64,000 bases of DNA from Thermotoga sp. (GTDB lineage: Bacteria > Thermotogota > Thermotogae > Thermotogales > Thermotogaceae): assembly GCF_021162145.1 (NCBI RefSeq), contig NZ_JAGGZH010000014.1:44147-108146 (forward strand), in the 5' to 3' direction. Of the stretch, positions 1 to 64,000 are shown one piece after another; the first letter of the stretch is position 1; the number at the start of each line of letters is the position of its first letter. A program made the position numbers and the translations under genes. Under the pieces are notes generated by a model that was not told the origin of the DNA, ran no database searches, and saw only the letters and a program-made list of their open reading frames with translations.

Positions 1-1182
1 CGAAGGCTGGCTCAGCTCTCGGGTTCTCCATTCCTGAAAGTTGAGGCCACAAGATTCACAGAAGTAGGATACGTGGGGAAAAACGTGGACTCCATGATAA
101 GGGATCTGGTCGAGATCAGCGTCAACATGGTAAAGCAGGAGAAGATAAGAGAAGTGGAAAAACAGGCGGAAGAGTTGGTGGAAGAGAGGATACTGGACGC
201 CCTTGTTCCCGAGTCGAAAACCACACCAGTGATTACCAACCCCTTCATAAATCTAATCACAGGTGGTCAGCAGCAACAATTTACACCGGAAGACAGACGA
301 AGGTTCAGAGTAAAAAGAGAAGAAATGCGGGAGAGACTCCGAAGAGGCGAGCTGGAAGACGAAGAAATAGAGGTGGAGATCGAAGAAACGGTTTCCCCCT
401 TCATGGGTATCTTCGGACCCGGCATGGAAGATCTGGGAATAGAAATATCGAACATGTTCAGCGGAATGTTCCCGAAGAAAAAGAAAAAGAGGAGAATGAA
501 AGTTTCGGAGGCGAGGAAAGTCCTTCTTCCCATGGAAGCGGAAAAGCTCATAGACATGGACAAGGTAATCCAAGAGGCACTGGACAGAGCGCAGAACAGG
601 GGTATTATCTTCATAGATGAGATAGACAAGATAGCAGGAAAAGAGGGTGCTTCCGGTCCTGATGTCTCCAGACAGGGCGTTCAGAGAGATTTGTTGCCGA
701 TCGTTGAAGGTACCACGATCATGACGAAGTACGGACCTGTGAGGACGGACTACATTCTCTTCATAGCAGCGGGAGCTTTTCATGTCTCAAGACCATCCGA
801 CCTCATACCAGAACTCCAGGGGCGTTTTCCGATACGTGTGGAACTCTCACCACTCACCGAGGAAGACTTCGTGAGGATACTGAAAGAACCGGAGAATGCC
901 ATTATAAAACAGTATCAGGCACTCCTTTCGACGGAGGGTGTGGAACTTACTTTCACCGACGACGGCGTTAGAGAGATGGCAAGGATTGCCTACCAGCTCA
1001 ACCAGAGGCTCGAAAATATCGGTGCAAGAAGACTGTACACCGTTGCAGAGAAAGTCCTCGAGGAGGTATCCTTTGAAGCACCGGACATCCCAGAAAAAAA
1101 GGTGATCATAGACGCAGAATATGTGAGAAGAAGGCTTGAGAGAATTGTTCAGGATGAAGATCTGAGTGCTTACATACTGTGA
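1..1182 (+). CDS. hslU: ATP-dependent protease ATPase subunit HslU (5'-truncated by window edge)
   Basis: Frame 1 is open from base 1. The translation RRLAQLSGSPFLKVEATRFTEVGYVGKNVDSMIRDL continues into the listed ORF. It has the IIFIDEIDKIA Walker B, a charged I-domain insert and the C-terminal GARRL...LSAYIL motifs typical of HslU. Confidence 0.95.
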   Translation, partial: RRLAQLSGSPFLKVEATRFTEVGYVGKNVDSMIRDLVEISVNMVKQEKIREVEKQAEELVEERILDALVPESKTTPVITNPFINLITGGQQQQFTPEDRRRFRVKREEMRERLRRGELEDEEIEVEIEETVSPFMGIFGPGMEDLGIEISNMFSGMFPKKKKKRRMKVSEARKVLLPMEAEKLIDMDKVIQEALDRAQNRGIIFIDEIDKIAGKEGASGPDVSRQGVQRDLLPIVEGTTIMTKYGPVRTDYILFIAAGAFHVSRPSDLIPELQGRFPIRVELSPLTEEDFVRILKEPENAIIKQYQALLSTEGVELTFTDDGVREMARIAYQLNQRLENIGARRLYTVAEKVLEEVSFEAPDIPEKKVIIDAEYVRRRLERIVQDEDLSAYIL

Positions 1183-1193
1183 GGAGGGAAAAG

Positions 1194-1802
1194 TTGAGGG
1201 TTCTTCCTTTTCTGCTGATCCTCCTGCTCGTTACAGGCTGCAGCCTCATCGGCCCGAGCAAGGCAGATCTGTACCTTTACCTGTTCAACGTGGGAACTGA
1301 TGACACTGTGGATCTGAAAAGCATTGTGTCTGTGAACGGAAAAGAGAATACGCTGGAAAGAATTCTGGGAGAAAAAGGTGCTTATTTCACCACGGTGGAT
1401 ATACCCTTTGACACAGCGAGTCTCGTTCTCACCGTGGAAGCAACGATCGACGAAGAGATGGTCAGTTTTACGACAACCCCGATGGTGCTTTTTCATGAAA
1501 GTGCGGGACTTTCCACCTCTACAATTCTCGAAGACAACGCTTATCTTCTCTTGGATCTTGAAAACAAAAGGGCGTTCGCCGTGGAAGATCCTGTGGAAGT
1601 GTATGGGGAACTCAGCAACGAAGGAAGCGTCGTGACTTTAAGCTTCGAAGACTACGTGATGAAGGTTCCTGTTTGCGACGGAGAGTTTCTTTTCTATCTA
1701 CCTCGGCCAGATGGAAGTTATGGTGTGGATGTTTCTTTCAACAGTGAGCCAACCTCTCTCACCATAGAGGAAGGGAGGGAAAATTACGAGGTCACGTTCT
1801 AA
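1194..1802 (+). CDS. hypothetical lipoprotein
   Basis: ORF 1179..1802. The N-terminus (MRREK)LRVLPFLLILLLVTGCS has a lipobox (LVTGC). The GAGGAGGG RBS at 1181-1188 favours the TTG at 1194, and GTG 1179 is the alternative start. I recognise no family. Confidence 0.6.
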   Translation: MRVLPFLLILLLVTGCSLIGPSKADLYLYLFNVGTDDTVDLKSIVSVNGKENTLERILGEKGAYFTTVDIPFDTASLVLTVEATIDEEMVSFTTTPMVLFHESAGLSTSTILEDNAYLLLDLENKRAFAVEDPVEVYGELSNEGSVVTLSFEDYVMKVPVCDGEFLFYLPRPDGSYGVDVSFNSEPTSLTIEEGRENYEVTF

Positions 1803-1857
1803 GATAAGGCCTCGAAGAAAAAGAACGTTAAAACTGAATCTGGGGCTTCTGACACTT

Positions 1858-2085
1858 TTGTTCTTCATGATGTTCGTCTTCTTTATGAGTTATCACAACT
1901 ACCAGGTAGTGGTGGCAAAGCACCAACAACTCTTAAAAGAATACGAGACTTTGAAGGAAAAGATCGAAGAACAGCGAGATCTGAACGAAAGGCTTCTAGA
2001 GGTGATAGAGGATGAAGCGGTTCGTAGTCACAACGTCCCACAAACCAAGCAAAGATCAGGTGATACAGGCCAGAGAGCTCGCTGA
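1858..2085 (+). CDS. possible small membrane-anchored coiled-coil protein (FtsB/DivIC-like architecture); start unresolved
   Basis: A hydrophobic segment (FFMMFVFFM) is followed by a heptad-like stretch, QQLLKEYETLKEKIEEQRDLNERLLEVIED. The frame is open back to 1768 and would add RPRRKRTLKLNLGLLTLL, but there is no ATG/GTG/TTG there. The 3' end overlaps the next gene by 74 nt. Confidence 0.3.
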   Translation: MFFMMFVFFMSYHNYQVVVAKHQQLLKEYETLKEKIEEQRDLNERLLEVIEDEAVRSHNVPQTKQRSGDTGQRAR

Positions 2086-2776
2086 GAAGCTCGGAACGGA
2101 TTACATTCCAAGAAGACGCCTGAAGGAAATTGAGGTAGACTTCTATTACGTGGTGGAAAAGAGCAGACTTTCGATAAAATGGCCTGGCGGCGAGTTTTTC
2201 TTTCATCCATCCGCTGCCATCCTTCGCATGAGAAATATAAGAAACGGACAGAGAGACTACCTGATAGAGACCCTCCAGCCGGAAGGAAACGAGGTGGTTC
2301 TGGACACAACATTCGGTCTTGGAAGTGAGGCGATCCTCATGGCCGCTTTCCTTCCCAAAGGGAAAGTGATTGGTCTGGAGGGATCTGTTCACATATACAC
2401 CGTGGTGAAGTACGGTATGAAGCATTTTGAAACAGACATAAAATGGTTGAAAGAGGCTCTGAAGAGAATAGAACTCTACCACACGGATTTCAAGAGATAC
2501 GTCAAAGAACAACCCGATAACTCTTTCGACGTGGTGTATTGTGATCCCATGTTCGAGAATCCGGTGTATGCGTCTTCCGCTATGAATCCCCTCAGGCCCT
2601 TTGCAGTGTACGGCACGGTGAACGAGGATGATGTGAAAGAGATGCTCAGAATTGCCAGGAAGAAGGTCATTTTGAAGAGCCACATCAAGGACTCCCTCTT
2701 CAAAAGGATCAGTATGGACGAACTGAAGGGTTCCAGAAAAAGTGGTGTTATGTACGGGGTGATCTACAAGCAATGA
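2012..2776 (+). CDS. class I SAM-dependent methyltransferase, RsmJ-like (16S rRNA m2G methyltransferase family)
   Basis: Motifs VLDTTFGLGSEA (SAM motif I as in RsmJ) and VVYCDPMF (the RsmJ-type DPMF motif). The stop overlaps the miaA ATG (ATGA). Confidence 0.75.
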   Translation: MKRFVVTTSHKPSKDQVIQARELAEKLGTDYIPRRRLKEIEVDFYYVVEKSRLSIKWPGGEFFFHPSAAILRMRNIRNGQRDYLIETLQPEGNEVVLDTTFGLGSEAILMAAFLPKGKVIGLEGSVHIYTVVKYGMKHFETDIKWLKEALKRIELYHTDFKRYVKEQPDNSFDVVYCDPMFENPVYASSAMNPLRPFAVYGTVNEDDVKEMLRIARKKVILKSHIKDSLFKRISMDELKGSRKSGVMYGVIYKQ

Positions 2777-3690
2777 AGATAGCCATAATAGGAGGCCCCA
2801 CCGCCGTTGGGAAAACGGACCTTATGGTAGAAGTGTGTGAGGAGATAAACGCGGAGATTGTATCGATGGACTCAAGGCAAATCTACCGCTACATGGACAT
2901 AGGAACGGCCAAGCCAACACCGGAGCAGAGAGAAAGGGTACATCACCACATGATCGACATACTGGATCCCGATAAGTACTACAACGCGTTTCTTTACAGA
3001 GAAGACTCGTTGAAAACTGTGGAGGATATCCTCAGGCGTGGAAAGATACCTGTCTACGTGGGTGGGACGGGGCTTTATGCAGATGCCCTCGTGAGGGGTA
3101 TATTCGAAGGGGTGCCTGCAGACGAGAACATAAGAAAGGAACTGAGGGAGCTTGAAAAGAGAGAACCAGGGATCCTGAGGAAGATGCTCGAAGAATTCGA
3201 CCCGGAAGCGGCAACGCGCATTCATCCGAACGATCTCAAAAGGACCATCAGAGCGCTCGAGGTTTACATGAAAACGGGAAAGAGGATATCCGAGCTTCAA
3301 AAAGAGGCGAGGGGAGACGACAGGTTCTTCATAATAGTGTTGACAAGGGAAAGATACGATCTTTACGACAGGATAAACAAAAGGGTGGACAAGATGATTG
3401 AAATAGGTTTCATAGACGAGGTGAAGAAACTTCTGGAAATGGGATACTCGAAGAACCTCAATTCGATGAAGACCATAGGCTACAAAGAGGTGATCGAATA
3501 CCTGGAGGGAAAGTACGATTTCGAAAAGATGGTTCATCTTATAAAGAGGAACACGAGGCATTTTGCAAGAAGACAGATTATCTGGTTTAAGAGGTACGAA
3601 AGTGCCGTGTGGTACAATTTAACTTTCATGAACAGAGAAGAGTTAAAGAGGACTCTCAAAGAGCTGATAATGAAGAACTTTTCGGTATAA
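2773..3690 (+). CDS. miaA: tRNA dimethylallyltransferase
   Basis: P-loop IIGGPTAVGKT, then VSMDSRQIYRYMDIGTAKPT and YVGGTGLY. It lies immediately upstream of hfq, as in many bacteria. Confidence 0.95.
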   Translation: MKIAIIGGPTAVGKTDLMVEVCEEINAEIVSMDSRQIYRYMDIGTAKPTPEQRERVHHHMIDILDPDKYYNAFLYREDSLKTVEDILRRGKIPVYVGGTGLYADALVRGIFEGVPADENIRKELRELEKREPGILRKMLEEFDPEAATRIHPNDLKRTIRALEVYMKTGKRISELQKEARGDDRFFIIVLTRERYDLYDRINKRVDKMIEIGFIDEVKKLLEMGYSKNLNSMKTIGYKEVIEYLEGKYDFEKMVHLIKRNTRHFARRQIIWFKRYESAVWYNLTFMNREELKRTLKELIMKNFSV

Positions 3691-3737
3691 TCTATAATAA
3701 TCTATATTTGAATCTCACATTGAGGGGGGAGTTCACC

Positions 3738-4010
3738 TTGGCAGAAAAGTTCAACCTTCAAGACAGATTTCTGAACCACCTCAGGGTCAACAAAATCGAG
3801 GTGAAGGTATACTTGGTGAACGGTTTTCAAACAAAGGGGTTCATCAGATCTTTTGACAGCTACACGGTTCTTCTGGAGAGTGGAAACCAGCAGAGTCTCA
3901 TCTACAAACATGCCATCAGTACTATCATACCTTCATCCTATGTTATGTTGATGCCCAGAAAACAGGAACCAACGAAGGAGGCTGAAACCTCTGAAAACCA
4001 GGGATCTTGA
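3738..4010 (+). CDS. hfq: RNA chaperone Hfq
   Basis: A TTG start at 3738 follows the GAGGGGGGAG RBS. The translation (M)AEKFNLQDRFLNHLRVNKIEVKVYLVNGFQTKGFIRSFDSYTVLLESGNQQSLIYKHAISTIIP carries the Sm1/Sm2 motifs. Confidence 0.95.
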   Translation: MAEKFNLQDRFLNHLRVNKIEVKVYLVNGFQTKGFIRSFDSYTVLLESGNQQSLIYKHAISTIIPSSYVMLMPRKQEPTKEAETSENQGS

Positions 4011-4077
4011 AGGAAAAAAAGCGATCGTCGTTGCCGTTGGGAGGGACGAGGAGAGAATAAAAGAATCCCTCGAAGAA

Positions 4078-5244
4078 ATGAAAGGGTTGTGCCGCACTCT
4101 TGGAGTGGAGGTTGTCGAATGGTTGTGGCAAAAGAGAGCAAAACCTGACCCTGCCACCTACTTTGGGAAGGGAAAATTGCGGAAACTCAAAGAGATAATG
4201 AAGTTTTGTGAGGCAGATCTCGTTGTGGTAGACGATGAGATCACGCCGGTTCAGTCGAAAAACGTACGGGAATACTTGGAAATGGAAGTGCTGGATAGAA
4301 CCCAGGTGATCCTCGAGATCTTCGCACGTCATGCAACCAGCGAGGAAGGAAAGCTTCAAGTGGAGATGGCAAGTCTTCTCTACGAGTTACCAAGACTGGT
4401 TGGGAAAGGTGAGGAACTCTCGAGACTTGGTGGTGGTATTGGAACGAGGGGTCCCGGTGAACCCTTGCTCGAAGTTTTGAGAAGACACATTAAAAACCGC
4501 ATTTCACAGCTGAGAAAGAGACTGAGGGAGATAGAAAAAGAGAGGGAGATTCAAAGAAAACAGAGACTGGAAAAGAAAATTCCCCACGTGTCCATTGTAG
4601 GTTACACCAACGCGGGAAAATCCACCCTCCTCAAATCACTCACAGAGAGCGATGTCTACATTGCGGACAAGCTCTTTGCTACACTCGAACCGGTGACGAG
4701 ACGTTTGAGACTGAAAAGTGGAAGACTCATCCTGATGAGTGACACTGTGGGATTCATAAAGAAACTTCCCCACACAATTGTGAGCGCGTTCAGGGCAACT
4801 CTGGAAGAGGTGAAATACTCGGATGTTCTGGTACACCTTGTAGACGCATCCGATCCGTATGCCGAAGAGAAAATGAAGGCCTCAGAGAAAGTGCTGGAAG
4901 AGATCGGAGCAGACAGAATGCCGAGGATCCTTGCTTTCAACAAGATCGATCTTTGTCCCAGAGACAGAATAGAAATGTTGAAAAGGAAACATCCTGAGGC
5001 CCTGTTCATCTCGGCAGAGAAAAAAGCAGGACTCGATCATCTTTTGGAGAAGCTGGAGGAGATCTTGAGTCAGAGAGATGTTCAAGAGACCCTGAAAATT
5101 CCCATAGAAAAGATAGGACTGGTTTACGCCCTGAAGGATAGATTGGAGATATTGGGCGAGGACTATCGGGATGAGTACGTTCTTGTCACAGTGAAAGCCG
5201 ACAAAGAAATCCTTGAGCTGTTGAAAGGGAAGGTGGCATCTTGA
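4078..5244 (+). CDS. hflX: GTPase HflX (true start probably upstream of 4078)
   Basis: G-domain motifs [18 protein letters not shown] and FNKID. The same frame upstream encodes [22 protein letters not shown], which resembles the conserved HflX N-terminal strand. No ATG/GTG/TTG lies between the stop at 3949 and 4078. Confidence 0.9.
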
Positions 5245-6182
5245 AGGTGGTTTTCGTAGGGACACCGGAATTCGCAGCGGAGATCTTGAAACACATGGTG
5301 GAGAGTGGCATTAACATCGTCGGTGTCATAACACAACCAGACAAACCGAAAGGGCGTGGAAGAAAAACACTTCCCACCCCGGTTAAGGTCGCTGCGAAAA
5401 AGCTGGAGCTTCCTTGCATTCAGCCGGAGTCGATAAACAGAGAAGAATCTCTGGAGTTTCTCCGCTCTGTGAATCCGGATGTCCTGGTGGTCGCTTCCTA
5501 CGGGAAGATGCTGGGTGGGAGGGTGCTTTCGCTACCAAAACGCGGTTGCTACAACGTTCATCCCTCTCTTCTACCAAAGTACAGGGGAGCTTCTCCGATA
5601 CAGAGAGTTCTCGAAAACGGTGAAAAGAAAACAGGTGTTACCATCTACAGAATGGTGAAAGAACTCGACGCAGGTCCCATAGCTCTTCAGAGGGAAGTGG
5701 ACATAGATCCTTTTGAAACGTTCGACCAACTGGAGAAGAAGCTGATAGAGCTTTCGAAAGAGATGGTGCTCGAGTTTCTCGAAAAGCTAGAAAAGGGCAA
5801 AGTAGATCTGAAAGAACAGGATCACGTACGGGCAACCTACGCTCCTCTCATAAAGAAAGAAGACCTGGTTATCGATTTTTCAAAGGATGCCGAAATGGTG
5901 AAAAACAAGATCAGAGCATACGATTCCAAACCCGGGGCAAGGGCTTTTTTGAATGAAAAAGAAGTAAAATTATTTGGAGCGATGGCTGTAGATTGTTCGG
6001 ATGATGAACCAGGTTTGATACACTATATAGATAGAGAAGGTGCCTGGATAGGAACCGCCAGGGGAAGAGTGAAGGTAAAGTACCTGCAACTTCCCGGGAA
6101 AAGGAAACTCACTTTCTGGGAACTCAAGAACGGAAGGTTGATAGAGGAAGGTATGAAGCTGGAAGGGAGGTATGGGAGTTGA
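5241..6182 (+). CDS. fmt: methionyl-tRNA formyltransferase
   Basis: [29 protein letters not shown] and the C-terminal OB-like domain. The TTG start overlaps the hflX stop (TTGA). Confidence 0.95.
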
Positions 6183-6391
6183 GAAGATTGAATTACTTCA
6201 TGCTGAAAGGAGCAAGGACAGAAGAGGACTACAGAAAAGTAAAGAACGCCATCGAAGAGCTCGACGGAGTGTTCAAAGTAGATTACGAGATGGCGGCTGA
6301 GGTTGTTGGTGTGGATTACGATGATGAAACGATTTCCAAGGAACAGATAAAAGCGGTGGTTGACAGTTTGGGCTATACACTCATCGTGTGA
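6179..6391 (+). CDS. small HMA (heavy-metal-associated)-fold-like protein lacking the CxxC motif
   Basis: A 70-aa ORF with an HMA-like layout: NYFMLKG....[12 protein letters not shown]......[18 protein letters not shown]. The protein contains no cysteine. A GGGAGG RBS lies 9 nt upstream of TTG 6179. Confidence 0.55.
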
Positions 6392-6407
6392 AAAGGAGTT
6401 GTTCAAG

Positions 6408-7577
6408 GTGAAAACACTGGAAGTGTTGAGCTTGAAGAAATATTTCCCGATCAGAAAGGGTTTTTTAGTGAAAAGAATCGTCAACTATGTGAAGGCGGTT
6501 GATGATGTTTCTTTTGCCGTAGAGAAAGGAAAGACCTTCGCCCTTGTTGGTGAGTCTGGCTGTGGAAAGACAACCACCGCAAAGACGGTGCTCCGTCTCA
6601 CAAATCCAACCGCCGGTCGTGTTATCGTCGACGGTGATGATACCACTTACTACTTCATGAACACGAAAGAGGCAATTTCTTATTTGAAGACGACCTACGT
6701 CGATATATTTCGTAAGATGAAAATTTCCCTTTCGCCCGATGAGATAATAAACACTCTGGAGGATGTTGACAAAAGGTATGCGGAGATCTTTTTCAAAAAG
6801 GCAAAAGAAGACGAGAATAGATTTTATCGAGCCCTGCTCGAAGACCTAGAGGAGAAGAGAATGAAATTCAGAAGGAAGATACAGATCGTCTTTCAGGATC
6901 CCATGAGCTCTTTGAATCCCAGGATGACGGTTGGAGACATACTGACAGAACCCATCCTCTTCCACGGTCTTGCGAAGACACGCGAAGAAGCCATTGACAT
7001 GGCAAGAGAACTTCTTCTCAGTGTCGGCCTCAAGGACTACCATCTGGAAAGGTATCCTCACCAGTTCAGCGGCGGGCAGAGACAGAGGATCGCCATCGCG
7101 AGGGCTATCTCTATAAACCCAGAAATAGTGATTCTCGACGAACCAACAGCCTCTCTGGACGTTTCCGTTCAGGCACAGGTCATAAACTTGTTTCTCAAGC
7201 TCCAGGACGAGAACGGCTTTACCTACCTCTTCATATCACACGACCTTGGACTTGTGAGATTCATAAGCCACGAAGTGGGTATCATGTACCTTGGAAGGAT
7301 CGTGGAAATGGGTGACACGGACGAAATCTTCGACAATCCCCTGCATCCTTATACCCAGGCACTGTTATCTGCTGTTCCGGTACCAGATCCAAAGGTCGAG
7401 CGCACAAGAAAACGAATCATACTCAGGGGAAGCGTACCCAGTCCCATAAACAGACCTACGGGATGCTTCTTCCATCCAAGGTGCCCTTACAAGATGCCTG
7501 TGTGCGAAAGAGAGTATCCTGTCATGAAAGAGGTCTCACCGAACCACTGGGTAGCTTGTCATTTACACTCATCATAA
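6408..7577 (+). CDS. ABC transporter ATP-binding protein, Opp/Dpp (peptide/nickel/oligosaccharide) family, with internal insertion
   Basis: GTG 6408 lies 9 nt after AAGGAG. It has Walker A GESGCGKTT, Q-loop IVFQDP..SLNPR, signature FSGGQRQR, Walker B ILDEPTASLD and the C-terminal OppD/F-type Cys-rich tail CFFHPRCPYKMPVC. Confidence 0.9.
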   Translation: MKTLEVLSLKKYFPIRKGFLVKRIVNYVKAVDDVSFAVEKGKTFALVGESGCGKTTTAKTVLRLTNPTAGRVIVDGDDTTYYFMNTKEAISYLKTTYVDIFRKMKISLSPDEIINTLEDVDKRYAEIFFKKAKEDENRFYRALLEDLEEKRMKFRRKIQIVFQDPMSSLNPRMTVGDILTEPILFHGLAKTREEAIDMARELLLSVGLKDYHLERYPHQFSGGQRQRIAIARAISINPEIVILDEPTASLDVSVQAQVINLFLKLQDENGFTYLFISHDLGLVRFISHEVGIMYLGRIVEMGDTDEIFDNPLHPYTQALLSAVPVPDPKVERTRKRIILRGSVPSPINRPTGCFFHPRCPYKMPVCEREYPVMKEVSPNHWVACHLHSS

Positions 7578-7592
7578 AGGAGGTGTGTGTAC

Positions 7593-9332
7593 ATGCGTAA
7601 ACTCTTTGGTGTTTTCGTGCTGATTTTTGCTGTTGCACTGTTTGCAAAACTTTCGCCGTTCGCTCAGTTCGAAACCTACATTGGAGCAGAAGCCACAGGA
7701 CAGTACGGGGGATTTCTCGTCGTGCCAACACTCTCCGGTCCCAGAACGTGTAACGATGTGGTAGCGCAGGAGACAAGTTCCACAGATGTTATTGGAAGAT
7801 TCATGGCTTCCATGATAGAACTCGACAACCACGCGAGGATACATCCTGCTCTTGCAGAAAGCTGGGAGCTCAAGCAAAATGAAGACGGTAGCATGGAAAT
7901 CATCTGGCATCTGAGAAAAGGGGTCAAATGGAGCGACGGAACACCGTTCACAGCAGAAGATGTGGTGTTTACAATCAACGACATATATTTCAACCCAGAT
8001 ATTCCAAACGACACACAAGACGCTTTTGGCGATAACTGGCCCGTTGCAGAAAAAATTGATGATTACACGGTAAAAACAACTCTAAAAGAACCATATAGAC
8101 TTGCCGTGAGGTACATTGGAGGAATACCCATTTTCCCAAAACACCTCGCAGAATCTTATGTGAAGGAAGGAAAGTTCAAAGAGTTCTGGACAGTTGATGC
8201 TATAAACAAGGGGGAAATCGTGGGACTCGGTCCGTTCATCCCGGTTGAATATGTACCAGATCAGTACGTAAAATTCGTGAAGAACCCCTATTATTGGAAA
8301 CACGACAAAGATGGAAAGCAGCTTCCGTACCTCGACGGTATCATCTTCAAGATCATCCCAACTCAGGATGCTCAGAGACTTGCATTCGAGAATGGAGAAG
8401 TCGACGTGTATGGCCCGCGCGGAACGGAGTACGCCGAACTCAAGGCCATGGCCCAGGAGAAAGGTTGGGTTGTTGGTGTAGGAGGTCCCAACTTCGGTAC
8501 CACCTTCATTACCTTCAACTGGAACACTCCAGATCCCGTGAAGAGAAAGTGGTTCAGAAACGAGTTTTTCAGAAGGGCAGTGGCTTACGCCATCGACAAA
8601 CAATCTATGATTGACACGCTCTACAACGGCCTCGCCGTTGAGCAGTGGGGCCCGATCAGCCAGGCGGCAACCGTCTACTACGATGAGTCCGTTCTCAGAA
8701 AGTATCCGTACAACCTCGATCTTGCAAGAACGATGCTCAAACTCGGTGGATTCAAGTGGGACGAAAACGGCCAGCTCCTTGACAGCGAAGGAAATCCAGT
8801 GAAGTTCATCATCATGACTAACGCCGGAAACCAGATCCGCGAGGGAATGGGCAACATCATAACAGAAGCGCTTAAGAAACTCGGAATGGATGTGACGTTT
8901 GCTCCTATAGACTTCAACACACTCGTTCAGAAACTCGTTGTGAACGGTGATTGGGAGGCCGTCATAATAGGACTCACGGGATCTGACGAACCACAGAGCG
9001 GAGCAAACGTGTGGAAAATAAAGGGAGCGCTTCACTTCTGGAACTACCATCCCGATGTCAAAAACTTCGTAGATCCGAACGACTATTACTTGCCCGATTG
9101 GGAAAAGGAAATCGACAGGATCTTCGAGGAGAATGTGAAAGTCCTCGACCAGCAGAAAGTTGTGGACATGTTCAGGGAGTTCCAGAGACTGGTTTCTGAA
9201 CACCTGCCGCTCATCTACACCACCCAGCAGCTATATCTGTATGCGTACAGCAACAAGCTTCACAACCTCGAACCCACCGCATTCGGTGGAATGTGGGGTT
9301 GGAACCACGATTGTATCTGGAAAGAACAGTGA
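7593..9332 (+). CDS. ABC transporter substrate-binding protein, family 5
   Basis: ATG 7593 lies 9 nt after AAGGAGG. It has a signal peptide (MRKLFGVFVLIFAVALFA) and family-5 SBP motifs (WHLRKGVKWSDGTPFTAEDVVFT). It is about 580 aa. Confidence 0.9.
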   Translation: MRKLFGVFVLIFAVALFAKLSPFAQFETYIGAEATGQYGGFLVVPTLSGPRTCNDVVAQETSSTDVIGRFMASMIELDNHARIHPALAESWELKQNEDGSMEIIWHLRKGVKWSDGTPFTAEDVVFTINDIYFNPDIPNDTQDAFGDNWPVAEKIDDYTVKTTLKEPYRLAVRYIGGIPIFPKHLAESYVKEGKFKEFWTVDAINKGEIVGLGPFIPVEYVPDQYVKFVKNPYYWKHDKDGKQLPYLDGIIFKIIPTQDAQRLAFENGEVDVYGPRGTEYAELKAMAQEKGWVVGVGGPNFGTTFITFNWNTPDPVKRKWFRNEFFRRAVAYAIDKQSMIDTLYNGLAVEQWGPISQAATVYYDESVLRKYPYNLDLARTMLKLGGFKWDENGQLLDSEGNPVKFIIMTNAGNQIREGMGNIITEALKKLGMDVTFAPIDFNTLVQKLVVNGDWEAVIIGLTGSDEPQSGANVWKIKGALHFWNYHPDVKNFVDPNDYYLPDWEKEIDRIFEENVKVLDQQKVVDMFREFQRLVSEHLPLIYTTQQLYLYAYSNKLHNLEPTAFGGMWGWNHDCIWKEQ

Positions 9333-9340
9333 TCTGTTGC

Positions 9341-9362
9341 GGAGGGGGTTCCCCCTCCTTTT
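9341..9362 (+). terminator. intra-operon GC hairpin plus T-run after the binding-protein gene
   Basis: GGAGGGGG-TT-CCCCCTCC is perfectly complementary and is followed by TTTT. It lies 9 nt after the SBP stop and before the permease RBS. Confidence 0.45.
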
Positions 9363-9391
9363 CCAAATCCCGGGCGAAGAGGTGATCTTGC

Positions 9392-10357
9392 TTGCTCAAG
9401 TACATCGCTCGCAGATTGATCATCATGTTACCGGAGCTTCTGATCATTTCCTTTCTCGTCTTCATCATCATGCAGGCGGCACCGGGAAACTTCTTAGACA
9501 TGTATCGTCTGGATCCTTCCGTCTCGCAACAGTTCCTTGAGAAGATGGAAAAAGAGCTTGGTCTGGACAAACCTTGGATCGTTCAGTACGGGATATGGTT
9601 GAAGAATGTTCTGAAAGGTGACTTTGGATATTCCTTTTACTACAGAAGACCCGTTTCTACTCTGATCTGGGAGAGGGTCTTTGCCACGGTAATACTGTCT
9701 GTTTCTTCGCTTGCCTTCCAGTGGGTGCTGGGTATAATAGTTGGTGTTTTTTCTGCGTTGAAGAAATACTCCATCTGGGACAAGATTCTCACCGTTATTG
9801 CCTTCAGTGGAATCGCTCTTCCTGGGTTCTTTCTTGCCATACTCCTTCTCTACATAGCAGCGAAGACAGGGTGGTTCCCGATCGCCGGTATGGTGTCGGT
9901 GAACCACAGCGAGATGACAACTTGGGAAAGATTCAAAGATATCGCATCGCACCTGGTACTTCCTACGATCGCCCTTGGTTTTGGTGGTTTTGCTTCTTTG
10001 ATGAGGTACATGAGAGGAAGTCTCCTAGACGTGTTGAACGAAGACTACGTGGAATTTGCCCGTGCGAAAGGAATGCCAGAACGTGTGGTCATATACAAGC
10101 ACGCCTTGAGGAACGCCATCAACCCTATGATCACCTTTCTTGGTTTCAGTATTTCCAACGTCCTTGGAGGAGCGGTCATCATAGAGAACATATTTGCATG
10201 GCCCGGTATGGGTAGGCTCATCTATCAGGCTCTTCTTCAGCAGGATATCTACATAGTCATGGCATCTGCTGTGATCAGTGCTATCATGCTGGTCGTGGGA
10301 AATCTCATCGCCGACATACTTCTTGCCGCGGTGGATCCAAGAGTTAGATTCGAGTGA
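9392..10357 (+). CDS. ABC transporter permease (OppB/DppB-like)
   Basis: The N-terminus MLKYIARRLIIMLPELL is typical of OppB/DppB. It has the EAA-type loop EDYVEFARAKGMPERVVIYKHALRNA and about 6 TM segments. TTG 9392 follows a GAGGTGA RBS. Confidence 0.9.
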   Translation: MLKYIARRLIIMLPELLIISFLVFIIMQAAPGNFLDMYRLDPSVSQQFLEKMEKELGLDKPWIVQYGIWLKNVLKGDFGYSFYYRRPVSTLIWERVFATVILSVSSLAFQWVLGIIVGVFSALKKYSIWDKILTVIAFSGIALPGFFLAILLLYIAAKTGWFPIAGMVSVNHSEMTTWERFKDIASHLVLPTIALGFGGFASLMRYMRGSLLDVLNEDYVEFARAKGMPERVVIYKHALRNAINPMITFLGFSISNVLGGAVIIENIFAWPGMGRLIYQALLQQDIYIVMASAVISAIMLVVGNLIADILLAAVDPRVRFE

Positions 10358-10370
10358 AGGAGGAATCGTC

Positions 10371-11924
10371 ATGGCCGAAGAGAAAGCGATCCCTGTTGAA
10401 AACAGTGAAATAGAGTTTAAGGAAAAAGTACTGACCAGAAGAGAGCTCATCTGGAGGGCTTTCAAAAGAAACAGACTCGGTATGTTTGGACTCTACGTCC
10501 TTATAGCTCTCTACCTCATGGCTTTGTTTGCCGATTTTCTCTCTCCTTACCACCCCTATGAGCAGTCACTGAAGCATTCCTTTGCCCCGCTGACCAAGGT
10601 GCACAGGGAGTACAAAGGAAAACGCGTTGGGGCTTATGTGCTTCCGACTGTAAGTTATGTGGACAAAGCCACTTTCGAAAGAAAGTTCTACGAGATGCTT
10701 TTTCCAAAGAGGGTCGTTCTGGATGTTTTTGGATCGCAGATCAGTTACGAGATAGGAAAGGATGGTGTCACCGGCTTTTCTTTCATGGTGGATGAAGAGT
10801 ACTATCTTGTTTTGAAAGATGGCACCAGAAAATACGCTGGCTCCACCACTAAGGTAGTGGATTACTTCCTTTTCGGATACGACGACGATGTCTTAACGAG
10901 GGGTGAAGCAGAGATAGAAACCACTTCGGCGGTTGCAAAGGACACCTACTTTGGGAAATATGGCTTCAGATTGGGACTGTCCTCTTCTGATGACATAGAG
11001 AAGGTTGTGATCAAAGAAAAGATCAATACCGTGCTCGTGAAAAAAGGAGAAGGCATTGAGATGGTCATGGGAAAAATTCTCGATTACGACTACAAGATAT
11101 ACCCGATAAAGTGGTTCATCGAATCGTGGGGTGGAGACAAAAAGCACAGGCTCGGCTACCTCTTTTGGCTCATACCATTCAAGTATCACCTTTTTGGCGT
11201 GGACAACTACGATAACAACGAATATGTAAGGTTCTACCTGATGGGTGCGGATCAGTACGGTAGAGACATCTGGAGCAGGCTCGTGTTTGCCTCCAGAATT
11301 TCGCTTTCCATCGGCTTCATAGGAATGTTCATCACCTTTGTGCTTTCGTTGATCTTTGGTGGGATATCCGGGTACTACGGGGGACTCGTTGACGAACTCA
11401 TGATGAGGTTCTCCGAGATCATTATGTCGCTTCCGGGCTTTTACCTCCTGATTCTCCTGAGATCTTTGCTTCCTCTGGACATTCCATCTACTCAGGTCTA
11501 TATACTGCTTGTTTTCATACTCTCCTTCATCGGGTGGGCAGGCAGAGCCAGGGTAATAAGGGGAATGGTGCTTTCTATAAAGCAACGGGAATTCGTGGAA
11601 GCAGCAAGAGCCCTAGGCTTCCCGGACACGAGAATTCTCTTTCGACACGTTCTACCCAACACGACGAGTTATTTGATAGTCGCCGCCACGCTGGCGATAC
11701 CCGGTTACATACTGGGAGAAGCGGCTCTCAGTTTTCTGGGACTCGGTATAAGGGAACCCGATGCAAGCTGGGGATTGATGCTCGCCCAGGCGCAGAATGT
11801 CACCTACATGACTAAGTACCCATGGCTCCTCATACCAGGTCTGTTCATCTTCATCACGGTACTCTCGTTCAACTTCGTTGGAGACGCTTTGAGAGACGCT
11901 CTGGATCCGAGGTCTCTCGGATAG
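10371..11924 (+). CDS. ABC transporter permease (OppC/DppC-like) with large extracytoplasmic insertion
   Basis: ATG 10371 follows a GAAGGAGG RBS. It has TM1, then GADQYGRDIWSRL, the loop REFVEAARALGFPDTRILFRHVLPN and the C-terminal tail GDALRDALDPR. Confidence 0.9.
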   Translation: MAEEKAIPVENSEIEFKEKVLTRRELIWRAFKRNRLGMFGLYVLIALYLMALFADFLSPYHPYEQSLKHSFAPLTKVHREYKGKRVGAYVLPTVSYVDKATFERKFYEMLFPKRVVLDVFGSQISYEIGKDGVTGFSFMVDEEYYLVLKDGTRKYAGSTTKVVDYFLFGYDDDVLTRGEAEIETTSAVAKDTYFGKYGFRLGLSSSDDIEKVVIKEKINTVLVKKGEGIEMVMGKILDYDYKIYPIKWFIESWGGDKKHRLGYLFWLIPFKYHLFGVDNYDNNEYVRFYLMGADQYGRDIWSRLVFASRISLSIGFIGMFITFVLSLIFGGISGYYGGLVDELMMRFSEIIMSLPGFYLLILLRSLLPLDIPSTQVYILLVFILSFIGWAGRARVIRGMVLSIKQREFVEAARALGFPDTRILFRHVLPNTTSYLIVAATLAIPGYILGEAALSFLGLGIREPDASWGLMLAQAQNVTYMTKYPWLLIPGLFIFITVLSFNFVGDALRDALDPRSLG

Positions 11925-11925
11925 G

Positions 11926-12507
11926 ATGTTGAAGTACAGGTTGAGGGGAAAAAGGGTGGAAGAGCTGGTGGAGTACGCACAAGCAGGGTTCAAAGAGGCG
12001 ATAGATCTCATCATTGAAAAGTACTACCCCATGGTTGTGAAGATATCTTCCCGATACTTCGCCAGCTGGGCAGAACAGGAAGATGTGATACAAAACGGGT
12101 TGGTGGGTCTTATAAAGGCCATTTTCTATTACGACAGCTCTAAGAGCTCTTTCACATCTTTTGCCTGGAGAAGTGTGGAATCTGAAATAAAATCCTTTCT
12201 CACCTACATGAACAGGAAGAAAAATAAGATGCTCTCCGATGCTGTGAAGGTGGAGGCGATGGAAAAGGAAGAGGACGATTCACCGTTCGAAGTACCAGAT
12301 ACTGAACGAGATATCGCTCAGAGTGCTTTTTCTGATATAATTCTAGAGAAGGTTCTGGAGGATTTGAAAGAGTTGGAAAGAAGTATCTTTCTCAAATGGC
12401 TGGACGGGTACTCCTACAAAGAGATAGCAAAGGAACTTCGGGTTTCACCGAAGAAGGTAGACAATACGATTCAAAAGGTGAAGAGAATGATTTCCGAACT
12501 AGGGTGA
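11926..12507 (+). CDS. RNA polymerase sigma factor, sigma-70 family (SigH-like small sigma)
   Basis: Region 2, EDVIQNGLVGLIKAIFYYDSSKSSFTSFAWRSVESEI, resembles SigH-type sigmas. Region 4 has the HTH LDGYSYKEIAKELRVSPKKVDNTIQKVKRMI. Confidence 0.85.
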   Translation: MLKYRLRGKRVEELVEYAQAGFKEAIDLIIEKYYPMVVKISSRYFASWAEQEDVIQNGLVGLIKAIFYYDSSKSSFTSFAWRSVESEIKSFLTYMNRKKNKMLSDAVKVEAMEKEEDDSPFEVPDTERDIAQSAFSDIILEKVLEDLKELERSIFLKWLDGYSYKEIAKELRVSPKKVDNTIQKVKRMISELG

Positions 12508-12508
12508 T

Positions 12509-13129
12509 ATGATGAAGAAAGATTTTCTCGTCTCTTTTTTTGCTTCTCTGATCGTAGTGGCTATTTTACTCTTCTTCGTTCTTTCGGTTTTCAACTTCTT
12601 TTTTCTCAAAAAATTGGATGCTCGGGTCTCAGAGCTTGAAAGGAAGTTTCAGTCGAGATTCAACAGTTATGAAAACCGGTTGAAGACGCTGGAGGAGTTG
12701 TTGAAACCGAACTCCATAATCAGTCGTTACATCACTGCCTACGAGTACTTTGAAAAATCCAGTGTGGACTTCGAGAGGATTTTCTCCGAGATAGAGGACG
12801 ATCCGACAACCGGCTACATCCGCATCTTTGTTGTGGGAAACGACCCCGTATGGATCACCATCAAGGATGGAGAAAAGATCATCTTCTCGAGGGACGTAAA
12901 GCCCGGACTTTCTCCTTACAGGTTCTTCTACTACAAGGAACCAAAAATCGCTACGGAGTACGACATTATAATTCCCAGAGATGCAACACTGATTGTTGGC
13001 ATCCCAAAGAGAGTCTTTTTGCTTGTCTTCGGCGTAGGAACCTCCCATCATCCCACGAAGATCGTGCAGGTCACTCAAACTCGCCTTGAGAACATAGCGG
13101 AAGATCTGAACCTCTACATACCAAGATAA
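12509..13129 (+). CDS. membrane-anchored protein, possible RodZ C-terminal (DUF4115)-like domain
   Basis: It has an N-terminal TM helix (FLVSFFASLIVVAILLFFVLSVF) and a short coiled coil. A C-terminal beta-rich segment, IRIFVVGNDPVWITIKDGEKIIFSRDVKPG, resembles DUF4115. The start is 1 nt after the sigma gene stop. Confidence 0.5.
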   Translation: MMKKDFLVSFFASLIVVAILLFFVLSVFNFFFLKKLDARVSELERKFQSRFNSYENRLKTLEELLKPNSIISRYITAYEYFEKSSVDFERIFSEIEDDPTTGYIRIFVVGNDPVWITIKDGEKIIFSRDVKPGLSPYRFFYYKEPKIATEYDIIIPRDATLIVGIPKRVFLLVFGVGTSHHPTKIVQVTQTRLENIAEDLNLYIPR

Positions 13130-13136
13130 AAACAAA

Positions 13137-13170
13137 GGAGGGACGATCGTCCCTCCCATACTTCCTTTTG
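13137..13170 (+). terminator. putative rho-independent terminator of the transporter-sigma operon
   Basis: A perfect 20-nt palindrome, GGAGGGACGATCGTCCCTCC (13137-13156), is followed by the T-rich CATACTTCCTTTTG. Confidence 0.5.
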
Positions 13171-13178
13171 TCTTGATC

Positions 13179-13207
13179 GGGTCTAGGGGGGATCGGGGGG
13201 ATGAGGG
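13179..13207 (+). other. canonical, symmetric G-quadruplex-forming motif (G3-N4-G6-N3-G6-N4-G3)
   Basis: The sequence GGGTCTAGGGGGGATCGGGGGGATGAGGG can be read directly. Function is unknown. Confidence 0.6.
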
Positions 13208-13247
13208 ACACGCAATTCAGAATTTAACTTATCGCTGTAACGCCAGC

Positions 13248-13276
13248 TTGAATCACCAGAGAAGAACTTCTTAAAT
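13248..13276 (+). promoter_or_regulatory. candidate sigma-70-type promoter for the 13308-16168 cassette
   Basis: TTGAAT (13248-13253), a 17-nt spacer, then TTAAAT (13271-13276), about 30 nt upstream of ATG 13308. Confidence 0.3.
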
Positions 13277-13307
13277 CTTCTTGAAAAACCCTTGAAGGGG
13301 GAGGAGT

Positions 13308-13895
13308 ATGGAACACGTTTTGATCAAAGATCTGAGGTTCTTCGATTACCCGGATGAAACGATCTTCTTCAGGGAGGAAGTGGATAGGGTCAGAATGGAC
13401 CTTTTAAACTATGTGACCAGATTCTTCAGAGGAAAGAAGTTCGTCTTCATAAACCTGTTCGGTGACAACGTGAATCCCTTTTTGGCGGAGAAGCTCATAA
13501 AGGAATTCATTCCACCGGGTTCCATTGTACTCGACGAAATAGTAGAATACCTGGATGCCCCGGTGGAACGGGAATTTCCCGTTTCTTTTCCCGATTTCTC
13601 TTCCTCACCTCTCAATGAGAAATGCGAGTGTTTTCTGTATGATGGGGAAAGATTCAATCGTTTCGATCTTTCACACTTCAAAGTGAAATTTCTAAAGATG
13701 GAAGTTTACGAAGATTTGATGGATCTTCCTGAAGACTCCCTGATTGTTTTGAAAGGGATCCTGTGGGATCACGAGTACGAGAAGGTGAAGGGTAGAAAGA
13801 ACGTTCGGTTTGTGGGAAGGGAGTTGAAGAAGCGAAACTGGTCAAAGCTGGATGCCCTTCTTCTGGAAGAAGCCGAGGTGAGGGAAGAATTATGA
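13308..13895 (+). CDS. hypothetical protein; possible truncated, catalytically degenerate SbcD/Mre11-like N-terminal domain
   Basis: A strong RBS (GGGGGAGGAG) precedes ATG 13308. The segments VLIKDLRFFDYPD and KKFVFINLFGDNVNP line up by eye with phosphoesterase motifs I (DxH, here DLR) and II (GD). The protein is only 195 aa. Its stop overlaps the next gene's ATG. Confidence 0.6.
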   Translation: MEHVLIKDLRFFDYPDETIFFREEVDRVRMDLLNYVTRFFRGKKFVFINLFGDNVNPFLAEKLIKEFIPPGSIVLDEIVEYLDAPVEREFPVSFPDFSSSPLNEKCECFLYDGERFNRFDLSHFKVKFLKMEVYEDLMDLPEDSLIVLKGILWDHEYEKVKGRKNVRFVGRELKKRNWSKLDALLLEEAEVREEL

Positions 13896-16168
13896 AGATC
13901 AAACGGATACATATTGAGGGATTTGGAAAGTTCGAAAATCTTTCTTTGAGTTTCAAAGACGGATTGAACATCGTTTTCGGTGGAAATGCTGCGGGTAAGA
14001 CCACCCTTGCGAACTTCATCAGGTACTGCCTTACGGGGGATCTACCGGAGCTTGAAGATTACAGACCCTGGTATTCGAAAAGATTCGGTGGACGCCTGGA
14101 GACCGATGAAGGAACGATAGGTTTCGGGCTGGGAACGATCGATCCAGAGACCTTTCTCTTTACTTCTTTCCTGCCGGAGCACGTGGATAGCACTCTCGAA
14201 GGATCCCGGAAGGTTTCTTCTCTTGTTCTGGAAAGTTACAAGAAGCTTCCTCGTGCAAGAGAAATGGAGCGTGTGATGAACGAGAGCTTTTCGGGCCTGA
14301 TGGAAAAGGAAAGGGTGTTGAAGAACGAGATAGCGAAGCTGGAGGCGGCCGTTGAGGAATGGAAAGAAAAGAGAAAAACAGTTCTTTTGTTGATGGAGAG
14401 AAAGAAAAAGCTCGAGGAAGAATTACTGGAGAAGAAAAGGCTCCTTGATGAGGAAAGAAGAAGATTAGAAGAAGAAAAAAGGCAGCAACTTCAGTCGATC
14501 GACTCCCGACTCGAGGAGATAGGAAAAAGACTTTCAGACGTCGAAACCAAGCTGAGGGAAATCGAGAGTCAAGCTGTTTCATCGAAGGAGAATCTGGAAC
14601 AAGCTTATGAGCTGTTTCAGAAGCTGAATTATCTGAGAGAAAGACGAAACCAGCTCGGAAGGGAGATAGAAGAGCTAGAAAAAAGATACGATGAGACAAG
14701 AAAAAAGATAGAGGATATTTTGAAGGACTTCTCCTGCAAGGGTTTTGAAGAACTCAGGTTGAAGCTGGAAAACTTGAGGCTTCAGATGAACCTCGTTGAG
14801 AATGAACACAGGGTGAAGATGAACGAAATCTCGGATCGCCTGAAAAGACCCCTGGAAGAAATAGAAAGGCAGGTAAGCGCTGTCAACGAACGGTTGGAGA
14901 AAACGGGAGATAGAATGAAGAGAGTGGACAGGTCACTTTCTGTGTTCAAGATCCTTGTCAGTGTGTTTTTGACGTTTTCGGTAGTATCTGCTGTTTTCAT
15001 CTTTTTGGCATCGAGAAATCCGTTCATTTACCTGACATTTGCCGGTGTTGCCGGTGCTTTCCTTTCCATATGGAGCTACTTCAGAGTGAAAAGAGTGCTC
15101 CAGGATCTGGTTAACGAATTCGTCATCACTTCCTCTCAGAAGAGGAAGTTGATGGAGAAAAGAAATCAGGTGTTGAAACAATTGAAGGAAGTAACAGGTG
15201 TTGAAGATCCCAATGAGCTGGAAGATGCGCTGAAAAAGCGGATGAATTCGAGGATGTTCGAGATCGCTCCTTTTCTCACAAAATATGGGAGTGATCCAGG
15301 AAAAGCCCTTGAAAACGTGGAAAATCAGATAAGAGAGCTTCTCATAATGAAAGACTCCCTTACTTCTTCCCTCGCCGAAAAAAGAAGAAATCTGGAGGAA
15401 CTCATAGAGTACTTAAAGAAGCAGGAAGACGAGTTCGAGAGAGTGTTGAACGAGATCGGTGTGGAAGGTGTTGAAGAGCTTTTGAAACAACTGAAGATGA
15501 GAGAGTTACTTCTGGAACTGAAAGATGAGAAGAAAGATCTTCAAAACACGCTGAAGAAACTCGTCGAACAAAGAGAGAACGTTGAATCGATGGAATCGAA
15601 TCAAAGGATGAGAAAACTCGAAGAAAAGGTGAACAATATCCAGAAAGAGTTAGAAGCTCTGGAAATTCCCTTTCTTGAAGAACCGTACGATCTGACGGAG
15701 CAGCTCATAAGAAAGCAACTGGAACTCGATTTGATAGAAAAGGCAATCGAAAATATACCTGCCTTCAAGGGCAGGCTCAGAGAAAAGTACGATGAGTTTG
15801 TGATGAGCTACACGAAGGAGTTTTCAACAGAGCTGAGTAGAGTCTACAGAGAATTTTTCGGTGAGTCAATGATCTTCAGCGTTTCTCCTCAGCTGACAGT
15901 TGCGATCAACGTCCCACAGGAAAAGCCTGTGGTAAAAGTCCTGAACACATCTGCTCTGAAGATTCTGGCGTTTCATGTGAAGGATTTTGTGGCACGTGTT
16001 TTGAAAATGGATCTTCCTCTTGTGATAGATAACACCTTTGTCGATCTGGACGACAACAAAATAGAACTTCTCTGGACGAGACTGAAGGAGATAGCTGAAA
16101 CAAGACAGGTGATATTGTTCACGAGTGATCGAAGACTTCTCAGGGAGAAGCCCGTCTTCAGCCTCTAA
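13892..16168 (+). CDS. YhaN/SbcC-like AAA (ABC-type) ATPase with long coiled coils and central membrane hairpin
   Basis: The N-terminus IHIEGFGKFENLSLSFKDGLNIVFGGNAAGKTT holds the Rad50/SbcC-type Walker A. About 600 aa of E/K/R/L-rich coiled coil are interrupted by two hydrophobic helices (FKILVSVFLTFSVVSAVFIFLA and FIYLTFAGVAGAFLSIWSYF). The C-terminus LPLVIDNTFVDLDDNKI....QVILFTSD is a YhaN-type Walker B/D-loop. Confidence 0.8.
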   Translation: MKIKRIHIEGFGKFENLSLSFKDGLNIVFGGNAAGKTTLANFIRYCLTGDLPELEDYRPWYSKRFGGRLETDEGTIGFGLGTIDPETFLFTSFLPEHVDSTLEGSRKVSSLVLESYKKLPRAREMERVMNESFSGLMEKERVLKNEIAKLEAAVEEWKEKRKTVLLLMERKKKLEEELLEKKRLLDEERRRLEEEKRQQLQSIDSRLEEIGKRLSDVETKLREIESQAVSSKENLEQAYELFQKLNYLRERRNQLGREIEELEKRYDETRKKIEDILKDFSCKGFEELRLKLENLRLQMNLVENEHRVKMNEISDRLKRPLEEIERQVSAVNERLEKTGDRMKRVDRSLSVFKILVSVFLTFSVVSAVFIFLASRNPFIYLTFAGVAGAFLSIWSYFRVKRVLQDLVNEFVITSSQKRKLMEKRNQVLKQLKEVTGVEDPNELEDALKKRMNSRMFEIAPFLTKYGSDPGKALENVENQIRELLIMKDSLTSSLAEKRRNLEELIEYLKKQEDEFERVLNEIGVEGVEELLKQLKMRELLLELKDEKKDLQNTLKKLVEQRENVESMESNQRMRKLEEKVNNIQKELEALEIPFLEEPYDLTEQLIRKQLELDLIEKAIENIPAFKGRLREKYDEFVMSYTKEFSTELSRVYREFFGESMIFSVSPQLTVAINVPQEKPVVKVLNTSALKILAFHVKDFVARVLKMDLPLVIDNTFVDLDDNKIELLWTRLKEIAETRQVILFTSDRRLLREKPVFSL

Positions 16169-17022
16169 CTGCAGATCATCCTCCCTTGGCAGCGATCACA
16201 TTCCAGCTGAACGGTTACATGGGTGACACCGTGCTCTCTCAATCGTGCTTCGATTTCATCGATAATCCTTTGGGCATCTTTCAATTCCATGTTTTCCACC
16301 ACTTCCACATGACATTCAAAGTGAATTTCCTTTTCTCCGACTCTCCAGGCATGAAAATGGTGCGCATTCTTCACACCTTCTATTTCTTCTATCTCCCTTT
16401 TTATGCTCTCAAAGCTCAGATTCGGGGATGCTTCCATCAAGACCTCCAGAGATTCTCTCAGTAACTCGTACGCTTCTTTGAGCATGTACACCGTGATGCC
16501 GGCAGCGATCACAGGATCCAGCCAGTACATCTCCCAGGCCTTCATCAGCACGGCGCCGGCGACAACGAGGATGGAGGACAACGTATCCGCTATGAGATGG
16601 AGGTAGGCGGATCGAATGTTCATGCTTTCTCTACTGTGTTCATGGAGGAGAAAAACCGAAAAGAGGTTGGCAGCAAGCCCCACCAGTGAAACGTAGAGAA
16701 GAACCGTCGCGTGAACCACGGTAGGGTGCAGCAATCTTCTCACCGACTCCACAACTATCAGTATCGATATTATCACCACGGATATGGAATTCAGAAAGGC
16801 CACAATTATTTCGCTTCTCCTGTAACCGAACGTGTACTTCTCGTTTTTCGACCTTTCACCGATCTTTATGGCTATGAAGCTCGCAAGAAGGCTCATAGTG
16901 TCGGAGAAGTTGTGGAGGGAGTCCCCCAGAAGGGCAAGACTCCCGGACATAAGTCCTCCTATCACTTCGGCGATGGTGATGAGAGAGTTCAGCCACACGG
17001 AAAAGAGGAGTTTCTTTTTCAA
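16165..17022 (-). CDS. cation diffusion facilitator (CzcD/ZitB-type) metal efflux transporter
   Basis: SGSLALLGDSLHNFSD and HLIADTLSS are the CDF metal-site motifs, followed by the C-terminal cytoplasmic domain. TTG at 17022 follows GAGGAGGGG by 6 nt. The longer ORF to 17073 would overlap trpB2. Confidence 0.9.
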   Translation of the reverse strand: MKKKLLFSVWLNSLITIAEVIGGLMSGSLALLGDSLHNFSDTMSLLASFIAIKIGERSKNEKYTFGYRRSEIIVAFLNSISVVIISILIVVESVRRLLHPTVVHATVLLYVSLVGLAANLFSVFLLHEHSRESMNIRSAYLHLIADTLSSILVVAGAVLMKAWEMYWLDPVIAAGITVYMLKEAYELLRESLEVLMEASPNLSFESIKREIEEIEGVKNAHHFHAWRVGEKEIHFECHVEVVENMELKDAQRIIDEIEARLREHGVTHVTVQLECDRCQGRMICS

Positions 17023-17035
17023 ACAGAACCCCTCC

Positions 17036-18304
17036 TCACGCGTACGCTGTAAGATCCAGCAGTCCGTGACCACTCAGTGTGAATACTATCACTCGTTCTT
17101 TTCCTTCATCTTTCGCTTTTTTTGCTTCTCTTATCGCCCCTGCTATGGCGTGAGCAGATTCTGGAGCGGGAATTATCCCCTCCAGTCTTGCAAAGAGTTT
17201 CGCTGCTTCGAACGCTTCCTTCTGATCGAAAGCTCTGGCTTCCACCAGTCCTTCCTTCACAAGCCTTGCTATTATGGGTGCGGATCCATGATATCTGAGA
17301 CCACCTGCGTGTATTTTCGGAGGGATGAAGTCCTTTCCAAGTGTGTACATCTTGAGCAAGGGAGTAAGTCCTGCCGTATCGCCGAAATCGTAATCGTACT
17401 TTCCCTTGGTCAAGGAGGGGCAGGCAACTGGTTCACAGGCAACGAATCTGATATCCCTTCCCGAAAGTTTTTCTGGTATGAAGGGAAGAATCGTTCCACC
17501 GAAGTTGGATCCTCCTCCATGACATCCCAGAATCACATCGGGCTTTTCTCCGAGGAGTTCAAGTTGCTTTTTTATCTCCAGTCCTATCACTGTTTGATGA
17601 AGTAGAACATGGTTCAGAACACTTCCGAGTGAATACTTCGTATCCGGGTTCGACACGGTCACTTCAAGCGCTTCACTGATAGCGATGCCCAGACTTCCAG
17701 GGTTTTCAGGGTTTTCTTTCAAAAGTCTTCTTCCAAAGTTGGTCTCTTCACTGGGACTTGGTGTTACTTTCCCTCCGAACAGATTCATCATGTACTTCCT
17801 CATGGGCTTTTGATGATAACTCACCTTGACCATGAAGACCTTCACTTCCAGTCCGAACTTGGCTCCAGCGTACGAGAGAGCGCTACCCCATTGTCCCGCC
17901 CCTGTCTCTGTGACCAATCTTTTCACACCTTCTATTTTGTTGTAATAGGCCTGTGCAATGGCCGTGTTGGGTTTGTGACTACCGGTGGGACTCACACCTT
18001 CGTGCTTGTAGTAAATCCTTGCAGGTGTTTGAAGGTACTCTTCCAGAAAAGTGGCCCTGATCAATGGTGTGGGTCTGTAGACCGCGTACTCTTTCAGAAC
18101 GGCTTCTGGGATTTCAATGAAACGTTTGTCAGACATCTCCTGTTCGATCAAACTCATTGGAAATATCACGGAGAGCTTTTCCGGTGAAACTGGTCCCCTT
18201 GTTTCTGGATCCAGAGGTGGATCCAGTTTGAACGGCAGGTCTGCGAGCACATTGTACCAGTGCCTCGGTATTTCACTCGGTTTCAAGTTCACAACAACTC
18301 TCAT
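17036..18304 (-). CDS. trpB2: tryptophan synthase beta-like protein, TrpB2 subfamily
   Basis: A 422-aa protein with the N-terminal extension ([13 protein letters not shown]) typical of TrpB2. It has the PLP lysine region [16 protein letters not shown] and GGGSNFGG. No other trp genes are in the window. Confidence 0.9.
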
Positions 18305-18320
18305 ATTCTCCCTCCTTCGA

Positions 18321-18329
18321 TGATATAAT
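18321..18329 (+). promoter_or_regulatory. extended -10 element (TGATATAAT) upstream of the fumarase genes
   Basis: An exact TGnTATAAT lies about 10-20 nt upstream of the candidate starts at 18340 and 18349. There is no clear -35. Confidence 0.3.
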
Positions 18330-18339
18330 CTCCTTTGAG

Positions 18340-19167
18340 GTGAAAAGAGTGATCAGAGCACACACTGTTCTCGAGAAAGTGAAGAAAGCCATCGTTGAGG
18401 CCAACGTGAAGATAAACGAAGAGGTCAGAGAGATCCTCGAGAAGTACGAAGGTCCCTTTTCTGATATAATAAAGGAAAACTACCGCATTTCCAAAGAAGA
18501 AAACCTTCCACTCTGTCAGGACACAGGAATGGTGGAGTTCTTTGTTTTACTGGGACACGAGATCAGGTTGGAAGAACCCATCGAACGAACGCTGAACAGA
18601 GCGGTCGAAGAGGTCTATACAGAGTACCCTTTCAGATGTTCTGTTGTTTCCGATCCCCTGTTCGATAGGATCAACACAGAGACCAACACTCCCACCGTTG
18701 TTCATCTCTTTCAGGTGGAGGGAAAGAGGCTTGAGATCAGATTCCTCGTGAAGGGTGGGGGCAGCGAAAATCTCACGATGTTGCGAATGCTGACCCCAAC
18801 CTCTGGTTTGGAAAGGATAAAAGAGATTGTGGAGGAACACATCAGAGAAAACGGTGCGAAAGCCTGTCCACCCCTCCACGTTGGAGTTGGAATAGGTGGT
18901 TCGGCGGACAAGGCGGTCCTTCTTTCAAAACTTGCTCTCACCAGAAGTTTCGGGGAAAGAAACGAAGATCCAAGGTACGCTGAGCTCGAAAGAGAACTCG
19001 AAAACGAACTGAACCTCCTTGGAATAGGATTCCAGGGATTGGGAAAGGGAATAACCGTCTATTCTGTTCATGTAGAACATTTTCCAACCCACATCGCTAC
19101 CTTGCCCGTTGCCGTCTCGGTGGACTGTTACCTTTGCAGAAAGGGGAAAGTGGTCGTTGAAGGTTGA
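18340..19167 (+). CDS. class I (Fe-S) fumarate hydratase, alpha subunit (N-terminal domain protein)
   Basis: [24 protein letters not shown] and VGVGIGGS are motifs of the split archaeal/Thermotoga-type fumarase (or tartrate dehydratase). GTG 18349, after GAGGTGA, is an equally good start. Confidence 0.9.
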
Positions 19168-19651
19168 AGAACTGAAAGCCGGCCAGGAAATACGCTACTC
19201 TGGGAAACTCATCGTCATGAGAGATCAGGCCCAGAAGAGACTGAAGGAACTCCTGGAGAAGAGAAAGAAACTGCCTGTGAACCTTGAAGGGCAGATAGTG
19301 TTCTACGCGGGACCTGCCAGGACCCCTCAGGGAAAGCCCATGGGTGCCATAGGTCCTACCACGAGCGCCAGAATGGACGACTACCTGGAGATACTTTTTG
19401 AACTTGGGGTCATTGCAACGGTGGGAAAGGGAAAAAGATCAAGGAAAGCGAACGAAGCCTGTAAGAAGTGGAAAAGGGTCTACTTTGTAACACCCAGTGG
19501 AACGGCCGCGGCCCTTTCGAAGAGAGTGAAAAATGCCAGAGTGCTTGCGTTCGAAGATCTCGGACCCGAAGCTGTTTATGAAATAGAAGTGGAAGGGTTT
19601 CCCCTCGTTGTGGCAATAGACAGTGAAGGCAACTCGATCTTCAAGGAGTGA
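19157..19651 (+). CDS. class I fumarate hydratase, beta subunit (C-terminal domain protein)
   Basis: GKLIVMRDQAQKRL, FYAGPA, IGPTTSARMD and GKGKRS. The TTG start at 19157 overlaps the end of the alpha gene. Confidence 0.9.
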   Translation: MKVEELKAGQEIRYSGKLIVMRDQAQKRLKELLEKRKKLPVNLEGQIVFYAGPARTPQGKPMGAIGPTTSARMDDYLEILFELGVIATVGKGKRSRKANEACKKWKRVYFVTPSGTAAALSKRVKNARVLAFEDLGPEAVYEIEVEGFPLVVAIDSEGNSIFKE

Positions 19652-19655
19652 GAAG

Positions 19656-20786
19656 ATGAATCCTCTGGAGATACACAGGATTTTGAGGGGAAAGATAAGG
19701 ATCTCTCTTCCCGTTGAAAAAACAGATAAGGAAATCCTTTCTCTTCTCTACACCCCAGGAGTTGCTGAAGTTGCAAGAGCCTGTACTGAAAATCCAGAGA
19801 ACACCTACGTCTACACCTCCAGATGGAACACGGTTGCAGTCGTTTCGGATGGAAGCGCTGTTCTTGGGCTCGGAAACATAGGTCCTTACGGGGCTCTTCC
19901 TGTGATGGAGGGCAAGGCGTTTCTTTTCAAAGCCTTTGCGAATCTGGATGCCTTTCCCATTTGTCTTTCCGAAACCAGTGAAGGAAAGATCATCGAAATT
20001 GTGAAGAGTCTCGAGCCGAGTTTTGGAGGAATAAACCTCGAAGACATAGCTGCACCGAAGTGTTTCAAAATCCTGGAGCGTCTCTCCGAGGAGATGGACA
20101 TCCCCGTTTTCCACGACGATCAGCAAGGAACGGCTGTTGTTGTGTCTGCGGCCTTTCTCAACGCGCTGAAGCTCGTGGGAAAAAGGGCAGAAGAAGTGAA
20201 GGTAGTCGTGAGCGGGATCGGGGCCGCGGGATACAACATCGTCAGGTTCCTTCTGGATCTTGGTGTGAGAAACATTGTGGCAGTTGACAGAAATGGCATC
20301 CTGAACGAAGAAAATCCGGAGACTTGCCTGAATGAGTACCACCTGGAGATCGCACGTCTTACAAATCCCGAGGGGCTGTCCGGTGATCTGGAAGTGGCCC
20401 TGGCAGGGGCGGACTTTTTCATAGGTGTCTCGAGGGGAAATATCGTGAAACCGGAGTGGATAAAGAAGATGAACAAAAAACCCGTTGTTTTCGCCCTTGC
20501 AAATCCTATTCCTGAAATAAACCCGCTCCTTGCAAAGGAAGCAGGTGCCTTCATTGTCGCAACGGGAAGATCAGACCATCCGAACCAGGTGAACAATCTT
20601 CTTGCCTTTCCCGGGATCATGAAGGGAGCGATGGAGAGGAGGTCGAGAATCACGAAAAACATGCTCTTCTCTGCAGTTGAAGCGATTGCAAACTCGTGCG
20701 AACCGCATCCAGACAGGATCATTCCAGAGGCGTTCGATGAAAGGGTGCATCAGAACGTTTATCACGCCGTTAAAAACTCATCGTGA
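19656..20786 (+). CDS. NAD(P)-dependent malic enzyme (malate oxidoreductase, decarboxylating)
   Basis: LSLLYTPGVA, VVSDGSAVLGLGNIGP..ALPVMEGKA, FGGINLEDI, HDDQQGTAVV and the Rossmann motif VVSGIGAAG. This is the short prokaryotic malic enzyme form. Confidence 0.9.
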   Translation: MNPLEIHRILRGKIRISLPVEKTDKEILSLLYTPGVAEVARACTENPENTYVYTSRWNTVAVVSDGSAVLGLGNIGPYGALPVMEGKAFLFKAFANLDAFPICLSETSEGKIIEIVKSLEPSFGGINLEDIAAPKCFKILERLSEEMDIPVFHDDQQGTAVVVSAAFLNALKLVGKRAEEVKVVVSGIGAAGYNIVRFLLDLGVRNIVAVDRNGILNEENPETCLNEYHLEIARLTNPEGLSGDLEVALAGADFFIGVSRGNIVKPEWIKKMNKKPVVFALANPIPEINPLLAKEAGAFIVATGRSDHPNQVNNLLAFPGIMKGAMERRSRITKNMLFSAVEAIANSCEPHPDRIIPEAFDERVHQNVYHAVKNSS

Positions 20787-22001
20787 GCGTTTCCCCTGCC
20801 ATCCCAAGATTGCGTAATCCGAGTTGAACGTTCTGAAGGCAAGCCACATCATCGCGAGAGAGAACCCTATCAGGTACACGAGTCCCCATACGATCAATCC
20901 GTAGTCCCCGTACAGCACCATCTTCGGTGCCATAATGGGATGGGAAAAGGGAATGGTGAAGATGATCACCTTCAGAACACCCGGAAGGTTAGAGAAATCT
21001 TTGATCATGTTCGCTATCATGGGAACAAGGGCAAGAATCGAAATGGGAAAAGTAAAGAACTGACTGCTCCTGTAGTCTTTTGCCATGATTCCAAAGAACA
21101 TGCACAGTGAAAGCCCGGCCAGTATGGCAAGAAGCAGGCTCAAACCAATCAGAGCAAAATCGATGATGCTGAAGCTTACCACAGTCCTCTGAATCCCCTG
21201 TGAGAAGGAGTTCAGATAGCTGTAGAAACCGATCATGTATATTCCTGCAAGAATCAATCCCACAATGGCACTACCGACGATTTTGGCGAGAACGATATAC
21301 TCTCTTCTTATGGGCATGGTGAGGAGTGTTTCGAGCGTTTTGTTTTCTTTTTCCAGAGCGAGCGAAGAGATGAGGGATGAACCGGACATGATGATGAGTA
21401 TCATGATCAGGAGTGGAATCGTGATGTTCTGAGAATAAAAGATGTTCACGATCGAGTCTGGAGAGCGATTCTCAAAGAACATGTTTCTCAAGTACGTATG
21501 CTGAACGACGGTGAACGGGCTAATCAGGAATCGTGTTTTTTTCTCATCCCTCAAAAGGAACGCTGAGATCCTGGTTTTCAGATTCTCAAGGAGTGAGTAA
21601 ACCGCCGCAGTTGGGATCGTATCGGAAAGACCGGTCCCTCTCAAATACCACAGTACCTCTATTCGTGTTTGTTTGAAACTTTCCAGATCACTTGAAAATC
21701 CTTCCGGTATCAAGAAAATCGCCGAAGCTTTCTTTTCTTCGAGAGTCTTTTTCGCCTCATCCAGATCGTCTCCAGCGTAAACGATCTCTGCTGCTCTGCT
21801 CAGTTCCTGAACCACAAATTTTGCAAGCTCACCCCTGTCATGTTCTACAATTGCTATCTTAGGTTTTTTGGTCACTTCCTTGATCGTACCTTCGAACACG
21901 TTACCCAGCGAGCCGTAAAGAACTGAAACGATCACAACGAAAACGATGGTCCCCACACTGAGAAGTTCTTTTATTTCTTTCTTTAAGAGTCTACCAAACA
22001 C
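20778..22001 (-). CDS. ABC-2 type transporter permease
   Basis: A 407-aa protein with an N-terminal TM, a large extracytoplasmic loop and a C-terminal bundle of about 5 TM helices. Its start overlaps the end of the upstream ATPase gene by 19 nt. Confidence 0.8.
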   Translation of the reverse strand: MFGRLLKKEIKELLSVGTIVFVVIVSVLYGSLGNVFEGTIKEVTKKPKIAIVEHDRGELAKFVVQELSRAAEIVYAGDDLDEAKKTLEEKKASAIFLIPEGFSSDLESFKQTRIEVLWYLRGTGLSDTIPTAAVYSLLENLKTRISAFLLRDEKKTRFLISPFTVVQHTYLRNMFFENRSPDSIVNIFYSQNITIPLLIMILIIMSGSSLISSLALEKENKTLETLLTMPIRREYIVLAKIVGSAIVGLILAGIYMIGFYSYLNSFSQGIQRTVVSFSIIDFALIGLSLLLAILAGLSLCMFFGIMAKDYRSSQFFTFPISILALVPMIANMIKDFSNLPGVLKVIIFTIPFSHPIMAPKMVLYGDYGLIVWGLVYLIGFSLAMMWLAFRTFNSDYAILGWQGKRSR

Positions 22002-22717
22002 CTGACCACCTCCTCGAAGACCTCTTCCACATTCTGTGCTTTGTACCTTTCCTTGAGTTCTTCAACAGTTCCCGTCTCCACGATCTTTCCGTTGTGGATC
22101 AACGCTATTCGATCGCAGAGAAACTCTACCTCAAGCATGTTGTGTGAAGAAAGAAGGATGGTAAGTCCTTCTTGAACCGCCAGTTTCAAGATCTTTCTAA
22201 CTTCTCTCGCGTTCAGCACGTCGAGTCCAGAGGTGGGCTCATCCAGTATGGCTAGACGTGGATTCACCATCAACGCTCTTGCTATGAGGAGTTTCCTGAC
22301 CATTCCTTTGCTGTAGGTGGAGATCTTATCTTTCACCCTGTCTTCTAATCCTGAGATCTCAACCGCTTTCTCGATCATAGCGTTCATCTCTCTAGAGTTT
22401 TTCGCGTAAAAGCCTGCTACGAACCTCAAGTATTCAATTCCTCTCATATTCTTGTAGGCACCTGCTTCTTCGGGAAGGTAACTGATCAACTTTCTGACTT
22501 CATGGGGCTCTTTGATCACGTCTTTTCCAAAGATAGAGACTCTTCCCGAGGTGGGTTTTATGAGGGTGGAGAGGATCCTGAGGGTGGTGGTCTTTCCAGC
22601 TCCGTTCGGTCCTATGAGTCCGAAGATCTCTCTTTCTTCGATCTCAAAGGAAATACCTTTCAGAATTTCTTTTTTGCCTATGTTTCTTCTGAGATCTTTT
22701 ACGACAACTACCCCCAT
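21983..22717 (-). CDS. ABC transporter ATP-binding protein (ABC-2/NatA-like)
   Basis: Walker A GPNGAGKTT, signature YSKGMVRK, Walker B ILDEPTSGLD and the H-loop SSHNM. Confidence 0.9.
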   Translation of the reverse strand: MGVVVVKDLRRNIGKKEILKGISFEIEEREIFGLIGPNGAGKTTTLRILSTLIKPTSGRVSIFGKDVIKEPHEVRKLISYLPEEAGAYKNMRGIEYLRFVAGFYAKNSREMNAMIEKAVEISGLEDRVKDKISTYSKGMVRKLLIARALMVNPRLAILDEPTSGLDVLNAREVRKILKLAVQEGLTILLSSHNMLEVEFLCDRIALIHNGKIVETGTVEELKERYKAQNVEEVFEEVVRCLVDS

Positions 22718-22732
22718 GAAACGAATCCCCCT

Positions 22733-23578
22733 CTATTTCGATATTATCAAACCTCTGTTGTTTACCTTTAACCTCAGTACATCCCTCAGGTAGGGTATAC
22801 CTTCGACATCTTTCACATCCGTACAGATGGAGGGACCGGATCCACTCACGAACCAGTAACTCGGTTTTTTCGAAACAACTGCCCTCACGAACTCTTTCAT
22901 CTCTTCGTACTGGTTTATCCTGTACGACTGGTGAAGGCGATCTTCCACGTACTTGAAGGCATCGTCCAGTTTACCGGAGGCGATCTTCGCTAGGAATTGG
23001 CAGGAATTTTTGATGTTGAAGACAGCATCTTCGAATGAAACCTCTTTAGGAAGAACTCTCCTCATGTTGTTTGTACAGAGTGAAAAATTGGGTACAAGGA
23101 AGGTGAGTTCAAAGTCCAACTCGAACCTTTCGAAATCGAAGACGTCTCCATCCTGATAGCAGACAACGAGTCCTCCCACGAAAGCTGGTACAACGTTGTC
23201 TGGGTGTCCTTCGAGCTCTACGGCGAGTTTCATGAGATCCCGCTGCGAGAGGTTCGCTTTCGTTCCCACGTTTGCTATGTAAAGTGCGGAGACGATCACG
23301 GCAGCACTGGAACCAAGACCACTGGAAACCGGTATGTTGCAAACCTGCCTTATTTTGACAGGGGGCACTCTGTAACCCGTTTTCTTCTCAAAAAACTCGA
23401 AGACTTCAAAGAACAAATCGTAGCTTTCGAGATCCGGGGCGTACTTTCCAGTGCTTTCGATAAAAGTTTTGTCGGTGTCAAAAGAAAAAAATACCTCGTT
23501 GAAAAGATCAAGAGCGAGACCAAAGACATCGAATCCTGCTCCCAGATTCGTTGTTGTGGCAGGAACCATTATTTTCAT
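22733..23578 (-). CDS. thrB: homoserine kinase
   Basis: GHMP kinase motifs [12 protein letters not shown] and [12 protein letters not shown]. It lies directly downstream of thrC. Confidence 0.9.
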
Positions 23579-24624
23579 AGATCCAGTACCTCCAGGATCT
23601 CATCTATCTTCCCTTCTATTGTCCTTGGAGGCTCCAGCTGTGAGATAACAACGTTCGGATCTTTGAGCCCATTTCCGGTAAGGGTACACACCACAGTTTC
23701 TCCACCTTTGAAGAGACCCTGTTCGTGCTTCTTCAGAAGCCCTGCTATCGACGCGGCAGATGCGGGTTCACAGAAGATACCTTCCTTTTGAGCCAGAAGT
23801 CTCTGTGCCTTCAGTATTTCATCGTCGCTCACCATGCCGATATCTCCACCTGATTCATCGCGAGCCTGAACTGCCTTTTCCCAGTTGGCGGGATTTCCTA
23901 TCCTTATGGCGGTGGCGATCGTCTCCGGGTTTTCAATAGGATGCCCCCGGACTATTGGAGCTGCTCCTTCTGCCTGGAATCCCATCATCTTCGGAAGTTT
24001 CGAGGAGAGGCCGTGTTGATAGTACTCCTTGTAACCCATCCAGTAAGCGGAGATGTTTCCCGCGTTCCCCACGGGAATGAAATGATAGTCTGGTGCGTCG
24101 CCGAGATCATCAACGATCTCGAAAGCAGCCGTCTTCTGTCCTTCGAGTCTGTAAGGGTTGATACTGTTCACAAGTGTGATGGGGTACTTGGAGGTAACCT
24201 CCTTCACCAGCTCCAGACACTTGTCGAAGTTGCCTTTCACCTGCAGTACGACGGCACCGTATATCATTGCCTGGGCAAGTTTTCCTAAGGCGATCTTTCC
24301 CTCCGGTATCAGAACGATCGCCTTTATCCCTGTTCTTGCGGCGTAGGCGGCAGCTGAAGCAGAGGTGTTGCCCGTTGAAGCACACATGATAGCTTTAGCT
24401 CCTTCTTCCAGAGCTTTGGCCACCGCAACGACCATTCCTCTGTCTTTGAAAGATCCCGTTGGATTCGCTCCTTCATACTTCACGTAGACTTTTATTCCGA
24501 GTTCCCTGCTCATGTTCACAAGGGGAATGAGAGGAGTGTTCCCCTCGTTCAGTGAGATCATAGGGGTTTTATCAGTCACCGGGAGGAATTTCTTGTACTT
24601 TTCGAGCACACCCAATTCTCTCAC
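23575..24624 (-). CDS. thrC: threonine synthase
   Basis: The PLP lysine motif [13 protein letters not shown] and [14 protein letters not shown]. Confidence 0.95.
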
Positions 24625-26792
24625 TCCCTGTCCAGTTCGAATCTGCTGTGGATCGCCTTGACGGCGTCTTCCACGTACCTGCCATCTATGATCACAGAGA
24701 TCCTGCTGCTTGAAGCACTGATCATATCGATGTTGATGCCCTCGTTGGCGAGTGTTTCGAAAAGAGTAGCGGAGATCTCCGGTGAAGAAGTGAGATTCAC
24801 ACCAACGATGGAAACCTTTGCCAGTTCCTTTTCGATTATAACGTCTTTGGCCTCACTTCTGGTTCTCAAAAGATCGAGATCGAGTTTCTCAAGCTGGGAT
24901 TCTGGTACGATGAACGCTACCGTGTTGTACTCTCCACTCTTCATTCCCTGTATGATCATGTCTATGTTCACGTCCATCTGAGAGAGAGTCCTCATGATCC
25001 TTGCGGCGACCCCTGGTTTGTCGGGAACGTCCTTCAGTACCACCTTCGCCATATCGGCCTCGAACGTGACGGCTCTAACGATCGGGTTTTCCATCTTTGT
25101 CCCCTCCCATATGAGAGTGCCCTTCGTTTCCCTGTAGGCGTTCTTTATCAGCACCTTGACTCCGTACTTCCTCGCGAACTCTGCTGCTCTTGCCTGTAGA
25201 ACCTGTGCTCCATGCCTGGAAAGTTCTATCATCTCTTCCCAGGACAACTCTTTGATAACACGAGCATTCTTCACGATCTTGGGGTCTGCTGTGTAGACCC
25301 CATCCACGTCTTTGTAAAGTTCGCACAGATCTGCACCCAGAGAGTACGCAAGTGCGATCGCCGTGAGATCCGATCCACCCCTTCCGAGGGTGGTTATGTC
25401 TCCTGTCTCCGTTATACCCTGAAACCCCGCGATGACCGGTATGAAACCCTGTTTCAGATACCTCGAGATGATGTCCGTGTTGATGTCTATTATTCTCGCA
25501 GAGCCATACCTTTTGTCAGTGATGATCTTCAATTGATTTCCGGTGAACGATATCGCTTTGTAACCTCTTTTTCTGAGGGCGATACTCATCAGGGCAGCGC
25601 TCTGAATCTCTCCCGTTGACAGGAGAAGATCGAGCTCCCTCGGATCGGGATTTTCATCTATTGTCTTTGCAAGGTCTACCAAACGATCCGTGGTATCACC
25701 CATTGCAGATAGCACCACGACAGGCTTCACACCGCTCTTTTTTCTTTTGATGACCTTCTCCGCAACCTTCTCCAGCCTTTCCACGCCGGAGATGGCTGCA
25801 CCACCGAACTTCATTACCACAACCGAGAATTTCTCCGCACCACCGAACACCTTGTACTTTGCCACTCTGAACAGATCTGCTATCACGGCACTGGCCGTGG
25901 GATATCCTCCGGCACCCCTTCCCTTCAGAAGAAAGTCACCAGCCAGGTCCGTTGAAACCTCTATAGCGTTGTCTACACCATCGACGTTGAAGAAGGGATC
26001 CTCAGGTGTTACCTCCCTCAAGCGTACCTCGTACCTGTTCGACGAAAAGTCGAGCTCTCCGATCAGCTTGAGTTTCTTTCCAGATTTCAGAACTTCATTC
26101 AGGTATTCCGGTGCGAGCTTTGTTATTCCCTCGAACTTCACGTTGTGTATACCTGGAAATCTTCCTGTCACCACACCTGCCAGAACGGAAACTTTGTATG
26201 CGATGTCATAGCCTTCGATGTCGTTGGTTGGATCGGCTTCGGCGTATCCGAGCTTCTGGGCTTCTCTTAGCACCTCATCGAAAGATCTTCCCTTGCTCAT
26301 CTCCGTGAGTATGTAGTTGGTCGTTCCGTTCATGATTCCACGGATCTTGGTCACCTTCTGAAAGATCAGATAATCCTGAAGGAGGGAGATGATGGGAATG
26401 CCTCCTCCAACGGAAGCTTCGAAAAAGAGCCTTCTTTTCTTTATGTAATCGATGAATTCGTTTCCGTATTCTGAGATGAGGTTCTTGTTCGGAGTGACAA
26501 CGATCCTTCCGAGTTCCAAGGCTCGCCGAACAAGATCCACGGCCACATCCGTTCCGCCTATGGCTTCCACTACCACGTCGCTGTTCAAAATCAGGTCATC
26601 GAAATCAAACGCTATTTCTTCCTTTGGCACGTTGTACCTCTCGTACTTTTTGGGGGAACGATTTATTACCTTTGATACGATGAACCTCTCACCGACCCTT
26701 CTTTCTATCTCATCACCTCTTTCTTTCAGTATTCTGTATATGCTCCCACCAACGGTTCCAAGTCCCGCGATTCCCACCCTCACCTTTCTCAC
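24621..26792 (-). CDS. bifunctional homoserine dehydrogenase (N-terminal) / aspartate kinase (C-terminal)
   Basis: The N-terminus [12 protein letters not shown] (NAD fold) with a homoserine dehydrogenase catalytic domain. From about residue 330, [22 protein letters not shown] and GRGGSD mark aspartokinase. Two ACT-like repeats sit at the extreme C-terminus. Confidence 0.9.
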
Positions 26793-26905
26793 TCCTCGAT
26801 AGAATTTGTGAACATTTTAAACGATCGATATGTTCTCAGGTTATCCTGAATTTTACATTTTCATGATGATAATGCTACCGCTACTAAAAAATTCGACTCG
26901 ACAAC

Positions 26906-26935
26906 TTGACATTGTGAAGCACGTGATGATACTAT
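26906..26935 (+). promoter_or_regulatory. candidate promoter of the ilv-leu operon
   Basis: TTGACA (26906-26911), an 18-nt spacer, then TGaTACTAT (extended -10-like, 26927-26935), about 75 nt upstream of ilvB. Confidence 0.4.
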
Positions 26936-27010
26936 TCCTAAAAAACCCCCCATGATTCGTTATTCCAAGATTTCGGTATAATCATTCAATATTCGAGAGG
27001 AGTGATCCAC

Positions 27011-28752
27011 GTGAAGATGAGAGGTTCCAGGATGTTGTTTGAAGCTTTTTTGAGAGAAGGTGTGGATACGATTTTTGGTATACCAGGAGGGGCCATCATC
27101 AACGTCTACGACGAGCTCTGCAATTATGAAGACAAGATAAATTTCTACCTTTTCAGACACGAACAAGGAGCCACACACGCAGCAGACGGCTATGCGAGGG
27201 TCACTGGAAAGCCGGGTGTCGTCATAGTCACCTCCGGACCCGGAGCGACTAACACCGTGACGGGAATCGCCACCGCCTACATGGATTCCATACCACTCGT
27301 TGTGATCACAGGACAGGTTCCAACCTCCTTCATTGGAACAGATGCTTTCCAAGAGGTTGATGTCACTGGCATCACAATGCCCATCACAAAACACAACCAC
27401 CTTGCCACCAGCATAGAAGAGCTTCCCTACGCGATAAAGGAAGCTTTCTACGTTGCTACAACGGGAAGGCCGGGTCCTGTACTTCTCGACTTTCCAAAGG
27501 ATGTTCAAACAGCAGAGGGAGAGTTCAATTATCCCGATGAAATAGAAATCCTGGGTTACAAACCTACCGTGAAGGGTCATCCCAGACAGATAAAGAAGGT
27601 GATGGAACTGTTGAAGGAATCGAAGCGTCCCATTGTTATCGTCGGTGGTGGTGCGAACCTCTCGGGTACGATGAATCTGGTGAATCAGTTCGTAGACAAG
27701 TTCAGGGTGCCCGCAGTCAGCACGTTAATGGGACGTGGAGTGAATCCATCCGACGAAAGACTCTACTACGATGGAATAGGGATGCACGGTGCGTACTACG
27801 GAAACTACGCCGTGGCCAACGCTGATCTCATCATCGCACTCGGTGTAAGGTTCAGTGACAGGATCCTCGGAAATCCACGTACTTTCGCAAAGAACGCCAA
27901 AATTGTTCATGTTGACATAGATCCCGCCGAGATAGGAAAGAACGTTTCAGTGGATGTACCGATCGTTGGAGACCTGAGAAACGTTCTTGAGGAGTTCTTG
28001 AAATACGATCTAGACACAGATTTCTCCGAATGGATCGAAGAGCTTCAAGAGGTAAAGAAAAAGTATCCGTTGACGTACGAAAGAGATGGAAAACTCATAA
28101 AACCTCAGTACATCGTGGAGAAAGTGAACGAGGTCTTTCCGGACGATACAATAGTCGTGGCAGACGTGGGGCAGAATCAGATGTGGGTTGCACAGTATTA
28201 CAAGTTCAAACATCAAAGATCTTTCTTGTGCTCTGGAGGGCTTGGAACGATGGGATACGCGCTACCGGCGGGGATAGGAGCGAAGATAGGTGCTCCAGAC
28301 AGGGAAGTCGTGATCTTCGCTGGTGACGGTGGTTTCCAGATGAACATCCAGGAACTCATGACGATCAGAAGATACAACCTCCCGGTGAAGATCATAGTGA
28401 TGGACAACAAGGCTCTGGGAATGGTAAGACAATGGCAACAACTCTTCTTCAACTGCAGATACTCCGCCACGGTTCTGTCTGATAACCCAGACTTTGCGAG
28501 GATAGCAGAGGCTGTCGGTATAAAGGCAATGAAGATAGAGAAACCAGATCAAGTGGACAAGGCGGTGGAAGAACTCGCGAGATCGAGGAGACCCATGCTC
28601 ATACACGCCGTTGTCGATCCTGCTGAAAACGTGCTCCCGATGGTCCCGCCAGGAGGAGATGTGGGAGCGCCTCTCGTCGAAGCATCTTACGATGACTCCT
28701 TCGTGAAGCAGGTGATGAAGGTTATCGATGAAAACAGGAGAGGTGATGAAAG

Positions 28753-28756
<4 letters not shown>
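27011..28756 (+). CDS. ilvB: acetolactate synthase (acetohydroxyacid synthase) large subunit
   Basis: GIPGGAI, HEQGATHAADGYAR, TSGPGATN and the ThDP motif GDGGFQMNIQEL...NN-type. GTG 27011 lies 8 nt after GAGGAG. ATG 27002 and ATG 27017 are alternative starts. Confidence 0.95.
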
Positions 28757-31932
<3,176 letters not shown>

Positions 31933-31944
31933 GGAGGTGGTCTC

Positions 31945-33567
31945 TTGAGTATAAAGGTGTACGATACCACCTTGAGGGATGGGGCACAGGCTTTCGGTGT
32001 TTCCTTTTCCCTGGAGGACAAGATCAGAATTGCCGAGGCTCTGGACGACCTCGGCGTTCATTACCTCGAAGGGGGCTGGCCCGGCTCAAATCCGAAAGAC
32101 ATAGCGTTTTTTGAAGCCGTGAAGAACATGCGTTTCAAGAATTTAAAAGTGGCAGCTTTCAGTTCCACAAGAAGACCGAACACGAGGATAGAAGAAGATC
32201 CAAATATACAAACGCTCATAAAAGCTGAAACACCAGTTTACACGATATTCGGTAAGAGCTGGGATCTTCACGTGGAGAAAGCCCTTCGAACAACTCTTGA
32301 AGAGAACCTCAAGATGATATACGACACGATTTTTTATTTGAAGAGATTCGCCGACGAGGTGGTATACGACGCGGAACACTTCTTCGACGGATACAAGGCG
32401 AATAGAGAATACGCTCTCAAAACTCTCAAAGTGGCCGAAGAAGCTGGGGCGGATTGTCTCGTTCTCGCTGACACGAACGGAGGTACCCTTCCGCACGAAA
32501 TCGAGGAGATCATTGAAGAGGTGAAAAGGCATGTAAAAACTCCCATTGGAATACACGCCCACAACGATTCCGATGTGGCGGTGGCGAACACCCTTGCCGC
32601 TGTGAGGAAGGGAGCGGTTCATGTTCAGGGAACCATAAACGGTCTTGGAGAAAGGTGTGGAAACGCGAATCTCTGTTCTGTGATACCGAATCTTGTCCTC
32701 AAAATGGGTCTGGAAGCCATACCGAAGGAGAATCTGAAAAAACTCTTCGATGTTGCACATCTTGTAGCAGAACTTTCTGGAAGGCCGCACATAGAGAACA
32801 TGCCCTACGTTGGAGATTACGCCTTCGCTCACAAAGGAGGGGTACATGTCTCTGCCATAAAGCGCGATTCGAGAACCTACGAACACATCAGCCCAGAACT
32901 GGTTGGGAACAGGAGGATCATTTCCATCTCGGAGCTCTCAGGCCGAAGCAACGTCATCGAAAAGGTGAAGGAGATGGGATTCAAGGTAGACAGCTCTTCA
33001 CCCAAGGTCAAGGAGATCCTCAAAAAGATAAAAGAACTCGAAGCTCAGGGATATCATTTTGAGGGAGCAGAGGCATCCTTTGAGCTTCTCGTGAGGGAGA
33101 TGCTTGGAAGAAGAAAGAAGTACTTCGAATTCCTCGGATTCACTGTCATGACCGTGAAGAACAAGGACGAAAAGAGTTTCTCTGAAGCAACGGTGAAGGT
33201 TAGAGTGCCGGATGAAGTAGCGAAGAGAATGGGTCATAAGGAACCCCTCGAACACACTGCAGCTGAGGGAGAAGGGCCTGTCGAGGCATTGGACAAGGCA
33301 GTGAGAAAGGCTCTGGAGAAGTTCTACCCGTCCTTGAAGAACACGAAACTTACCGACTACAAGGTCAGAATCCTCAACGAACAGGCAGGCACCAAAGCGA
33401 CAACAAGGGTCCTCATAGAGTCCAGCGATGGAAAAAAGAGATGGGGAACTGTAGGTGTTTCCCCGAACATCATAGAGGCCTCTTGGACGGCCCTTCTTGA
33501 ATCCTTGGAGTACAAACTCCACAAGGATGAAGAGGAGATGAAAAAAGATGAGGATAAAGATATTTGA
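31945..33567 (+). CDS. cimA: (R)-citramalate synthase / LeuA-paralog (2-isopropylmalate synthase family)
   Basis: [22 protein letters not shown] and a C-terminal LeuA-dimer regulatory domain. The 540-aa CimA-like form sits upstream of a second, canonical leuA. Substrate is not decidable from sequence alone. Confidence 0.75.
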
Positions 33568-35086
33568 TACCACCTTGAGGGATGGAGAGCAGTCCCCTGG
33601 GGCTTCCATGTCCGTTGAAGAGAAGGTTGAGGTAGCTCTCATGCTGGAGGACCTCGGTGTCGATCTCATAGAGGCGGGATTTCCTGTCTCTTCACCTGTT
33701 CAGTTCGAGGCTGTAAAAAAGGTGGCTACTACTGTCCAGAAACCCATCGTGGTTGGGCTTGCAAGGTGTGTAGAGAAAGACATAGACGTTGTGCACGAAG
33801 CCTTGAAAGATCGCCAGAAGGACAAGCGTATGATACATGTTTTCATAGCAACATCTCCGATCCATAGAAAGTACAAGTTGAAGATGGAAAAAGAAGAGAT
33901 CCTCGAGAGGGTGAGAAGATACGTTGCCTATGCCAAACAGTTCTTCGATCTCGTGGAGTTCTCGGCGGAGGACGCTACCAGAACGGAGATACCCTTTTTG
34001 ATAGAGGTCTACAAAACGGCGATCGAGGCCGGTGCAACAACGATCAACGTCCCGGACACCGTGGGATACGCCCTTCCAGATGAGTTTGGAGAACTCATAA
34101 AAACCCTGAAAGAGGGTGTACCCGGAATAAAAGACGTGGATCTTTCCGTTCACTGTCACAACGATCTTGGGCTTGCCGTAGCAAACTCACTGGCTGCTGT
34201 TCAGAACGGTGCAACTCAAGTGGAGGTAACACTGAACGGGATAGGAGAGAGGGCTGGTAACTGTTCTCTGGAAGAGTTTGTGATGACCCTGAAGGTGAGA
34301 AAAGACAAGCTCTCGTACGAAACCGGTATAAGAACAGAACTGATATACCCCGCTTCCAGGCTTCTCACTCACATAACAGGTCTCATACCGGCGAGGAACA
34401 AACCCATAGTGGGTGAGAACGTTTTCCTCCACGAGTCTGGAATACACCAGGATGGTGTTTTGAAACACAGGGAGACCTACGAGATCATGAAACCTTCGGA
34501 CATCGGAAGGTCCTCAGAAACACTGGTCCTCGGAAGGCACTCCGGAAAACACGCTCTCAGAAAGAAGCTGGAAACTTACGGCATCAAGCTCGACGATGAG
34601 ACCTTCCAGAAGGTGTTCGAGAAGTTCACGGAACTGGCCGATAGAAAGAAAGAGGTGTACGACGACGATCTCTTCTCCATTGTCTCCGAAGTCCTGAAGG
34701 AACCTTTGAATGGGTACAAACTCGTTCATTTCCACGTTCACACTGGAAACACACTGCTTCCCACGGCAGCCGTAGTGCTTCAGGTCAGAAACGAAAAGAG
34801 AGAGGCAGCAGAGACGGGCAACGGTCCTGTGGACGCCATATTCAAGGCGATCGACAAAGCTCTCGGGCTTCAGCCGAAGCTCGAAGAGTACATAATCCAG
34901 GCAGTGGGAACGGGAAAGAACGCCCAGGGAGAGGTGAAACTGACCCTGAAGATAGATGGTGAGCTTTACAGTGGAAGAGGTGTTTCCACAGACATAGTCG
35001 AGGCTTCCGCCATCGCCTACATAAACGCGATAAACAAATATCTCATAGCAAAGGGTCTTTTGAGAAAAAGCGGAGGTGTTGAATGA
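33548..35086 (+). CDS. leuA: 2-isopropylmalate synthase
   Basis: [37 protein letters not shown] and the C-terminal regulatory domain. Confidence 0.9.
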
Positions 35087-36340
35087 ATGACCCTTGCGGA
35101 AAAAATTCTCTCCGGGAAAGCTGGAAGGAAGGTTGAACCAGGTGAGTTTCTACTCCTGGAGCCAGATGTTGCCCTTGCGAACGACATAACCGCCCCCCTT
35201 GCCATCAGGAAGTTCAAGGAGTACGGTGGAAAGAAGGTTAGGTACCCAGACAGGGTGGTTCTCGTCCCGGACCACTTCACACCGAACAAAGACATAAAAT
35301 CCGCCATGCAGGTGAAGATGATGAGAGAATTCGCCCGAGAACAGGGGATAGAGAAGTTCTTTGAGATAGGAAGAATGGGCATTGAACATGTTTTGCTTCC
35401 CGAGGAGGGACTCGTGAAGTCGGGCGATCTCGTCGTGGGGGCAGACTCCCACACGTGCACCTATGGAGCTTTGGGAGCCTTTGCCACGGGTGTTGGTTCC
35501 ACGGACGTAGCGGGTTTCTACCTCATTGGGAAAGTGTGGTTGCGCGTCCCAGAGAGTATAAAAGTGATGCTCCGTGGAAAGTTCAACGAGATGGTGACCG
35601 CCAAAGACCTTGTTTTGAAACTCATATCCATCCTCGGAGTGGATGGAGCGAACTACAAGGTCATAGAATTCTCGGGACCTGGGGTGAAAGAGATCTCTAT
35701 GGAAGGAAGGTTCACCGTATCGAACATGGCTATAGAGGCGGGAGGAAAAACTGGGCTCTTCCCGGTAGATGAGATCACCATCGCTTACGAGAAAGAAAGA
35801 GGCATAGAGGTCGAAGAGATGTACCCAGACGAGGATGCAAAATACGTAAAGGAAGTGGAGATGGATCTTTCCGAACTCGAACCTCAGGTTGCCTATCCCT
35901 TCCTTCCGTCCAATGCAAAGGATATCTCTGAGACAGAAAAGGATCGTATCAAGATAGATCAGGTGGTGATAGGAAGCTGTACCAACGGAAGGATAGAAGA
36001 CCTCAGGCTCGCGGCACAGATCCTGAAAGGGAGAACCGTTGCTCCAAACGTGCGGTGTATCATCATACCTGGCTCTCAGAGAGTCTATAAGCAGGCCCTG
36101 AAGGAGGGGCTGATCGATGTTTTCCTCGATGCTGGTTGTGCTGTTTCCACTCCAACGTGTGGACCCTGTCTTGGGGGACACATGGGGGTTCTTGCGGAAG
36201 GAGAGATCGCTATCTCCACAACCAATAGGAACTTCGTGGGAAGGATGGGGCATCCAAACAGCAAGGTTTTTCTTGCGTCTCCCGCTGTTGCCGCAGCCAG
36301 TGCAGTGAAGGGATACATAGCGGATCCAAGAAAACTGTGA
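35087..36340 (+). CDS. leuC: 3-isopropylmalate dehydratase large subunit
   Basis: Aconitase-family motifs [26 protein letters not shown] and CGPCLG. It is 417 aa. Confidence 0.95.
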
Positions 36341-36350
36341 GGTGATGGGA

Positions 36351-36845
36351 ATGAAGATAAAAGGGAAGGTGTTTGTTTTTGGCGACAATGTGAACACAGA
36401 CGAGATCATACCTGCAAGGTATCTGAACACCTCCGACCCTCAGGAGCTTGCAAAGTACTGCATGGAAGACGTGAGACCGGGCTTTGGAAGGCGTGACGAT
36501 ATAAAGGGAGGTATCATCGTCGCTGGTGAGAACTTCGGCTGTGGTTCCTCAAGGGAGCATGCACCGGTTGCCATAAAAGCTGCCGGTATCTCCTGCGTTA
36601 TAGCCAAGTCTTTTGCCAGGATATTCTTCAGAAACGCCATAAACATTGGCCTTCCCATTGTCGAACTGAAGGAGGCCGACGAGTTCGAGGAAGGAGACAC
36701 AGCGGAGGTGGACCTGGAAAACGGTGTCGTGAGGAACCTCACGAAGGAAAAGGAGTACAAAATAAGACCCTATCCAGAGTTTCTCATGAGGATCATAGAC
36801 GCGGGTGGCTGGCTCGAATACTGTTTGAAGGAAGTGGGGGAGTGA
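36351..36845 (+). CDS. leuD: 3-isopropylmalate dehydratase small subunit
   Basis: [15 protein letters not shown] and [17 protein letters not shown] 36351 lies 6 nt after GAGGTGA. Confidence 0.95.
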
Positions 36846-36848
36846 TCG

Positions 36849-37913
36849 ATGAAGATAGCCATTCTACCAGGAGACGGTATAGGTCCTGAAGTTATGAGAG
36901 AAGCACTGAAAGTGCTGGAAGTTGTGGAAAAAAAGACTGGAAAGACCTTCGAAAAGATTTTCGGTCACATCGGAGGGGAAGCCATAGACAAGTTCGGTGA
37001 TCCCCTCCCGGAGGAAACCAGAAGGATCTGCATGGAGGCAGATGCCATCTTCCTCGGAAGCGTTGGAGGTCCAAAATGGGATAATCTTCCGCCGGAGAAG
37101 AGGCCGGAGATAGGTGGACTTCTCGCCCTGAGAAAGATGCTCAACCTTTACGCGAACATCAGACCGATAAAAGTTTACAGGTCCCTTGTGTCCATTTCTC
37201 CTCTAAAGGAAAGGGTGATCGAAGCGGGTGTTGATCTTGTTACTGTGAGAGAGCTTTCCTACGGTGTGTACTACGGGAAGCCGCGGGGTATCGATGAAGA
37301 GAAAGGCTTTGACACCATGATCTACGACAGAAAGACCGTGGAATACATTGCAAGGACAGCTTTCGAAATCGCAAGAAACAGAAGAAAAAAGGTCACCTCC
37401 GTTGACAAAGCGAATGTCCTTTACAGCTCGATGCTCTGGAGGAAAGTGGTGAGTGAGGTTGCAGAAGATTATCCGGACGTTGAACTTTCTCACATGTATG
37501 TGGACAACGCCGCGATGCAGCTCATACTGAGACCTTCACAGTTCGATGTGATCCTCACGACGAACATGTTCGGTGACATACTCTCAGATGAGAGTGCCGC
37601 GCTTCCAGGGTCTCTTGGTCTTCTCCCATCAGCTTCCTTTGGTGACAAAAATCTTTACGAACCGGCAGGTGGTTCTGCGCCTGACATTGCGGGAAAGAAC
37701 GTGGCAAATCCCATAGCCCAGATTCTGTCTCTTGCCATGATGCTCGAGTTTTCCTTCGGTATGGTGGATGAGGCAAGAAAGATAGAAAAGGCCGTCGAGA
37801 TGGTGATCGAAGAGGGATACAGAACAAGGGATATAGCAGAGGATCCGGAAAAAGCCGTTTCCACTTCTCAAATGGGGGATCTCATATGTAAGAAACTGGA
37901 AGAAATATGGTGA
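36849..37913 (+). CDS. leuB: 3-isopropylmalate dehydrogenase
   Basis: [34 protein letters not shown] and [10 protein letters not shown]. Confidence 0.95.
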
Positions 37914-37931
37914 AGGGCCGGAAGGCCCTTC
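37912..37931. terminator. shared hairpin between convergent leuB and carB
   Basis: GAAGGGCC-GGAA-GGCCCTTC, an 8-bp perfect stem whose ends overlap the leuB TGA (37911-13) and the carB stop (37930-32). There is no strong T-tract. Confidence 0.45.
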
Positions 37932-40900
37932 ACACTTTCCATGTATCGGTGAGTTTTCTTACCTTCACAACCGAACCCTTCTTCATTTTCCTGATCGCCG
38001 ACACCGCTGCTCTGAGTGCTTCCACCGTTGTCAAGTATGGGATTTTTCTCTTCAAGGCCGTGGTTCTTATCATGTATCCTACCGTTCTTCTTCCTTCTAT
38101 CCTGAAGGGATCTTTTCCATGCGAAACTGCAACGAGAGAGGGTTCATCACTGGATTGGGTGATCACAACGAGGGAGATTCTTCCTTGCTCCAGGAGGTCG
38201 ATCACGTCCGGCCTTCCTTCACCTACCTTTGGAACGACCTTGACTTCTACACCATGTGACTTCAAAGCCTTTGCGGTACCCCTTGTAGCGTAGATCTCAA
38301 AGCCCATATCTGCAAGGTGTGCAAGCAGGGGAATCGCATCCCTCTTGTCCTTGTCTGCGATCGTTGCAAGGATAGCGCCACTTGTTGGCAGAGGATTTCC
38401 GGCTGCTATCTGGGCCTTTGCGAAGGCCTCTGCAAAATCTTCTCCTATTCCCATGACCTCTCCCGTGGAGCGCATTTCCGGGCCGAGCAGAACGTCCGTG
38501 CCTGGGAACTTGTGGAACGGTATCACCACTTCCTTCACGGAGAACATCCTCGGCCACGGCGTTGGAAGGATCTCACTCTCTCCCAGATTGACAGCACTCG
38601 CTTTCGGTCTTGTTGGATACGGGAAGTACTCGGAAAGAAGCTCTGGAAGGGACCTCCCCACCATGATTCTGGCAGCAATCCTTGCCACGGGGATCCCAAT
38701 CGCCTTGCTTACGAATGGAACCGTCCTTGATGCCCGCGGATTTGCTTCTATTATGTAGATCTCATCGTCTTTCACCGCCATCTGTATGTTTGCAACACCC
38801 ACTATCTTCAGTGTTTTCACCAGCTTGTAAACGGTTTTCTCTATATCATCCACGAGTTTTTCCGACAGACTCACGGGTGGAAGAACGCATGCCGAGTCTC
38901 CAGAATGGACTCCCGCCTCTTCGATCTGCTCCATCAATCCCGCTATCCATACGTACTTTCCATCAGACACGACATCCACGTCGAGTTCTATCGCATCCTC
39001 CAAAAATTTGTCTACCAATATGGGATATCCCGGCGAGACAACAGCCGCTTCCCTCACGTACCTTTCCAGTTCCTGTGGTGTGTCAACGATTGCCATGGCC
39101 CTTCCTCCAAGAACGTAGCTTGGCCGCACCAGCACTGGATACCCGAGACTTTCTGCTACCTTCAGCGCTTCTTCCACGGACGTCGCTGTCCCGAATGGTG
39201 GGCACTTCAGTCCTATTTGTTTGAGGAGCCTTGCAAATTTTTCCCTGTCTTCTGCGATCTCTATCGACTCGAAACTCGTTCCTATTATGTTCACTCCCTC
39301 TTCCACAAGGTGTCTTGCTATCCTCAGGGGAGTCTGTCCGCCGAATGCCACCACAACACCCTTGGGTTTCTCATTCCTCACTATCTCCAGAACGTCTTCA
39401 ACCGTGAGAGGTTCGAAATAGAGCCTGTCGGAGGTGTCGTAATCTGTCGAAACGGTTTCTGGGTTGGAATTCACCATGATCGCCTCGTATCCCTCTTCTT
39501 GGAACGCCCACACACCGTGAACGTTCGTATAATCGAACTCTATACCCTGACCTATTCTGTTGGGGCCAGATCCGAGGATCATGATCTTCTCTCTCTCGGT
39601 CGGGATGGCTTCGTTCTCTGTTCCGCTGTACGTGGAGTAGTAGTAAGGGGTCTGTGCTTCGAACTCCGCTGCACAGGTATCCACCATCTTGTAGACGGGA
39701 AAGATTTTGTTTTTTTCTCTCATCTTCCTCACTTCTTTCTCAGAAACCTGCCAGATCTTTGCAATTTCCTTGTCGGAGTACCCCCACTGCTTTGCCTTCC
39801 TGAGGATCTCAACATCGAATCTCTTTTTCTTCAGCTCCTTTTCGAGTTCGATACATGCCTTCATTTCTCTGAGGAACCATCTGTCTATTTTCGTGAGTTC
39901 ATGCACCTCTTCCTCGTCCATGCCGCTTCTGAACGCGGCGAAGATGTATGAGATCCTCTCCGGGGCTGGATTTGCAAGGTGTTCTCTTATGTGATCCAGG
40001 TCGAGATCTGGTGTGGCATCGAGCTCGAGTGATCTCAACGCCTTTCCCAATGCCTCTTTAAAAGTCCTTCCTATCGCCATAACCTCGCCGACGGATTTCA
40101 TCTGGGTGTTGAGTCTTGGATCTGTCCCGGGAAACTTTTCCAGCTGGAACCTTGGTATCTTCACCACGACGTAGTCTATGGAGGGTTCAAAGGCAGCCAT
40201 CGTCTTTCCTGTGATGTAGTTAGGTATCTCATCGAGGGTGAATCCAACGGCAAGAAGGGCTGCGATCTTTGCTATGGGGTATCCCGTTGCCTTCGACGCC
40301 AGGGCGGACGATCTCGAAACCCTCGGATTCATCTCTATGACGACCATTCTTCCTGTCTTTGGATCTACAGCGAACTGGATGTTCGAGCCACCCGTTTCTA
40401 TACCGATCGCATTGATGACTTTGTAAGCCGCATCCCTCATCCTCTGGTACTCAACGTCCGTGAGGGTCTGAGAAGGAGCAACCGTGATGGAGTCCCCTGT
40501 ATGTATGCCCATCGGGTCAAGGTTTTCTATCGAACAAACGACGATGAAATTTCCCGCACCATCCCTCACCACTTCGAGTTCGTACTCTTTCCATCCGATA
40601 ACGGACTCTTCTATGAGGACGGTGTGGACTGGACTTTCGATGAGACCTTTTGTGACGATCTCTCTCAGTTCTTCCTCATTGAAAGCAACTCCTCCACCCG
40701 TTCCCCCCAGCGTAAAGCTCGGTCTTACGATGACAGGATATCCAAATTCTTTTGCCGTATCCACGGCATCTGCCAGGTTGTTTACGAGCCTGCTCTTCAA
40801 CACTTCGAGCCCTGCTTTCCTCATGGTCTCTTTGAACAGCTCTCTGTCTTCGGCCTTTTTGATGGATTCCAGCTTTGCGCCTATCAGCTGTACCCCGTAC

Positions 40901-41229
40901 CTGTCGAGTATACCCCTTTCGGCAAGTTCCACGGCAAGGTTCAAGGCAGTTTGTCCTCCTAGGGTGGGAAGCAGGGCGTCCGGCCTTTCTTTCTTTATGA
41001 TCTCCTCCAGAAACTCAACCGTCAACGGTTCTATGTAGACGGCATCCGAGAACTCCGGATCGGTCATTATGGTTGCAGAGTTGGAGTTGACGATGACCAC
41101 CTCGTACCCTGTGCTCTTCAAGGCCTTGAGGGCCTGTGTTCCGGAGTAATCGAACTCGGCAGCCTGACCGATCATGATCGGACCGGACCCTATGACGAGG
41201 ATCCTCTTTATGTCGTCTCTTCTCGGCAT
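37930..41229 (-). CDS. carB: carbamoyl-phosphate synthase large subunit
   Basis: [33 protein letters not shown], duplicated ATP-grasp halves and a C-terminal MGS-like domain. It is about 1099 aa from ATG 41229. Confidence 0.95.
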
Positions 41230-42401
41230 TACCTTACCTCCTTTATGAGGCGTTTGAACTCGTCGAAGAAGCATTTCGCATCGTGGGGACCGGGGGAGGC
41301 TTCGGGATGATATTGAACAGAAAAGGCTGGATAATCAACCAGCCTTATTCCCTCTAAAGTGCCATCGTTCAGTGAGATGTGGGTGACTTCAACCCTCACT
41401 CCTTGTGGACTGGTTCCCTCGAGGACAGATATCTTCTGAAGGTTCTTGGTGAGAACGTTCGCATCCTGATCTTCGCTTCCAAGTTCCGGCAGTCCAAAGC
41501 TCTTCGGATTCACCGCAAAACCGTGGTTGTGAGTGGTGATCAGAACGCGCCCCGTCCTCAAATCTTTCACAGGATGGTTGATTCCTCTGTGGCCGAACTT
41601 CATCTTGTACGTTCTGCCGCCTATTGCAAGACCAAGGAGCTGATGTCCAAGACAAATTCCCGCGAGGGGGATCTCCTCTTTCAGAAGATCTTTTATCAAA
41701 CGCACAGTTTTCAGGAGGGCGGCGGGATCTCCTGGACCGTTGGAAATGAGAACTCCATCTGGGTTGAGCTTTTTGATGTCGTCTGCGTCCACACCGTAAG
41801 GTACCCTCATCACCCGTGCTCCCACTCTCTTCAGGTCTCTGAGGATACCCCATTTCACCCCAGAGTCCAGGACAACAACCGAAAATTCTCCCTCTTCGTT
41901 TTCCACGATGGTTTCTTTTGGAGAAACAAGCCCTGCCAGGTCCCTTCCTACTATGCCGGGACTTTCCCTCACACGTTTAACCAGAGAGTCTGGATCCAGA
42001 TCCACAGTAGATATGGCACCTTTCATTGCTCCTTTCACGCGGATCTTTCTTGTGAGGGCCCTCGTGTCAACTCCTTCAATGGCAACGATGTTGTGTTTTT
42101 TCAGATAATCTGGGAAGGACATGGTGGCTCTCCAGCTGGAAGGAACGCTCACACTCCTGTAAACAACGAATCCCGCAACTTTTATTCCATCCGATTCCAC
42201 GTCTTCCTCGTTCACGCCGTAGATTCCTATCTCGGGGTAGGTCATCACAACGATCTGGCCCGTGTAGGAGGGATCGGTGAGAACTTCCTGATATCCCGTC
42301 ATTCCCGTGTTGAAAACCAGTTCACCGAAGGTCTCACCTTCTGCTCCCAGGCTCTGTCCAAAAAAAAACGATCCGTCTTCCAAAGCAAGGAGTGCTTTCA
42401 T
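41229..42401 (-). CDS. carA: carbamoyl-phosphate synthase small (glutaminase) subunit
   Basis: [26 protein letters not shown] (catalytic Cys), and HNHGFAV and [12 protein letters not shown]. The stop overlaps the carB ATG (TAATG). Confidence 0.95.
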
Positions 42402-42636
42402 GTTGCACCTCCTTCCCTTTCTCAAAGATTATAACCGTGGGTGGATGCTTGGCCTACTTTCTTTACTTTAAGTTAAAGGAAAGTCACGGGGTTTTAATTA
42501 GGAATAAACATTTAATATCTGAGAATTTCCATGCAAGATTTACAGGGTACATTCTTCGTGGTGAAGCAGGGTGTAGGATAACAGGGTAAGATGAATAAAT
42601 AGTCTTCAGAAAGCTGAGCATCAGCTCGAGGTAAGG

Positions 42637-42717
42637 TTGGTGAAAGATGAAAAGGAATGGCTTCTGTGCGATTTTCATATACACACGAGCATGAGTGATG
42701 GACACTATGTAACTTGA
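42637..42717 (+). pseudogene. N-terminal fragment of a PHP-domain phosphoesterase gene (about 26 codons, then stop)
   Basis: The translation (L)[25 protein letters not shown] carries the hallmark PHP motif D-x-H-x-H-T-x-x-S-D-G. The frame terminates at 42715-42717. Confidence 0.4.
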
Positions 42718-42833
42718 CAGCGGGTAAAGACCCCAGAACTTGCGAACTGTCTCTTGCCATTTTGAACGAAGAGATCGAACACGAGTCCTGGTTTTCTGAG
42801 TTCCTGGGAGAAGGTCTTCCAGACACTTCATGA
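42699..42833 (+). pseudogene. C-terminal fragment of a ferritin/bacterioferritin-like gene
   Basis: The translation ...[36 protein letters not shown] resembles the last helix of Bfr-like proteins (ExxH followed by W). No upstream ORF or start is present. A possible relic hairpin GAGACG...CGTCTC follows the stop. Confidence 0.4.
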
Positions 42834-42911
42834 GACGCGGAGAAACCTCGCCGTTCGTCTCGAAATTTCTAAGGTGAGAATGAGATAAAGCACCATCGGG
42901 CACACTTTTTG

Positions 42912-43475
42912 CTATATCGAATTTTTAGAGCGATTGACGACCTTTTTGGCTCTCTTCTTCCACACAGCATAGAGAACCATCATCACCGCAAAAAGAACGA
43001 TGCCGAACAACTTCGAGTATTTGAAGAACACTCTTCCTGCCATCAGTGCGGAGAAAAAGAACACGCTCTCGTAGAATAAGTCTCCGACCCATATCACAAG
43101 AAGTGTTTCGAGTCTCCTTCCTATGTATCCTGCAAGAAACGGTGTGAACTTTCCCACCCACGGAACGAATTTGCAGAATGGAACCAGAATCTTCTCTGTG
43201 GAAATATAAACGTTCAAAAACTCCTTCAGGATTTTCTGAAAGACCTTCCACTTGAGTTTAGAAAAAAGTGGTTTCAACGCCTTTCCTGCAAAAAAAGTGA
43301 GAGAATCCCAGCTCAAAAGCCCCAGATAGATCACCGGGAAAGCCAGAAGCGTCCGCATCTTCCCTGCAGAAATCAGCGTGGACGCTGCTAGAATAGGAAG
43401 GGGTGTACCCGAGTTGTCGAAAAGAAACGTCGCCAGAAAGAGTAACAGATACTTCAAGTTTTTCGCTCCCTTCAT
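42912..43475 (-). CDS. DedA/VTT-family membrane protein
   Basis: A 187-aa polytopic membrane protein with F.KFVPWVGKFTPFLAGYIG, resembling the DedA reentrant-loop motif. Confidence 0.8.
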   Translation of the reverse strand: MKGAKNLKYLLLFLATFLFDNSGTPLPILAASTLISAGKMRTLLAFPVIYLGLLSWDSLTFFAGKALKPLFSKLKWKVFQKILKEFLNVYISTEKILVPFCKFVPWVGKFTPFLAGYIGRRLETLLVIWVGDLFYESVFFFSALMAGRVFFKYSKLFGIVLFAVMMVLYAVWKKRAKKVVNRSKNSI

Positions 43476-43543
43476 GAAATATAATAGCGCATGGAGGTGA
43501 TGAGAAGATAATCGATACGAGAGTAGAAAAAACCAACGAAAGG

Positions 43544-44098
43544 GTGTTGAACAAGATATTGATACTCGCTCTGGGAATCCCGGCCATTTTCTCTTTGATC
43601 CGTGCCAAGATTGTCGAGATGGTAGGTTATTTCATATTCTGGTTGGGAGGATTCTCTCCTTACGTGTATGAGAGAGTCACACATCAGGAGATACCCGAGA
43701 AAACGAAATTGATGCTTTCTTCATCTATATTTCTTCATTCTGTGTTGGGACAGTTTCTGAACTTCTACGAAAAGATTCCCTTCTGGGACAAGTGTCTTCA
43801 CTTTTACGGATCTTTTGTTATAACGTACTTTTTTTATCAGATTTTGACGAGAGGGTCCAGATACTGGGACCAGATTCCCGGAGCGATATTGATGGCGTTT
43901 CTTCTGGGAACTTTCTCGGGCCTTCTTTGGGAGATTGCAGAATTCATCACAGACAAGGTGGTGCCAGGGTATCACACACAGAAGGGTCTCGACGATACAA
44001 TGCTGGATCTCATCTTCAATCTTCTTGGAAGCTATGTGATGGCAAAGATTCTCTACAAGAAAAGGACTGGTCACATATTCTGGCATCCTAAAGGATGA
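43544..44098 (+). CDS. hypothetical integral membrane protein
   Basis: A 184-aa protein with about 5 hydrophobic helices and a GTG start after GAAAGGG. I do not confidently recognise a family. Confidence 0.6.
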   Translation: MLNKILILALGIPAIFSLIRAKIVEMVGYFIFWLGGFSPYVYERVTHQEIPEKTKLMLSSSIFLHSVLGQFLNFYEKIPFWDKCLHFYGSFVITYFFYQILTRGSRYWDQIPGAILMAFLLGTFSGLLWEIAEFITDKVVPGYHTQKGLDDTMLDLIFNLLGSYVMAKILYKKRTGHIFWHPKG

Positions 44099-45471
44099 AA
44101 AAAATATACCTCTTCTTCACGCTCGAAGGTTTCTTTTCGCTGTTCTACATCTTGCTCACTCAGGGTCCCATCTTCACGGGACTTGCTATGTTTTTCAACC
44201 TGGATGAATTCCTTCTGAGTCTGACTGCTGCCATTCCTCCCATGATGCAGTTTTTCCAGCTTTTTGCCACCTTCTTTGTCCGGAGATACAAAAAGAGAAG
44301 ACTCCTTGTAAACGTGTTCAACGGTCTCAGCAGATTTGCGTTCGCATCTCTTCTGGTGTTCATTCTGCTTGGCAAGAAGATTCCGCTGGTGTTCATCGTT
44401 ACTCTTGCCATCTCGCAGTTCTTTGCCGCATTTTCCGGTAGCACGTGGGCATCATGGATGAGAGATCTGATACCCGCCGGGGAGAGGGGAAAGGCTTTCG
44501 GTACGAGGAACATGTTCCTCTCCCTTGGTAACGCTTTCATCATATATCTGTACTCGTTACTCGTGGACAATTTTTCTCATGGTTTCGAGATGGTTCTTCT
44601 CATCTCTGTTGCTGGAACGATTCTCTCGATACTGTTTATGAACAAGATCCCGGATGTTCCCATGAAAATGTCCGGAAGCGGGATTCCCATGAAGGTGATT
44701 TTAAAGGACAACAACTTCATGAAGCTTGTTTTCTTCACACTCTACTGGAACATGGCGGTAACCTTTTCCAGTGCTTTCTATCATTATCATCTTTTGAAGA
44801 ACCTCGGTATAAGTTACACTTACATAAGCTATATGATGATCATGAACAACTTCGTTGCCGTGTTGGGATACAGAATATGGAGAAAAGTTTCTGACAGAGT
44901 TGGGCACAGAACCGTGGCAGAGTTCGGAATCGCCCTTGCTGCCTTTGTTTCCGGAGTATGGTTTTTCATGAACGGTGCTACTTACTTTCATCTTCTGATC
45001 GTCGATGCTGTGCTCTCGGCTGTGGCCTGGTCGGCGATAAACCTTTCTCTCACTGTGCTTCCCATGGAGGTTGCTTTCGAATCCGATCCCATCTTCTTCG
45101 GGGTAAACGCCTCAGCTGCCAGCCTTGGAAGTCTTGCAGGTTCGTTCGTGGGAGGCCTCACCGCAAAGTTTCTCTCGGGAGTGTATGTAAAGGTGCATGG
45201 TTTCGAGGTTTTTGGTCTTCAGATCCTTTTTCTGATGGCTGCTGTTTTCAGGCTTTCTTCGGTCTTGCTACTGAGGAGGGTGAAAGTGAAAAAATACATT
45301 CCGCTCAGAGAATTCGTATTCAACACGGTGTTTGTTACACTGAGAAAACCGGTGTACAGGGTCTTCGAGAAAACGTACGTATCTTATTTGCTGAGAAGAG
45401 GTGGTGAGCGTGTACGAAAGATTGTTGAAAGATCTAAAAGAAGGAAGAGTGATTCTGACGAACAAGGTTGA
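44095..45471 (+). CDS. MFS transporter
   Basis: A 458-aa protein with about 12 TM helices, an MFS-like loop 2-3 motif (RRYKKRRLL) and a basic C-terminal tail. It is ATGA-coupled to the preceding gene. Confidence 0.85.
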   Translation: MKKIYLFFTLEGFFSLFYILLTQGPIFTGLAMFFNLDEFLLSLTAAIPPMMQFFQLFATFFVRRYKKRRLLVNVFNGLSRFAFASLLVFILLGKKIPLVFIVTLAISQFFAAFSGSTWASWMRDLIPAGERGKAFGTRNMFLSLGNAFIIYLYSLLVDNFSHGFEMVLLISVAGTILSILFMNKIPDVPMKMSGSGIPMKVILKDNNFMKLVFFTLYWNMAVTFSSAFYHYHLLKNLGISYTYISYMMIMNNFVAVLGYRIWRKVSDRVGHRTVAEFGIALAAFVSGVWFFMNGATYFHLLIVDAVLSAVAWSAINLSLTVLPMEVAFESDPIFFGVNASAASLGSLAGSFVGGLTAKFLSGVYVKVHGFEVFGLQILFLMAAVFRLSSVLLLRRVKVKKYIPLREFVFNTVFVTLRKPVYRVFEKTYVSYLLRRGGERVRKIVERSKRRKSDSDEQG

Positions 45472-45532
45472 AGACAGGACAAGCGGCATGACGATCGGAT
45501 GGGGTTCTTCGGTATCAGAGATCTCGAGTGAT

Positions 45533-45763
45533 ATGGAAGGAATCTTTTTGAAGCGAAAAAGCAAGTTTACGGGACTCGTTCTTGTGGATGGTGTGGAAAG
45601 TTGAACACAAAGGAGAGTTTGTCTCCACCCTCTCTGGTTACCATAACGCTGTTGCAAGGCAAATTCTCGAAGAGGTTTTCCCGGTTCCGAAATACCCCAG
45701 GAGAAGAAGTTTGGTAGCAGGTTAGACTTTCTGATAGATGGCAGAGTTTGTGTTGAGGTGTGA
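45533..45763 (+). pseudogene. sfsA: decayed sfsA (sugar fermentation stimulation protein) remnant with internal deletion and frameshifts
   Basis: Three frames each carry an SfsA-like piece. These are MEGIFLKRKSKFTGLVLVDGVE (N-terminal OB strand), HKGEFVSTLSGYHNAVARQILEEVF (central NT..AN.L.EEA region) and FGSRLDFLIDGRVCVEV* (the R-x-D-F-L...EVK motif). Stops separate them. Confidence 0.45.
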
Positions 45764-45843
45764 ATGTTCGCGTGTTCAGGTTAAAATAAAATGGAGAGTA
45801 TCTGCACTCGATGGGGCAACTTCCGATCTGCAGGGAGGTGTAG

Positions 45844-46041
45844 ATGATGGAGAATCCTACGATTGAGCAGCTTGTGAAGAGGTATGTGGAAATCAGAAAC
45901 CTCATGAAGGAACTCAGGGCAGAGAAGAGAGAAATCGAAGAAGTTCTGAGGGAGTACGCAAAAAGAACCGGCATCAAAGAGTTCGAAGCGGAAGGAAAGA
46001 AGGTCTTTTTTGAAGAAAAACTCAGTTTGAAGGTAAAATGA
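45844..46041 (+). CDS. hypothetical small protein (65 aa, predicted helical/charged)
   Basis: GGGAGGTG lies 3-6 nt before ATG 45844/45847. The ORF ends at the hairpin at 46041-46059. I recognise no family. Confidence 0.5.
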   Translation: MMENPTIEQLVKRYVEIRNLMKELRAEKREIEEVLREYAKRTGIKEFEAEGKKVFFEEKLSLKVK

Positions 46042-46059
46042 GCCCGCATAAGGCGGGCT
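46041..46059. terminator. shared hairpin between convergent small ORF and Rrf2 gene
   Basis: AGCCCGC-ATAAG-GCGGGCT fills the gap between the two stop codons (46039-41 and 46060-62) exactly. Confidence 0.5.
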
Positions 46060-46476
46060 TCACATCTGTTTCAACTTCTCTTCCTGTTCTTTCACGAGAT
46101 CTTCCAGAGTGACACTACCGAGCACTCTCTCTATTTCATTTTCCACTCTCTTCCACAGCGATCTGATGACACAATTCAACTCGTCCGGGCAACCCGGCAT
46201 ATCGAAGAACACTTTGGCTTTCCTGTCCAGGAGGAAGATGATATCGGACACTCTTATCTCCTTTGGAGGGCGTGCAAGCATGTACCCGCCGCTTTTACCC
46301 CTTTTTGTCTTCACCATTCCTGCCCTTCTCAGAATGTAAAGAATCTTTTCAGCAAATTCCCGGGGAACGGATTCCCTTGTCCTGTTCAAAATCTCCGTCA
46401 CGGAAAGGTAACGGCCGTACTCTTTTGCCAGCACAATCATAAGTCTCAGGGCGTACTCACTTTTCATTGTGAACAC
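46060..46476 (-). CDS. Rrf2-family transcriptional regulator
   Basis: MKSEYALRLMIVLA...LSVTEI.......P..FAEKILYILRRAGMVKTKRGKSGGY is a typical Rrf2 winged helix. There is only one Cys pair region (CPDELNC). Confidence 0.9.
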   Translation of the reverse strand: MFTMKSEYALRLMIVLAKEYGRYLSVTEILNRTRESVPREFAEKILYILRRAGMVKTKRGKSGGYMLARPPKEIRVSDIIFLLDRKAKVFFDMPGCPDELNCVIRSLWKRVENEIERVLGSVTLEDLVKEQEEKLKQM

Positions 46477-46477
46477 G

Positions 46478-48136
46478 TCAATCCCTCCAGACGAAAACCC
46501 TCGACGTGATCTTCCGGTTGTGAAGAGCTTCCCTTATACTGTCGAGATAGACGTCGATCTTTTTTCCCTTTATCACCCCCCCTATGTCCTCCACGACGAA
46601 GATTCCCCCGCTCGGTGTGTTTCTGAGTTCGGGAATGTAAAGGACAGACCCCAGTGGGAATATTGTCGTATCGGCTGCCACCGTTCTCCATTCCTCTGGT
46701 ATTTTCCCGGATTTTGTGAGCCTGAAGGCAGGATGCTCTGGAAGTTTTCCATCTTCCCACTCTGTGTAGAAGCTGATCTCGAATTCTCCCATGTTCGAAA
46801 AGAACAAAAACATGGGATCTTTCGGCTCACCTTCCACGTAGAGCTCAAATTCTACGTTGCTGCCCCCGTATCCGATTGTGTCTCCTGCACTCACCCAGTC
46901 ACCGACGTTGACTGTCACCATGGAGAGATTCCTGTACACGGTCTCCACGTCGTTCCCGTGGTACACAACGACCGTTCCATTCTTCACGCTCTTTACTCTT
47001 CCCGGTAGCGCGGCTTTTACTTTCTGACCAGAGCTTTCCAGCACAACTCCCGAAGAGAACGAACCGTCCGATTTCAATCCAAAGCCAGCGACCACGATCT
47101 TCGGATCTGGTTTCTCACCCACCGGAAAACTCGCCCTCAAATTCGTTACAGGGACCTTTATGATCTGTCCTGCTATGAGTTTCCTGGGATCCTCTATCCC
47201 GTTGAGTTTCATGATCTTCTCCACTCCGTCAGGTCCCAGGTTGAAGGCATCGCTGATCTTTGCGAGGGTGTCTCCCCGTTCCACTCTGATGAAGACGTAC
47301 CCTTCTTCGATTCCAAGAATTCGAGCTATCTCGTAACTTCTGACCAGTCTTCTGAACTCGTCCAGATATCTCTTCAGCTGCTGGGTGTATATCTCTGGAT
47401 TCATATCCACAAGCTGGGGGGTATTTCTCATCTCCCGTACTATCTGCTCCAGATTCTTTTGGCCACTTTCCAGCTGTGAGACTTTCTTTTCTATCTGCTC
47501 GATGCGATTTTTGATTTCGTCACTTGTGGTGTACACGATCGTTGCTTTGGTTTCGCTTTGTGACAGCACGCGCAGAGCCACTTTCGAGAGAAGCTTTTCC
47601 GAGCTTTCCAACCTTTTCTCTATCTCGTCCACACGTGAAGAGCCCCTCTCCAGTGAAGAAACTCTCTCTTCCAGATCAAGAAGGATGTGCTTGAGATCTT
47701 CCGAGGGCGTTGAAGAATTTCCAAGGGTGGCTATGTCCATCTTCCTCTCGAGTTCTGAGACCTTCGTTTTCAGATCTTCCAATTCAGACAGCAGGGAGGC
47801 TGCCTCTTCTATGGTGGGGAGCTTCATGGAAATTGTGTAGTAGCTACTTTTGAGTTCATCCACTCCGGTGCGAAACTCTTCCTGCAGAGAAGAGAGATCT
47901 TCCTTCAGGTACTCCATCTCTCTCTTCAACAACTCTATTTCCTTTTGGGAGGAATCCTGAGTTTTGATTCTAGCTTCAAGATCGTCGATCTTTTTCTCCA
48001 GAAGATCCATGTGGGCGTTGATCTGTCTGATCTGCTCCTCCATTCTGTTCAGTTTTTCCTTCCATTCAGAGGGCACACACGCTCCAAGAAGTATCAGTAT
48101 CAGAAGGAAAATCATGACCTTCTTAAGTCTTGCCAT
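46478..48136 (-). CDS. lipoprotein with coiled coil, LysM, degenerate LytM(M23) and 3D domains (EnvC/NlpD-like)
   Basis: Signal plus lipobox MARLKKVMIFLLILILLGAC, followed by about 230 aa of coiled coil. LysM is RGDTLAKISDAFNL....IMKLNGI.DPRKLIAGQIIKVP. The M23-like fold lacks the HxxxD and HxH ligands (YHGNDVETVYRNL and GGSNVEFELYVEG). The C-terminal 3D domain is TVAADTTIFPLGSVLYIPE....GIFVVEDIGGVIKGKKIDVYL. Confidence 0.85.
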   Translation of the reverse strand: MARLKKVMIFLLILILLGACVPSEWKEKLNRMEEQIRQINAHMDLLEKKIDDLEARIKTQDSSQKEIELLKREMEYLKEDLSSLQEEFRTGVDELKSSYYTISMKLPTIEEAASLLSELEDLKTKVSELERKMDIATLGNSSTPSEDLKHILLDLEERVSSLERGSSRVDEIEKRLESSEKLLSKVALRVLSQSETKATIVYTTSDEIKNRIEQIEKKVSQLESGQKNLEQIVREMRNTPQLVDMNPEIYTQQLKRYLDEFRRLVRSYEIARILGIEEGYVFIRVERGDTLAKISDAFNLGPDGVEKIMKLNGIEDPRKLIAGQIIKVPVTNLRASFPVGEKPDPKIVVAGFGLKSDGSFSSGVVLESSGQKVKAALPGRVKSVKNGTVVVYHGNDVETVYRNLSMVTVNVGDWVSAGDTIGYGGSNVEFELYVEGEPKDPMFLFFSNMGEFEISFYTEWEDGKLPEHPAFRLTKSGKIPEEWRTVAADTTIFPLGSVLYIPELRNTPSGGIFVVEDIGGVIKGKKIDVYLDSIREALHNRKITSRVFVWRD

Positions 48137-48765
48137 CTTTCTCTCCCCACTTTCGCGTACACAGATTCCCTGTGCTTCCTGAGGAGAACCTCGTACCATC
48201 TTGCGGCTTCCTTCCTGTTGCCAAGGAGTTGATTCAGCACCCCCAGGTAAAAGAGTATCATGGGCTCGTCTGACTCTTCGTAGTGGTCGTATTTGAAGTG
48301 ATTTTCAAACTCTCTTAAGGCTCGCTCAAGGTAGTGCTTTTCGTCCTCAGGCCTTCCTATTTCTCTGAAAAGCCAGGCGATTTTGAGATAGGAGAGTGCC
48401 ACCTTCTTTCTTTGATTCAGAACAGAGTACACAATCCCACTCAGGGCATACCGTTTTATCGCTTCTGTATGCGTTTCCTCGTCCTTCAATTTGACCTTCT
48501 TTTTGGCTTCTTCAAGCAGCTTTTTAAGTCTCCTCTCCGTTTCTTCACCTTTTACTCTGATAGATTCGAAATCTTTGCCGAACGCGGAAAAGTAACAATT
48601 CGGACACGTCACCACTTCATACAGAAACGGATTCACAGTTTCGAAGTTCGGCTTCAGATCGATATCTCTTGACTTGATTCTTACTGCGTCGAAAAAGACC
48701 ATCTTTTTCTTGAACCTGTTCCCGCAGAGAGGGCACGTAAACTCCTTTTCCCAGAACGTCCTCAT
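48112..48765 (-). CDS. DUF2225-like zinc-ribbon/TPR protein
   Basis: CPLCGNRF....VVTCPNCYFSAF is a split zinc ribbon, followed by a helical TPR-like region. This layout resembles DUF2225. Confidence 0.65.
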   Translation of the reverse strand: MRTFWEKEFTCPLCGNRFKKKMVFFDAVRIKSRDIDLKPNFETVNPFLYEVVTCPNCYFSAFGKDFESIRVKGEETERRLKKLLEEAKKKVKLKDEETHTEAIKRYALSGIVYSVLNQRKKVALSYLKIAWLFREIGRPEDEKHYLERALREFENHFKYDHYEESDEPMILFYLGVLNQLLGNRKEAARWYEVLLRKHRESVYAKVGRERWQDLRRS

Positions 48766-49646
48766 TCGGAGAGAAGCACCTCCACGAATGTGTGTGGGTC
48801 GAACGGTTTCAAGTCGTCTTCTTTTTCACCGACCCCCACAAATTTTATAGGAATTCTCAGCTCTTTCGCTATAGCAAGGGCAATTCCACCCTTTGCAGTG
48901 CCATCAAGTTTGGTGAGGATGATTCCCGTGACATTCACCGCATCTTTGAACACTTTCGCCTGGACCAGTCCGTTTTGACCCGTAGTGGCGTCGATCACGA
49001 GGAGAGTTTCATGAGGTGCATCAGGTACCTTTTTTCTCACTACCCTGTGTATCTTCTTCAACTCCTCCATGAGATTTTTCTTTGTGTGAAGCCTTCCGGC
49101 GGTGTCTATTATCACCACGTCTTTGTTTCTGGCAAGAGCATGGGAGACGGCATCAAAGGCAACCGCGGCCGGATCCGAGCCTTCAGAGTGAGCTATCACC
49201 GTGGCACTGACGCGCTCTCCCCAGAGTTTGAGCTGTTCTATGGCAGCAGCCCTGAAGGTATCGGCCGCCGCCAGCACAACGCTCTTTTTCTGATCGGAAA
49301 AGATCTTGGCGAGCTTTGCACAGGAGGTGGTCTTCCCTGTTCCGTTCACACCGACCACGGTTATCACGAAGGGGGGCTTGTTCGGTTCGTTCACGCTGGT
49401 ATCGAAGCTCAGGATCTCAAGGAGCGTTTCTCTCAAAGCTTCTAAGGCGTCTCCATCCTTTTCCTCGAGCCTTTCCAGGATGTACTCCGTTGTTTCGATG
49501 CCAACGTCTGCCTGAATGAGAAGTTCTTCGAGTTCTTCGCGGGTTTCATCGTTCAGTTTCTTTCCTTTGAGAAGGTTCACCACCTTTCCAAAGAACGTAT
49601 CCTTCGTTTTCTGAAGGCCCCTTTTCAGGAAGTCAAAGAGTCTCAT
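48762..49646 (-). CDS. ftsY: signal recognition particle receptor FtsY
   Basis: MRLFDFLKRGLQKTK, the NG domain with VVGVNGTGKTTS, DTAGR and TKLDGTAKGG. Confidence 0.95.
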   Translation of the reverse strand: MRLFDFLKRGLQKTKDTFFGKVVNLLKGKKLNDETREELEELLIQADVGIETTEYILERLEEKDGDALEALRETLLEILSFDTSVNEPNKPPFVITVVGVNGTGKTTSCAKLAKIFSDQKKSVVLAAADTFRAAAIEQLKLWGERVSATVIAHSEGSDPAAVAFDAVSHALARNKDVVIIDTAGRLHTKKNLMEELKKIHRVVRKKVPDAPHETLLVIDATTGQNGLVQAKVFKDAVNVTGIILTKLDGTAKGGIALAIAKELRIPIKFVGVGEKEDDLKPFDPHTFVEVLLSE

Positions 49647-49762
49647 CTTTTCTACCTCCCGGTTTTTTTCCATCAGTATTAAGCATACCACACGTTTTTG
49701 AACCGCCCGGAGAAGACGTGTGTCTAAGAAACCGGAAACCTCACCGAAGGAGGGATGAAAAA

Positions 49763-51145
49763 ATGAAGAGATTGCTTGTAATCATCGCATCGATAGTCCT
49801 TCTCTCCAGTGTTTTTCCGTACGTCAATCCCGATTACGAAAGTCCTATCGTGAAAGTTGTGGAAGCGTGTGCACCGGCTGTTGTGAAGATAGATGTAACG
49901 AAAACGGTGAGAACATCTTTCTTCGATCCCTATTTTGAAGACTTCTTCAAGAAGTGGTTTGGAGAACTCCCTCCAGGTTTTGAAAGACAGGTTTCCAGCA
50001 TCGGTTCGGGGTTCATTTTCAACTCGGAAGGCTACGTTCTCACCAATTACCACGTGGTTGGAAGTGCTGACAACATCACTGTGACTCTCCTGGATGGAAG
50101 CAAATACGACGCGGAATACATAGGTGGCGATGAAGAACTGGATATAGCAGTTATAAAGATCAGGGCTTCAAACAGAGAGTTCCCGTATCTGGAGTTCGGT
50201 GATTCCGACAAGGTGAAGATCGGTGAGTGGGCAATAGCGATAGGAAATCCCCTTGGATTCCAGCACACGGTGACTGTGGGTGTGGTCAGCGCCACGAACA
50301 GAAAGATACCAAAACCCGATGGAAGCGGGTATTACGTGGGACTCATCCAGACAGACGCTGCGATAAATCCTGGAAACAGCGGAGGCCCTCTCTTGAACAT
50401 CCACGGTGAAGTAATTGGAATAAACACCGCCATAGTCAATCCCCAGGAAGCTGTGAACCTTGGGTTTGCCATACCCATAAACATGGTGAAGAAGTTTCTC
50501 AACACCATACTCACTCAGAAAAAAGTTGAGAAGGCCTACCTTGGTGTAACTGTCATGACCCTCACGGAAGAAACGGCAAAAGCGCTCGGCCTCAAATCCA
50601 CGAGCGGAGCTCTCATAACGAGTTTGCAGAAGGGATCGCCTGCTGAAAAGGCTGGCCTCAAAGAAGGAGACGTGATCCTCAAGGTCGATGACCAGGATGT
50701 GAGGAGTCACGAAGAGCTGGTTTCCATCATACACACTTACAAACCAGGAGACACCGCCGTTCTCACCATAGAGAGAAAGGGAAAGATCATGAAGGTTCAG
50801 GTAACGTTTGGTGCTTCTTCTGAAGCAGAAAAGACAACAGCAACAGGTGAAGAGACGATAGGCATTCTCGGTATCACGGTGGCCAACATTACACCGGCAG
50901 ACAGAGAAACCTACTCGATCCCGGAGGAGGTCCATGGAGTCATAGTAAGGGAAAGCGGTGGAAGGTTTGGTATCCGGAAAGGAGACATTATCGTTGCGGT
51001 GTACATAAACGGAAGAAAGTATGATATAAATTCAGTGGAAGATCTCAAGAAAGCTGCCTCGAAAATAAAGAGGGGCGACTACGTTGCTTTGTACATCTAC
51101 AGGAATGGTGCGAGGGTGTTCGTGAGCTTCATCTATCAGAGATAG
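49763..51145 (+). CDS. htrA: HtrA/DegP-family periplasmic serine protease with PDZ domains
   Basis: Signal peptide MKRLLVIIASIVLLSS, the catalytic residues TNYHVV, DIAVIK and GNSGGPL, and two PDZ-like segments. Confidence 0.95.
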   Translation: MKRLLVIIASIVLLSSVFPYVNPDYESPIVKVVEACAPAVVKIDVTKTVRTSFFDPYFEDFFKKWFGELPPGFERQVSSIGSGFIFNSEGYVLTNYHVVGSADNITVTLLDGSKYDAEYIGGDEELDIAVIKIRASNREFPYLEFGDSDKVKIGEWAIAIGNPLGFQHTVTVGVVSATNRKIPKPDGSGYYVGLIQTDAAINPGNSGGPLLNIHGEVIGINTAIVNPQEAVNLGFAIPINMVKKFLNTILTQKKVEKAYLGVTVMTLTEETAKALGLKSTSGALITSLQKGSPAEKAGLKEGDVILKVDDQDVRSHEELVSIIHTYKPGDTAVLTIERKGKIMKVQVTFGASSEAEKTTATGEETIGILGITVANITPADRETYSIPEEVHGVIVRESGGRFGIRKGDIIVAVYINGRKYDINSVEDLKKAASKIKRGDYVALYIYRNGARVFVSFIYQR

Positions 51146-51186
51146 AGAAACCTCCCCTCAATGTCAATAAAGCCCCCTGCGGTGGT

Positions 51187-51214
51187 TCCCCCTCCACTGG
51201 AGGGGGATTTTTTT
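51187..51214 (+). terminator. rho-independent terminator of htrA
   Basis: TCCCCCTCC-ACT-GGAGGGGGA followed by TTTTTTT. Confidence 0.7.
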
Positions 51215-51217
51215 GAT

Positions 51218-52590
51218 ATCACAGGAAACTCGAGCCGTGGAGCTCCACATCCTTCAGGGTGTTGGGAGGAAACGGCTCAGTTCACTTCTTTTTTTGTTAA
51301 TATATGACTGAGGAGGCCACAAACCTGTGAAAGTAACCCTCTCCTGCAAGTTTAAATTGGAACTCTTGAAGGAGCAAAAACAATCATTGCTCAATCTAGC
51401 AAAGGCTTACACTCAAGCCATCAATTTTGTGCTAGCAAATAATCTCAAAGACAAAACAACTAATCTCAGAAAACTGCATAACCTGTACTACAAAACAACT
51501 CAAAGCGAATTCAATTTGCCTTCGCAATTTGCCATTAACGTCGAACGAGAAGCTATTGCCATTTATCAAACGCTCTGGACACAGCTTAAGGGGCTAAAAC
51601 GAAGAAAACCAGATTCGAAAGCCGTGAAGAAATTCTGGAACAAGCCGCCACAACGCAAAGCCCTGACTGTCAGGTACACACGAAACCGCACCGCCTCATT
51701 CAAACTGATAGATAACAACTGGTATGTTTCTCTCAGCACACCAGAAGGACGTATCAAGTGGATTCGAATGTACGGCTGGAACAGACACTATGAGCATCTG
51801 AAACAGGGAAAGATCGGAGATCCCATATTGAGCTACGACAAATCGTCCAAAACATTCTTTTTAATAGTTCCTGTGACCATTGAGGTTGAAGAGCACAAAC
51901 CACAGGAGATCGTCGTGGACATCGGAGAGCGGCACATCGTCGCGGTTGCGCCCACAAAGGGCGACAGGTATCTTGTCGATCTTTCTGAAGAGTTCAAACG
52001 AAGAAAACAACACTATCAGCATCTGCGCTCTGAGCTGATGTCAAAAGGCACTCGTTCTGCTAAGCGAAAGTTATCTAAGCTTAGCAGACGAGAGAAACGG
52101 TTCACTGAAAATGTCCTGCACATCGTGGTAAAACAGCTTATCGAAAGACACCCCCATACCAGGTTCGTCTTAGAGGATCTGACCAAGATTTGGTCAAACC
52201 GCATCACCTATCGTGGCAAAGACAAAGAGGCAAGACGTCAGGCAGAGCCGTGGCCTTTTGCCAGTCTTCAGCAAAAGATTGAGTACAAATCGATGCTGTA
52301 TTCTGGAGAGGATGCAGAGAAAGTCGATCCAGCATACACATCTCAAACCTGTCCGGTATGTGGTCATGTATCAAAAGAGAATCGTCCTAACCATGGTGAA
52401 GCGTTTGTATGTCAAAACTGTGGTTATGAAGAGCACGCTGACATAGTTGGAGCAATCAACATAGCCTTGAGGATATCTGCCAAAGACCATTCTGAACACC
52501 TCAGAGAGCTGCTTGTCAGCCAGCCTGTTGCTCCCTCTTTTGAGGTCGAGCAAGCTTTCCTACTTCAGAGGGAGAGTAGCTGACAGAAGC
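51218..52590 (+). mobile_element. IS200/IS605-family element carrying tnpB only (IS1341-like); boundaries approximate
   Basis: A tnpB ORF with no tnpA. The left flank ends in TTGAT after the htrA terminator. There is a structured left end (12-bp palindrome within a 7-bp stem) and a nested stem-loop at the right end. Codon usage looks more A/T-rich than in the neighbours. Confidence 0.6.
51327..52583 (+). CDS. tnpB: TnpB (IS605 OrfB-type RNA-guided endonuclease family)
   Basis: A GAGGAGG RBS lies 9 nt before GTG 51327. RuvC-I is IVVDIGERHIVAV and RuvC-II is RFVLEDLTKIW. TSQTCPVCGH...FVCQNCGYEEHADIVGAINIA holds the zinc ribbon plus RuvC-III. Confidence 0.9.
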   Translation: MKVTLSCKFKLELLKEQKQSLLNLAKAYTQAINFVLANNLKDKTTNLRKLHNLYYKTTQSEFNLPSQFAINVEREAIAIYQTLWTQLKGLKRRKPDSKAVKKFWNKPPQRKALTVRYTRNRTASFKLIDNNWYVSLSTPEGRIKWIRMYGWNRHYEHLKQGKIGDPILSYDKSSKTFFLIVPVTIEVEEHKPQEIVVDIGERHIVAVAPTKGDRYLVDLSEEFKRRKQHYQHLRSELMSKGTRSAKRKLSKLSRREKRFTENVLHIVVKQLIERHPHTRFVLEDLTKIWSNRITYRGKDKEARRQAEPWPFASLQQKIEYKSMLYSGEDAEKVDPAYTSQTCPVCGHVSKENRPNHGEAFVCQNCGYEEHADIVGAINIALRISAKDHSEHLRELLVSQPVAPSFEVEQAFLLQRESS

Positions 52591-52602
52591 GAGGTGGGAG
52601 CG

Positions 52603-53754
52603 ATGATACCACTTTCCAGACCGGATATAACAGAAGAAGATATAGAAAGAGTCGTGGAGGTCCTGAAAAGTGGCAGGTTGAGTCTGGGAAATTACACCAG
52701 GCAATTTGGCGAAGTCGTGGCTCGATATGTAGGAGCAAAATACGGGTGGCCCGTCAGTAGTGGAACCGCTGCCCTCCATCTCATACTGGAGAGCCTGAAC
52801 GTTGGTGAGGGAGATCTTGTTCTTGTACCCTCTTTCACCTTCATAGCTTCCGTGAACGTCATTCTCATGAAAAGGGCAATTCCCGTCTTTGTGGATGTGG
52901 ACAGAAAGACTTTGAACGTCTCTCCCGAGACACTTGAAGACGCCATCGGAAGGTGTCTGAAAGGATTCAAACAAGGAGATGTTTATATAAAGGGTGTCCC
53001 TCAATTCTTTATGGCAGTGGATGTGTTTGGCCATCCTCTCGACTGGGACGGAGTGCTGGAAATCTGCCACAGATACGGAATCATCGTGATGGAAGACTCA
53101 TGTGAGGCACTCGGCTCAGAATACAAAGGAAAAAAGATAGGAACTTTCGGTATGGCAGGGGCTTTCGCTTTCTATCCGAACAAACAGATCACCACCGGTG
53201 AAGGCGGTGTCGTTGTGACGGACAGCGAGCAAATCTTTTCCCTTGTAAAGAGCATGAGCAATCAAGGAAGGGGAGAAGATGAAAAATGGCTGCATCACGT
53301 GAGATTTGGCTACAATTACAGGATCGATGAAATGTCCGCAGCGCTGGGTTGCTCGCAAATGAAGAGAATCGACGAGATATTGGAGAAACGTTCAGAGGCG
53401 GCGAACAGATACTCGAGGATGTTGAAAGGCACCTCATGGGTTCAAATTCCAGCTGTCGAGGACTACGTGACCAGGATGAGCTGGTTCGTTTACGTGATCA
53501 GGTTGGACGGTCCCAACAGAGATCGTGTCATGAAATACATGGAAAAGAGGGGTGTACAGGTGAGAAATTACTTCCATCCCGTTCATCTTCAACCCTTTTA
53601 CGAGAAGACGTTTGGAAAAATGAAAGGTCTTTTGCCTGTAACGGAAGAAGAGTCTGGAAAGACACTCGCTCTTCCTTTCTTCACGAGGATATCTCCCGAC
53701 GAACAAAAATGTGTGGTGGAAACCCTCAGGGAGGCGGTGGAGAAAGTTGGCTAG
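52603..53754 (+). CDS. DegT/DnrJ/EryC1/StrS-family PLP-dependent aminotransferase
   Basis: MIPLSRPDITEEDIERV, SSGTAALHL, DSCEALG and the PLP lysine region FAFYPNKQITTGEGG. A GAGGTGGGAG RBS precedes ATG 52603. Confidence 0.9.
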   Translation: MIPLSRPDITEEDIERVVEVLKSGRLSLGNYTRQFGEVVARYVGAKYGWPVSSGTAALHLILESLNVGEGDLVLVPSFTFIASVNVILMKRAIPVFVDVDRKTLNVSPETLEDAIGRCLKGFKQGDVYIKGVPQFFMAVDVFGHPLDWDGVLEICHRYGIIVMEDSCEALGSEYKGKKIGTFGMAGAFAFYPNKQITTGEGGVVVTDSEQIFSLVKSMSNQGRGEDEKWLHHVRFGYNYRIDEMSAALGCSQMKRIDEILEKRSEAANRYSRMLKGTSWVQIPAVEDYVTRMSWFVYVIRLDGPNRDRVMKYMEKRGVQVRNYFHPVHLQPFYEKTFGKMKGLLPVTEEESGKTLALPFFTRISPDEQKCVVETLREAVEKVG

Positions 53755-55183
53755 CTTTCTCCTCAGTGTTCTGTCGGGCATTCTTACTTCTCTGTCGATG
53801 CCCGGGTTCCTATCCGGAGCTTTGATCTGGTTTTCCATGGTACCTCTTTTCTTCGCTATGGAGCGGGGGGGAATCTGGAAAAAAGCGTTCCTTTCCTTTT
53901 TTTACTTCTTCACACATGTTCTGATCACTTTCTTTTGGGTTCTTCCAACCCTGACGGAAAATCTTCCCCTTGTTTTTGGAAGGTACCCGTCGTGGCTTGG
54001 TGTTGTGGTGTTTTTCTTGATGGGCGTCATAGAAGCTGCTCCGTTTTTCGGTTTCGGGTTCTTTTCTCACTTTGCACCACGTGGAACTTTCTTGAGACCG
54101 CTATATCTTGCATCCATCTACACGATCTTTGAATACATTCGCGGGATCGGTGAACTGGGGTTCACGGGGGGGAGGATCTCCGATGCTCTGTTCAGGCACC
54201 TTGGTCTTATCCAGGTTATCTCCATCACGGGGACGTTGGGGCTTGTTTTTCTGATAGTCTTTCTGAACGCCCTTTTCTACGAGCTGTTAAAGAGAAGAAA
54301 AACATCCGTCATTTTCACGGTGATCACTTTCCTGTACATTTTTAACGCCACGATAGTGCATCTTCTTCCGCTTCCGGAGAGCGGAACGTTCGAAATAGTG
54401 GCTCTTCAACCCAGCATTTCCCCTTCTTTGAAATACTCCACATCAAGCAGGGAAATGCTGAAGCTTCTTGAAGAGATGTTGAAAGGAAGAGAAGGTCAGG
54501 TTGTGATTACCCCCGAGGCGTTCTTCCTGGAAGACGTCAGATACTCGCCCGTTTCGAGCAACTTGAGAGAGATTTCGAAGAAAAACACGATCATCATTGG
54601 TTTTCCAGCCGGTGAAAAAAACAGTGTTTTCTTACTGGAGAACGGAACGTTCAAAAGAGTGTACTCGAAGGTGAAACTCTTTCCGTTCGTGGAGACGCTC
54701 CCGTATCCGAAAGTCTTTGGAATTTTCAGCTTTTTGAGAGGACTTTCCTATTATGAACCTGGTGAAGAATTTTCTGTCTTCAGCGTAAATGGGAGTCCCA
54801 CGTTTTCCATCGGGATCTGTTTTGAGAGTTATTTTCCGGAGGTGTCACGCAAATTTGTAAAGAACGGCAGCGAGTTCCTTGTGACCGTAACGAACGACGG
54901 CTGGTTTCATTACAGGGTGGCACTGTTGAACCACTTTGTTCAGGGAGTCTTCAGGGCTGTCGAAACGAGAAGACAATTCCTTCAAGTTGCAAACACGGGC
55001 ATTACTGGATTGATAGATGAGTACGGTAGAATCCTCAGAGTGCTTCCGATGGAAAAAAAGTCTCTGGGACTCTTTCGTGTAAAGCCGAGGAAAGAAGAGA
55101 CTTTCTACGTGAGATTCGGAGATTGGTTCTTCTACCTCTCGATTCTCCTTGGAGGACTCACCTGGATACTGGCAAAGCTGTGA
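53747..55183 (+). CDS. lnt: apolipoprotein N-acyltransferase
   Basis: An N-terminal polytopic region plus a C-terminal CN-hydrolase domain (ICFESYFPE catalytic Cys, VTNDGWF). The start is TTG 53747 or ATG 53711, overlapping the degT end. Confidence 0.85.
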   Translation: MASFLLSVLSGILTSLSMPGFLSGALIWFSMVPLFFAMERGGIWKKAFLSFFYFFTHVLITFFWVLPTLTENLPLVFGRYPSWLGVVVFFLMGVIEAAPFFGFGFFSHFAPRGTFLRPLYLASIYTIFEYIRGIGELGFTGGRISDALFRHLGLIQVISITGTLGLVFLIVFLNALFYELLKRRKTSVIFTVITFLYIFNATIVHLLPLPESGTFEIVALQPSISPSLKYSTSSREMLKLLEEMLKGREGQVVITPEAFFLEDVRYSPVSSNLREISKKNTIIIGFPAGEKNSVFLLENGTFKRVYSKVKLFPFVETLPYPKVFGIFSFLRGLSYYEPGEEFSVFSVNGSPTFSIGICFESYFPEVSRKFVKNGSEFLVTVTNDGWFHYRVALLNHFVQGVFRAVETRRQFLQVANTGITGLIDEYGRILRVLPMEKKSLGLFRVKPRKEETFYVRFGDWFFYLSILLGGLTWILAKL

Positions 55184-55193
55184 GGTGATGATT

Positions 55194-56201
55194 GTGAAGG
55201 TCTCGGAGTTCGACTACGAACTTCCATCGGAGCTCATCGCACAGGAGCCGGCAGAACCACGTGACTCCTCACGCCTCATGGTTCTTTACAGAGAAACGAA
55301 AAGGATAGTGCACCGGATATTCCGTGAAATAGTGGAATATCTGGAGCCTGGTGACCTTCTTGTTCTGAATGTTTCAAGGGTGATTCCTGCGCGCCTCTAC
55401 GCGAGAAAGAAAACAGGTGCGCGCATAGAAATACTCCTTCTTGATCGACTGAAAGAAGGTGTCTGGCGATGTCTTGTGAAGCCCGGCCAGAAAGTGAAAA
55501 AAGGAACCGAATTGCTGGTGGACGAGGAACTATCAGCAACCTGTCTTGAAAGAGGCGAAGATGGAACAAGAATCCTGGAGTTTCAACCAAAAAACGACAG
55601 ATTCATTCTCGAAAAAGGAAAACCCCCGCTTCCCCCCTACATAAAGAAGGAAGTTCCACTGGACAGATATCAAACTGTCTACGCGAGAGAAGATGGATCC
55701 GTTGCGGCACCGACCGCTGGCCTTCACTTCACACAGGAGTTGATTGAAAGGCTGAAAGAAAAGGGAGTTGAGTTTGCAGAGGTTGTTCTTCACGTTGGAA
55801 TAGGAACCTTCAGACCTGTGAAGGTAGAAGAAGTGGAAAAACACAGAATGCACGAAGAATACTACCGGGTGCCAAAAGAAACCGTCAAGAAGATTAGGGA
55901 AACGAAGAAAAGAGGGAAAAAAGTTGTGGCGGTTGGAACCACGACCGTGAGGACTCTGGAGACGATAGCTCGACTTCCTGAGCAGGAGGAATACGCAGGA
56001 AAGACGGATCTTTTCATATACCCACCTTTCGAATTCAGGATGGTCGATGCACTGATCACGAACTTTCATCTTCCTCGCTCAACCCTTCTCATGCTGGTTG
56101 CGGCGTTCGCTGGAAAAGACTTCATCATGGAAGCCTACAGGGAAGCGGTGAGAAAGAGATACAGATTCTTCTCTTTCGGCGATGCGATGCTGATTTTGTA
56201 G
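55194..56201 (+). CDS. queA: S-adenosylmethionine:tRNA ribosyltransferase-isomerase
   Basis: (V)KVSEFDYELPSELIAQEP..PRDSSRLMV, PPYI, AAPTAGLHFT, VGTTTVR and TNFHLPRSTLLMLV. Confidence 0.95.
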   Translation: MKVSEFDYELPSELIAQEPAEPRDSSRLMVLYRETKRIVHRIFREIVEYLEPGDLLVLNVSRVIPARLYARKKTGARIEILLLDRLKEGVWRCLVKPGQKVKKGTELLVDEELSATCLERGEDGTRILEFQPKNDRFILEKGKPPLPPYIKKEVPLDRYQTVYAREDGSVAAPTAGLHFTQELIERLKEKGVEFAEVVLHVGIGTFRPVKVEEVEKHRMHEEYYRVPKETVKKIRETKKRGKKVVAVGTTTVRTLETIARLPEQEEYAGKTDLFIYPPFEFRMVDALITNFHLPRSTLLMLVAAFAGKDFIMEAYREAVRKRYRFFSFGDAMLIL

Positions 56202-56282
56202 CGATTTGGAAAACACGACTTTCTCTTAAACGGAAGGTATAAAAACCGAAAATATGTGAGCAGTATAATGGAGGTTAGGCGG

Positions 56283-56780
56283 TTGAGAATCCTCGGTGTT
56301 GATCCCGGATATGGAATAGTCGGAATAGGTGTCATCGAGATCTCTGGAAACAGAATATCCCATGTCTTTCATGGGGTGATAGAAACTTCCAAAGATCTTC
56401 CCCGTGGGAAGAGATTGAAGCAAATATACGAAGAGTTTGTAAGGATCCTGGACACGTTCTCTCCCGATGAGTGTGCTTTGGAAAAGCTGTTCTTCGTCAA
56501 AAACGTTACCACGGCTATAGGTGTTGGAGAAGCGCGTGGGGTGATTTTCCTCGCTCTGGAGGAAAAGAACGTTCCCGTCTTCGAGTACGCCCCGAATGAG
56601 GTGAAAATTTCTCTGACGGGGTATGGAAAAGCGAGCAAAAAGCAGATCCAGGAGAACGTAAAGCGCTTTCTTGGACTTTCAAAACTTCCCCAACCCGATG
56701 ATGCTGCAGATGCCCTTGCCATTGCATGGTGTCACGCCCTTCAGAGCAGAATGAGGAGGGTAACACATGGGAAAGATTGA
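56283..56780 (+). CDS. ruvC: crossover junction endodeoxyribonuclease RuvC
   Basis: (L)RILGVDPGYG, EKLFF and DAADALAIAWCH. TTG 56283 lies 8 nt after GGAGG. The longer ORF from 56256 would contain that RBS. Confidence 0.9.
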   Translation: MRILGVDPGYGIVGIGVIEISGNRISHVFHGVIETSKDLPRGKRLKQIYEEFVRILDTFSPDECALEKLFFVKNVTTAIGVGEARGVIFLALEEKNVPVFEYAPNEVKISLTGYGKASKKQIQENVKRFLGLSKLPQPDDAADALAIAWCHALQSRMRRVTHGKD

Positions 56781-59700
56781 AAACCTGCGATGGAAAAACA
56801 TCTCTTTGAAGAGCCTGGAGATTGATCCTGACTCCGGCGTTGTGACCATATCCGTTGAAAACTACTCCGACGAAATAGAAGAGCTCGCTCGGTCTCTGGA
56901 AAGAGAAACGAAATTTCGAGTTGTTGTGAACGGACGCCATCGCGGCACGACCTGGGATCTGAAGGAAAAAATCCTTTCCATCCTGAATGGGAATGTTCCC
57001 TACATAAAGGATGTTGCCTTTGAGGGAAACAGACTCATATTGAAAGTTCTGGGTGACTTTGCCCGCGAAAGAATTGCTGCAAAACTCAGAAGCATGAAGA
57101 AGGGCTTGGATGAGATTCTCCCCACTGGCACACAGATCATGCTGGAAGTCGTTGAACCGTCCGAGGACTTTTTGAAGAAAAATCCCTTACAGACAGAGTC
57201 AGCGAAAAATGAGAAGGAACCAGAAGGCGAGGAAGTGAAGGTCGAAAGCAAAAACCATGTGTTCGGGCAGAAACCAAGAAAGATCGTCTTCACTCCTTCG
57301 AAAGTGTTTGAGTACAACAAAAAGACCTCTATAAAGGGAAAGGTCTTCAAGATGGAGAAGGTGGACGGCAGAAAAACGGTTCTTCTACTCTACCTCACAG
57401 ACGGAGAGGACTCTCTTATCTGTAAAGCTTTCAGTGGCATTGAAGAGATAGAAAAGAACGTAGCAATAGGTGATGTCGTCGTCGCAACAGGAGATCTGTT
57501 CCAGGAAAACGGAGAGCCCGTTCTCTACGTGAGGGGGTTGACGAAACTCCCTGAAGAGAAAAGAATGGACAACGCTCCTGTGAAGAGGGTGGAACTGCAC
57601 GCCCACACCAAGTTCAGTGATCTCGATGCAATAATGGATGTTGAAGAGTACATCAATCGTGCAAAGGAATGGGGCTTTCCAGCTGTAGCAATCACAGACC
57701 ATGGAAACGTTCAGGCGATCCCTTATTTCTACGACGCTGCAAAGAAAGTCGGGATAAAACCCATATTTGGAATAGAGGCCTACCTTGTGAGCGATGTGGA
57801 ACCTATTTTGAGGAACTTCTCTGGTAGTGCAACATTTGAAGATGTTACCTTCGTCGTTCTCGACTTCGAGACAACCGGTCTTGATCTTCAGGTGGACGAG
57901 ATCGTCGAGATAGGAGCGGTGAAGATAAAAGAAGGGCGGATCGTCGATGAGTACCATACACTCATAAAACCTTCCAAAGCCCTTTCCGGAAAGAGTTCTG
58001 AGATCACGGGTATCACTCAGGAGATGCTTGAAGGAGAAAGAAGCATTGAAGAGATCCTACCAGAGTTTCTTGAGTTCCTAGAGGATTCCATCCTCGTTGC
58101 CCACAACGCGAACTTCGACTACAGGTTTTTGAGGCTCTGGATCAAAAAGGTGCTCAAGAAAGATTGGGAAAAACCTTACGTTGACACCCTTGCCCTCGCT
58201 AAATCCCTTCTGAGGTTGAAGAGTTACTCTCTTGATTCTGTTGTGAAAAAGCTTGGCCTTGGTCCATTTCGCCATCACAGGGCACTGGACGACGCGAGAG
58301 TCACTGCCCAGGTGTTTCTCAGATTCGTGGAGATGATGAAAAAGATCGGTATTACAGAGCTATCTGATATGGAGAAACTGAAAGGTTCTGTGGATTTCAC
58401 TGCGCAAAAACCCTATCACTGTACGATACTCGTTCAGAACAAAACAGGGCTGAGAAATCTCTACAAACTGGTCTCCGATTCCTACACGAAGTACTTCCAC
58501 AGCGTTCCAAGAATTCTGAAGAGCGAGTTGATCGAAAAACGAGAAGGATTGATCGTGGGGAGTGCCTGTGTATCTGGAGAACTCGCGCGTGCAGCACTTG
58601 AAGGAGCCAGTGATTCCGAGCTCGAAGAAATAGCAAAATTCTACGATTACATAGAGATCATGCCTCTGGACGTTATAGAGGAGGACGAGGAAGATGTTGA
58701 CAGAGAAAGACTCAAGGAGGTCTACAGGAAACTCCATAGAATCGCCAGAAGGCTGAACAAACCGGTCGTTATGACGGGAGACGTTCACTTTCTGGATCCC
58801 GAGGATGCGAAAGGACGTTCTGCACTCCTTGCTCCCCAGAACAGAAACTTCGGAAAACAACCTGCCCTCTATCTCAGAACAACAGACGAGATGTTCGAAA
58901 AAGCGATGGAAATATTCGAAGACGAAGAAATAGCAAGAGAAGTGGTTATAGAAAATCCCAACAAGATAGCTGAGATGATAGAAGAGATCCAGCCTCTTGA
59001 GAAGCAACTTCATCCACCCGTCATAGAGAATGCCGACGAGATCGTGAGGAATCTCACCATGGAAAGGGCTCATAAACTCTATGGGAACCCGCTTCCTGAC
59101 ATTGTCAAAAAGAGAATAGAGAGGGAGCTCGACGCGATAATAAACCATGGTTACGCCGTTCTGTATCTCATAGCAAAAGAACTCGTTCAGAAATCCTTGA
59201 GCGATGGTTACGTTGTTGGATCGAGAGGTTCAGTTGGTTCTTCGCTGGTTGCCCATCTTCTTGGGATCACCGAGGTGAACCCGCTTCCTCCTCATTACCG
59301 ATGCCCCAAGTGTAAGTACTTTGAGATAGTGGAAAACGACAGGTATGGGGCGGGTTATGACCTTCCAAGCAAGAACTGTCCAAGGTGTGGAACCTCTTTG
59401 AAGAAAGACGGACACGATATACCGTTCGAGACGTTCATGGGCTTTGAGGGAGACAAAGTGCCCGACATAGACCTGAATTTCTCCGGAGAATATCAGGAGC
59501 GGGCACATCAATTCGTCGAAGAGCTCTTCGGTAAGGACCACGTGTACAGAGCCGGGACGATAAACACCATAGCAGAAAAAAGTGCCGTGGGCTATGTGAA
59601 AAGCTACGAAGAAAAGACAGGAAAAAAACTGAGAAGGGCAGAAATGGAAAGACTTGTTTCCATGATCACGGGGGTGAAAAGGACAACCGGGCAACATCCA

Positions 59701-60879
59701 GGGGGCCTCATGATCATACCGAAAGACAGAGAGGTTTACGACTTCACCCCGATACAGTACCCTGCGAACGACAAAGAAGCGGGCGTGTTCACCACACATT
59801 TCGCCTATGAAACGATTCACGATGATCTTGTGAAGATCGATGCACTCGGTCACGATGATCCGACCTTCATCAAGATGCTTCGAGATCTCACTGGAATTGA
59901 TCCCATGACTGTTCCTATGGATGACCCGGATACACTCGCCATATTCAGTTCGGTGAAACCACTCGGTGTGGATCCAACGGAGCTGGGAAGTGATGTGGGG
60001 ACGTACGGCATCCCCGAGTTCGGTACAGAGTTCGTAAGAGGGATGCTCGTTGAAACAAGACCAAAAAGCTTTGCAGAACTCGTGAGAATCTCAGGGCTTT
60101 CTCACGGAACAGACGTGTGGTTGAACAATGCAAGAGACTGGATAAACCTGGGCTATGCCAGGCTCTCTGAGGTCATATCGTGTAGGGATGACATTATGAA
60201 CTTCCTTATCCACAGGGGAATGGAACCATCGCTGGCTTTCAGGATCATGGAGAGCGTGAGGAAAGGAAAAGGTATCACGGAGGAGATGGAGAAAGAAATG
60301 AGGAAATTGAGGGCACCGGAATGGTTCATAGAGTCGTGCAAGAAAATAAAGTATCTCTTCCCGAAAGCGCATGCGGTTGCTTACGTCAGCATGGCCTTCA
60401 GGATCGCTTACTTTAAGGTCCACTACCCGCTCCAGTTCTACGCGGCGTACTTCACGATAAAAGGTGACCAGTTCGATCCTACCCTCATACTGAAAGGGAA
60501 AGAGGCCATAAAGAGGCGCCTCAGAGAACTGAAGATGATGACCGGAAAGGATGCTCAGAAGAAAAACGAAGAGAGTGTGCTTGAAGTTGCTCTGGAAATG
60601 ATTTTGAGGGGCTTTTCGTTCCTTCCACCGGATATATTCAAGTCGGATGCGAAGCAGTTTCTGATAGAGGGAAGTGCGTTGAGAATACCATTCAACAAAC
60701 TCCCTGGATTGGGAAACAGCGTGGCTGAATCAATCGTCAGAGCACGTGAGGAAAAGCCGTTCACATCGATAGAAGATCTTGTACGTAGAACGAAAGTGAA
60801 CAAGAACCACGTTGAGTTGATGAAGAGTCTTGGCGTTCTAAGAGACCTTCCAGAAACTGAACAATTCACTCTCTTTTAA
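56767..60879 (+). CDS. polC: DNA polymerase III PolC-type
   Basis: A 1370-aa protein with PHP (VELHAHTKFSDLDA), an inserted DEDDh 3'-5' exonuclease (VVLDFETTGL, HNANFDYRFL and HRALDDA), a zinc module CPKC...CPRC, and the polymerase core and HhH. Confidence 0.95.
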   Translation: MGKIENLRWKNISLKSLEIDPDSGVVTISVENYSDEIEELARSLERETKFRVVVNGRHRGTTWDLKEKILSILNGNVPYIKDVAFEGNRLILKVLGDFARERIAAKLRSMKKGLDEILPTGTQIMLEVVEPSEDFLKKNPLQTESAKNEKEPEGEEVKVESKNHVFGQKPRKIVFTPSKVFEYNKKTSIKGKVFKMEKVDGRKTVLLLYLTDGEDSLICKAFSGIEEIEKNVAIGDVVVATGDLFQENGEPVLYVRGLTKLPEEKRMDNAPVKRVELHAHTKFSDLDAIMDVEEYINRAKEWGFPAVAITDHGNVQAIPYFYDAAKKVGIKPIFGIEAYLVSDVEPILRNFSGSATFEDVTFVVLDFETTGLDLQVDEIVEIGAVKIKEGRIVDEYHTLIKPSKALSGKSSEITGITQEMLEGERSIEEILPEFLEFLEDSILVAHNANFDYRFLRLWIKKVLKKDWEKPYVDTLALAKSLLRLKSYSLDSVVKKLGLGPFRHHRALDDARVTAQVFLRFVEMMKKIGITELSDMEKLKGSVDFTAQKPYHCTILVQNKTGLRNLYKLVSDSYTKYFHSVPRILKSELIEKREGLIVGSACVSGELARAALEGASDSELEEIAKFYDYIEIMPLDVIEEDEEDVDRERLKEVYRKLHRIARRLNKPVVMTGDVHFLDPEDAKGRSALLAPQNRNFGKQPALYLRTTDEMFEKAMEIFEDEEIAREVVIENPNKIAEMIEEIQPLEKQLHPPVIENADEIVRNLTMERAHKLYGNPLPDIVKKRIERELDAIINHGYAVLYLIAKELVQKSLSDGYVVGSRGSVGSSLVAHLLGITEVNPLPPHYRCPKCKYFEIVENDRYGAGYDLPSKNCPRCGTSLKKDGHDIPFETFMGFEGDKVPDIDLNFSGEYQERAHQFVEELFGKDHVYRAGTINTIAEKSAVGYVKSYEEKTGKKLRRAEMERLVSMITGVKRTTGQHPGGLMIIPKDREVYDFTPIQYPANDKEAGVFTTHFAYETIHDDLVKIDALGHDDPTFIKMLRDLTGIDPMTVPMDDPDTLAIFSSVKPLGVDPTELGSDVGTYGIPEFGTEFVRGMLVETRPKSFAELVRISGLSHGTDVWLNNARDWINLGYARLSEVISCRDDIMNFLIHRGMEPSLAFRIMESVRKGKGITEEMEKEMRKLRAPEWFIESCKKIKYLFPKAHAVAYVSMAFRIAYFKVHYPLQFYAAYFTIKGDQFDPTLILKGKEAIKRRLRELKMMTGKDAQKKNEESVLEVALEMILRGFSFLPPDIFKSDAKQFLIEGSALRIPFNKLPGLGNSVAESIVRAREEKPFTSIEDLVRRTKVNKNHVELMKSLGVLRDLPETEQFTLF

Positions 60880-61415
60880 TCGAAAAAGAGCGCCATGATG
60901 AGTGTGTCATCGTAAGAGCCGTCGTCTCTTTGGACGGCTTTTCTTTTCACACCTTCGATCTTGAACCCAAGTTTCTCGTAAAAACTTATCGCCCTTTCGT
61001 TGGATCTCAAAACTTCCAGCTGGATCCTTTTGAAACCATTCCTTTTTGCCCATTCGATCGCACTCGATATCATCGCTGTTCCTATACCAAGACCCCAGTA
61101 CCTTCTTTTAACACTTATTCCAAATTCTCCAACGTGCCTTGTTCTTTTTCTACCAAATCCCGTGAAGGTCAGAACAGAAACGATCTCTTTGTCGATCACT
61201 CCTACAAGCATGAGTTTTCTTGGATCGTCTCTGTACATCTTTATGTAGCTCCTTTCAGTAGAAACGTCGTACACTTCATCTGGCCTCGTTATGAGAAAGT
61301 CCGTTTCAGAAGTGACCTCTTTCATGTATTCAACGATCTTTCTTGCATCCCACACACTCGCCTCACGTATGGTGAGGACAGACCCATCTTTGAGCAAGAC
61401 TTTTTTGGGAAACAC
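60876..61415 (-). CDS. GNAT-family N-acetyltransferase
   Basis: The acetyl-CoA motif VKRRYWGLGIGTAM..AIEWAK..GFKRIQLEV and FYEKLGF. Confidence 0.85.
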   Translation of the reverse strand: MFPKKVLLKDGSVLTIREASVWDARKIVEYMKEVTSETDFLITRPDEVYDVSTERSYIKMYRDDPRKLMLVGVIDKEIVSVLTFTGFGRKRTRHVGEFGISVKRRYWGLGIGTAMISSAIEWAKRNGFKRIQLEVLRSNERAISFYEKLGFKIEGVKRKAVQRDDGSYDDTLIMALFFD

Positions 61416-62183
61416 TCATCTTCCCTCCAATTCCAGAGCTCTTCTGTACGATATCAGGAGAGATTCGATTATTCCCCCTCTCACACCAGACCTTTCCATC
61501 GCGACGATTCCTTCAATAGTTGTGCCCGCCGGTGAAGAGACTCTGTGCTTCCACACAGCCGGATGTTCTTCTGTTTCAAACAAAAGCTTTGCAGAGCCCT
61601 CAAAGAGTTTGCAGACGAGTTTTTTAGCCACTTCGAAAGAAAGCCCCATCTTTACAGCTGCATCAAGAAAGGATTCCATCATTATAAAGACAAAAGCTGG
61701 GCCACTTCCTGTGAGAGCGGTTATTGCAGGGAAGTGTTCCTCTTCTATTTCAACAACGAGACCCAGGTTTTCAAGGAGTGATTTCACGCTTTCCCTTTCC
61801 TCAGAATGAACTTTTTCGCTGAAGCTCACAGCAAGAATACCTTCTTCCACTCTCACACCGACGTTTGGCATAACGCGAGCAACCTTTTGAATGTCGTGCT
61901 CTTCGATTTTCGATATCTTCAGCCCTGCAACTATAGATATCAGAACACCGGTGTATCCTTTCAGGTGATCCAAGATATCAGAGGCATCCTGTGGCTTTAC
62001 AGCAAGTACAATATAATCAGAAAATTTTGCTGCTTCAACATCAGCCGTTTCGAACGGCTTTCTTTTGAAACGTTCGAGCTTCTCTGGAACTTTTTCAACA
62101 AGAAGTACTTTTTCCGCCTTCTCAGACAGTTTTTCTGCGAAGATGGAACCCATGTTTCCAACGCCGATGATGGATATTTTCAT
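61416..62183 (-). CDS. proC: pyrroline-5-carboxylate reductase
   Basis: MKISIIGVGNMGS, ALTGSGPAF and SSPAGTT. Confidence 0.9.
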   Translation of the reverse strand: MKISIIGVGNMGSIFAEKLSEKAEKVLLVEKVPEKLERFKRKPFETADVEAAKFSDYIVLAVKPQDASDILDHLKGYTGVLISIVAGLKISKIEEHDIQKVARVMPNVGVRVEEGILAVSFSEKVHSEERESVKSLLENLGLVVEIEEEHFPAITALTGSGPAFVFIMMESFLDAAVKMGLSFEVAKKLVCKLFEGSAKLLFETEEHPAVWKHRVSSPAGTTIEGIVAMERSGVRGGIIESLLISYRRALELEGR

Positions 62184-62247
62184 ATTTTCCCCTCCAGCCC
62201 TGATTTGTGAATATTATACAATTGTTCTCTTGTTACTTGCCCTGGCC

Positions 62248-62275
62248 TTGAAATTCTTCCACCTGCTGGTAAAAT
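62248..62275 (+). promoter_or_regulatory. promoter of tRNA-Thr
   Basis: TTGAAA (62248-53), a 16-nt spacer containing TG, then TAAAAT (62270-75), which gives TGgTAAAAT as an extended -10. The tRNA 5' end is 15 nt downstream. Confidence 0.5.
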
Positions 62276-62290
62276 AGAACGTAGAGGGAG

Positions 62291-62366
62291 GCCAGCGTAG
62301 CTCAATCGGCAGAGCGGCGCATTCGTAATGCGCAGGTTGTGGGTTCGAGTCCCACCGCTGGCTCCA
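62291..62366 (+). tRNA. tRNA-Thr (anticodon CGT), CCA encoded
   Basis: Manual cloverleaf. The acceptor is GCCAGCG/CGCTGGC and the D-arm is GCTC-AATCGGCA-GAGC. The anticodon arm is GCGCA-TTCGTAA-TGCGC and the variable loop is AGGTT. The T-arm is GTGGG-TTCGAGT-CCCAC, with discriminator T and CCA. Total length is 76 nt. Confidence 0.9.
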
Positions 62367-62427
62367 TTGTTTTTTGTTAGAAGTCAAAGGGGTGTGAAAC
62401 ATTTCCGAAGAATTCGAGGAAAGGTTC

Positions 62428-63696
62428 TTGTATTTCGTAAGGGAGAACCGATTGATCAAAGAGGGTGATCGAGTTCTTGTTGCTGTCTCCGGTGGAATAG
62501 ATTCCATGACCCTCCTTTACATCCTGAAGAAACTCTCCCCCCTTCTGAAGATCGAAACGATAGCCGCCCACCTGGATCACAGAATAAGAGACAGTTCGGA
62601 AAGGGACAGAAAATTCGTGGAGGACATCTGTCATCGGTGGAACGTTTCTGTGGAAACAGCCGTCGTAGACGTTCCTGCCCTGTGGAAAGGCTCTGGAAAA
62701 ACCCTGGAAGAAGTGGCAAGAGAGGTGAGGTACGATTTCCTTGAGAAAGCTGCAGAAAAGGTCGGAGCAACGAAAATCGCTCTTGCACACCATAAAAATG
62801 ACCTCTTAGAAACTGTGCTCCACAGGCTAATAAGAGGGACAGGTCCTTTAGGAATCGCTTGTATTCCAGTAAGGAGAGGAAGATTCATAAGGCCCTTTCT
62901 CGTGTTCAAAAGAATCGAGATAGAAGAGTACGCTCGAAAACAAAAGATCCCGTTCGTAGTGGATGAAACGAACTACGACATCAGATACACCAGAAACTTC
63001 ATAAGGCACAAAGTTGTTCCTCTTCTCAAAAAACTGAACCCAAATGTGGAAGATGCCGTCTACAGATTGGTTTCGATCAGTTTCATGTTGAGAGATTTTG
63101 TTGAGGAGACTGTCCAGGATTTTGTGAAAGAAAAAGTCCATTTTTACAAAGATTTTGCCGTCTTCGAAGAACCGGAGAACCCGTTTTTATTCCTCGAAGT
63201 CACAAGGTGGGTGCTAAAAACCCTCTACGGAAGGACACCAGACTACGAGAAGTTGATGGGATCGTTGAGATCAAAAAGAGTTGAGTTTTGGAAGGATGTG
63301 TTCGTGGAGAGATCGTTCGGATACGGGGCAGTGGGGAATACTCTCTTCAAAAAGGAATACAGGCTGGAAGTGAGAAATGGCACTTTCGACATTGAAGGGT
63401 TTAAAATAAAGGTGGACCTCCACAGAAGTAAACGTGTGCTTTGGTTTAGAAACAGAAGAAGAGGTGATAGAATAATAATCAATGGCTCTGAAGAAAAACT
63501 GAAGGACATTTTCATCGAAAAAAGAATTCCGACGTTTTATAGGGACAGAGTTCCACTGCTTGTTGATGAAAAAGATAGGGTTCTCTGGATACCTGGGATT
63601 GCTATTTCAGACCAATTTCCACCGGAAGTGAGTGTGGAGCTTTTAGAATTCCCGATCGGTTATGTGAAAGGAGGTACGAGTTTTGAACAGGTCTAG
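62428..63696 (+). CDS. tilS: tRNA(Ile)-lysidine synthase
   Basis: The PP-loop VLVAVSGGIDS, LAHHKNDLLETVL and a C-terminal TilS domain. Confidence 0.9.
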   Translation: MYFVRENRLIKEGDRVLVAVSGGIDSMTLLYILKKLSPLLKIETIAAHLDHRIRDSSERDRKFVEDICHRWNVSVETAVVDVPALWKGSGKTLEEVAREVRYDFLEKAAEKVGATKIALAHHKNDLLETVLHRLIRGTGPLGIACIPVRRGRFIRPFLVFKRIEIEEYARKQKIPFVVDETNYDIRYTRNFIRHKVVPLLKKLNPNVEDAVYRLVSISFMLRDFVEETVQDFVKEKVHFYKDFAVFEEPENPFLFLEVTRWVLKTLYGRTPDYEKLMGSLRSKRVEFWKDVFVERSFGYGAVGNTLFKKEYRLEVRNGTFDIEGFKIKVDLHRSKRVLWFRNRRRGDRIIINGSEEKLKDIFIEKRIPTFYRDRVPLLVDEKDRVLWIPGIAISDQFPPEVSVELLEFPIGYVKGGTSFEQV

Positions 63697-64000
63697 TATC
63701 TGGAATCTATTGTTCACGATTCTCATAATAGTCTCTCTATTCTGGCTTGCGAGGTTCTTCTACATTGAAAGCTCTCCCGTTTCCAAGCTGAGTTACACGA
63801 GTTTCATACAAATGGTGGAAGATGACAGAAGTTTGGTTTCTGAGGTGGTCATCAGAGACAACGGCGTGTTGAAAGTCTACACCAAAGACGGAAGAGTATA
63901 CGAAGTTGACGCTCCGTGGGTGGTGAACGATTCTCAGTTCATTGAAAAACTCGTCTCAAAAGGAATAAAAGTTTCGGGTGAAAGAAGCGGCAGCAGCTCT
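63683..64000 (+). CDS. ftsH: ATP-dependent zinc metalloprotease FtsH (3'-truncated by window edge)
   Basis: TTG 63683 lies 7 nt after AAAGGAGG. It has an N-terminal TM (IWNLLFTILIIVSLFWLA) followed by the periplasmic domain (SYTSFIQMVEDD....V). Its position after tilS is conserved in many bacteria. Confidence 0.85.
   Translation, partial: MNRSSIWNLLFTILIIVSLFWLARFFYIESSPVSKLSYTSFIQMVEDDRSLVSEVVIRDNGVLKVYTKDGRVYEVDAPWVVNDSQFIEKLVSKGIKVSGERSGSSS

Follow-up and report, generated by a model that had tools for sequence, protein, structure and literature searches.

What is a lone tnpB gene doing between htrA and degT in a Thermotoga genome? The window analyzed here, a 64,000-nucleotide stretch of one Thermotoga contig, contains such a gene, which a preliminary description made from the sequence alone took for a solo tnpB of the IS200/IS605 family, recently acquired and possibly still active. 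The answer that we consider very probable is that positions 51223 to 52584 constitute an insertion sequence that is not autonomous and belongs to the tnpB-only IS1341 type of the IS200/IS605 family; it carries an omega-RNA module and looks like a stranded copy. The family assignment and the solo state of tnpB are borne out, empty sites in related genomes show the insertion, and covariation supports the omega-RNA. The coordinates of the features are collected in Table 1.

Table 1. Features of the tnpB element and its immediate surroundings (positions in the window)
Feature	Position	Strand	Description
htrA intrinsic terminator	51187..51214	+	9-bp GC-rich stem (51187-51207) and T run to 51214; outside the element
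TCAC, target/transposon-adjacent motif (TAM)	51219..51222	+	directly 5' of the left end
Whole element	51223..52584	+	1362 bp, ends ±2 nt; junctions aligned with empty sites L017 and L020
Left-end subterminal hairpin	51227..51282	+	outer stem GAGCCG/CGGCTC; inner hairpin CACATCC-TTCA-GGGTGT
Putative tnpB promoter and RBS	51295..51316	+	extended -10-like TGTTAATAT (51295-51303); GAGGAGG (51310-51316)
tnpB ORF	51327..52583	+	GTG start, 418 aa
Missing GGA (Gly) codon	between 51914 and 51915	+	3-bp deletion relative to L001
RuvC residues	D198 51918-51920; E283 52173-52175; D372 52440-52442	+	invariant alignment columns
CCCC zinc finger	52350-52421	+	four Cys invariant in the alignment
Omega-RNA scaffold and right end	52504..52584	+	81 nt; four elements: P1, P2, P3, pseudoknot
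P1 hairpin loop GUCAGC	52515-52520	+	pairs with GCUGAC at 52579-52584 (last six nt), forming the pseudoknot
P2	within 52504-52584	+	UGCUC/GAGCA with variable inner hairpin
P3 (terminal, right-end hairpin)	within 52504-52584	+	compensatory changes
Predicted guide (right flank)	52585..52600	+	AGAAGCGAGGTGGGAG; degT 5' leader including the Shine-Dalgarno sequence (52591-52600)

Is the gene part of a mobile element at all? The htrA-degT intergenic region, reached in other genomes via DegT homologs, provides the answer in the form of empty sites in T. neapolitana (L017) and in a second Thermotoga (L020-23). The window and these loci have nine syntenic genes in common, LysM/M23, DUF2225, ftsY, htrA, degT, lnt, queA, ruvC, and polC, and in the empty-site loci just 96 bp separate htrA from degT. 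Because the same synteny surrounds a 96-bp gap, the element is an insertion and its ends are fixed. In the junction alignment (slashes mark the junctions), the empty site reads ...TTTTGATATCAT/AGAAACGAGGTG..., or GATATCAT/AGAAACG in short, with ATCAT/AGAAAC in T. neapolitana. The left junction reads GATATCAC/AGGAAACTCGAGCCG... (GATATCAC/AGGAAAC) and the right junction ...GTAGCTGAC/AGAAGCGAGGTGGGAGCGATG (...AGCTGAC/AGAAGCG); similarity to the copy in Thermotoga sp. RQ2 (L004) ends at the same ...AGCTGAC. AG is present at both junctions, which is why each end carries an uncertainty of 2 nt in either direction. The preliminary description was thus correct in placing the element between htrA and degT, but the limits that it gave, 51218 and 52590, are really 51223 and 52584. 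A repeat search of the element found neither target-site duplication nor terminal inverted repeats, and no deletion scars were seen at the empty-site loci in the junction alignments. The htrA terminator, called by a terminator scan, has the same hairpin in L017 and L020, where the site is empty.

Judged from these alignments, the insertion arose in this Thermotoga's lineage after the split from T. neapolitana, in keeping with the proposed acquisition. How recent is it? Its recency is only relative, since a metagenome contig (L001) has the same insertion at 98.7% identity, with a dS of ~0.024 between the two copies. The tetranucleotide directly 5' of the left end is TCAC in the window and in C. 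bescii (L105) and TCAT in L004, L024, L108, and L026, which makes six independent loci in which TCAY (TCAC or TCAT) stands ahead of the left end. TCAC is also the published TAM of AmaTnpB, the TnpB of Alicyclobacillus macrosporangiidus (PMC10278001).

The profile searches place the protein in the family without difficulty. Its translation matches the Pfam families Cas12f1-like_TNB (1.8e-20) and OrfB_IS605 (1.9e-7) as well as the NCBIfam model guided_TnpB (NF040570, 4e-51, residues 8-381), with the Pfam and NCBIfam matches above their cutoffs. Like the IS1341-type members of the family, the window element has a single tnpB ORF, subterminal imperfect hairpins at its two ends that take the place of terminal inverted repeats, and a fixed tetranucleotide 5' of an insertion that is not flanked by a target duplication; the 1362 bp between its ends hold tnpB alone, with no internal tnpA. 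A 36%-identical relative, P0052, bears the source name "transposase, family IS1341." NCBI/UniRef already lists the protein (P0241). No description of the element itself was found in the literature searched, and none of the 4227 Rfam models matched it when positions 45000-58000 were scanned at E<=1. A weak match to sR49 inside htrA was put down to chance.

A quite different possibility is that the gene is not part of a mobile element but a vertically inherited chromosomal gene or a CRISPR-type effector (Cas12f). Structure lends it some color: the best matches to the predicted TnpB structure are Cas12f proteins, headed over the full length by AsCas12f (PDB 8DZJ; TM 0.69, E 8.5e-20), a protein of similar size with 17-19% sequence identity, followed by ISFba1 TnpB and ISDra2 TnpB (TM 0.56/0.63). 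There is also a partial NCBIfam match to Cas12f2, and a 72%-identical paralog occupies one fixed locus in the T. petrophila/RQ2 group. However, the Cas12f2 match (NF049972) scores 85, far under the cutoff of 450, and the window contains no CRISPR array, tracrRNA, or tandem repeats; unlike that of Cas12f, the guide would be set by the transposon flank. On these grounds an identity as Cas12f or a type V-F CRISPR system was rejected. The empty sites in close relatives rule out vertical inheritance and contradict conservation of the gene at this locus in all relatives, and hairpins and a TAM mark the defined ends of the element. Codon usage, which had been described as unlike that of the flanking genes, speaks against this reading too. 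The synonymous-codon log-likelihood of tnpB is -1.207, whereas 34 genes of the window average -1.055 (sd 0.039). This makes tnpB the most atypical of the 35 (z -3.9, below all 34), and its GC3 is 0.484 versus 0.552. We give a chromosomal gene or CRISPR effector next to no credence.

The insertion sequence brings with it a left end of the expected kind. The DNA hairpin there folds at -13.3 kcal/mol (z -3.2), and not one of 200 shuffles was equally stable. The same architecture, with compensatory changes in the outer stem, recurs in L004 (the 72%-identical RQ2 copy), L024, L105, and L108. Such left-end hairpins are of the type bound by the TnpA transposase on single-stranded DNA. The two hairpins of any one element, left and right, resemble one another, as expected of TnpA recognition sites. 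Downstream of the left-end hairpin, the window and the RQ2 copy have TGTTAATATAT in common; at the promoter position, other relatives carry TGATAAAAT or TTGACA-N18-TATAAT. The tnpB promoter is termed putative because a scan for sigma-70 consensus -35/-10 elements did not call the left-end box. The ribosome-binding site GAGGAGG, which tnpB was said to have for itself, is present.

What of the other end? The last ~25 to 30 codons of tnpB overlap a structured RNA scaffold that finishes at the right-end boundary, and this RNA holds up well under comparison. Among the 9 sequences of the near clade, 93% of cells are paired, versus 33 to 51% in slid controls; 13 of 25 pairs have changed in a compensatory way, and none of 500 shuffles reaches the observed score. 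A covariance model built on these 9 sequences finds the scaffold at 52504-52584 with 86.4 bits (E 1e-21). The next best match in the window scores 13 bits; the match that finishes on the junction base is therefore the sole real one. Outside the window, each matched locus yields one full-length match to the model immediately 3' of tnpB. Of these loci, 52 are distant and lay outside the training of the model, and their proteins are 33 to 39% identical; the empty-site loci yield no match. Across 61 relatives, the omega-RNA is 96% paired, against 0/500 shuffles.

The pseudoknot, formed by nucleotides adjoining the guide, is absent from the model. Its helix (alignment positions 12-17/225-230) is nevertheless 97.5% paired in the 61 sequences. 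Pair 16-226 occurs as GC 31 times, AU 17 times, and GU 12 times, and the terminal pair has undergone GC to AU and UA changes (pair types GC/AU/GU and UA/AU/CG/UG); in the 61-sequence alignment, even the very last base of the element covaries. The window omega-RNA has the second-best score of all the loci, with a perfect pseudoknot and one A-C mismatch at the base of the P1 stem. The single-sequence minimum free energy of the 3' region is no better than that of shuffles (z -0.38), and support for the RNA rests on covariation. The guide module appears intact.

Could the 3' region be conserved simply as protein? Conservation by coding alone was rejected, being contradicted by the compensatory pairs and by variable stop positions: the L001 stop follows KDQ, that of the RQ2 copy falls within the right-end hairpin, and the window ORF remains open to the last base. 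As protein, the overlapping codons are not conserved. The DNA behind the GLLVSQPNAP/VEQA stretch also specifies the P1 hairpin and the loop of the pseudoknot, and the conservation of the stretch may for that reason be largely an RNA constraint.

In ISDra2 and AmaTnpB, the guide consists of the 16 to 20 nt directly 3' of the right end (PMC10097598, PMC10278001). By analogy, the guide of the window omega-RNA would be the leader of degT, whose ATG is at 52603. The first 12 nt of this predicted guide have a sole exact match in the window, their own site, where they are preceded by TGAC and not by TCAY.

How would such an element move? A tblastn search found no second tnpB in the 64-kb window, and a Pfam scan of 31 small ORFs in the window gave no strong Y1_Tnp match, in accord with the earlier statement that no tnpA lies there. 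The copy thus looks stranded. The situation is not peculiar to the window, as ~80 related loci have no conserved neighboring gene and no adjoining Y1 TnpA. From the lack of a conserved neighbor it follows that this is a tnpB-only clade whose movement must rely on a Y1 TnpA supplied in trans.

The state of the catalytic site is less straightforward. The preliminary description had listed a 418-codon ORF with the motifs VVDIGE, VLEDL, CPVCGH...CQNCG, and HADIVGAINIA, all of which are present in the translation, and had judged them intact. The residues of the RuvC triad and the zinc finger are present: D198, E283, and D372 as well as the four Cys do not vary across 29 aligned sequences, and the window TnpB has them all. 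For RuvC-I, the judgment goes too far. Where L001 (98% identical) and all homologs have IVGVDIGE with the Gly/Ala position filled, the window protein has IV-VDIGE, an in-frame 3-bp deletion relative to L001 having dropped the Gly two residues ahead of D198. Of 113 homologs, 108 have Gly at this position and 5 have Ala. In AlphaFold (AF2) models built on the same 29 sequences with the query order swapped, mean pLDDT is 81.0 for the window TnpB and 88.2 for its Gly-containing twin; for residues 191-200 it is 59 versus 90, and the twin is modeled with longer strands around these residues. Because the deleted residue is a conserved Gly beside the catalytic Asp198, the nuclease is of doubtful competence. 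Sequence and models are suggestive here, not proof, and activity is uncertain.

Might this nonetheless be a fully active OMEGA module, that is, a competent thermostable RNA-guided nuclease that still defends or propagates its element? The complete triad and zinc finger, the high-scoring scaffold with its perfect pseudoknot, and the open reading frame would all fit. So would a dN/dS of 0.14 against the sister copy in L001. Together with a value of ~0.09 against the RQ2 copy (where dS is saturated), it indicates purifying selection on the TnpB family, which agrees with the stranded insertion sequence as well. (The tnpB copy in L024 carries an in-frame stop.) Against full activity are the Gly deletion itself, the loss of confidence in the adjoining strand, the absence of TnpA within 64 kb, and the occurrence of the exact protein on only one contig in the collection. 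Weighing these, we regard a fully active module as possible but rather unlikely; the suggestion that the element is still active is weakened accordingly by the Gly deletion and by the lack of TnpA in the window, although triad and zinc finger speak for it.

How does the stranded insertion sequence compare with better-known systems? Like the window protein, ISDra2 TnpB of Deinococcus radiodurans (PDB 8H1J/8EXA) has a RuvC D-E-D triad and a CCCC zinc finger, and the 3' end of its tnpB is shared with the omega-RNA, which finishes at the right end. In the ISDra2 omega-RNA a pseudoknot is built from the nucleotides immediately 5' of the guide, and the protein can do without its C-terminal tail (PMC10097598). 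The window pseudoknot mirrors the former, and the variable stop positions are consistent with the latter. In contrast to the window element, ISDra2 has tnpA, a TTGAT TAM, and a 116-nt scaffold with four stems, and its TnpB is too distant for detection by phmmer at E<0.01. AmaTnpB, compared by description, has a TCAC TAM, as found at the left end of the element studied here, and a processed scaffold of 106 nt versus 81 nt in the window. Its RuvC site cuts the omega-RNA from its own mRNA, trimming on the 5' side only and tolerating extra 3' sequence (PMC10278001), which is the situation to be expected in the window, where degT follows the guide. Among IS1341-type relatives, the 3' RNA measures 75 to 89 nt in the window clade versus ~127 nt in the 33- to 39%-identical relatives.

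A further comparison is with P0002, the 72%-identical TnpB of Thermotoga sp. RQ2, T. naphthophila, and T. petrophila, which NCBI names an RNA-guided endonuclease InsQ/TnpB family protein. It, too, is solo, and its element shares the left-end hairpin, the -10-like box, and the omega-RNA with the window copy; its TAM is TCAT. The locus differs, tnpB lying between 12TM_1 and ABC_tran-Vut_1-QueF, and so does the protein, which has the canonical GVDVGE and is found in identical form on 41 contigs. The window element is in sum a further example of a known family, and its OMEGA module is canonical, if compact.

How might the parts work together? The element inserted 3' of TCAC without target duplication, in the gap that separates the htrA terminator from the ribosome-binding site of degT. 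If it behaves like ISDra2 and AmaTnpB, its left-end promoter would yield a tnpB mRNA that TnpB would cut 5' of the scaffold, and the 16 to 20 nt past the right end, in the degT leader, would serve as the guide. The resulting complex would cut a TCAY-flanked empty copy of the site, and recombination would restore the element. The transposition step itself would require a Y1 TnpA in trans.

What does the insertion mean for degT? The element cuts degT off from all upstream sequence, and a terminator scan found no terminator-like site between tnpB and degT, as had been claimed. Since no terminator follows the right end, it is plausible that transcription borne by the element would run into degT. 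It is also conceivable that the element has been exapted, its nuclease being dispensable, and is kept either as the promoter and leader of degT-lnt-queA-ruvC-polC or for a modulation of degT by binding of TnpB/omega-RNA to a leader that contains its Shine-Dalgarno sequence. In T. neapolitana, no consensus promoter was called on the plus strand of the empty 96-bp intergenic region, the guide segment is the Shine-Dalgarno region of degT, the same insertion has been kept in two samples, and the ORF has stayed open though a nuclease motif is damaged. These features are, however, indistinguishable from those of a neutral recent insertion with just two near-identical carriers known, and the relatives of the element lie in unrelated contexts. 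The catalytic triad is kept, moreover, unlike in known nuclease-dead TnpB-like repressors, and an identity as a nuclease-dead repressor of the TldR type was ruled out by it. Exaptation in this broad sense strikes us as unlikely.

A more specific version would have transcription from the left-end promoter through the omega-RNA act as the expression signal of degT-lnt-queA-ruvC-polC. Because the guide is the Shine-Dalgarno region of degT, binding or processing by TnpB, its nuclease possibly weakened, would then couple the biogenesis of a transposon RNA to translation of the host operon. To this co-option we assign a slimmer chance still, and the stranded insertion sequence remains by far the preferred explanation.

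Overall, the window offers a cleanly delimited tnpB-only insertion sequence from Thermotoga, a genus of hyperthermophiles. Its empty site is known exactly, its TAM is TCAY, and its compact scaffold measures 81 nt. Anyone in search of thermostable miniature editors should turn to the Gly-intact L001/P0001 and the RQ2-group P0002, not to the window copy; the biotechnological lead, if any, is in these Gly-intact relatives. Biologically, the insertion is an ordinary one, and its sole unusual aspect is its position on the leader of a housekeeping operon.

Where does degT begin? The open reading frame as listed starts at a TTG codon at 52513 and overlaps the right end of the tnpB element and its omega-RNA; this start was rejected, as comparison with the empty-site genomes places the true one at ATG 52603, which is preceded by the Shine-Dalgarno sequence GAGGTGGGAG. 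Within codons 1 to 8 of degT (window 52606-52625), just past the presumed guide, lie five clustered synonymous differences from L001, the metagenome contig with the same insertion. Across this stretch the window matches T. neapolitana exactly. The mechanical start of another listed frame, that of the Hfq-domain protein, is probably too far upstream. A weak match to the archaeal C/D-box family sR49 of Rfam at 50126-50178, scoring 23 bits (E 0.31) where the gathering score is 50, falls inside the htrA coding region and was dismissed as a chance match.

L001 is otherwise about 99% identical to the window outside one divergent stretch, 52467-52510, with the part that encodes RuvC-III on one side and the omega-RNA scaffold on the other. 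In these ~45 nt there are about 13 differences, three of them 1-nt indels, and L001 has gained a TAG stop (KDQ*). The L001 version is similar to the RQ2 paralog, and the stretch may be either a patch left by gene conversion or a linker under no constraint.

Features in the window and related tnpB loci
Feature	Location	Remarks
Hfq-domain ORF	window 3609-4010	133 aa; Hfq domain from residue 50
degT ORF as listed	window 52513-53754	TTG start at 52513
Solo tnpB, 72% identical	L002-L011, e.g. L004 5001-6230	one fixed locus
tnpB copy, 71% identical	L024 1451-2695	in-frame stop codon
Distant tnpB relatives	L027-L103, e.g. L062 3698-3824	33-39% protein identity; mostly metagenome contigs

The 72%-identical copy, carried by Thermotoga sp. 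RQ2, T. naphthophila, T. petrophila, and related metagenome bins, lies between a 12TM_1 membrane-protein gene on one side and ABC_tran-Vut_1-QueF on the other, and the identical TnpB protein is present on 41 contigs. It represents an older insertion, now fixed, by a member of the window element's IS clade. The L024 tnpB is likely a pseudogene, yet despite its in-frame stop, its omega-RNA region received the top covariance model score (87.8 bits).

The distant relatives share with the window clade a common frame of P1, pseudoknot, and P3. Their scaffolds carry an additional domain of ~45-70 nt within P2, bringing the total to about 127 nt, compared with 75-89 nt in the window clade, whose scaffold is a minimised version.
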